DNA of 24,000 nucleotides. Origin: Coriobacteriales bacterium (GTDB taxonomy: Bacteria > Actinomycetota > Coriobacteriia > Coriobacteriales > CADBOM01). Of this stretch, positions 1 to 24,000 are shown one piece after another (the first letter of the stretch is position 1; every line of letters starts with the position of its first letter). The stretch is from positions 536,778 through 560,777 of the forward strand of contig CAXXJK010000005.1 of the NCBI GenBank assembly GCA_963665595.2, in the 5' to 3' direction. Below the pieces are notes generated by a model. That model was not told where the DNA came from. It worked only from the letters and a program-made list of their open reading frames with translations, and did not search any database. The position numbers were made by a program, and so were the translations under genes.

Positions 1-8
1 CTTCATGA

Positions 9-752
9 CTATATCACCTTGTCTAGCGCTGCTTCAACATCGAGCCCCAGATGATTCAAGATACGTTCATAATCGCTTACATAGTCGACTTCGGCCCAGA
101 AGGCACCATCCACATCAAGTACGTCAACAGGGTGTTTGTCGCACGAGCGATAGAGGGCATCTTCCCACCACATGTTATAGTTTTCATGCCAGATGAGGCG
201 GTCAAGGTTTTCAATAAAGGTGGGAAGGAATGCTGCGCTGATCTTAGCAATGCCCACATATTCGCAGGAGCGGCGCTCAAGCGTCAGCTCTTTGCCATAT
301 TCTGTGATCTTGTCATTCTCTAGGTGAAAGAAGTAATCTCCGTCTACACAACGGGTGCGATCACCGAGCATTACTGCAGGCGAATCAAAGTCGAGAAGTT
401 TAGTAAGGATATCTTCATCCCAGTAGACATCTGCATTTGCAAGCAGCAGATCTTCACCGGACGTTGCGGCATCGATCAAAGCCTGTCGCGCGATCCATAA
501 TGAACCAATAGAATTAGTAACCCGGTAGAACGGATTTTCAAAATATATGATGCTCTTATAGCGAGAAAGCGCTGCTTTGACCGTTTCTTTTTCATAGCCA
601 ATGATGAAGTCAGGCTCGATATTGTGTTTTTCCATCATGCGTACCGTGTGACCAGCTATGGTGTCTTCACCGATTGCAAGAGTGCTTTTTGGACAATTAA
701 TTTTGGAATTAAGACGGCTGCCAACACCGGCTGCCATGAAGATCGCTTTCAT
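9..752 (-). CDS. LicC-like nucleotidyltransferase (sugar-/choline-phosphate nucleotidyltransferase fold)
   Basis: Complete 247-aa ORF. N-terminal MKAIFMAAGVGSRL glycine-rich NTP loop and overall layout typical of NTP_transferase/LicC-type enzymes. GAGAG SD-like sequence ~8 nt upstream of the ATG. Confidence 0.8.
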   Translation of the reverse strand: MKAIFMAAGVGSRLNSKINCPKSTLAIGEDTIAGHTVRMMEKHNIEPDFIIGYEKETVKAALSRYKSIIYFENPFYRVTNSIGSLWIARQALIDAATSGEDLLLANADVYWDEDILTKLLDFDSPAVMLGDRTRCVDGDYFFHLENDKITEYGKELTLERRSCEYVGIAKISAAFLPTFIENLDRLIWHENYNMWWEDALYRSCDKHPVDVLDVDGAFWAEVDYVSDYERILNHLGLDVEAALDKVI

Positions 753-962
753 TAATGGCTCTCATTCGATATATGATTTCTATCCACAACTCAAGTCTAT
801 CAGAAAATCAGGTGGTGCAGTTAGGGGTGATACATCACCGTGTAAAAGACATGTAATGTCACTTTATGTGAAGGTAGTGGAGGAACTCCCAACTCATGTC
901 TGTTTGCTACTGACGGAATGAACGAAAACCGCTATACTATCAAACGCACTTCGTATGAAGTC

Positions 963-1038
963 GCCAACCTAGCTCAGTTGGTAGAGCAACGCACTCGTAA
1001 TGCGTAGGTCAGGGGTTCGAATCCCCTGGTTGGCTCCA
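963..1038 (+). tRNA. tRNA-Thr (anticodon CGT), CCA encoded
   Basis: Hand-folded cloverleaf. Acceptor GCCAACC/GGTTGGC, D arm GCTC-AGTTGGTA-GAGC, anticodon arm ACGCA-CTCGTAA-TGCGT, T arm AGGGG-TTCGAAT-CCCCT, then T-CCA. Confidence 0.92.
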
Positions 1039-1049
1039 TAAAATACCGG

Positions 1050-1092
1050 CCCGTTTACCGCATAACCCCCGGTAAGCGGGTTTTTGTTTTTC
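1050..1092 (+). terminator. Intrinsic terminator after tRNA-Thr
   Basis: CCCGTTTACCG (1050-1060) pairs with CGGTAAGCGGG (1070-1080), including one G-U. Followed by TTTTTGTTTTT. Confidence 0.75.
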
Positions 1093-1238
1093 GCCTGAGG
1101 TTTTACCTGCGAAAATGGCGTTTCTGCAGGTAAATGGCAAGGGCGCAAAGAATGGATGCATCGGATTAGAAGTCCGACGGTTGCTCGCAGCCATCAATTC
1201 TGAAACTATACGGTCAAGATGCAAATTCGGACAATGCC

Positions 1239-2315
1239 CTATACGTAACGCAATGAGCAAGAAAATTGCGCTTTGGTAGAAATCTTTACTACGTCATTGT
1301 CCTGAGGCGCGTGTATATAAGCGCCTCCACCGTCTTCAATACAGATACCCACGTGTCCGTCTTTCCAGAGGATATCACCTGCGCGCGCCGCGCTCACAGA
1401 ACGTATCTCGCGTGCGTTTGCGTACTGAGAGCCCGTGTAGTGATCAAGCGAGATCCCAATACATGAATAGCAATATTTGGTGAGGCCTGAGCAGTCAAAC
1501 GCCACGCCGGGGCTCTCTGCACCCCATACATAGGGAACACCACGTTGCGAATAGGCAGCTGCGACCACTGTGCTGAGTGCTGAGCCGTCAGAGGAGTAGC
1601 TAGGGGAAGAGCCTGAAGACGAGCCTCCCGAGGAGGATCTGCTTGCCGCAGCCGCGGCTGCGGCATCCTCTGCGGCTTTTTCTGAGTCGAGCAGTTCTTT
1701 AACTTGAGTGTTAAGGCTGTTTAGCTTGGCACGATATTGCTGAGTGAGCTGCTCTGCTTGGTCGCGTGCGGCCGCTGCTGCGTTCAGTCGTTCTTGAGCG
1801 GTGTCAGCCTGCCGAGCATATTCGGTATGTGCCGCTTCCGCTTCCGCTTTTGCTGCATTAAGCTGTCCAACTAGGTCGGCATCTTGAGAGTTCAACTTGT
1901 TCAGTATATCCCAGGTATTGACAAAGTCTGCAAATGAGGCGGCCCCTAACAGTACGTCAAGATAGGAGACTTCGCCATTTTTATACATGCTTGCCGCACG
2001 GGAAGAAAGCTTACCCTGTGTGGATGAGATAACGGTCTGCGCAGCATCAATGCGGTCCTGTGCGGCGTTCATGGCATCAACGGCGGCGTCGTGTTCGCTT
2101 AACGCTTCATAGTAGGCATCAGATGTCTGGTCGAGTTGAGCCTGCCATTGGGCAAGCTGTGCGGAGACCTCATCGGCTTGTGCCTGAACTTCAGCAGCAG
2201 TGAGCGCAAACGCTCGTTTTGTAAAGCTCAGAGAAGATAATTCGATGCTTGCAACCATCACGGCAGCGGCAGTAAGGAAGGTACGGCGAGAAAGTACTTG
2301 TTGGTTCATAGGCAT
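1239..2315 (-). CDS. Tat-exported coiled-coil NlpC/P60 peptidoglycan endopeptidase (RipA/CwlO-like architecture)
   Basis: 358 aa. Twin-arginine-like signal LSRRTFLTAAAV...AFA. Long Ala/Gln/Glu-rich coiled-coil region and a Ser/Gly linker. C-terminal NlpC/P60 core (VPYVWGAESPGVAFDCSGL ... GHVGI ... IHAP). AAGGAGAAG SD 6 nt before the ATG. Confidence 0.88.
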   Translation of the reverse strand: MPMNQQVLSRRTFLTAAAVMVASIELSSLSFTKRAFALTAAEVQAQADEVSAQLAQWQAQLDQTSDAYYEALSEHDAAVDAMNAAQDRIDAAQTVISSTQGKLSSRAASMYKNGEVSYLDVLLGAASFADFVNTWDILNKLNSQDADLVGQLNAAKAEAEAAHTEYARQADTAQERLNAAAAARDQAEQLTQQYRAKLNSLNTQVKELLDSEKAAEDAAAAAAASRSSSGGSSSGSSPSYSSDGSALSTVVAAAYSQRGVPYVWGAESPGVAFDCSGLTKYCYSCIGISLDHYTGSQYANAREIRSVSAARAGDILWKDGHVGICIEDGGGAYIHAPQDNDVVKISTKAQFSCSLRYV

Positions 2316-2675
2316 GTTCTTCTCCTTGCCAGAACCGATGCATAGAGCGTGATAAATGGGGTATATGAGTTAAGGGAAAGGCTCAATCCTGGGCTACGTT
2401 TATGCATCGATATTCAGGTTTGAATCGAAAACAGAATCAATCTTATAGCCACATGGTAGCAGAAAAGCAAACAGGTGCACGGGGTTCACTCATTTTTCAC
2501 ACTCAGTCGATCAACAAATCATGAATTGCCCTTCTATTGTTTAAAAGACAGCGATAATTCTTTTATGTATCAGTAATTTGCATTTGCATATCAAGCATAA
2601 CTGAACTATATTCGAGAAGGATTGTAAGATGGCGAGCGTGGGGCTCTTTCTAGATGAGGCGGCGTAGCTAAAGAT

Positions 2676-3437
2676 ATGAAGAGTACGACAGACAGAACTG
2701 GACGTGCGTCCAGAAGAGATATACGTCTCGATATCCAGAAAGATTTAGAATCACCGGCTAAGATAGTTGCCGATGTTTGCGATTATCTCAAAATCGAACA
2801 CGATCTTGTGGTCGTGCTGCTATCCGGTTGCACGGATGAAAAGGCGGCTCATACGTTCATATCTTCGATATACAATGAGCTGAAGAACAGCGATGCCTCA
2901 TCGACAAATTCCACGTTGAGAATCTCTCTCATGGACACATGCGCACATCTTGAGTATTGGTCTGATGAAGGAGATTATTCAGCAATTGTTGACACACTTA
3001 TGACGGAGGCTAACGAGTTCGTCGAACGATATTTTCCTGAAATCAGACATGCCGGCAGGACATATCGTTGGGAGAGATCTCGTATGGACGAGATACGCAC
3101 CGATCTTGTCAAACTTGAACTCCACGTCGCCTTTACGGAATTCATGTGTTCAAATAATTTCTCAGACTCTTCTCAGATAACTTCCGAGGGGAGAACGGCA
3201 TTTGAGTATGTGTGCAAAATTCTTGCACGGCTGCAAACCGCTTGTTCCGACATGGTACAGGGATTGAACGCCTTGGGCCCGAATTTCGAAGTAGTGGACT
3301 GGGAAGTTAACCTTTTATCGGTGCAGGTTCAAGACGAAAAGGTTGTCATGCACCTAATGACTGCTGTGCTGATTGTCTCGATTCTTACCTGCATCATATC
3401 TATTCTGCATGTGGCGATTGTTCTGATCGGGTATTAA
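2676..3437 (+). CDS. Hypothetical tail-anchored membrane protein, paralog A of the 15647..16402 product
   Basis: 253-aa ORF, soluble N-terminal ~215 aa plus one C-terminal hydrophobic helix (VVMHLMTAVLIVSILTCIISILHVAIVLIGY). Collinear similarity to the second copy supports that it is real. I recognise no known domain. Confidence 0.6.
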   Translation: MKSTTDRTGRASRRDIRLDIQKDLESPAKIVADVCDYLKIEHDLVVVLLSGCTDEKAAHTFISSIYNELKNSDASSTNSTLRISLMDTCAHLEYWSDEGDYSAIVDTLMTEANEFVERYFPEIRHAGRTYRWERSRMDEIRTDLVKLELHVAFTEFMCSNNFSDSSQITSEGRTAFEYVCKILARLQTACSDMVQGLNALGPNFEVVDWEVNLLSVQVQDEKVVMHLMTAVLIVSILTCIISILHVAIVLIGY

Positions 3438-4074
3438 ATTTTCGTGTTGTCTCGTCAACGAATATGACTCCAGACAAAATGATCAATGAAACACCAAACG
3501 AAGCTACAGTATCAGTTAGCCAGTGATATCCCAGATAGAGGCGACTGAGAGCAGTTATTGTTGCCCCTACCAACGCAAAAATGCTCCAAACACACAGTCT
3601 TTTTGGGGTGAAGTCGCGAGAATAGATGAGATAGCCCAATACCAGTAGAAAGACCATGGCTCCAAGCGTGTGTCCTGAGGGGAAGGAGTAATCGGTCTCA
3701 AAGGGAGCAATCATGTAGATTTGTGCGGGACGCAAAACCATAGTCAGGCATTTTATGCTGAGCGAAAGGATTGCAGTAAAGCCGAGAGACCCGATAAACA
3801 GAAGAGGACGTTGCCACTCATGGCGCAAGGCCACCCAAATGATAAAGATTACAAGAGAGATAACCGTAAGTGATAGGGGACTTGCGAGGGTGGTTATACC
3901 TAACGCTAGTTGCGTGAGAAAGAGATCGCGATGATCGAACATCCAAAGAAGAATCGGTTGGTCAAAAATTCCGATACCGTGTTGTTGACTTGCCCCAACC
4001 GCCGCAATCACAAGGAAGATAACGCCCATGATGAAACAAGATAGGGAGACGAAACAACGCTGCTTGTGTGTCAA
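3400..4074 (-). CDS. PAP2-family membrane phosphatase (undecaprenyl-diphosphate/lipid phosphatase type)
   Basis: 224 aa, polytopic. All three PAP2 motifs present: KCLTMVLRP (Kx6RP), PSGH, SRLYLGYHWLTD (SRx5Hx3D). The start is TTG in the track and is uncertain. Confidence 0.85.
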   Translation of the reverse strand: MTHKQRCFVSLSCFIMGVIFLVIAAVGASQQHGIGIFDQPILLWMFDHRDLFLTQLALGITTLASPLSLTVISLVIFIIWVALRHEWQRPLLFIGSLGFTAILSLSIKCLTMVLRPAQIYMIAPFETDYSFPSGHTLGAMVFLLVLGYLIYSRDFTPKRLCVWSIFALVGATITALSRLYLGYHWLTDTVASFGVSLIILSGVIFVDETTRKFNTRSEQSPHAE

Positions 4075-4290
4075 TGGCTTCGTAACGATACCTCCGATAA
4101 CGCTTGCGCCGTTCCATTTTCAACCTCAAAGAAAGAAGGGTGTCGAGTATAGCACGTTCAACCCGTTTGATAAAAAAAATTGACGGGCGTGTTGAGAAAA
4201 GCATAGGGCATGGGGTGATTAGGAACGGGGTACCGTACGGCCGCAGGGGGCTACTGAGCCGATCATCCGCAAATTTGTTGGGAAGGGTTG

Positions 4291-4318
4291 CCACTGTAGG
4301 GCTACCACCGTAGGGCTT
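4291..4318. repeat. Tandem 14-bp direct repeat (CCACTGTAGGGCTA / CCACCGTAGGGCTT)
   Basis: Read directly from the sequence. It sits where GC-rich sequence changes to the AT-rich stretch upstream of the lectin gene. A CTTGAAT-aca-ATTCAAG hairpin follows immediately (4315-4331). Confidence 0.7.
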
Positions 4319-4585
4319 GAATACAATTCAAGATGAGTCAAACTAAAATTTATAATATGTATAGCAAAATTTATATAAACTCAATAAAAGTATCGATTTA
4401 TAATTATTAAAAATTTGATTTGTGTGCAAAAGATGATACTGCCAGAATGAGTATCATCGCGATGGAAACTAATCCTATTATACGGTTCATAGACTACTAA
4501 AATATTGCGATTTGATGCGCGTGCAAGTGGGGTGAACTCGGGCAGCGAGCATGCGGCTTGAGTGTTGTGTATAGGAGGAAAGACA

Positions 4586-7468
4586 ATGAGAACCAAACGT
4601 ACTTCATGGGCTTCAAAATTTGTTGCCATTTTCGTGACGGTCGTGATGGTAACGTCCCTTGTTCCCGTCTCATATGCTTCAGGACAAACAGCTACGGTCA
4701 CTTCTCAGCCAACAGTGGCAGCGGAGAGCACACTGAGTTCGAGCACACTGAGTTCGAGCACACAGTCTGGCGGAACCGAGACCGTAGCAATAACTCAAGA
4801 TGTGGGCCAGACATCGCTTGACGCACAATCTGATCTGACGGCTATGGGTGTTAATCCGTTTCTGACCACCTATACGCAACAGACTAATTCTACCGTTGTT
4901 ACCGTAACCATACCCAATTATGACAATCTTATTGTACTAGGGGCAACATCAGTTGTTGTTGAGGTCACGATGAGCTATGACGGAGTAACCACCCGTGATG
5001 TTCAGTTCAAGAAATCTCTCTCAAGTCTTTCTGGCGGAGATCATAGTTTCACTGTGGACTTTACTACGTATGGCAAATTTACTGTTGATACCAAATACTA
5101 CAATGGTACCTCTATCATGAGTTATTCTCAGGAAACAAAAGGTATCACTGCTGCTGAATACAATATCGCACCATTAGGATCCACCTTTCCGGTAACGTTG
5201 TTCTCACTTTCTCTTTGGGATATCACTAAGAACTCAAGTGGTAATGTCGTTCCAACGATTACACTTCTTGAGCGGCCTACGGCGTACAATTGGGACTGTC
5301 TTCCGAATGGTGTCTACTCTCTTCCCTATATAACAGAAGATGAAGCTGCAAACGCAGGTAGCTGGATGTTCAAGCAGAAATATGCGGCCGTCATGGATGC
5401 CTATGTACGTGATCTCTATGAACTAAGCCCCGATTCAAAATTCAATTTCTACTTCGACGATTTCTTTGTTGGTCTCATACAGTCTGAAATCTATGCGAAC
5501 AAAATTCCCTCAAGCCAATACACCATTAAGTTACTTTCTGATGGCGGGTTTAGTGCTTCCTCATTCCAGAGAACATACACGACGGCCAATGCTAGCGATG
5601 TACAAACGAGCTTGATCAGCAGTTGGAACACTGCTAAAGATTATGCGTATGAAACGGGTACGGTTGCTGACGGATTCAGTCAGTATTTCTGTGCTGACTA
5701 CGTATATGCCGCTGTGGCGAGTGAGACGAATATCGAATGGTGGATAGGGCGTAAAGCACTGCTTACCAGCGGAACGAAGGATAACTCTGGGGCGATACTG
5801 ACCGGTGATGGCGATGCTTTTGGTGCTATCGCTCGGAGTAACCCCAAGGTGGTTCAGAAGAGCATAGCAACCATGCTGACTTCCTTGCAGGCAAAAGGCC
5901 CCGATACGGTGGCAGCGTTCAAGGCACTCTATAACTTTAATGATGGATATTTCTCTGAGGCGGCCAAACAGGGCAAGAAGGTCATGCTTTTGCTCGGTGC
6001 TTGGGATGGTAGGAGCATGCCGATCGAGATTACCGATTACGCGCGTTTCGCCGAGACCTACTACGGCAGCGATTATCTCTACTACTATAAGGGTCATCCG
6101 GCAACGCCCATGGAGTTATACCCGGCATTTGCTACGGGACTTGACGAGATAGGGGTTACGCCTATAGATGCGTCGATCGCTGCCGAGATTGTGCTGTTCT
6201 TCAACCCCGATATCTATCTGTCAGGGTTTGCTTCAACGACGTGGCAAAGTGTTTCTGGCGATATGGCTGCCACGCTGTTTGGCATGACGAAAGCCGTTGC
6301 GGCCGCCTCTACCACTAACACTTCTGCGGATACAAATGCGTTCATCTCTCTTGCGGTCTCGTATCCTGATGCGACAGTTCAAGCGCTCTGTACGGCAGGC
6401 AATACCTGCTATGTGGTCGAATTTGCGAACGATATTCTTGCGACGGTCGATTATACGATCGCTATTTGGGACGCAACAAGCAACACATTATCTTATTACA
6501 AACTTGACGGTACTACCTATAGTCTGGTGAGGACCGTTGCTTGGCCGGGTAGTGGTGGCGGCCAAGGAGAGGACAAAGGCCCTATCGAAGATGGTGTCTA
6601 TACCATAAGTTGTAAGGGTACCGAAAGCTCAATGGTTGAAGTCGATAATTCTTCGACCGATGAGGGTGCGAATGTTCAGATTTATACGGATAATTCGACG
6701 AGCGGCGAACGCTTCCGACTAATCTATAAGGGCGATGGTTACTATAACATTCAGAATGTTAATTCTGGCAAAATGCTTGACGTGGAGTGGGCTGGCATGA
6801 CGATGGGCACCAATGTCTGGCAGTATACCGATAATGGATGCGACTCTGAAAAATGGCTTCTTGTTGATACGGGCGATGGGGATAATTCTTACTATCTCGT
6901 CTCTAAATTAAACGGCCTGTATTTGGATCGTTCCTACAATTCAAGTAGTGACGGTACCAACATCATGGTCTGGGCTGGCAATGGGCTTAATAATCAAAAG
7001 TTTTACTTTAATGATACTGAAACGGTAAAATCGGGCACTTATAGCATGCACTCAGGACTTGATGAAGACAAAGTAGTAGACATTCAGTGGAATTCAACGG
7101 ATGATGGCGGAAACGTTTGGCTTTATTCTGACTATGGATTTGATAATCAAAAGTTTGTATTTGCCTATGATTCAAATACGGGTTATTACGGGATTCAGAG
7201 TGTGAGTTCTGGTAAGATGCTCGATGTTCAATGGGGCGACAGCGCGTCGGGAACCAACGTATGGCAATATTCTGCCAATGGTCTACCGGCGCAGCAGTGG
7301 AGCATTAAAGCCCGTGAGGACGGAGCCTACATCATCAGTTCAGCCACAGGGGGATGCTGCCTTGATGTTACCAACGCGCAAACTGACGACGGCACAAATA
7401 TTCAGGCGTGGACGCGAAATGAATATCCGTCGCAACAGTGGATATTAGAAGAAATCCTTCCCCTGTAG
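4586..7468 (+). CDS. Secreted multidomain protein: signal peptide, S/T linker, Ig-like beta region, GT80-like (sialyltransferase-fold) core, two C-terminal ricin-type beta-trefoil lectin domains
   Basis: Track ORF 4562..7468. I prefer the ATG at 4586, preceded by TAGGAGGAAAGACA. Signal peptide MRTKRTSWASKFVAIFVTVVMVTSLVPVSYA/SGQ. Core motifs KLLSDGG, LLLGAWDG, YYYKGHPATP, AAEIVLFF, GFASTTW. Six QxW-type subrepeats (ERFRLI, SEKWLL, NQKFYF, NQKFVF, AQQWSI, SQQWIL). A strong terminator follows. Confidence 0.88.
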   Translation: MRTKRTSWASKFVAIFVTVVMVTSLVPVSYASGQTATVTSQPTVAAESTLSSSTLSSSTQSGGTETVAITQDVGQTSLDAQSDLTAMGVNPFLTTYTQQTNSTVVTVTIPNYDNLIVLGATSVVVEVTMSYDGVTTRDVQFKKSLSSLSGGDHSFTVDFTTYGKFTVDTKYYNGTSIMSYSQETKGITAAEYNIAPLGSTFPVTLFSLSLWDITKNSSGNVVPTITLLERPTAYNWDCLPNGVYSLPYITEDEAANAGSWMFKQKYAAVMDAYVRDLYELSPDSKFNFYFDDFFVGLIQSEIYANKIPSSQYTIKLLSDGGFSASSFQRTYTTANASDVQTSLISSWNTAKDYAYETGTVADGFSQYFCADYVYAAVASETNIEWWIGRKALLTSGTKDNSGAILTGDGDAFGAIARSNPKVVQKSIATMLTSLQAKGPDTVAAFKALYNFNDGYFSEAAKQGKKVMLLLGAWDGRSMPIEITDYARFAETYYGSDYLYYYKGHPATPMELYPAFATGLDEIGVTPIDASIAAEIVLFFNPDIYLSGFASTTWQSVSGDMAATLFGMTKAVAAASTTNTSADTNAFISLAVSYPDATVQALCTAGNTCYVVEFANDILATVDYTIAIWDATSNTLSYYKLDGTTYSLVRTVAWPGSGGGQGEDKGPIEDGVYTISCKGTESSMVEVDNSSTDEGANVQIYTDNSTSGERFRLIYKGDGYYNIQNVNSGKMLDVEWAGMTMGTNVWQYTDNGCDSEKWLLVDTGDGDNSYYLVSKLNGLYLDRSYNSSSDGTNIMVWAGNGLNNQKFYFNDTETVKSGTYSMHSGLDEDKVVDIQWNSTDDGGNVWLYSDYGFDNQKFVFAYDSNTGYYGIQSVSSGKMLDVQWGDSASGTNVWQYSANGLPAQQWSIKAREDGAYIISSATGGCCLDVTNAQTDDGTNIQAWTRNEYPSQQWILEEILPL
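4728..4765 (+). repeat. 15-bp in-frame tandem repeat (AGCACACTGAGTTCG x2.5) encoding STLSS repeats in the post-signal linker
   Basis: Read directly: units at 4728-4742 and 4743-4757, partial third unit 4758-4765. Confidence 0.85.
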
Positions 7469-7509
7469 GAATTAAGCTCTGTGATTGTCATAAGAAAGCT
7501 GACGTAAAC

Positions 7510-7556
7510 AAGAAACCCTGGTAGGCGATTAATCGCCTACCAGGGTTTCTTGTTTA
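7510..7556 (+). terminator. Intrinsic terminator of the lectin gene
   Basis: Perfect 21-bp palindromic stem: AAGAAACCCTGGTAGGCGATT (7510-7530) with AATCGCCTACCAGGGTTTCTT (7531-7551), then GTTT. Confidence 0.85.
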
Positions 7557-7697
7557 AACTTAATGCCCTTATAACTAAATGCAGAGGGGACGACTCTGCT
7601 AGTAAGGTGTTTTGTTGACAATGATTAATCATTATTGGCGCGGTTATTACGTAAGCGCATAACGGTGCCAATACAGTTACGTTCTTGATCCAGTGTC

Positions 7698-8045
7698 TTA
7701 TGCGGTTGTCATAGTATCGCTGCGAGTAATGGACTGGCCAATTTCCTTTTCAAAAAGGATATATCGTTTTACTCGATCCTTCGAGTCTTCATTTAAGGAT
7801 ATGATGGAGTAATAGATATCTTTAGCGTCGTGGTCTCGTTCTCGATCAAAGAGTTCGTCTATCGATATATTCAATGCCTCACAGATGCGCGGCACGATTT
7901 CTATGTCAATTGAGTTTTTTCCATTGAGCCAGTTTGACACGGCTTGATCGGAAACCCCCATCAGTAGCGCAAAATCTTTTTGCTTCATATTCGTACGGGA
8001 TAGATAGAAATTGAGATTCATTTTGATATCATTCTTCGTCCCCAT
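7698..8045 (-). CDS. XRE-family helix-turn-helix transcriptional regulator (cI-like, HTH plus C-terminal extension)
   Basis: NFYLSRTNMKQKDFALLMGVSDQAVSNWLNGKNSIDIEIVPRICEALNISIDELF is a typical HTH_3 domain. Track start is 8057. The ATG at 8045 has GGAGGAA 5 nt upstream and is preferred. Confidence 0.82.
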   Translation of the reverse strand: MGTKNDIKMNLNFYLSRTNMKQKDFALLMGVSDQAVSNWLNGKNSIDIEIVPRICEALNISIDELFDRERDHDAKDIYYSIISLNEDSKDRVKRYILFEKEIGQSITRSDTMTTA

Positions 8046-8089
8046 GATTTCCTCCATACCAAGTTCCGTTATTATGACTATTTGTTAAT

Positions 8090-8116
8090 ATTATAGTATA
8101 ACTTTATTATGTTCAA
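8090..8116 (-). promoter_or_regulatory. Candidate sigma70-type promoter of the XRE gene (TTGAAC-N15-TATAAT on the minus strand)
   Basis: GTTCAA at 8111-8116 and ATTATA at 8090-8095 on the plus strand. The 15-nt spacer is short. It overlaps a plus-strand TTGTTA-N17-TATTAT (8082-8110), giving a face-to-face arrangement. Confidence 0.35.
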
Positions 8117-8452
8117 TAACATTATTAGGTTTAAATATGACATTTGGCACTTTGCGAAATCAAAATGAGAGGATTTTTAATTCAAATTATTAAGTCGTAT
8201 GTACGACACCAGTGGTTATTATCGTTGTTATATTCAGTAATTTTAATATAAAAATAGGCAAACAATTTGCTTTGCTAAATTTTTTCATAAGCATCTACCG
8301 TTGTTCAAGGCAGCGTATCCTTGCTAATGCGTTACTGATGAGAACAAGCAGGGCTTTTATGATCATACTCATTCCCTGATAGGTAGGGGAATAAAGCCTT
8401 CTGTATAGGCGATAGTTTTTGATAACGAATTTGTTTAAGCATGTTTATTGTT

Positions 8453-8480
8453 TTGACTTTTTTCGCAATAGATTTATTAT
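8453..8480 (+). promoter_or_regulatory. Candidate promoter of the small XRE/Cro-like gene (TTGACT-N16-TATTAT)
   Basis: TTGACT at 8453-8458 and TATTAT at 8475-8480. The 11-mer TTTATTATGTT covering this -10 recurs at 8103-8113. Confidence 0.4.
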
Positions 8481-8541
8481 GTTAAACGTAGGAAATAGTT
8501 TCTACTCAAACAGTAGGTCTCTTCGCTGGGTCACTCGAGAA

Positions 8542-8751
8542 ATGACAGTAAGTGGTGATGTCATGATTGTGGACAGAATTTTAGAACATATTAAGCGAAA
8601 GGGAATTAAACAGCGAGCGCTTGCTGAATGTATCGGTGTTTCGCCTCATACGATTTCAGAAATTCTTGCGGGTCGTCGCAAACTTACTGCTGAGGAATAT
8701 GCCGACATATGCCGCTTTCTCGAAGTTCCCTATGATAGGTTCATGAGTTAG
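8542..8751 (+). CDS. Small XRE-family HTH regulator (Cro-like)
   Basis: ILEHIKRKGIKQRALAECIGVSPHTISEILAGRRKLTAEEYADICRFL is an HTH_3 domain. The track ORF starts at TTG 8419, upstream of the predicted promoter and so unlikely. ATG 8542 or ATG 8563 are the plausible starts. Confidence 0.72.
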   Translation: MTVSGDVMIVDRILEHIKRKGIKQRALAECIGVSPHTISEILAGRRKLTAEEYADICRFLEVPYDRFMS

Positions 8752-8852
8752 CTTTGTCGAAAGCCTGATTGACGATTCGAGGGTTTTCTTAACCTTTGCA
8801 ATCAGAGGTCTATTTTCTGCGCATTACGTAGTATTGAATAGAGTGTTTATAT

Positions 8853-8882
8853 GCCGAGGAATCTTTTGCCTCGGCTGTTTTC
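8853..8882 (+). terminator. Intrinsic terminator downstream of the small XRE gene
   Basis: GCCGAGG (8853-8859) pairs with CCTCGGC (8869-8875), followed by TGTTTTCG. Confidence 0.6.
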
Positions 8883-8925
8883 GTTGCGTGGTGGGCTGAT
8901 ACATCGTCGTGGCTTCAGAAGAAGC

Positions 8926-9702
8926 CTACATGGTTGGCAGCGCTTCTGACAGTAAGATGATCCAAGTTGAAATAGCAAGGGCGGGAGCGAAGGGAAACGT
9001 ATGAGAGTTATCCAGCAGGGGATGAATCAACGACTTCATAATATCTTGAATGATGCTTAGAATACAGGCGATGACCAGAGTAGAGATAATCGGGGATATA
9101 CCGAGAAAGAGGCCGATGACGAGAACTAGTTTTATATCGCCGCCGCCAATCCCTTGTTTGCCCGTGAGCTTCTTGAATGCAAAAGCAAGCATCGTAAGCA
9201 GAATGCTCATAGCAAGCCCGCCAAATAGGCTTTCGGCGATTGACGGCATAGGGGCAAGTTTTCCTGTTCCAGAAATGAACTGACACATACTTATGTCTTG
9301 TGAGATGCTGCAGTAGAAAATTGAGACAAACCCCCAGACACAGATACCCATGATGACGAGGCCATTGGGAATCATGCGCACTGTAAAGTCAATTGTCGAA
9401 GCGGCAAGCAGTATACAGCCGAGAGCGCATAGCGAGATACCTCTGACAGTGAGTCCGTAGATAACGATGATACTAATCAAGTAGAGCCCATAGATAAAAC
9501 CTTCGACTATCGGCGCGCAGCCGACATTACTTCTGGCTTCCTCTTTTGTTTGGATGTAGTGCGTTGCTCGGTGGTAGATCAGCATACCCACACCAAAGCC
9601 AAACAGCCCGATCACAATAAGAGACACTGGTGAGGAAAGCCACGAGGATCCGACTCCTATAGTAATAAGCGGCATGATCGCTCTCTTTCGGTGCTGGCGC
9701 AT
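8926..9702 (-). CDS. A24-family prepilin (type IV leader) peptidase, TadV/CpaA-like short form
   Basis: 258 aa, polytopic. First Asp motif STIDFTVRMIPNG, second Asp motif GIGGGDIKLVLVIG. No N-terminal Cys-rich (zinc) domain. An alternative start (MPLITIG) lies at 9675. Confidence 0.8.
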   Translation of the reverse strand: MRQHRKRAIMPLITIGVGSSWLSSPVSLIVIGLFGFGVGMLIYHRATHYIQTKEEARSNVGCAPIVEGFIYGLYLISIIVIYGLTVRGISLCALGCILLAASTIDFTVRMIPNGLVIMGICVWGFVSIFYCSISQDISMCQFISGTGKLAPMPSIAESLFGGLAMSILLTMLAFAFKKLTGKQGIGGGDIKLVLVIGLFLGISPIISTLVIACILSIIQDIMKSLIHPLLDNSHTFPFAPALAISTWIILLSEALPTM

Positions 9703-9972
9703 CTATCAAAAGATTCTCAATTTGATAGTGCTACCCTATAAGGCCGCTCTCATCATATGTTTGTATCCGCATTTTTTTGATAAACAAGGTGCGAAACTAA
9801 AGATTTTTATAAGCATCTCATAATTCTTTCATTTATCAACAAATCTGTTTCATTTTCGTTCATTTACTGTATGCGTTGATGGCTACTATGCCATGGTATA
9901 GATGTATACATCTGACCGTTAGATCATGAGCGTTATATGCGACAGATTTGTTGTCTATGAGAAAGGGGGCAA

Positions 9973-10749
9973 TTGGCGGTGATTTTTGACGGAAACTTTA
10001 ACAAGCAGGGGAAAGACCGCACTCCTTTCTCCTCCTTTTTCAAAGAGGCACAGGCCTCTTTGTTTGAGGTGATTGCCCCCACTCGTTGTATTGTCTGTGA
10101 GTCTCCCGGTCCTCTTCTCTGCGATCATTGCGCTGCTACTTTGACGGGAATTGATAATAAAGCCGCTTGCGTACGGTGCGGTGCTCCTTTTGGGGGCGTG
10201 ATCTGCGCAGAGTGTCAGCGTCCTGAGGGGTTGCGTCTGTTTTCATTTGATGCGGCTCGAGCAAGATTTGTTTTTGACCAGACGAGCGCTCGTATAGTTA
10301 AAGCGTTCAAAGATGAGGGCGAGCGTCGTTTGGCGACTATCATGGCCCGCTATCTTGTCGATGCTGCGGCAGAGTGGACGCTTTCCGCTGATTTTGTCGT
10401 GCCCATTCCGGCTACTCGTCAGGCATTGCGCGCACGTGATTTTGATCATATGGCTTTAGTCGCCGCGGAGTTTTCAGTTATGACAGGAGTTTCCGCGCTC
10501 GATTGCTTGGTGAAAACAGACACCCATGATCAGCGAGGGCTTGATCGCGCCCGACGTCAAGAGAATATGGCAGGGAGTTTCTCTCTCGGCTTGCCTTCTC
10601 TTGCGGCTTTGTTGCGGATACGAGCTCCCAGAATTATTCTTATTGATGACGTATTCACTACGGGTGCGACACTTGATGCGGCAGCCGCTACTCTTCGAAA
10701 CGCAGGTGTTCGGTCGGTCTTCGTCGTTGTTTTGTGTCGCGTATGGTAA
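9973..10749 (+). CDS. comFC: ComF-family protein / amidophosphoribosyltransferase-like (ComFC)
   Basis: N-terminal double CxxC zinc-finger region (CIVCESPGPLLCDHC ... CVRCGAPFGGVICAEC). C-terminal PRTase motif RIILIDDVFTTGATL. TTG start preceded by GAAAGGGGG. Confidence 0.85.
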   Translation: MAVIFDGNFNKQGKDRTPFSSFFKEAQASLFEVIAPTRCIVCESPGPLLCDHCAATLTGIDNKAACVRCGAPFGGVICAECQRPEGLRLFSFDAARARFVFDQTSARIVKAFKDEGERRLATIMARYLVDAAAEWTLSADFVVPIPATRQALRARDFDHMALVAAEFSVMTGVSALDCLVKTDTHDQRGLDRARRQENMAGSFSLGLPSLAALLRIRAPRIILIDDVFTTGATLDAAAATLRNAGVRSVFVVVLCRVW

Positions 10750-10807
10750 ATGCTGTGTTTACCTATTTGCTCTCCTGCGTAAAATGATTATCTGCTAGAA
10801 TTTACCC

Positions 10808-11093
10808 GTTCCTCCGAGTTTGTGGTTGCGAAAGCGTAATAGCTTTTTAGTCCATGGCAGATGCGGTCAAAAGGATCCACGTAACTTCCCATGCAAATGG
10901 GATCGAGCATGGCGCATCTTAGGGGTTAGTCGTACCGTCCGGTTATTCAGGAACATACGTTCCCCGGGCGAGAGGGCAAGTAGTGAGATAGTATCAGGCG
11001 AAAGTTCCGGTACGCGAGTGTGGGGTCAAATACCAGGTCAATCGGAGGAACACGGTAGACGAGGGGATATAACCGGCTGGAGCCGGTGTTTTT
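10808..11093 (+). ncRNA. Candidate stand-alone structured RNA, probably a raiA-motif RNA (comFC-hpf intergenic ncRNA class)
   Basis: Extended -10 TGcTAGAAT at 10793-10801. GTTCCTCCGA (10808-10817) is perfectly complementary to TCGGAGGAAC (11042-11051). Internal hairpins with GNRA loops: GC-GAAA-GC 10828-10835 and CCCAT-GCAA-ATGGG 10888-10901. Also AGATGCG/CGCATCT (10859-65/10913-19) and GGAAC-ATAC-GTTCC (10950-63). Terminator CCGGC-TGGA-GCCGG+TGTTTTT at 11073-11093. No credible ORF. The class call rests on position, not on a covariance-model score. Confidence 0.45.
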
Positions 11094-11097
11094 ACGA

Positions 11098-11940
11098 ATG
11101 AGGTGCTGTAGCTTGAAGAAATTCGTTCGTACACTCGCTTGTATCGCGCTCTGCGTGGTTGTGACGGTAGGACTGGTGGGTTGTGGTCCGACGGGCTCAA
11201 AGGAAATCCCACTCACCCCGCAGATTTCTTCACCAACGATCATAACTAATGGTTATCTGACGGTCGGTGTTGATTCAACATCCGCTCCTTATGCAGGCGA
11301 ACACTCCGGTGCTTTGATTGGTGTCGATGTTGACGTTGCTGCCGCACTCGCCGATCAGCTGGGGCTGAAGCTCAAGGTTGTTGATATTAATTCAACAAAT
11401 GCAGCCGATCAGCTTACCTCAAATAAGGTTGATACGGTTATGAGTTGGAATAGCACCGGTAACACATCTACTCAGGTGACAAAAGTAGGAACATATCTCA
11501 CAGATGGCACGGCTCTTTTTGGCATCTCAGTGAGCGGGGATCTTCAGGTTAACAAATCCTCATTGCAGGGGGTCAAGATTGGCGCTCAGGCAGGCTCAAT
11601 ATCGGTTACGACAGCAGGCACCTACTGTGGCTACAATAACGTCGTTACCTATGGAACGTTGAGCGAGGCGTTTGCTGCTCTTGAGTCTGGCGCGGTAACC
11701 TATGTTGCTTGTAACGCAGTAGCGGGATCATACTTGGCTAGTTCCTACGGTGACATCGCGTATGCCACCATGCTCGATTCTCCGACCAATGTAACTCTTG
11801 CGGTTGCAGCTACGGATACCGACCTGCAGAAGGCTCTGAGCGGTGCTTTAGCTACGATCAAGAGTAATGGCGTGCTTAAGGTGAGCGTTGCTAAGTGGAT
11901 TGGTATGTCGACGGCCAGTAAGCTGATACCCACCAGCTAG
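11098..11940 (+). CDS. ABC-transporter substrate-binding lipoprotein, family 3 (polar amino-acid type)
   Basis: Lipoprotein signal KKFVRTLACIALCVVVTVGLVGC. SBP_bac_3-like core (LTVGVDSTSAPYAGEHSGALIGVDVDVAAALADQLGLKLKVVDI...). Start ambiguous: ATG 11098, or TTG 11113 with GAGGTG 7 nt upstream. The track's GTG 11086 lies inside the terminator stem. Confidence 0.8.
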   Translation: MRCCSLKKFVRTLACIALCVVVTVGLVGCGPTGSKEIPLTPQISSPTIITNGYLTVGVDSTSAPYAGEHSGALIGVDVDVAAALADQLGLKLKVVDINSTNAADQLTSNKVDTVMSWNSTGNTSTQVTKVGTYLTDGTALFGISVSGDLQVNKSSLQGVKIGAQAGSISVTTAGTYCGYNNVVTYGTLSEAFAALESGAVTYVACNAVAGSYLASSYGDIAYATMLDSPTNVTLAVAATDTDLQKALSGALATIKSNGVLKVSVAKWIGMSTASKLIPTS

Positions 11941-11996
11941 CAAGAATTCTGCGCGAAAAGTAACAGTCTTTTTGGCAACTATATACAAAATTTAAG

Positions 11997-12034
11997 AAAC
12001 GTCTCTGGTGGCGAAACATCAGGGACGTTTTCGT
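11997..12034 (+). terminator. Intrinsic terminator after the binding-protein gene
   Basis: AACGTCTCTGGTG pairs with CATCAGGGACGTT (two G-U pairs), followed by TTTCG. Confidence 0.7.
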
Positions 12035-12292
12035 GCCAGGTGCATTCCGTTGGCACCATTTAAGACAAAAGGTTTATTCGATTGTAGGCTTGGGGAATTG
12101 AGAGAACTGATATCGCTACATCCATGAATGCCACTTGACCAGCGTAAATGCACCAAAGGTATTTGTGAATGGCTTCATAGTTTTACGAGGGGACTTCAGA
12201 AGAACTTTTCGAAAAAGAGGTTCTTCCTCTACCACCGAGATTGCATGGAGTATACTTTGAGCACCGGCAAACCCTTCGACTAGGAGGTCCTC

Positions 12293-12862
12293 ATGGATAT
12301 CACTGTTACTGGTCGCCGTATGGCGACGACCGAAGCACTCAAGGAATATGCCGAGGAAAAAGTATCTGCAGCGATGAAGGTGTTTGACATTACTCCTATG
12401 TCTGCAGAAATAGTTCTCCATGTTGAGAAAAACCCTGCCAACCCAAACCCCGCTGTAGCAGAAATTACCATTCGTGCAAAAAGCCACGTCATTCGCGTGG
12501 AAGAGGCTGAAGAAGATATGTATGCCGCCATTGATGTGGCATCAGCTAAATGCGAACGCCAACTGCGCAAGTTCAAGACGAAAGTAGTCGACAAGAAGAC
12601 ACGCGCAGAAAAACCGTCCGAGGCGTTGGTGCGAGGGAACGCGTCCGCGCTTGATGCCATCGTTGAAGAAATCGAGCGTAACGAAGACGTTGTGCGTGTC
12701 AAAGAGATCGAGTTCATGGCGCTGACTGAGGAAGAGGCCCTGATACAGATCGATTTACTGGGTCATGATTTCTTTGTCTATACTGACAAAATGACCGACG
12801 ACCCTCACTTGCTGTATCGCCGCAAGGATGGAGGTTACGGTCTCATCAAGCCGAAAGCCTGA
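12293..12862 (+). CDS. hpf: Ribosome hibernation-promoting factor, long form (RaiA/HPF family)
   Basis: MDITVTGRRMATTEALKEYAEEKV... is a typical RaiA/HPF N-domain. The C-terminal dimerisation domain (EEEALIQIDLLGHDFFVYTD...YRRKDGGYGLIKP) is present. TAGGAGG SD. Confidence 0.9.
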   Translation: MDITVTGRRMATTEALKEYAEEKVSAAMKVFDITPMSAEIVLHVEKNPANPNPAVAEITIRAKSHVIRVEEAEEDMYAAIDVASAKCERQLRKFKTKVVDKKTRAEKPSEALVRGNASALDAIVEEIERNEDVVRVKEIEFMALTEEEALIQIDLLGHDFFVYTDKMTDDPHLLYRRKDGGYGLIKPKA

Positions 12863-12980
12863 TTTTATTCTTTGACCTGCTTATAGTGTGTTAATATGGG
12901 CACATAGCTATATGATTTGATATCAACTATACATGAAGCAATTAATCGTACTCGGTAGTTGAGAGGGAAGCACCCATACT

Positions 12981-13520
12981 ATGGCAGCTTCAGGCACCAC
13001 AGCTCGGGCAATGAATGGAAATGCTGCGCGGACTTCGCGAGCGTCCGCTTCGCGTGCGACTTCAAGTAAGGCCGCGCAGCGTTTTGCTAAGGATCGTCGA
13101 GCTGTCCACGAAAAAGCGAATCGCCAATCTCATCTGATTCATCTCGGTATAGTTTTTGGTGGACTTTTCATATGTTTGGTATGCGCGGTAGTTATTCTCT
13201 ATCCTAATGCGCGGGTCTATTATTCCGCTTGGCGTGATTATTCAAACGTACATGCAGAACTCACGGCCGTGAGCACTCGTAATACGACCATACAGACACG
13301 TATCGACAATCTTAATACCGAAGCAGGTATTGAAGATCGCGCGCGTGAGGAATTTGGTTGGGTCAAGCAAGGAGAGAACGCAGTCAATGTGACCGGCGTT
13401 GAAGCAGACGAGGCCACCTCGGCTTTGCCCGATAAGGTAATTGCAGGATCTGTCCTGGCAGATACGAACTGGGTGGTTGATGAGCTCGACAAATTCTTTG
13501 GATATGTATATAAGGGTTAA
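12981..13520 (+). CDS. ftsB: Septum formation initiator family protein (FtsB/DivIC-like)
   Basis: Basic disordered N-terminus, single TM helix (LGIVFGGLFICLVCAVVILY), coiled coil, and the family-typical IEDRAREEFGWVKQGE motif. Confidence 0.75.
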   Translation: MAASGTTARAMNGNAARTSRASASRATSSKAAQRFAKDRRAVHEKANRQSHLIHLGIVFGGLFICLVCAVVILYPNARVYYSAWRDYSNVHAELTAVSTRNTTIQTRIDNLNTEAGIEDRAREEFGWVKQGENAVNVTGVEADEATSALPDKVIAGSVLADTNWVVDELDKFFGYVYKG

Positions 13521-13544
13521 GACGACGCGACGAAAAGAATGGAA

Positions 13545-13574
13545 GGCTCGGAGGGTTCCGGGCTTTCTTGCTCT
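13545..13574 (+). terminator. Possible weak terminator/attenuator between ftsB and ppx
   Basis: GGCTCGG (13545-51) pairs with CCGGGCT (13558-64). The two G-U pairs work only on the plus strand. Followed by TTCTTGCTCT. Confidence 0.4.
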
Positions 13575-13605
13575 ATGAAGAAGATTATTTTCGGAGAGTG
13601 AGATT

Positions 13606-14574
13606 ATGCGCCAGTATGCAGTGATTGACGTCGGAACAGTTACCATGAGGCTTCTGGTGGCTGGCTGCGATGAAACGGGCCTGCATGAGCGAACACGGAT
13701 TATCGAGATGGTGCACCTAGGCGAAGGCCTCCAATCGACAGGATCTATCTCAACGCAGGCTCTGGAGCGCGCAAAACATACACTCGGCCATTTTAAAGAG
13801 ATCATAGCAACCGATGAATATGAGCAGGGGCTTGCACCGGGGTCAATTCACATTAGTGCCGTGGCCACTTCGGCGGCCCGCGATGCATCAAATGCACAAG
13901 AGCTTGAATCCCTATTCAATTCCTTTGGTATCAATCTTTGTGTCATAGAGGGCGCGCGTGAGGCAGAACTTTCATTCAGAGGTGTTGTAAGCTCATTTTC
14001 TGACGTTCTTCACCCGCTGGTGGTTGATATTGGCGGAGGCTCTACCGAGGTTATTTTTGGTGATGCATCGTCGGGCATTATCAGGTGGGCCCATTCATTT
14101 GATATCGGGTGTCGCCGCGTAACCGATCTTTTCTTACAAGAGGATCCGCCCGCTGCTGAGGAGCTGCTGGCGGCGCGGAGCTGGATTTGCCAGCAGATGA
14201 GACCACTATTCAACGATATGTTTGCAGGCAATGAATCGGTCCGACCGGATGTTCTTATTGCTGTGGCGGGGACTGCGACCTCCCTTGTTTCCATACGAGA
14301 GCATATGGAAGTATACGACTCAGCTCGTGTGCATGGCTCATGCGTAAGACAACCTGAGATTGAAGAGACGCTTCAGTATCTTGCGACGATGAACTTGCAG
14401 CAACGACGCCAGGTTGTTGGTTTGGAGTCCGGAAGAGCTGGTGTTATAGTTGCGGGTTTAATTATATTGGATGCTGTTCTTGAACTTTCCGGTTTTAAGT
14501 CTTATCGTGCCAGCGAAACGGATCTTTTACAGGGTGTGGTGCTCGACACATATCAACGCGACGGTGCGCTTTGA
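13606..14574 (+). CDS. ppx: Ppx/GppA-family phosphatase (exopolyphosphatase-like)
   Basis: ASKHA-fold motifs YAVIDVGTVTMRLLVA and VVDIGGGSTEVIFG. 322 aa. GGAGAG SD. Confidence 0.85.
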   Translation: MRQYAVIDVGTVTMRLLVAGCDETGLHERTRIIEMVHLGEGLQSTGSISTQALERAKHTLGHFKEIIATDEYEQGLAPGSIHISAVATSAARDASNAQELESLFNSFGINLCVIEGAREAELSFRGVVSSFSDVLHPLVVDIGGGSTEVIFGDASSGIIRWAHSFDIGCRRVTDLFLQEDPPAAEELLAARSWICQQMRPLFNDMFAGNESVRPDVLIAVAGTATSLVSIREHMEVYDSARVHGSCVRQPEIEETLQYLATMNLQQRRQVVGLESGRAGVIVAGLIILDAVLELSGFKSYRASETDLLQGVVLDTYQRDGAL

Positions 14575-14692
14575 TGAGCAAAATCTGTCGAGAAAGCGAT
14601 ATCTAACCGTTTTACTAGCACCTGCCTTGAGGTTCAGGTAATATAGGAAGGCGCTGTGCTGAGAGGCCGAAAAGGCTTATATTCATGTATGT

Positions 14693-14777
14693 GGGGGCGT
14701 GGCGGAATTGGCAGACGCAGGGGACTTAAAATCCTCCGCCTAACGGCTTGTGAGTTCAAATCTCACCGCCCCTACCA
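14693..14777 (+). tRNA. tRNA-Leu (anticodon TAA), long variable arm, CCA encoded
   Basis: Acceptor GGGGGCG/CGCCCCT (G1-U72 wobble), anticodon arm GGGGA-CTTAAAA-TCCTC, variable arm CGCCTAACGGCTTG, T arm GTGAG-TTCAAAT-CTCAC. Confidence 0.9.
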
Positions 14778-14879
14778 CAGTTCAATGCTACTTGAAATTG
14801 AGTGGCACGCTACTCGTTTCGAGCAGTCGTGACGGTTATCATGCGCACTGCTCCGCTCACGCAGCGAATAAGATATTTC

Positions 14880-14936
14880 GGGAATGAAGCTCTCCCTTGG
14901 TTGATCCAGAACCGCTGTATGCTGATGGCTTCTACA
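14880..14936 (+). promoter_or_regulatory. Fluoride riboswitch (crcB motif)
   Basis: GGGAAUGAAGCUCUCCC ... AACCGC-UGUAU-GCUGAUGGCUUCUAC matches the remembered consensus GGnGAUGnnnnnCnCC ... AACCGCC ... GCUGAUGnCUUCUAC. It sits ~40 nt upstream of crcB. Confidence 0.8.
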
Positions 14937-14978
14937 TAAGAGGTCATGTAATTTGGCTATACGGCGAAAGGGTGGTCT

Positions 14979-15368
14979 GTGCCTACCTTGGTTCTTAATT
15001 GCCTCTATGTGGGCATGGGCGGTGCCCTTGGCACGGTTCTTCGTTATATTATTGGTTTAGTACCTCTCAATGAAACTAATGGGTTTCCTCTGGCAACCCT
15101 GCTTATTAATTTTTCTGGTGCTCTTCTCATAGGCACGATCATTGCCTTTGCCGATTGTAGAGGTGGTTTTGACTCGAGCATTATGCTCTTTTTGAAGATA
15201 GGCCTCTGCGGGGGATTTACCACATTTTCAACATTCTCTCTGGAAACGGTGCAACTTTTAGAAAAGGGCAGCTTTTTTATTGCCGGTTCTTATATTTTCG
15301 CCAGCGTATTTCTTTGTATTGTGGCAATATTTTTTGCACAATGGTTGGTTACCATGATTGTCTCATAA
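14979..15368 (+). CDS. crcB: Fluoride ion channel CrcB/FluC
   Basis: 129 aa, 4 TM. GGALGTVLRY and CGGFTTFSTFSLE signature motifs. GTG start after AAGGGTGG. Confidence 0.9.
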   Translation: MPTLVLNCLYVGMGGALGTVLRYIIGLVPLNETNGFPLATLLINFSGALLIGTIIAFADCRGGFDSSIMLFLKIGLCGGFTTFSTFSLETVQLLEKGSFFIAGSYIFASVFLCIVAIFFAQWLVTMIVS

Positions 15369-15398
15369 GTGCTTACTGCGTATACAAGCACTCGTTTA
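15368..15398 (+). terminator. Possible terminator after crcB
   Basis: AGTGCTT (15368-74) pairs with AAGCACT (15386-92), followed by a weak CGTTTA tail. Confidence 0.4.
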
Positions 15399-15646
15399 CA
15401 TTCATATCAGAGCACGGATACCTTTGAGGACGTGTTGCCTGATAAACACCGATTTTTGCTAACCGCGTACCTCTTTTTCTCATAGAAAATAAGTTCATTT
15501 TGATGTACAATCACGAAATATAATGATTGGGTTTTTGACTGCCTGGTTCCCGAAGCCGGACCTTACATGGCGATATTTCAAGATCACGGGTAAATTAAGC
15601 TCAGCAATTTGTAACGTGAATGTACAGACGAAGTGATGGAGCGGCC

Positions 15647-16402
15647 ATGAATAAAACGGCAATCCACGACAACCATCAGCCGAAGGTTGATATACGTCTT
15701 GAAGTCCAAAAAAAGTTGTTTTCACGGGCCAAAGCGATTGCAGAGATCAGTGATTATCTGAAAAGCGATCGCGCTCATATATTTAATCTTATGTCGTATC
15801 GTAAAAATGAAGCAAAGATACGTACGTTTATCTCCTTGGTCTACGAAGATATTAAAGAAGACGGAGAGCTCTCGCGCAAGCCTGCCTTGCACAGCATATT
15901 ATTAGATACCTGTGAGCGCCTAGATTACTGGTTTTGTGCCAGTAATTATGAGGCGCTTATCGACACATTTATCGTAGAAATCGATGAGTTTGTAGCCAGC
16001 TATTTCCCCGAAGTCAAGCGTTCTGAAAAAGCGCACTGCTGGAGAAGGATACAGTTGCCTGAAATCCAAGCGCAACTCATGAAACTTGAGTTGCACGCCG
16101 CATTTATGGAATGCATATGTTCGGATAATCTGAGTGCTCTATCTGATCCATCCCTTGATGATACCACTGCATTTGAATATATTTGTAACACCCTCATTTC
16201 AGCGGAGAACACTCTTTCCACCATGGTGAATGGTCTAAAGGATTTTAACCCTGACATTGAGGCGACCGGTCTTGAGATCAGCTTCATAGCTGCGCAGACG
16301 GTACGAACGAGGGTTATCGTACGGCTGATGATTGCCGTACTGAGCGTTTCAGCGCTCACGTTTATAGCGGCTGTTCTCGAATTGATCTTGAGTCTTCGTT
16401 AA
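15647..16402 (+). CDS. Hypothetical tail-anchored membrane protein, paralog B of the 2676..3437 product
   Basis: Track ORF 15620..16402. The ATG at 15647 has GGAG 6 nt upstream. Blocks shared with paralog A: DIRLEVQK, DYLK, TFISLVYEDIK, LLDTCERLDYW, EFVASYFPEV, LMKLELHAAFMECICSDN, TAFEYICN. C-terminal TM helix. Confidence 0.62.
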   Translation: MNKTAIHDNHQPKVDIRLEVQKKLFSRAKAIAEISDYLKSDRAHIFNLMSYRKNEAKIRTFISLVYEDIKEDGELSRKPALHSILLDTCERLDYWFCASNYEALIDTFIVEIDEFVASYFPEVKRSEKAHCWRRIQLPEIQAQLMKLELHAAFMECICSDNLSALSDPSLDDTTAFEYICNTLISAENTLSTMVNGLKDFNPDIEATGLEISFIAAQTVRTRVIVRLMIAVLSVSALTFIAAVLELILSLR

Positions 16403-16572
16403 TCGAAGATTGCGATATTCACTAATCTGGCAATTTCATTTCTTATTACTGTCACGTTGATAGTTGCTCTAATTCTGAAGTAATTCATAAACTACGGAGA
16501 CGGAGAAAGGCCAGAAGCGAGATTTCCTGACTGGCCGAAATGTACGGTTACCGGTAATTACGGCAAGTGGGG

Positions 16573-16600
16573 TTGATATAATGCTGCAAATTCCTATAAT
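16573..16600 (+). promoter_or_regulatory. Near-consensus sigma70-type promoter (TTGATA-N16-TATAAT) ahead of the tRNA-like gene
   Basis: TTGATA at 16573-16578, TATAAT at 16595-16600. A second TATAAT lies at 16577-16582. Confidence 0.5.
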
Positions 16601-16627
16601 CGTCCAATGCAGTGTTTCAAACAACAC

Positions 16628-16701
16628 GCCACAGTAGCTCAGCTAGGCAAGAGCGCCCTCTGAAATGGGGGAGGTCGCGGGTTCGAATCCCGCCTGCGTA
16701 T
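16628..16701 (+). tRNA. tRNA-like gene with a Phe(GAA)-type anticodon loop but non-canonical acceptor and anticodon stems (pseudo-tRNA or tRNA-like ncRNA)
   Basis: Canonical TA-GCTC-AGCTAGGCAA-GAGC D arm and GCGGG-TTCGAAT-CCCGC T arm, loop CTGAAAT. However, 5' GCCACAG versus 3' CTGCGTA pairs at only 4 of 7 positions, and the 5' anticodon stem strand is one nt short. Confidence 0.5.
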
Positions 16702-16729
16702 ATGACCGCATCACCGTGATGCGTATTTG

Positions 16730-16753
16730 AAAAGCCACCGAAAGGTGGCTTTT
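16730..16753. terminator. Bidirectional intrinsic terminator (tRNA-like gene / peroxiredoxin)
   Basis: AAAAGCCACC-GAAA-GGTGGCTTTT: perfect stem, GNRA loop, A/T tracts on both sides. Confidence 0.8.
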
Positions 16754-16800
16754 CCCGTTGATACTGAAACTCTGTTTCCCCTGCGTACCCCGGAATTATT

Positions 16801-17502
16801 CTATGCTTTATTAACCGTGTCTGGTTTGAATTTGAGAAACCAGTCAACCTTTGTTTCCTGAGGATTGTTTTCTTCTCGGCGTTTTTTAAGCGCGCTCATG
16901 GTTGAAGGCGCAGGCTCGATGACATCATCACCGGGGCGCCAATCCGCTGGAGTCGCAACTTTTTGCGTGTCGGCTGTTTGTAGGGCTATCACGATGCGTT
17001 TGATCTCGTCGAAGTTACGCCCCAGCGAAGCCGGATAGTACAAAATAGTTCGAATTATGCCCTCGGGGTCGATGAAAAAGACGGCTCGTATGGCGGATGT
17101 CGAAGTTTGACCATGAATCATTCCATAGAGATGGGCAACGTCCATGGTGATGTCTTCTATCAAAGGGAATGTAACCTCTGGCTTTGAAATGTTTTTCCAT
17201 TCCAACTCACCTATACGATTAAGCCACGCTATGTGTGCATGTATAGAATCGACTGATAAGCCTACCAGCTGAACGTTGAGTTGCTCAAACTCATCGGCAA
17301 GGCTTGCAAAGGTCATAAACTCAGTCGTGCATACGGGAGTGAAATCTGCGGGATGAGAAAAGAGGATGATCCATTTTCCTTGGTAATCCTGAGGGAAGTT
17401 GATCAGTCCTTGGGTGGTATTTGCGCTAAATTCGGGAGCTTTTTGACCGATGACGGGCATGTACTGTTGACAATCTTTATTGCTGCTGATGTTCTCTTCC
17501 AT
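16801..17502 (-). CDS. 1-Cys peroxiredoxin (Prx6-type, AhpC/TSA family)
   Basis: FSHPADFTPVCTTEF active-site motif and the Prx6-like C-terminal ADWRPGDDVIEP. Track start is TTG 17511. The ATG at 17502 lies 9 nt after GAAGGAGG and is preferred. Confidence 0.9.
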   Translation of the reverse strand: MEENISSNKDCQQYMPVIGQKAPEFSANTTQGLINFPQDYQGKWIILFSHPADFTPVCTTEFMTFASLADEFEQLNVQLVGLSVDSIHAHIAWLNRIGELEWKNISKPEVTFPLIEDITMDVAHLYGMIHGQTSTSAIRAVFFIDPEGIIRTILYYPASLGRNFDEIKRIVIALQTADTQKVATPADWRPGDDVIEPAPSTMSALKKRREENNPQETKVDWFLKFKPDTVNKA

Positions 17503-17617
17503 GAGCGACAACCTCCTTCTGACTTAACACTTCATCCGACACTTCAACTTCATTATATCGAGAAGGTTACAAAGCACAAGCGACGGTTGATCGTTTCATT
17601 ATCAGTGAGACGACAGA

Positions 17618-18259
17618 TCAGAGTAGCGAGATGATTCCCATCGAGATAACCAACCCAACCAACGATATTAAGGAGCCTGATATAAATTCAGAAACTGAGT
17701 GACGTTTCATTTTGATACTTGCATAGAAGGCGAGAAACAGTACCGGCAGCCCCAACAGTCCTATGGGCCCAAAGAAGTATACGAGCAAGACAATGGGGCC
17801 TGCTATGCCGCAGGCATGTCCGCTTGCTTTGATTTTCAGTATTTTGCTTGAGACAAAAATACTTAAGCCTGAGATGAAATAAGTCAGATATATCAGCCAA
17901 AGGCCCGATGATACGCGTCCGCATATGACGGTAATGAGCCCTCCTATATAGCCGAGGAAGGCGGTGATGATAGCAAGGTCACGTTGCCCCGTACGACCCC
18001 TTTCTTTGAATTTTGGAATGAATGGTTGAAGCGGGTAGGCCAAAAGAGGTAAGACGGTGATGAACAGGATAGCAAGTAGATATTGAATCAGTGAGTAACT
18101 AAATGCTGCCGGGTTTGCTAGATAGATGATGGTGAGAACGAGAAAACCCATAAAGGGCGCCACGGTTACTACTCGGATTGTCTTGAAGAGTTTATCCACG
18201 TGTTTTTCTGCCTGCCCATCTTTGAGAAGCGTCAAAAAATAATGCACATGGATAAACAT
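17618..18259 (-). CDS. Polytopic membrane protein, possibly a divergent PAP2-like phosphatase
   Basis: 213 aa, ~6-7 hydrophobic helices. Weak PAP2-like remnants (KASGHACG; SIKMKRHSVSE). The function call is tentative. Confidence 0.55.
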   Translation of the reverse strand: MFIHVHYFLTLLKDGQAEKHVDKLFKTIRVVTVAPFMGFLVLTIIYLANPAAFSYSLIQYLLAILFITVLPLLAYPLQPFIPKFKERGRTGQRDLAIITAFLGYIGGLITVICGRVSSGLWLIYLTYFISGLSIFVSSKILKIKASGHACGIAGPIVLLVYFFGPIGLLGLPVLFLAFYASIKMKRHSVSEFISGSLISLVGLVISMGIISLL

Positions 18260-18499
18260 TGTAACCTATCGCGGGAGTTATTCTTTCTATTCTCAGAAAT
18301 AGATTATGAGAGTATGCAAGTTTTTGTTGTTTTTGGTGTTGACCTCGGGTTACAGCGCGTGATACGAGGACACACGCCGCCGTTTGCTCAAACGGGGCGC
18401 GGGGACTACGGCAATGAAAGGAGAAGGGCGCGCGTCAATTATCATTACGTGATATGCTGGCTAGGTGAAAGATTCTGACATTCGGGCGAAGGGGATTAT

Positions 18500-18913
18500 A
18501 TGTCTCAAAGTTCTGTGCCTCAAATTACATGGCTTGATAGTACGGCACCTCATGACTATGATGCCGCCGATTCGTATCTCAGTCTGCTGATGCCTCAGCA
18601 TGCAGAAGTAGTCGATTTGCTTAAGAACCGCCCCGTGGTTGAATACAAGGCCAAGGATATCTTCCGTGCGGCCGCGCTGCCGCTTTTGGGCAAGGACAAC
18701 TATCATGTAGGCAAGGATATACAGAAAATTCAAGCAGGCAAGAAGCTATCTCCCATCTTGTTGGTGGTAGATAACCGTTTCTCATCAAACCTCATTATTG
18801 CAGATGGATATCATCGTATGTGTGCTATCTACTCTTTCAACGAAGACATCTCTATCAGATGTCAGATCGTCTACCTTTCTCCCGCTAATGGCGTTGTCGA
18901 GGCGGGCGCATAA
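18500..18913 (+). CDS. Small ParB/Srx-fold (ParB N-terminal-like) domain protein
   Basis: 137 aa. PILLVVDN...LIIADGYHRMCA resembles the ParBc core (PI.V ... DG.HR..A). AAGGGGA SD. Confidence 0.5.
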   Translation: MSQSSVPQITWLDSTAPHDYDAADSYLSLLMPQHAEVVDLLKNRPVVEYKAKDIFRAAALPLLGKDNYHVGKDIQKIQAGKKLSPILLVVDNRFSSNLIIADGYHRMCAIYSFNEDISIRCQIVYLSPANGVVEAGA

Positions 18914-18983
18914 CTTTGATCTTTGGTGGCAGGCACACGCTGAGGGACATGAGCCTGCTCGCACAACCCTATTGGTTTCAGGC

Positions 18984-19742
18984 CTATAACTCGATGTCGA
19001 GTTCGACCGGGCAATGATCACTTCCGTGTACCGGTGCCAGTATGCGAGCGTTGCGGATGCGGCTGGTGAGTTCTTCTGAGGTAAGAAAGTAATCGATGCG
19101 CCATCCGGCGTTGTGGGCACGCGCATTGAAGCGATACGACCACCATGAATAGGCATCCACGTCATCGGGGTGCAGATGGCGGAAGGTGTCCACAAATCCG
19201 CTCTCTAACAGTTCATCAAATTTGGCGCGTTCCTCGTCTGAGAACCCTGCATTTTTCCTGTTCGCTTGCGGATTCTTAAGGTCAATCTCTTGGTGTGCCA
19301 CGTTGAAGTCACCGCAGGCTATCACAGATTTCTGGGTTTTGAGTTCGATAAGAAAGTCACGGAAGGCATCTTCCCATGCAAGCCGATGATCGAGGCGCGC
19401 CAGCTCGTTTTGAGAATTTGGCGTATACACGTTTACAAACCAGAATGTGGAAAACTCGAGTGCGCAGATACGTCCCTCTCGGTCGAGTTCTTCTGAGCCG
19501 AGGCCATAGTGTACGCGGAGAGGCTCCTGTTTTGAAAAAACGGCAGTGCCTGAGTAGCCCTTGCGCTCGGCATAGTTCCAAAACTGATGATAGTGGCTAG
19601 GGATCTCAAGAGCGAGCTGCCCTTCTTGCAGTTTTGTTTCCTGCAGAGCAAAGATATCAGCGTCTAGCGCAGAGAACGTTTCGTAGAAGTTCTTCTTGAC
19701 TATAGCGCGCAAGCCATTTACATTCCAGGAGATGAAGCGCAT
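18984..19742 (-). CDS. xth: Exodeoxyribonuclease III (AP endonuclease, Xth/ExoA family)
   Basis: MRFISWNVNGLRA..., LQETK, GDFNVAH and SDHCPV motifs. 252 aa. Confidence 0.9.
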   Translation of the reverse strand: MRFISWNVNGLRAIVKKNFYETFSALDADIFALQETKLQEGQLALEIPSHYHQFWNYAERKGYSGTAVFSKQEPLRVHYGLGSEELDREGRICALEFSTFWFVNVYTPNSQNELARLDHRLAWEDAFRDFLIELKTQKSVIACGDFNVAHQEIDLKNPQANRKNAGFSDEERAKFDELLESGFVDTFRHLHPDDVDAYSWWSYRFNARAHNAGWRIDYFLTSEELTSRIRNARILAPVHGSDHCPVELDIEL

Positions 19743-19777
19743 GACACCAGCCTCTCGATTATCTTAATAATGACACG

Positions 19778-21079
19778 TCAGCGGCGCTTTTTAAGTGCCG
19801 CAATGATTGATTCGGTGGCCTGTTCGGTTTCTGCTTGCGCGCGTTCCACGTCTATGGTCATGAACTCACCGTCACGATATAACACGACACCATCGACCAT
19901 GGTAAGGCACACATCATCACCTTGTGCCGAATAGACGATGTTGTTTAACGGGTGCGTCTCAGGATACATGTGAGGTTTATCGGTATCGAGCACGATGAGG
20001 TCAGCACGACACCCTTCCGTAATGATTCCGCAATCGTTTCGTCGCTGTGCGATGGCACCATTGCGCGTTGCACACTCAAGCGCCTGGCGCGGGGTGATGA
20101 CGGTGGGGTCTCCTGTATTTCCTTTATGGATGAGGGAAAACAGATAGAGATCCTGAAGGATGTTGTGGTTGTTGTTTGATGCAACTCCATCGGTACCCAG
20201 CGCAACGCGCACGCCTTTTTCGAGCATTTTTGGTACGGGAGCAATACCGCTGGCAAGTTTAAGGTTTGAAGCGGGGCAGCTTGCCACGGTGATGTCGTGC
20301 GCGCGCATGATATCCATATCACTTTCAGAAATCCAGACGCAATGTGCCGCGGTACAGGGCGTACGGAAGAATCCCAGACTCTCAAAATAAGCAGTGGGTG
20401 TCATGCCACCGTGTCGTTTCTGGCATTCCTCGTGTTCGCTTTTTGTTTCAGAAAGATGGATATGAGTACCCAGCGCATGATCTAGCGCCACCTGGCCGAT
20501 CGCTTCTACCAATGCGGGAAAGCTGGTGTATTCCGCGTGAATGCATACATCCATCATTAAACGTCCGTTACCGGCACCATGGTAGTCTGCTATCAGCCGT
20601 TCGTTGAGCTTAGAAACAGGCATTTCCTCATAGGGCTTGACCTCAAAACCGATGGTACCTTCCGAAAGATTGCACTTGATACCCGATTCAAGCACGGCTT
20701 TTGCTCGTGCATCAGAAAAATAGTACATGTCGGTAAACGATACCGTCCCATACCGAATCATTTCGGCAATGGCAAGTTGCATGGCGGGGTAAGCGGTCTC
20801 GTCGGTTATAAGCCCTTCGAAAGGAAACACCATTTCATTGAGCCATCTGTCGAGAGGAAGATTCTCCGCATACCCGCGCAGTAACGTCATGGGCGCATGA
20901 GCGTGCGCATTATAGAAGCCCGGCATAAGTATCTTGCGTTTTCCATCATAGATGGTACCAAAATCTTCTGAGGGTTTCTCGGCGCCTATGTAGGAGATCA
21001 GCCCGTTTTTCACACCAATGTATTGGTGATTTTCGATTTCAAATTCCTGATTGACAATTGAAATATCAGAGAACAGCAT
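19778..21079 (-). CDS. mtaD: Amidohydrolase, MtaD-like 5'-methylthioadenosine/S-adenosylhomocysteine (5'-deoxyadenosine) deaminase
   Basis: PGFYNAHAHAPMTLLRGYAENLPLDRWL and later HLSE / GTD metal-ligand motifs. Track start is 21115. The ATG at 21079 follows GAAGGAG by 6 nt. Confidence 0.83.
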   Translation of the reverse strand: MLFSDISIVNQEFEIENHQYIGVKNGLISYIGAEKPSEDFGTIYDGKRKILMPGFYNAHAHAPMTLLRGYAENLPLDRWLNEMVFPFEGLITDETAYPAMQLAIAEMIRYGTVSFTDMYYFSDARAKAVLESGIKCNLSEGTIGFEVKPYEEMPVSKLNERLIADYHGAGNGRLMMDVCIHAEYTSFPALVEAIGQVALDHALGTHIHLSETKSEHEECQKRHGGMTPTAYFESLGFFRTPCTAAHCVWISESDMDIMRAHDITVASCPASNLKLASGIAPVPKMLEKGVRVALGTDGVASNNNHNILQDLYLFSLIHKGNTGDPTVITPRQALECATRNGAIAQRRNDCGIITEGCRADLIVLDTDKPHMYPETHPLNNIVYSAQGDDVCLTMVDGVVLYRDGEFMTIDVERAQAETEQATESIIAALKKRR

Positions 21080-21172
21080 CTCTACTCCTTCAGGCGGATT
21101 TTGCACATACAGCAATCAGCCGCCTCTCAAGGCGACTCTACTTATCCTATCATTATGAAGAAAAAACTGCGA

Positions 21173-22159
21173 CTAGGCAGTGGCGCCTCCGCAACTTGAG
21201 CCCGCGCCAGCGGTGCAGGCATAACAGTGTTGCCCAAACTGCAGGGGACGTGAAGGCAGCGCGCCATCGCACAGATCGCTGATGTTATGTATGCCTGCTG
21301 AAGGCAGTTCGCAGATCTGGTTGAAATCACAGTCAAATATGCGCCCCGTCCATTCAACGGATATCTGGTCACGACACATCATGCCTTCCGTTGTCGCTGG
21401 ATTGAACGCACGCGCTAGCTTCTGCATATACCCTTCCATATTGCCACTACGCTCAAGCCACGTGCCAAAACGTCCTATAGGGTTATTCGTGATAGTAAGC
21501 AGGTTATTGAAAACGATGCCATAGGCCGACTCAAGTTTTTCATGAAATTCTGCTGCAAGCGCTTCTTGGGAGGCGGGCATGAATGCGCCACGCGGATTAT
21601 AGACGAGATCAAGTTGCAAGCGTTCGTCAGAACCATACCCTAACGCATTAAGTTCGCGGATGACGGCTATGCACGCCTCAAAGGAGCCTGCGCCGCGCTG
21701 GGAGTCCATCTCACGTTCCGTATAGGCGGGCAGAGAAGAAACGACATTGATTCCGTGATCTGCGTAGCGTGGCACCAGATGTTGATATTCTGGTGCGGTA
21801 AGTATGACAAGGTTTGAGCGCACTATGATTTTAAGGTCGCGCTGGGCAAGCTCATCGATGAACCATTCGAAATGAGGATTCATCTCAGGGGCCCCGCCGG
21901 TTATATCGACGGTGGTAAAAGGATGGGAGTCAAGAGCGGCAAGACACTGCTCTAATACCGCGCGTGACATGATTTCGGTGCGCGTGGGACCTGCCTCGAT
22001 ATGACAGTGCTTGCAAGCCAGATTGCAGAGTTTGCCTACATTGATCTGCATCGTATGAAGGGGAGAGCAACTCATCTGATGCTCGGGCGGTATCTGATCA
22101 ATGAAGGGTGCGATACCCTGTATCTCTTCGCATGAACGAGCAGTTTGATATTCTGGCAT
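21173..22159 (-). CDS. arsS: Radical SAM / C-terminal Cys-rich protein of the ArsS type (annotated in databases as arsenosugar-biosynthesis radical SAM protein)
   Basis: CNLACKHCH radical-SAM cluster motif. C-terminal CYACTAGAGSSCGG tail, which I recall as characteristic of this family (Sec replaces Cys in some species). The AhpD-like partner is immediately upstream. Confidence 0.75.
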   Translation of the reverse strand: MPEYQTARSCEEIQGIAPFIDQIPPEHQMSCSPLHTMQINVGKLCNLACKHCHIEAGPTRTEIMSRAVLEQCLAALDSHPFTTVDITGGAPEMNPHFEWFIDELAQRDLKIIVRSNLVILTAPEYQHLVPRYADHGINVVSSLPAYTEREMDSQRGAGSFEACIAVIRELNALGYGSDERLQLDLVYNPRGAFMPASQEALAAEFHEKLESAYGIVFNNLLTITNNPIGRFGTWLERSGNMEGYMQKLARAFNPATTEGMMCRDQISVEWTGRIFDCDFNQICELPSAGIHNISDLCDGALPSRPLQFGQHCYACTAGAGSSCGGATA

Positions 22160-22170
22160 TAAGGAGTTCC

Positions 22171-22503
22171 TTACATCTCAAGTTTATTCATGACATTCTT
22201 TGCTTGCATGCCGTGGGCAAGTGTCGCGCCTCCGCGGATGGCAGCGGCAACATGGACAGCTTCTGTGATTTGATCGCGCGTGACGCCCTTGCTCAAAAGA
22301 TCTTGTGTGTAGGAGTCGATACAATAGGGGCACTGCACCGCGTGCGCAACAGCCAGTGCAATCAGCGACTTTTCCCGTGCAGTCAGGGCACCTTCGGCAA
22401 AGACTTCGCCGTACCAACCCATGAATTTCTCCCAAAGTTCGGGAGCATCCTCGCCCATATTACCAAACTCTGCAAGGTCTGAAGGGTTGTAATAAGTTTC
22501 CAT
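22171..22503 (-). CDS. AhpD/carboxymuconolactone-decarboxylase-fold protein (ArsS-associated peroxidase-like partner)
   Basis: CMD-fold CxxC motif (AVQCPYCIDSY). Track start is 22581. The ATG at 22503 (METYYNPSDL) follows AAAGGA. An 11-nt gap separates it from the radical SAM gene. Confidence 0.78.
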   Translation of the reverse strand: METYYNPSDLAEFGNMGEDAPELWEKFMGWYGEVFAEGALTAREKSLIALAVAHAVQCPYCIDSYTQDLLSKGVTRDQITEAVHVAAAIRGGATLAHGMQAKNVMNKLEM

Positions 22504-22697
22504 CGTATATCCTTTCATGCGTCGGTATAGTTGTTGCTGTCTATTATATGACAATGTCTTATAATAAGAATAGCATAGCACCGTATGGTATATAGAGGGA
22601 TTTTTAAAAACGTTGATTGATCATGCGTTTTGCTGAGCAGCTGTTTGAACAATGAAAATTGTAACTATGATTGAGATTTCGTGGTAGAATACACCCT

Positions 22698-22796
22698 GTG
22701 TGCAAAAGCTGGTAGGAGATGCGACGCACAAAAGTATGTCTGCTTTGTCTGAGGGGAGACTGCGGACACCTGCGAGGAACGTCAGCTTTTGCACAA
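22698..22796 (+). ncRNA. Candidate small structured RNA / riboswitch-like element of unknown class
   Basis: Extended -10 TGgTAGAAT at 22682-22690. GTGCAAAAGCTG (22700-11) is perfectly complementary to CAGCTTTTGCAC (22783-94), extended by 2 G-U pairs that exist only on the plus strand. Internal stacked hairpin: GTCTGC/GCGGAC (22738-43/22762-67) around GTCT-GAGGGG-AGAC. Confidence 0.3.
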
Positions 22797-23310
22797 CATT
22801 CTGATCGCCGCAGATGGTGAGAAGTCGATGAAGACAAGACACTGGCATTGATTTTAACGAGTTCTTAAAACTCTTTCCTTGTTCTTCAGAGCATATGACC
22901 GTTGAACATCAAACGGTTTCGCTGCGGCCCTCTTTGACTCGCCGTACCCGTAGGGGCGGTGATTCGGTATCTGGGGGCGGGTGCGGTCCAGCCAAGATGG
23001 CTGTTCCACGCCCGCGTGGTGCCTGCGCGTATCTATCGCGACTCATTTTTTCATCAGCATTAATTGAATATGATAAACACCTGAGAACACGTCTGTTGTT
23101 TGCTTCGACGTTCTGCCGGAAAGGGAGCAGCAGACAGCCGAAGATTTCATGATTATGTTACCGAACACCGGTAAGGTACTCGTAAGGACGAGGTAATAAT
23201 TGCGATCTATCTGATGGGTTGCATATAACCCGCATCACCTGTTATATATTTTGCGTGCGGGCCAGAAACTTGATAACCACGCGGTTATAAATATATATAT
23301 GAATATGTAT

Positions 23311-23339
23311 TTAACTTATTATTCTTATTGTAATATAAT
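23311..23339 (+). promoter_or_regulatory. Candidate promoter (TTAACT-N17-TATAAT) of the downstream binding-protein gene
   Basis: Hexamers at 23311-16 and 23334-39 in a very AT-rich stretch. Low specificity. Confidence 0.3.
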
Positions 23340-23412
23340 TCGCCAGAGGATAATCACATACTAAACGTGAGCCTATCAAATTCCGTAGTTTTTAGTTAGG
23401 AGTGTTACCGCT

Positions 23413-24000
23413 ATGACGAAACGGGTCAGAAAACCCATCATATTGTTGTGTGTCGTCCTTTTGGGCCTTTTTTCAGTTGTGGGTTGTGCTTCTTCATCAA
23501 AGAGCACATCGGCAGAAAAAGTCGCGGCCGACCGTGTCGTGACCGATATGAACGGTGACCAGATAACGGTTGCCGCAAATGCACAAACCATCATGACGGT
23601 TAACTCAGTAGCAACACAGATAGTGCTCATGCTTGGCGGCGACGCGGCTGCCTGCACCGTTGGACAAGGTTTCATCTATACCGATGGGAGCCTGAACAAG
23701 CAGATGTTTCCCGGGCTGAATGCCGTGCCGACCTTCACACGTGATGATGTGAACGTTGAGTCGGTCATGAACATCAATCCTGGTCTTCTTATCATCGACA
23801 ACAAAGACACCGTTACTACCCTGCGTAACGCGGGTTTACCGGTTGCGTATGTATCGGTGACTTCTCCTGAGACGCTCATGCAGGCGGTCCAAATTATAGG
23901 GGATGCGCTTGGCGGTAATGCGGCGGTTAAGGCTGACGAATACTGCGCTTACTATCAAGATACCATCAATTCAATAACAGCTCGGTCGGCAAGTTTGAGT
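23413..24000 (+). CDS. ABC-transporter substrate-binding lipoprotein, Fe3+-siderophore/heme/cobalamin type (Peripla_BP_2-like), 3'-truncated by the window edge
   Basis: Not in the ORF track because it has no stop. My translation from ATG 23413 (AGGAG 10 nt upstream): MTKRVRKPIILLCVVLLGLFSVVGCASS (lipobox) ...RVVTDMNGDQITVAANAQTIMTVNSVATQIVLMLGG...VESVMNINPGLLIID. Open through 24000 (196 codons). The track ORFs 23376..23675(-) and 23676..23879(-) are its antisense shadows. Confidence 0.8.
   Translation, partial: MTKRVRKPIILLCVVLLGLFSVVGCASSSKSTSAEKVAADRVVTDMNGDQITVAANAQTIMTVNSVATQIVLMLGGDAAACTVGQGFIYTDGSLNKQMFPGLNAVPTFTRDDVNVESVMNINPGLLIIDNKDTVTTLRNAGLPVAYVSVTSPETLMQAVQIIGDALGGNAAVKADEYCAYYQDTINSITARSASLS

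Follow-up and report, generated by a model that had tools for sequence, protein, structure and literature searches.

GT80 sialyltransferases and glycosylation outside the cytoplasm

The closest described relatives of the protein analyzed here are the GT80 sialyltransferases, exemplified by PmST1 of Pasteurella multocida (PM0188; structures 2ex0 and 2ihj) and by the alpha2,6- and alpha2,3-sialyltransferases of Photobacterium (2z4t, 4r83, and 2zwi). Two short motifs, D/E-D/E-G and HP, are common to GT80 and the GT38 polysialyltransferases; in PmST1 the former supplies the catalytic base, D141 (the catalytic aspartate of the Photobacterium enzymes is D232), the latter contains H311, and E338 is listed as important in catalysis (PMC4202792). 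A further residue, W270, touches the 7-OH of sialic acid and gives the acceptor pocket its shape (PMC12797295, PMC7908025). GT80 enzymes also hydrolyze donors and glycosides, and they possess sialidase and trans-sialidase side activities, which in PmST1 are run by the same active site (PMC4202792, PMC10795189). These side reactions proceed through reverse sialylation and are CMP-dependent (PMC10795189). The hosts of GT80 enzymes are marine or Pasteurellaceae Gram-negatives, and all 15 canonical sequences retrieved carry a signal peptide or a lipobox at the N-terminus.

Monoderm bacteria have no periplasm. Their known extracytoplasmic glycosylation is performed by GT-C enzymes using polyprenyl-phosphate sugars; in the multicomponent systems of Gram-positive bacteria, a GT-A enzyme, a flippase, and a polytopic GT-C decorate wall glycopolymers after export (PMC9574508). 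That a sialyltransferase-type GT-B can work outside the cytoplasm is illustrated by Neisseria Lst, a GT52 enzyme of the Gram-negative outer membrane that lacks lectin modules and is fed by host CMP-Neu5Ac, a scavenged nucleotide sugar (PMC4324315). A literature search for a Gram-positive GT80-like or secreted sialyltransferase family returned nothing relevant, a weak negative given its incomplete coverage.

A distant GT80 relative fused to two lectins

The 24,000-nucleotide stretch of DNA analyzed here (the window) encodes a protein whose core is clearly, if distantly, related to the bacterial GT80 sialyltransferases, preceded by a predicted export signal and followed by two ricin-type lectins (Table 1). 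A second possible start codon, a GTG, lies at 4562; the ATG at 4586, from which the first-pass annotation had read the gene, is favored because GGAGGA at 4574-4579 precedes it by 6 nt. The predicted N-terminus, MRTKRTSWASKFVAIFVTVVMVTSLVPVSYA followed by SGQ, combines a basic n-region, a hydrophobic core, and an AXA-type cleavage site, and by hydropathy it is the sole hydrophobic segment of the protein. With a predicted cleavable signal, no further membrane segment, and no sortase signal (the sequence has no LPXTG, as had been claimed), the protein has the makeup of a Sec-exported monoderm protein. The Ser/Thr-rich linker that follows is weakly conserved in the family alignment.

Table 1. Features of the gene and its product, with positions counted from the first nucleotide of the window
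Feature	Residues	Window position	Strand	Basis
Shine-Dalgarno sequence GGAGGA, 6 nt 5' of the ATG		4574-4579	+	Direct sequence reading
Open reading frame, 960 aa and stop codon	1-960	4586-7468	+	Identical to database protein P0001
Predicted Sec signal peptide, cleavage between SYA and SGQ	1-31	4586-4678	+	n/h/c regions by inspection
Ser/Thr-rich linker, presumably disordered	32-94	4679-4867	+	40% Ser+Thr
Ig-like all-beta domain	95-188	4868-5149	+	AF2, all strands, pLDDT 95-98
GT-B core, N-terminal Rossmann-like half	190-455	5153-5950	+	AF2, Foldseek, hhalign
S318-D319-G320, counterpart of GT80 D/E-D/E-G	318-320	5537-5545	+	hhalign; D319 on PmST1 D141
GT-B core, C-terminal Rossmann-like (nucleotide-binding) half	456-580	5951-6325	+	AF2, Foldseek, hhalign, weak Pfam matches
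K502-G503-H504-P505 (HP motif)	502-505	6089-6100	+	hhalign; H504 on PmST1 H311
E534	534	6185-6187	+	hhalign; on PmST1 E338; 94/94 members
S550-T551	550-551	6233-6238	+	hhalign; on PmST1 S355/S356
Small conserved beta subdomain	585-652	6338-6541	+	AF2, five strands, pLDDT 95-97
Ricin-type beta-trefoil lectin 1	~668-805	6587-7000	+	PF14200/PF00652; PDB ThreeFoil, 3vsf, HA33
Ricin-type beta-trefoil lectin 2	~812-958	7019-7459	+	Pfam; PDB 8bad_A (813-956), 9s11

The relationship to GT80 is clearest in three dimensions. In Foldseek searches of the PDB with the AF2 models (pLDDT 92.3 and 92.4, pTM 0.91), the full model finds the Photobacterium GT80 structures 2z4t and 4r83 as its top three matches (E ~1e-11), aligned over some 500 columns that include the Ig-like domain. 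With the core alone, GT80 structures fill the first 13 places (E 4.6e-11 to 1.4e-8); the best TM scores, 0.66/0.69, are those of 2zwi. The next matches, UDP-GlcNAc 2-epimerases, follow after a gap of about three logs (E 2e-5, TM ~0.4). Neither GT52 nor polysialyltransferase structures appear among the top 50 fold matches. Matches of the full model to GH2, dextranase, and chitinase structures were rejected, as they have TM scores of 0.11-0.15 and are gone when the core is searched alone; they probably reflect one small part of the model, the Ig-like domain.

Congruent with the structural matches, hhalign comparison of the family with an alignment of 15 GT80 sequences gives a probability of 94% (E 1.4e-7, 329 columns), a result that needs the 15-sequence profile, as the single PmST1 sequence yields a probability of only 34%. 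The likeness to GT80 that the first-pass annotation had drawn from short motifs is thus reproduced by both profile and structure and is beyond chance. Identity to GT80 is low, at 11-16% in sequence (structurally 11-14%, and 10-13% for the Photobacterium enzymes), and single-model searches fall short. The Pfam model of GT80, PF11477, covers residues 489-569 only and scores 14.7 bits, below its 25-bit cut-off (E 0.015; the best family member reaches E 4e-4), and that of GT38, PF07388, scores 11.9 bits against a cut-off of 23.3 (residues 482-552). PDB searches by sequence (phmmer with the protein and with the short member P0094, hmmsearch with the family profile) returned lectin matches or noise only, and NCBIfam matched only lectin models. 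Since the Pfam cut-offs of both GT80 and GT38 are missed, the protein belongs to a sister family of GT80 and is not a formal member. The relation to GT38, whose enzymes are cytoplasmic-face capsule polymerases, consists of the shared D/E-D/E-G and HP motifs; 9 of 52 family members match PF07388, and two short ones pass its cut-off (P0094, 26.2 bits; P0095, 27.4 bits).

The overall architecture most resembles that of the three-domain Photobacterium enzymes, which likewise combine an exported N-terminus, an Ig-like domain, and a GT-B core. PmST1 also has an N-terminal signal peptide and matches over the GT-B core (TM 0.55-0.62, E ~1e-10), but has neither the Ig-like domain nor lectins. Unlike the Photobacterium enzymes, the window protein adds a beta subdomain after the core, in which YLVEFSD...YDIAI...YYK is conserved in the family alignment, and the two lectins. 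These occupy the C-terminal ~290 residues, match RicinB_lectin_2 (PF14200; E 7e-69, 229 bits against a cut-off of 25.6) and Ricin_B_lectin (PF00652; E 7.5e-20, 71.8 bits against 29), and find PDB lectins down to 1e-26, the HA33 alignment spanning two trefoils. Six (Q/E)-x-(W/F) motifs close the subrepeats, at 708, 755, and 804 in the first trefoil and at 855, 903, and 950 in the second, in agreement with the two lectins and six QxW-type subrepeats proposed initially. The module, a putative sugar binder, resembles known ricin-type (CBM13-like) lectins in its two complete trefoils, and differs in its GT80-like fusion partner; no such fusion was found among the canonical GT80 sequences retrieved.

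The predicted active site

The motifs quoted in the first-pass annotation are all present (KLLSDGGFS at 315, VMLLLGAWDG at 466, YLYYYKGHPATP at 497, IDASIAAEIVLFF at 527, and SGFASTTW at 546), and its four correspondences to GT80 recur in the profile-profile alignment and the structure search. D319 and G320 are conserved in 97 of 97 aligned members, and K502 and H504-P505 in 94 of 94; Ser or Thr occupies the S550 and T551 positions in more than 90 of 94. PmST1 E338 binds the ribose and S355/S356 the phosphate, and E534 and S550/T551 align with them as putative CMP ligands. The surrounding (Y/F)-(Y/F)-K-G-H-P nucleotide motif is nearly identical to that of GT80. Judged by these aligned positions, the core retains the full set of residues with which GT80 catalyzes transfer and holds the CMP part of its donor. 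Among 94-97 sequences with an overall identity of just 24-50%, the Asp, His, and nucleotide or phosphate ligands do not vary.

The remainder of the site has diverged. The first acidic position of D/E-D/E-G is Ser in 94 of 97 members, giving S-D-G in the window protein in place of the Photobacterium D-D-G. Of the TGTTTW lid, the family keeps G-T only (G471, T472), and the window protein has A472. The position of W270 is variable (T/N/G/S; G475 in the window protein), and other sugar and acceptor contacts of PmST1 are likewise not kept.

A widespread family with links to the cell wall

Clustered at 50% identity, the family falls into 571 groups, and a single cluster at 90% identity holds 7,638 sequences. 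The family is commonest in Collinsella; the closest relative of the window protein in the genome collection is 45% identical. Where a host is named among the best 80 genome loci, it mostly belongs to the gut (Collinsella, Senegalimassilia, Olsenella, and Lachnospiraceae). In contrast to the Gram-negatives that carry GT80, the hosts of this family are anaerobes of the gut with a monoderm envelope. Because the databases used (Pfam, NCBIfam, and source names) do not recognize the catalytic domain, these proteins are named by their accessory modules only. Essentially all complete members have a signal peptide, lipobox, or signal anchor, a feature shared with canonical GT80. Export, which had been called unusual for this fold, is therefore the norm for GT80, whereas a soluble GT-B outside a monoderm cell is indeed unusual. 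C-terminal wall-binding or lectin modules are usual, and in most homologues they are ChW, choline-binding, or SLH modules in place of lectins.

Eight of ten homologues looked up lie in or beside cell-wall glycopolymer loci, which contain GT2 enzymes, small membrane proteins, and polytopic proteins of the DUF2142/DUF6541 type; in a bulk scan of 11 further genomes, GT2 accounted for 11 of 73 neighboring ORFs. Wall-remodeling enzymes anchored by modules of the same types (ChW-YkuD, ChW-NlpC/P60, and ChW-peptidase C39) are often encoded nearby. No NeuA, NeuB, NeuC, KdsB, nan gene, sialidase, or transporter was seen in the window, in accordance with the earlier remark on neuA/neuB-type genes, or in the ten homologue contexts, and no such sialic-acid pathway genes are among the 25 most frequent Pfam families listed for the 73-ORF scan.

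The window gene itself is not within a glycopolymer locus. It is adjoined by a divergent PAP2 phosphatase gene, and its other neighbors are a PcsB-like NlpC/P60 gene, HTH regulators, and housekeeping genes. A raiA RNA motif is also present in the window. The wall-binding modules of the family, its taxa, and this gene content, including the PcsB-like protein and the raiA motif, suggest a monoderm host. An Rfam scan of the 510 nt upstream of the gene found no riboswitch or other Rfam element, and promoter and terminator scans gave background levels. The gene had also been placed in an AT-richer segment and suspected of horizontal acquisition; its GC content (0.470) equals the window mean (0.472; upstream 0.470, downstream 0.473), and acquisition on this ground is rejected. 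The only AT-rich stretch is 7469-9000, 3' of the gene (GC 0.39).

Candidate functions

We propose that the protein is a secreted multidomain carbohydrate-active enzyme that would perform GT80-type transfer of a CMP-linked ulosonic acid onto the wall polysaccharide of its own cell, a prediction held with about as much confidence as doubt. After Sec export, the two lectins would hold the enzyme on a surface glycan, where its homologues have ChW, choline-binding, or SLH modules instead. Transfer at the surface would be metal-independent and inverting, as in GT80: D319 would deprotonate the acceptor hydroxyl, and H504 with S550/T551 would stabilize the departing monophosphate ester, most likely CMP. 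Since homologues sit inside loci for secondary cell-wall polysaccharide, the most probable acceptor is the cell's own polymer of this kind, and the wall-binding modules point to the same surface polymer. As donor, a CMP-activated ulosonic acid is most likely, either of the sialic-acid or of the Kdo class, with Neu5Ac as one candidate. The donor might be supplied as a scavenged CMP-sugar, as for gonococcal Lst, or by CMP-dependent reverse transfer from existing glycosides, the known trans-sialidase route of GT80. We know of no source of CMP-sugars outside a monoderm cell. The lack of observed CMP-ulosonic-acid pathway genes, the variable W270 position, the Ser in the first motif, the location of the window gene outside a glycopolymer locus, and the low identity to GT80 also count against the proposal.

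An unlikely alternative would turn the enzyme toward the host, with the lectins bound to mucin glycans and the core acting on host sialosides as a sialidase or trans-sialidase, to release nutrients or remodel glycans, and with no part played by the producer's wall. Gal/GalNAc are common ligands of ricin lectins, neuABC genes are not nearby, and the named hosts are mostly gut taxa; such side activities also have precedent in GT80 (PMC4202792, PMC10795189), but the sialidase reaction requires CMP (PMC10795189). The family context argues against this role: most homologues carry modules for their own wall, not lectins, and lie in wall-polymer loci whose inspected contexts showed neither nan genes nor sialidases or transporters, and W270 is not conserved. 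Improbable, in turn, is a degradative enzyme, a hydrolase or phosphorylase that would use the GT80 machinery solely to break down the cell's own glycopolymer, at a ketosidic or sugar-phosphate linkage, during growth or remodeling. GT80 enzymes do hydrolyze donors and glycosides (PMC4202792, PMC10795189), and the company of wall-remodeling enzymes with the same modules, like the PcsB-like NlpC/P60 near the window gene, is consistent with such trimming. A simple hydrolase would, however, not need fully conserved nucleotide-binding residues, and we know of no GT-B enzyme that is a dedicated extracellular hydrolase.

A different donor is about as improbable as trimming. A soluble GT-B might use undecaprenyl-phosphate-sugar outside the membrane, usually the job of GT-C, if its monophosphate-handling GT80 site had come to accept polyprenyl phosphate instead of CMP. 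Outside monoderm membranes, undecaprenyl-phosphate sugars alone are well established as activated sugars (PMC9574508). With CMP-sugars they share the chemistry of a sugar monophosphate ester; the GT2, small membrane, and DUF2142/DUF6541-type proteins of the homologue loci are a set of the type that makes and flips them, and PAP2 is encoded next to the window gene. On the other hand, the invariant Glu aligned with E338 and the (Y/F)-(Y/F)-K-G-H-P motif suggest that a nucleotide is still bound, GT-C-like proteins that could perform the step are already present in the homologue loci, and no GT-B enzyme known to us uses polyprenyl-phosphate sugar donors. The multicomponent Gram-positive systems, whose components occur in these loci, share with the role proposed for the window protein the decoration of wall glycopolymers after export, and differ in using polytopic GT-C enzymes and polyprenyl-phosphate sugars where it offers a soluble GT-B with a nucleotide-type site (PMC9574508). 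Hardly credible is a catalytically dead scaffold whose GT-B cleft only binds ligand: the many binding modules would suit it, but the invariant Asp, His, and nucleotide or phosphate ligands across 94-97 sequences are typical of an active enzyme.

Implications

Beyond the proposed GT80-type transfer onto the wall polysaccharide, it is possible, though doubtful, that the protein is the first representative of a glycosyltransferase family new to science, at home in abundant gut commensals, Collinsella among them: a soluble, wall-tethered GT-B that glycosylates the wall polysaccharide of its own cell from a donor unexpected there, either a sialic-acid-type sugar taken from host glycans by CMP-dependent trans-glycosylation or a polyprenyl-monophosphate sugar. 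The latter donor, if true, would break the rule that bacterial extracytoplasmic glycosylation is the work of GT-C. Since chemoenzymatic glycan synthesis routinely relies on GT80 enzymes, a sister family that has diverged from them in its sugar and acceptor pockets would also supply new catalysts. Should the family prove active, it would represent a second kind of enzyme for the post-export decoration of Gram-positive wall polymers, now attributed to GT-C, and the source of activated donor for exported sialyltransferase-type enzymes, a long-standing puzzle, would become directly testable in a monoderm. Given how widely the family occurs among the Coriobacteriia and Lachnospiraceae of the human gut, sialylation of the surface, or its capping with other host-like sugars, would bear on the immune recognition of common commensals.

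Domain architecture and export

An in-frame GTG at 4562 offers an alternative to the ATG at 4586, the start chosen in the first-pass annotation, which remains the likely one because a GGAGGA lies at 4574–4579, 6 nt 5′ of it. The architecture proposed there stood up well. Its N-terminus (MRTKRTSWASKFVAIFVTVVMVTSLVPVSYA/SGQ) displays the tripartite organisation of a Sec signal peptide and constitutes the sole hydrophobic stretch of the protein, residues 32–94 form the anticipated linker with 40% Ser+Thr, the four GT80-type motifs are found at residues 315, 466, 497, and 527/546, and no LPXTG-like motif occurs in the 960 residues. The last ~290 residues, read as two ricin lectins, indeed match RicinB_lectin_2 at E 7e-69 and Ricin_B_lectin at E 7.5e-20, and six (Q/E)-x-(W/F) motifs close their subrepeats. 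In a PDB sequence search they align with HA33 and other lectins over two trefoils. A conserved five-strand beta subdomain, predicted with confidence, separates the GT-B core from the lectins (residues 585–652, nt 6338–6541).

A GT80-like core

By sequence alone, the core falls short of recognition. Pfam scans of the window protein gave PF11477 (PM0188, GT80) 14.7 bits against a cut-off of 25 over residues 489–569, and PF07388 (polysialyltransferase) 11.9 bits against 23.3, while a PDB sequence search found the lectins alone and no match to the core. Structure prediction was more informative. From 107 collected homologues of the non-lectin part, a 98-sequence alignment produced an AlphaFold2 model of residues 95–665 (pLDDT 92.3, pTM 0.91), whose first Foldseek matches in the PDB are the Photobacterium GT80 sialyltransferases 2z4t and 4r83 (E ~1e-11, probability 1.0), in alignments that span ~500 columns and therefore include the N-terminal Ig-like domain. 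A second model, restricted to the GT-B core (residues 190–580, pLDDT 92.4), has exclusively GT80 structures as its top 13 PDB matches (E 4.6e-11 to 1.4e-8), including those of P. damselae, PmST1 (the Pasteurella multocida enzyme), P. dagmatis, P. phosphoreum (2zwi, TM 0.66/0.69), and JT-ISH-224. These are followed by UDP-GlcNAc 2-epimerases at E 2e-5 and weaker, with TM ~0.4, and no GT52, GT38, or Kdo-transferase structure appears among the top 50. On the predicted structure, the nearest relative is therefore GT80 specifically, beyond the generic GT-B fold. Congruent with this, hhalign comparison of the family alignment with 15 aligned GT80 sequences (18 true GT80 proteins retrieved) reached a probability of 94% (E 1.4e-7) over 329 columns that take in both Rossmann halves, so that the GT80-like core proposed earlier is borne out by profile and fold alike.

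Conservation of the active site

The same alignment places the catalytic residues, numbered on a PmST1 reference 100% identical to chain 2ex0_A and set by the D141N mutant entries; the pairing rests on profile alignment and the global fold match. S318-D319-G320 pairs with the D-D-G motif, making D319 the counterpart of the catalytic base D141, K-G-H504-P505 pairs with K-G-H311-P, E534 with E338, and S550/T551 with S355/S356. In PmST1, D141, H311, E338, and S355/S356 are all listed as catalytically important (PMC4202792). Within the family, all 97 aligned sequences keep D319 and G320, K502, G503, H504, P505, and E534 are invariant (94 of 94), and positions 550 and 551 are Ser/Thr in >90 of 94. 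The TGTTTW lid, in contrast, is reduced to G-T, and the position of W270, which in PmST1 both forms a contact with the 7-OH of sialic acid and gives the acceptor pocket its shape (PMC12797295, PMC7908025), is variable and occupied by G475 in the window protein. In our reading, the family retains the chemistry and the nucleotide-phosphate site but not the sugar and acceptor pockets, a pattern that argues for "GT80-like, probably CMP-dependent" and gives no support to the label "sialyltransferase".

A sister family to GT80

So far as can be judged from its sequence and predicted structure, the window protein works like a GT80 enzyme. It nonetheless belongs to a sister family rather than to GT80 itself, because it lies below the family sequence threshold, is without the W270 lid, shares only 11–14% structural identity, and differs in domain set and host range. 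A literature search found no published description of this family; its coverage was incomplete, and the missing description is therefore weak evidence of novelty. Separately, annotation assigns a true PF11477/GT80 fragment (P0165, 302 aa, 42% identity with PmST1) to a Clostridium sp. MAG, so canonical GT80 may not be strictly confined to Gram-negatives.

A core-only profile against 1.84 billion representative proteins recovered 571 clusters at E <=1e-3, 450 at <=1e-10, and 281 at <=1e-30, and one 90%-identity cluster alone has 7,638 member sequences. Relatives occur at 258 loci in species-representative genomes, the best 80 of which are mostly from Collinsella, with Senegalimassilia, Olsenella, Thermophilibacter, other Coriobacteriia, Lachnospiraceae, Sellimonas, and one Treponemataceae MAG as other hosts. 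Across the family the core is constant (24–50% identity) whereas the accessory modules vary, comprising ricin lectins, ChW repeats, choline-binding repeats, N-terminal SLH, FN3, LRR, Listeria-Bacteroides repeats, or none. It is these accessory parts alone that source names reflect ("RICIN domain-containing", "S-layer homology domain-containing", "Ig domain-containing", or "hypothetical"). A signal peptide or lipobox opens essentially every complete member, members of ~565 aa having a single N-terminal signal-anchor helix instead. The 90%-identity cluster of one homologue, P0101 (637 aa), also lists a 505-aa Mogibacterium "glycosyltransferase family 2 protein", the same length as the GT2 gene directly upstream of the P0101 gene in its locus (L004, 8436–11914); this entry may reflect either an artefact of clustering or a GT2 fusion present in certain assemblies.

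Genomic context

In the window, the GT80-like gene is monocistronic and flanked by opposite-strand genes. Upstream lie the PAP2 phosphatase, an uncharacterised ORF, the PcsB-like NlpC/P60 hydrolase, and an NTP_transf_3 protein. The downstream side carries two XRE-type regulators together with genes for a prepilin peptidase, ComF, a solute-binding protein, and HPF, as well as housekeeping genes. Sialic-acid genes are absent among the annotated genes, in line with the earlier remark that neuA/neuB-type genes are missing. The accompanying suggestion of an AT-richer segment did not survive: GC is 0.470 in the gene, 0.472 in the window, and 0.470 and 0.473 in the flanks. The only clearly AT-rich stretch is 7469–9000, 3′ of the gene (GC 0.39), which could be a small inserted module and may be what was perceived. 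Farther downstream, the raiA motif occupies its usual position in Gram-positive phyla, and the weak tRNA-like match could be either part of a tRNA or a chance similarity.

Features of the window surrounding the GT80-like gene
Feature	Coordinates	Strand	Remarks
PcsB-like protein	1239-2315	-	coiled coil and NlpC/P60 peptidoglycan hydrolase domain
253-aa ORF	2676-3437	+	hydrophobic C-terminal tail; no Pfam match; overlaps PAP2 gene end on other strand
PAP2-family phosphatase	3400-4074	-	divergent to GT80-like gene across 510-nt intergenic region
GT80-like gene, whole ORF	4586-7468	+	960 aa
XRE/HTH_3 regulator	7698-8057	-	within AT-rich stretch
XRE/HTH_3 regulator	8419-8751	+	within AT-rich stretch; divergent to preceding regulator
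ComF-like gene	9973-10749
raiA RNA motif RF03072	10809-11050	+	Rfam 162.7 bits vs 101.3 cut-off; directly after ComF-like gene, 5′ of solute-binding protein and HPF/raiA-type genes
HPF/raiA-type gene	12293-12862
tRNA-Leu(taa)	14693-14777		directly before fluoride riboswitch
Fluoride riboswitch RF01734	14871-14941	+	40.3 bits vs 34
crcB fluoride-channel gene	14979-15368	+	immediately 3′ of riboswitch
Weak tRNA-like Rfam match	16632-16696	+	36.8 bits, partial model; uncalled by ARAGORN

Eight of ten homologue contexts looked up, a sample taken without a formal background model, lie in or beside wall-glycopolymer loci; of the other two, P0095 has no such link and P0001, identical to the window protein, gave no contig. 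To one side of P0016 are a TagF-like enzyme, FdtA/DegT, an NTP-transferase, and G3P dehydrogenase, and to the other GT2, Bac_transf, Acyl_transf_3, and LCP. P0101 is preceded by an ABC exporter, YkuD, ATP-grasp, CapK_C, and GT2, and P0013 is surrounded by GLF, three GT2s, a TagGH-like exporter, DUF6541, LicD, and DUF4422. P0033 adjoins ChW-NlpC/P60, ChW-C39, DUF2304, GT2s, and a nucleotidyltransferase; P0024 is followed by GT8, GT2, Wzx, DUF2304, DUF2142, and GT1; P0019 has GT2 and a TagGH-like exporter nearby; and P0080 and P0079 adjoin sets of nucleotidyl-/cytidylyl-transferase, TPP-enzyme, LicD, GT2, and Acyl_transf_3. When Pfam was run in bulk on 73 ORFs neighbouring family genes in 11 further genomes, GT2 came out as the commonest family (11 ORFs), followed by ChW, YkuD, DUF6541, DegT, GLF, Bac_transf, LicD, GT8, and UDP-sugar dehydrogenase; the 25 families listed include no NeuA/KdsB-type, NeuB, or sialidase family. 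In Collinsella-type loci (L007, 10001–17969; L088, 1149–7537), the family gene is preceded or followed by other large ChW-repeat proteins that bear wall-active domains (ChW-NlpC/P60, ChW-peptidase C39, and ChW-YkuD), which suggests a shared set of ChW-tethered surface enzymes.

Proposed mechanism and alternatives

Export of a GT80-type fold had been regarded as unusual, but all 15 canonical GT80 sequences carry at their N-terminus either a PmST1-type signal peptide or a Photobacterium-type lipobox. The oddity is rather the setting: extracytoplasmic glycosylation in Gram-positives is known from polytopic GT-C enzymes using polyprenyl-monophosphate sugars (PMC9574508), whereas the window protein is a soluble GT-B protein. 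That it is a transferase dependent on a lipid-phosphate-sugar is, in our estimate, quite improbable. A host-glycan sialidase or trans-sialidase is also unlikely, if less starkly so; such activity in GT80 is based on CMP-dependent reverse transfer (PMC10795189). An enzyme that trims wall polymers likewise earns little credence, and a dead scaffold, to be held against catalytic positions kept throughout the family, is very improbable indeed.

The preferred reading starts from an exported protein that combines a GT80-type active site with modules for binding glycans or the wall and is genetically linked to wall-polymer synthesis. Its reaction would be a GT80-type inverting transfer, in which D319 would act as base, H504 and S550/T551 would act on the monophosphate leaving group, and E534 with the K-G-H-P segment would hold the nucleotide, most probably CMP. 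By analogy, the donor could be a scavenged CMP-sugar, as with Lst of Neisseria (PMC4324315), or could arise by the CMP-dependent reverse transfer of GT80. The GT80-like protein would act at the surface of the cell that makes it, with that cell's own secondary wall polysaccharide as its most probable substrate.

Follow-up and report, generated by a model that had tools for sequence, protein, structure and literature searches.

In a 24,000-nucleotide stretch of a Coriobacteriales genome (hereafter the window), positions 10808-11051 of the + strand very probably constitute the gene for a raiA-motif (ModT) RNA. Across the class Coriobacteriia, this RNA appears to be tied less to hpf or to the orientation of comFC than to a gene for a divergent solute-binding lipoprotein, SBP1, that follows it. 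raiA/ModT is a widespread bacterial structured RNA. We are dealing with a known RNA family in a known genomic context, and since the Coriobacteriia are already among the listed raiA-bearing classes, the annotation alone carries little weight and adds one more genome for a well-known orphan RNA. The coupling of the RNA to SBP1 in Coriobacteriia provides a modest lead for raiA/ModT function.

A search of the complete window with Rfam 15, run at gathering thresholds, gave a single raiA match, at 10809-11050 on the + strand, which covers the RF03072 model over its full length (1-209 of 209) with 162.7 bits, compared to a gathering score of 101.3 (E = 2.5e-41). At the equivalent position, the eight relatives that were checked score 133-164 bits. 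The surroundings match those of the family as well, with comFC upstream, a binding-protein gene and hpf downstream, and a host from the phylum Actinomycetota. The initial annotation, made from the letters alone, had proposed a probable raiA-motif RNA after comFC and had suggested checking it with the Rfam covariance model and by covariation in relatives. The full-length RF03072 match, compensatory changes at 25 of 59 pairs among 15 Coriobacteriia relatives and a promoter conserved in position all bear the proposal out; covariance-model score, covariation and positional conservation of the -10 box are far beyond chance. The RNA, its signals and its neighbours are arranged as follows.

9973-10749, + strand: comFC-like gene of the ComF family (double zinc ribbon and phosphoribosyltransferase), with its stop 44 nt before the -10 box
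10793-10801, + strand: extended -10 box TGCTAGAAT (TGcTAGAAT), 6 nt upstream of P1a
10808-11051, + strand: raiA-motif/ModT RNA of the all-eight-stem subtype, from Rfam, the mapped fold and covariation
11072-11093, + strand: intrinsic terminator, ACCGGC-UGGA-GCCGGU and then GUUUUU, beginning 21 nt past the RNA
11113-11940, + strand: SBP1, a divergent family-3 solute-binding lipoprotein, with TTG at 11113 as the most plausible start
12293-12862, + strand: hpf/raiA, a long-form ribosome hibernation-promoting factor with both S30AE domains, from its open reading frame and family match

The end of comFC at 10749, directly upstream of the RNA, and the position of hpf at 12293 had both been read correctly in the initial annotation, the former being confirmed by the end of the open reading frame and a ComF family match. 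SBP1 has a Shine-Dalgarno sequence, GAGGTG, at 11101-06, and its translation from TTG 11113 opens with a signal of the classic lipoprotein type (MKKFVRTLAC...LVGC); ATG 11098 and GTG 11086 are in-frame alternative starts. No permease or ATPase homologue for SBP1 was found in the window, where SBP1 is thus an orphan.

To place the helices, we mapped the published updated fold (helix names as in PMC12968392) onto the window sequence. Standard pairs can form every published helix, and the two pseudoknots and the optional arms P2 and P7/P8 are among them. The elements below follow the mapped fold, except the E-loop, an internal-loop motif read in the sequence.

10808-17/11042-51, + strand: helix P1a, 10 bp, the 5' strand GTTCCTCCGA being the exact reverse complement of its partner
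10818-19, + strand: GU bulge
10820-22/11039-41, + strand: helix P1b
10823-26/11032-35, + strand: helix P1c
11036-38, + strand: GGU bulge
10830-35/10842-47, + strand: helix P2
10850-53/10873-76, + strand: helix P3a
10856-58/10866-68, + strand: helix P3b
10877-81/11019-23, + strand: helix P4
10887-92/10897-902, + strand: helix P5, with a GCAA loop
10931-35/11010-14, + strand: helix P6
10936-42/10964-70 plus 10950-54/10959-63, + strand: helix P7 (long)
10974-77/11004-07 and 10983-84/10998-99, + strand: helix P8
10979-82 (AGUA)/11000-02 (GAA), + strand: E-loop in P8
10860-65 (P3b loop) with 10913-18, + strand: pseudoknot PK1, six Watson-Crick pairs
10910-11 with 11027-28, + strand: pseudoknot PK2, U-A and G-C
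10919-10928, + strand: single-stranded linker UUAGGGGUUA, between PK1 and P6

P3a and P3b form a hairpin with an asymmetric, A-rich internal loop (AU/AAAA). Because all eight stems were found, we assign the RNA to the eight-stem subtype, as the RNA of Nocardioides sp. Iso805N (253 nt, eight stems, solved by cryo-EM; PMC12968392), which is its closest structural subtype. Common to both are P1a/b/c with the GU and GGU bulges, the kinked P3a/P3b, P4, P5, P6, a 6-bp PK1 and PK2, as well as P2, a long P7, P8 with its E-loop and membership of the Actinomycetota. The window RNA differs from the raiA family fold in that its P1b begins with U-A, not C-G, which is a compensatory change.

The perfect complementarity of 10808-17 to 11042-51 had been recorded in the initial annotation together with the caveat that a 10-bp complement is not rare by chance. 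Both statements hold, as the two segments are exact reverse complements and form P1a of the raiA fold, and the helix taken singly is not significant compared to chance. The GNRA-capped hairpins that it also described fared less uniformly. P5 does carry such a loop (GCAA), and the two other GAAA runs are reassigned: GCGAAAGC at 10828-35 is really the junction followed by the 5' strand of P2 (GAAAGC/GCUUUU, supported by covariation), and GAAA at 11000-03 is really the 3' strand of the P8 E-loop (AGUA/GAA).

For the comparison with relatives, an hpf-anchored scan with one genome per species yielded 74 loci, with a best HPF identity of 69%. Most titled relatives among these loci are Coriobacteriia, Coriobacteriales or Eggerthellales; some scan matches titled 'Bacteroidaceae' or 'Prevotella' look like mis-binned contigs. 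The RNA lies within 10 kb of hpf at 15 of the 74 loci, and the covariation alignment comprised 16 sequences, those of the window and 15 Coriobacteriia relatives. Over these 16 sequences, standard pairs fill 98.7% of pair cells, compared to 31-47% when the partners are slid, and the changes on both sides at 25 of the 59 pairs go with observed values that none of 500 shuffles matched. The signal is spread over several elements: 10 of 13 pairs covary in P1a/b, all six pairs of P2 have changes on both sides, PK1 is paired in 100% of cells with two covarying pairs, and PK2 in 93.8% with one covarying pair, its U-A being C-G in two relatives. P3 and P4 are invariant or have one-sided changes only. 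The P2, P5 and P7 hairpins form in all relatives with differing sequences. No relative with at least 85% identity to the window RNA was seen in the genome sample or among the metagenome matches listed, and a metagenome scan for closer relatives via the binding protein found none.

Thermodynamic folding of the window RNA gave a minimum free energy z-score of only -1.17, and 27 of 200 shuffles folded equally well. This is expected, and uninformative, because the RNA is pseudoknotted, and the identification was based on the covariance model and covariation. Thermodynamics alone would have missed the window RNA.

The exposed linker keeps its position and length, and UUAGGGGUUA differs from the family consensus UUAGA(C/A)GUAA at two positions while matching it at 8 of 10. 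In the relatives it is mostly UUAGG(G/U)GUAA; the G at 10923 (linker position 5) is common to most Coriobacteriia relatives, and the U at 10927 is unique to the window (A in 15 of 15 relatives). The consensus is the proposed binding site of KhpA/KhpB, which bind raiA RNA in vitro with a Kd of about 2 uM (PMC12968392). In C. difficile, earlier analyses reportedly saw no binding of ModT by KhpB (PMC11706538), which leaves KhpA/KhpB as candidate partners. By homology with clostridial RNAs, the window RNA would probably work through proteins that dock on this conserved linker.

The extended -10 box noted at 10793-10801 in the initial annotation is present, and its position is conserved in relatives. 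TGnTAnnnT stands before P1a at a constant position in all 16 genome loci, and among the metagenome matches listed 106 of 109 loci have it, with its end 7-9 nt ahead of the start of P1a. The motif TGNTANAAT is not enriched in the window (3 occurrences compared to 3.6 expected), and as its count alone is at chance level, the evidence for the box is its conserved position. A promoter scan also proposed TTTACC-16-TAAAAT at 10758-10785, which we do not favour because the extended -10 box is the conserved one before P1.

On the other side of the RNA, the terminator that had been placed just before the next gene is real: its stem (11072-77/11082-87) has 6 bp, five of them G-C, a UGGA loop and a U5 tract (TTTTT at 11089-93). 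A simple scan of the equivalent spacers in the genome loci and the metagenome matches listed found no terminator in any relative. Judged from these spacers, this 22-nt predicted hairpin is the sole distinctive feature of the window, in a spacer that is otherwise typical.

With these signals, a housekeeping sigma factor would start transcription where P1a begins, at about 10808, and the RNA would fold into a compact pseudoknotted core (P3, P4, PK1 and PK2) from which the P1 arm protrudes, as in the cryo-EM structures. Most transcripts would end at 11093, and the product would be stable and about 285 nt long, with the 3' terminator hairpin extending from P1. The binding-protein gene, and perhaps hpf, would probably be transcribed by read-through of the terminator; the 5-20 nt between the terminator and the start codon are too few to accommodate a promoter of their own. 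If it behaves like its homologues in Clostridia, the RNA may act in trans as an abundant housekeeping-like RNA and may tune the transition from growth to stationary phase.

The layout is like that of C. difficile ModT(L) (260 nt; PMC11706538), which has a housekeeping-type promoter directly before P1 and a terminator hairpin shortly after it. With the same layout, the mature window RNA would carry an extra 3' stem-loop, a feature that stabilizes ModT(L) in C. difficile (PMC11706538). Whereas C. difficile ModT has two termination sites and two isoforms, one terminator is visible in the window and, unlike in C. difficile, it abuts the ribosome-binding site of the binding-protein gene. The clostridial raiA/ModT RNAs have been linked to sporulation, aggregation and c-di-GMP. 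C. difficile sporulates but Coriobacteriia do not, and the clostridial phenotypes are therefore not directly transferable.

The initial annotation regarded the binding-protein gene as an insertion between the RNA and hpf. This view fails, as the gene is a constant downstream partner of the RNA in the class and a typical neighbour of the family: the 2017 description of the motif gives periplasmic binding-protein and RaiA domains as typical downstream in both phyla (PMC5737381), and a 2024 survey includes ABC transporters among raiA neighbours (PMC10861870). In 14 of the 15 genome loci, the first gene past the RNA is a same-strand homologue of SBP1 (32-46% identity). L003 is the exception: comFC and the RNA are inverted together there, which places the SBP1 homologue beside comFC and not on the 3' side of the RNA. 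Ten genome loci have roughly 3.4 kb more between the SBP1 homologue and hpf, and in the two that were examined (L044 and L047) this extra segment encodes a second binding protein, a permease and an ABC ATPase. SBP1 is the sole binding protein before hpf in the window and in L001, L002, L006 and L045. Since some relatives have a full ABC transporter operon, the window version may be a reduced one, and by its gene order the arrangement looks reduced rather than interrupted.

We extended the comparison to a metagenome sample, using a DNA pattern from the P3/P4 region, and collected at least 120 loci, all of which contain the RNA by profile search. Among the matches listed, an SBP1 homologue is next, on the same strand, in 96 of the 100 loci whose downstream sequence extends for 700 nt or more, and in 47 of 49 clusters formed at 90% RNA identity. 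From the end of P1 to the start codon, the median spacer among the metagenome matches listed is 33-35 nt (start calls are approximate). The spacers of L001, L002 and L006 are 124-190 nt long and have promoter-like TGnTAnAGT boxes. comFC is upstream in 78 of the metagenome loci listed, on the opposite strand in 56 of the 78. This overturned the notion, taken from the inverted L003, that the RNA stays with comFC, as the binding-protein gene is still downstream in the loci where comFC is turned. hpf was found in only 4 of the 21 metagenome loci with at least 6 kb downstream among the matches listed (absent in 17). Among 30 metagenome loci listed with at least 4.5 kb downstream, 6 have the full transporter and hpf, 2 have SBP1 and then hpf, the order seen in the window, and 22 have SBP1 alone. 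Because SBP1 is kept while comFC flips and hpf is often absent, the order RNA-then-SBP1 is, as far as gene order can tell, the steadiest linkage in the class, above hpf or the orientation of comFC. In the published view, raiA RNAs lie hundreds of nucleotides from their downstream genes and in variable orientation; the spacing of about 33 nt between RNA and SBP1, free of terminators, contrasts with this view and is a testable lead on the biochemical role of the RNA.

The initial annotation had also argued that the RNA is free-standing because a gene was inserted before hpf. The argument fails, since SBP1 is the usual neighbour, and the conclusion stands: this is very probably a free-standing non-coding RNA and not an hpf leader. 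The Rfam match, the covariation, the conserved promoter and the literature on trans-action (PMC10861870, PMC11706538) support a free-standing window RNA that has a promoter and a terminator of its own. The terminator-free spacers of about 33 nt in most relatives mean that a purely free-standing gene is not the rule in the class. The simplest reading of these spacers would be that the RNA promoter drives SBP1 as well, in one transcript, which in the window would go through terminator read-through.

A rival explanation sees the RNA as the 5' portion of a single RNA-SBP1(-hpf) transcript, from which the mature RNA would be made by processing after P1, the terminator being a recent add-on that lowers downstream expression. 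The short terminator-free spacers of most relatives leave no room for a second promoter, the conserved promoter sits directly before P1, nothing resembling a terminator was found downstream of SBP1, and a simple scan of 11900-13000, which includes the region upstream of hpf, found no promoter on the + strand. The intrinsic terminator of the window (6 bp, five G-C, U5) is nevertheless a good one that should end most transcripts, and we consider the explanation rather unlikely; it is compatible with, and does not exclude, a free-standing RNA.

A speculative extension, which we put forward as fairly improbable, is that in Coriobacteriia the RNA and its usually orphan, divergent SBP1 form one conserved transcription unit in which the RNA is the 5' end of the SBP1 message. 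Either the RNA would control SBP1 in cis, or SBP1 would be part of the function of the RNA, for example in reporting nutrient status, and the window terminator would be a lineage-specific valve. If true, this would reopen the cis-versus-trans question and offer a first candidate protein partner from genomic linkage.

The narrower proposal that the RNA is a cis leader of SBP1 (a riboswitch or attenuator) has a slim chance of being right. Such a leader would sense a signal and set read-through at 11072-11093, or translation start in the relatives that have no terminator. Rfam labels RF03072 'Cis-reg; riboswitch', the window terminator is exactly where an expression platform would be, and the same-strand SBP1 homologue (14 of 15 genome loci and 96 of 100 metagenome loci listed), at a median spacer of 33-35 nt in which no terminator was detected, persists despite the flips of comFC (56 of 78) and the absence of hpf (17 of 21) among the metagenome matches listed. 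The likeness to riboswitch-type leaders is one of layout only: a terminator or short spacer separates a structured, conserved RNA from a same-strand transporter-related open reading frame, an order that recurs across the class. Unlike those leaders, raiA/ModT has no known ligand, and none was found in vitro (PMC5737381); a promoter dedicated to the RNA is placed at its very start, and the RNA reportedly is as abundant as housekeeping RNAs; and the family is trans-acting where tested. Trans-complementation rescued knock-out phenotypes in two clostridial species, and the RNA is described as highly abundant and stable, with a long isoform that bears the terminator (PMC10861870, PMC11706538). The RNA is apart from the binding-protein gene in L003, where it is inverted together with comFC, and the 124-190-nt spacers of L001, L002 and L006 hold promoter-like TGnTAnAGT boxes of their own. 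By eye, no convincing anti-terminator for the window hairpin was seen, and the P1a 5' strand gave no sign of an alternative pairing with the spacer/Shine-Dalgarno region. Sequestration of the Shine-Dalgarno sequence by the P1a 5' strand had looked suggestive by eye in L046, L047 and L049, and we compared cognate and non-cognate duplex energies over 67 distinct locus pairs, which covers this one alternative pairing. The test was negative: the pyrimidine-rich P1a 5' strand pairs with its own spacer at a mean of -7.52 kcal/mol and with non-cognate spacers at -7.64 kcal/mol, and 3529 of 5000 permutations were at least as low. Given the trans-complementation and the lack of an in vitro ligand, cis-regulation of SBP1 is unlikely.

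That the RNA is a 5' leader regulating hpf has next to no chance of being correct, as the reading, suggested by the naming of the family for its frequent site upstream of raiA/hpf (66% of loci; PMC10861870) and by an hpf downstream on the same strand in the window, is effectively refuted already by the anatomy, with 1.2 kb, a terminator and a whole gene between the two, hpf missing near the RNA in 17 of the 21 metagenome loci listed with at least 6 kb downstream, and several Eggerthellales genomes that have hpf without a raiA RNA within 10 kb.

The closing stem P1 of the raiA-motif RNA (10808-11051) differs by a compensatory change between the window and many metagenome copies of the RNA. Its P1c segment reads GUGG...CCAG in the window and the 15 Coriobacteriia genome relatives, with P1c invariant across this 16-sequence set, whereas many of the metagenome copies (L075-L194, among the matches listed) carry GUAG...CUAG, a replacement of G-C by A-U. 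Position 10927, in the exposed single-stranded linker that is a putative protein-binding site, is U in the window; the family consensus has A there, as does each of the 15 genome relatives.

Downstream, two spacers flank SBP1, the gene for a family-3 solute-binding lipoprotein:

11052-11112, spacer between the raiA RNA and SBP1, containing a 22-nt terminator hairpin
11941-12292, spacer of 353 nt between SBP1 and hpf

The terminator hairpin appears to have been added to a spacer that in other respects is typical of the class: once the hairpin is subtracted, about 39 nt remain, not far from the median of 33 nt for the class, and among the matches listed a canonical terminator occurs in none of 14 genome spacers and none of 98 metagenome spacers. 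On the other side of SBP1, no terminator-like site was found 3' of the gene in 11941-12292, and the promoter-like boxes seen there by eye are weak only (TTGACC at 12136-12141, TATACT at 12253-12258); hpf may be partially co-transcribed with SBP1.

The raiA RNA, comFC and SBP1 are all absent from the stretch covered around hpf, up to 10 kb on either side, at five loci (L004, L013, L017, L034 and L037), which represent Senegalimassilia anaerobia, an Eggerthella sp., Cryptobacterium-like genomes and an Eggerthellales metagenome-assembled genome. In these genomes the RNA is either located elsewhere or lost.

Upstream of comFC lie the following genes:

4562-7468, + strand, lectin-repeat protein of 968 aa, whose C-terminal end bears five ricin-type beta-trefoil lectin repeats
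7698-8057 (- strand) and 8419-8751 (+ strand), two small, divergently oriented XRE-family helix-turn-helix regulators
8926-9702, - strand, type IV prepilin peptidase (Peptidase_A24), adjoining comFC on the opposite strand

The prepilin peptidase beside comFC fits a competence or pilus neighbourhood. It flanks the XRE-family pair together with the lectin-repeat gene, whose product has no Pfam matches in its N-terminal two thirds.

Further RNA features, and one associated gene, follow beyond hpf:

14693-14777, tRNA-Leu(UAA), directly preceding the fluoride riboswitch
14871-14941, + strand, fluoride riboswitch (RF01734; score 40.3 bits, gathering threshold 34)
14979-15368, + strand, crcB, fluoride-channel gene
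16632-16696, + strand, tRNA-like element with an Rfam tRNA match, within the region 16574-16754

The tRNA-like element scores 36.8 bits over model positions 5-66 only and receives no tRNA call from ARAGORN. Its anticodon loop is CUGAAAU (GAA, Phe-like) and its T arm is normal, with a CA bulge breaking the acceptor stem; an extended -10 box (TGATATAAT, 16574-16582) and a terminator-like hairpin (about 16731-16754) flank it. Candidate identities are a degenerate tRNA, an unusual tRNA and a tRNA-like RNA. The fluoride riboswitch, with crcB immediately downstream, is in the canonical arrangement.
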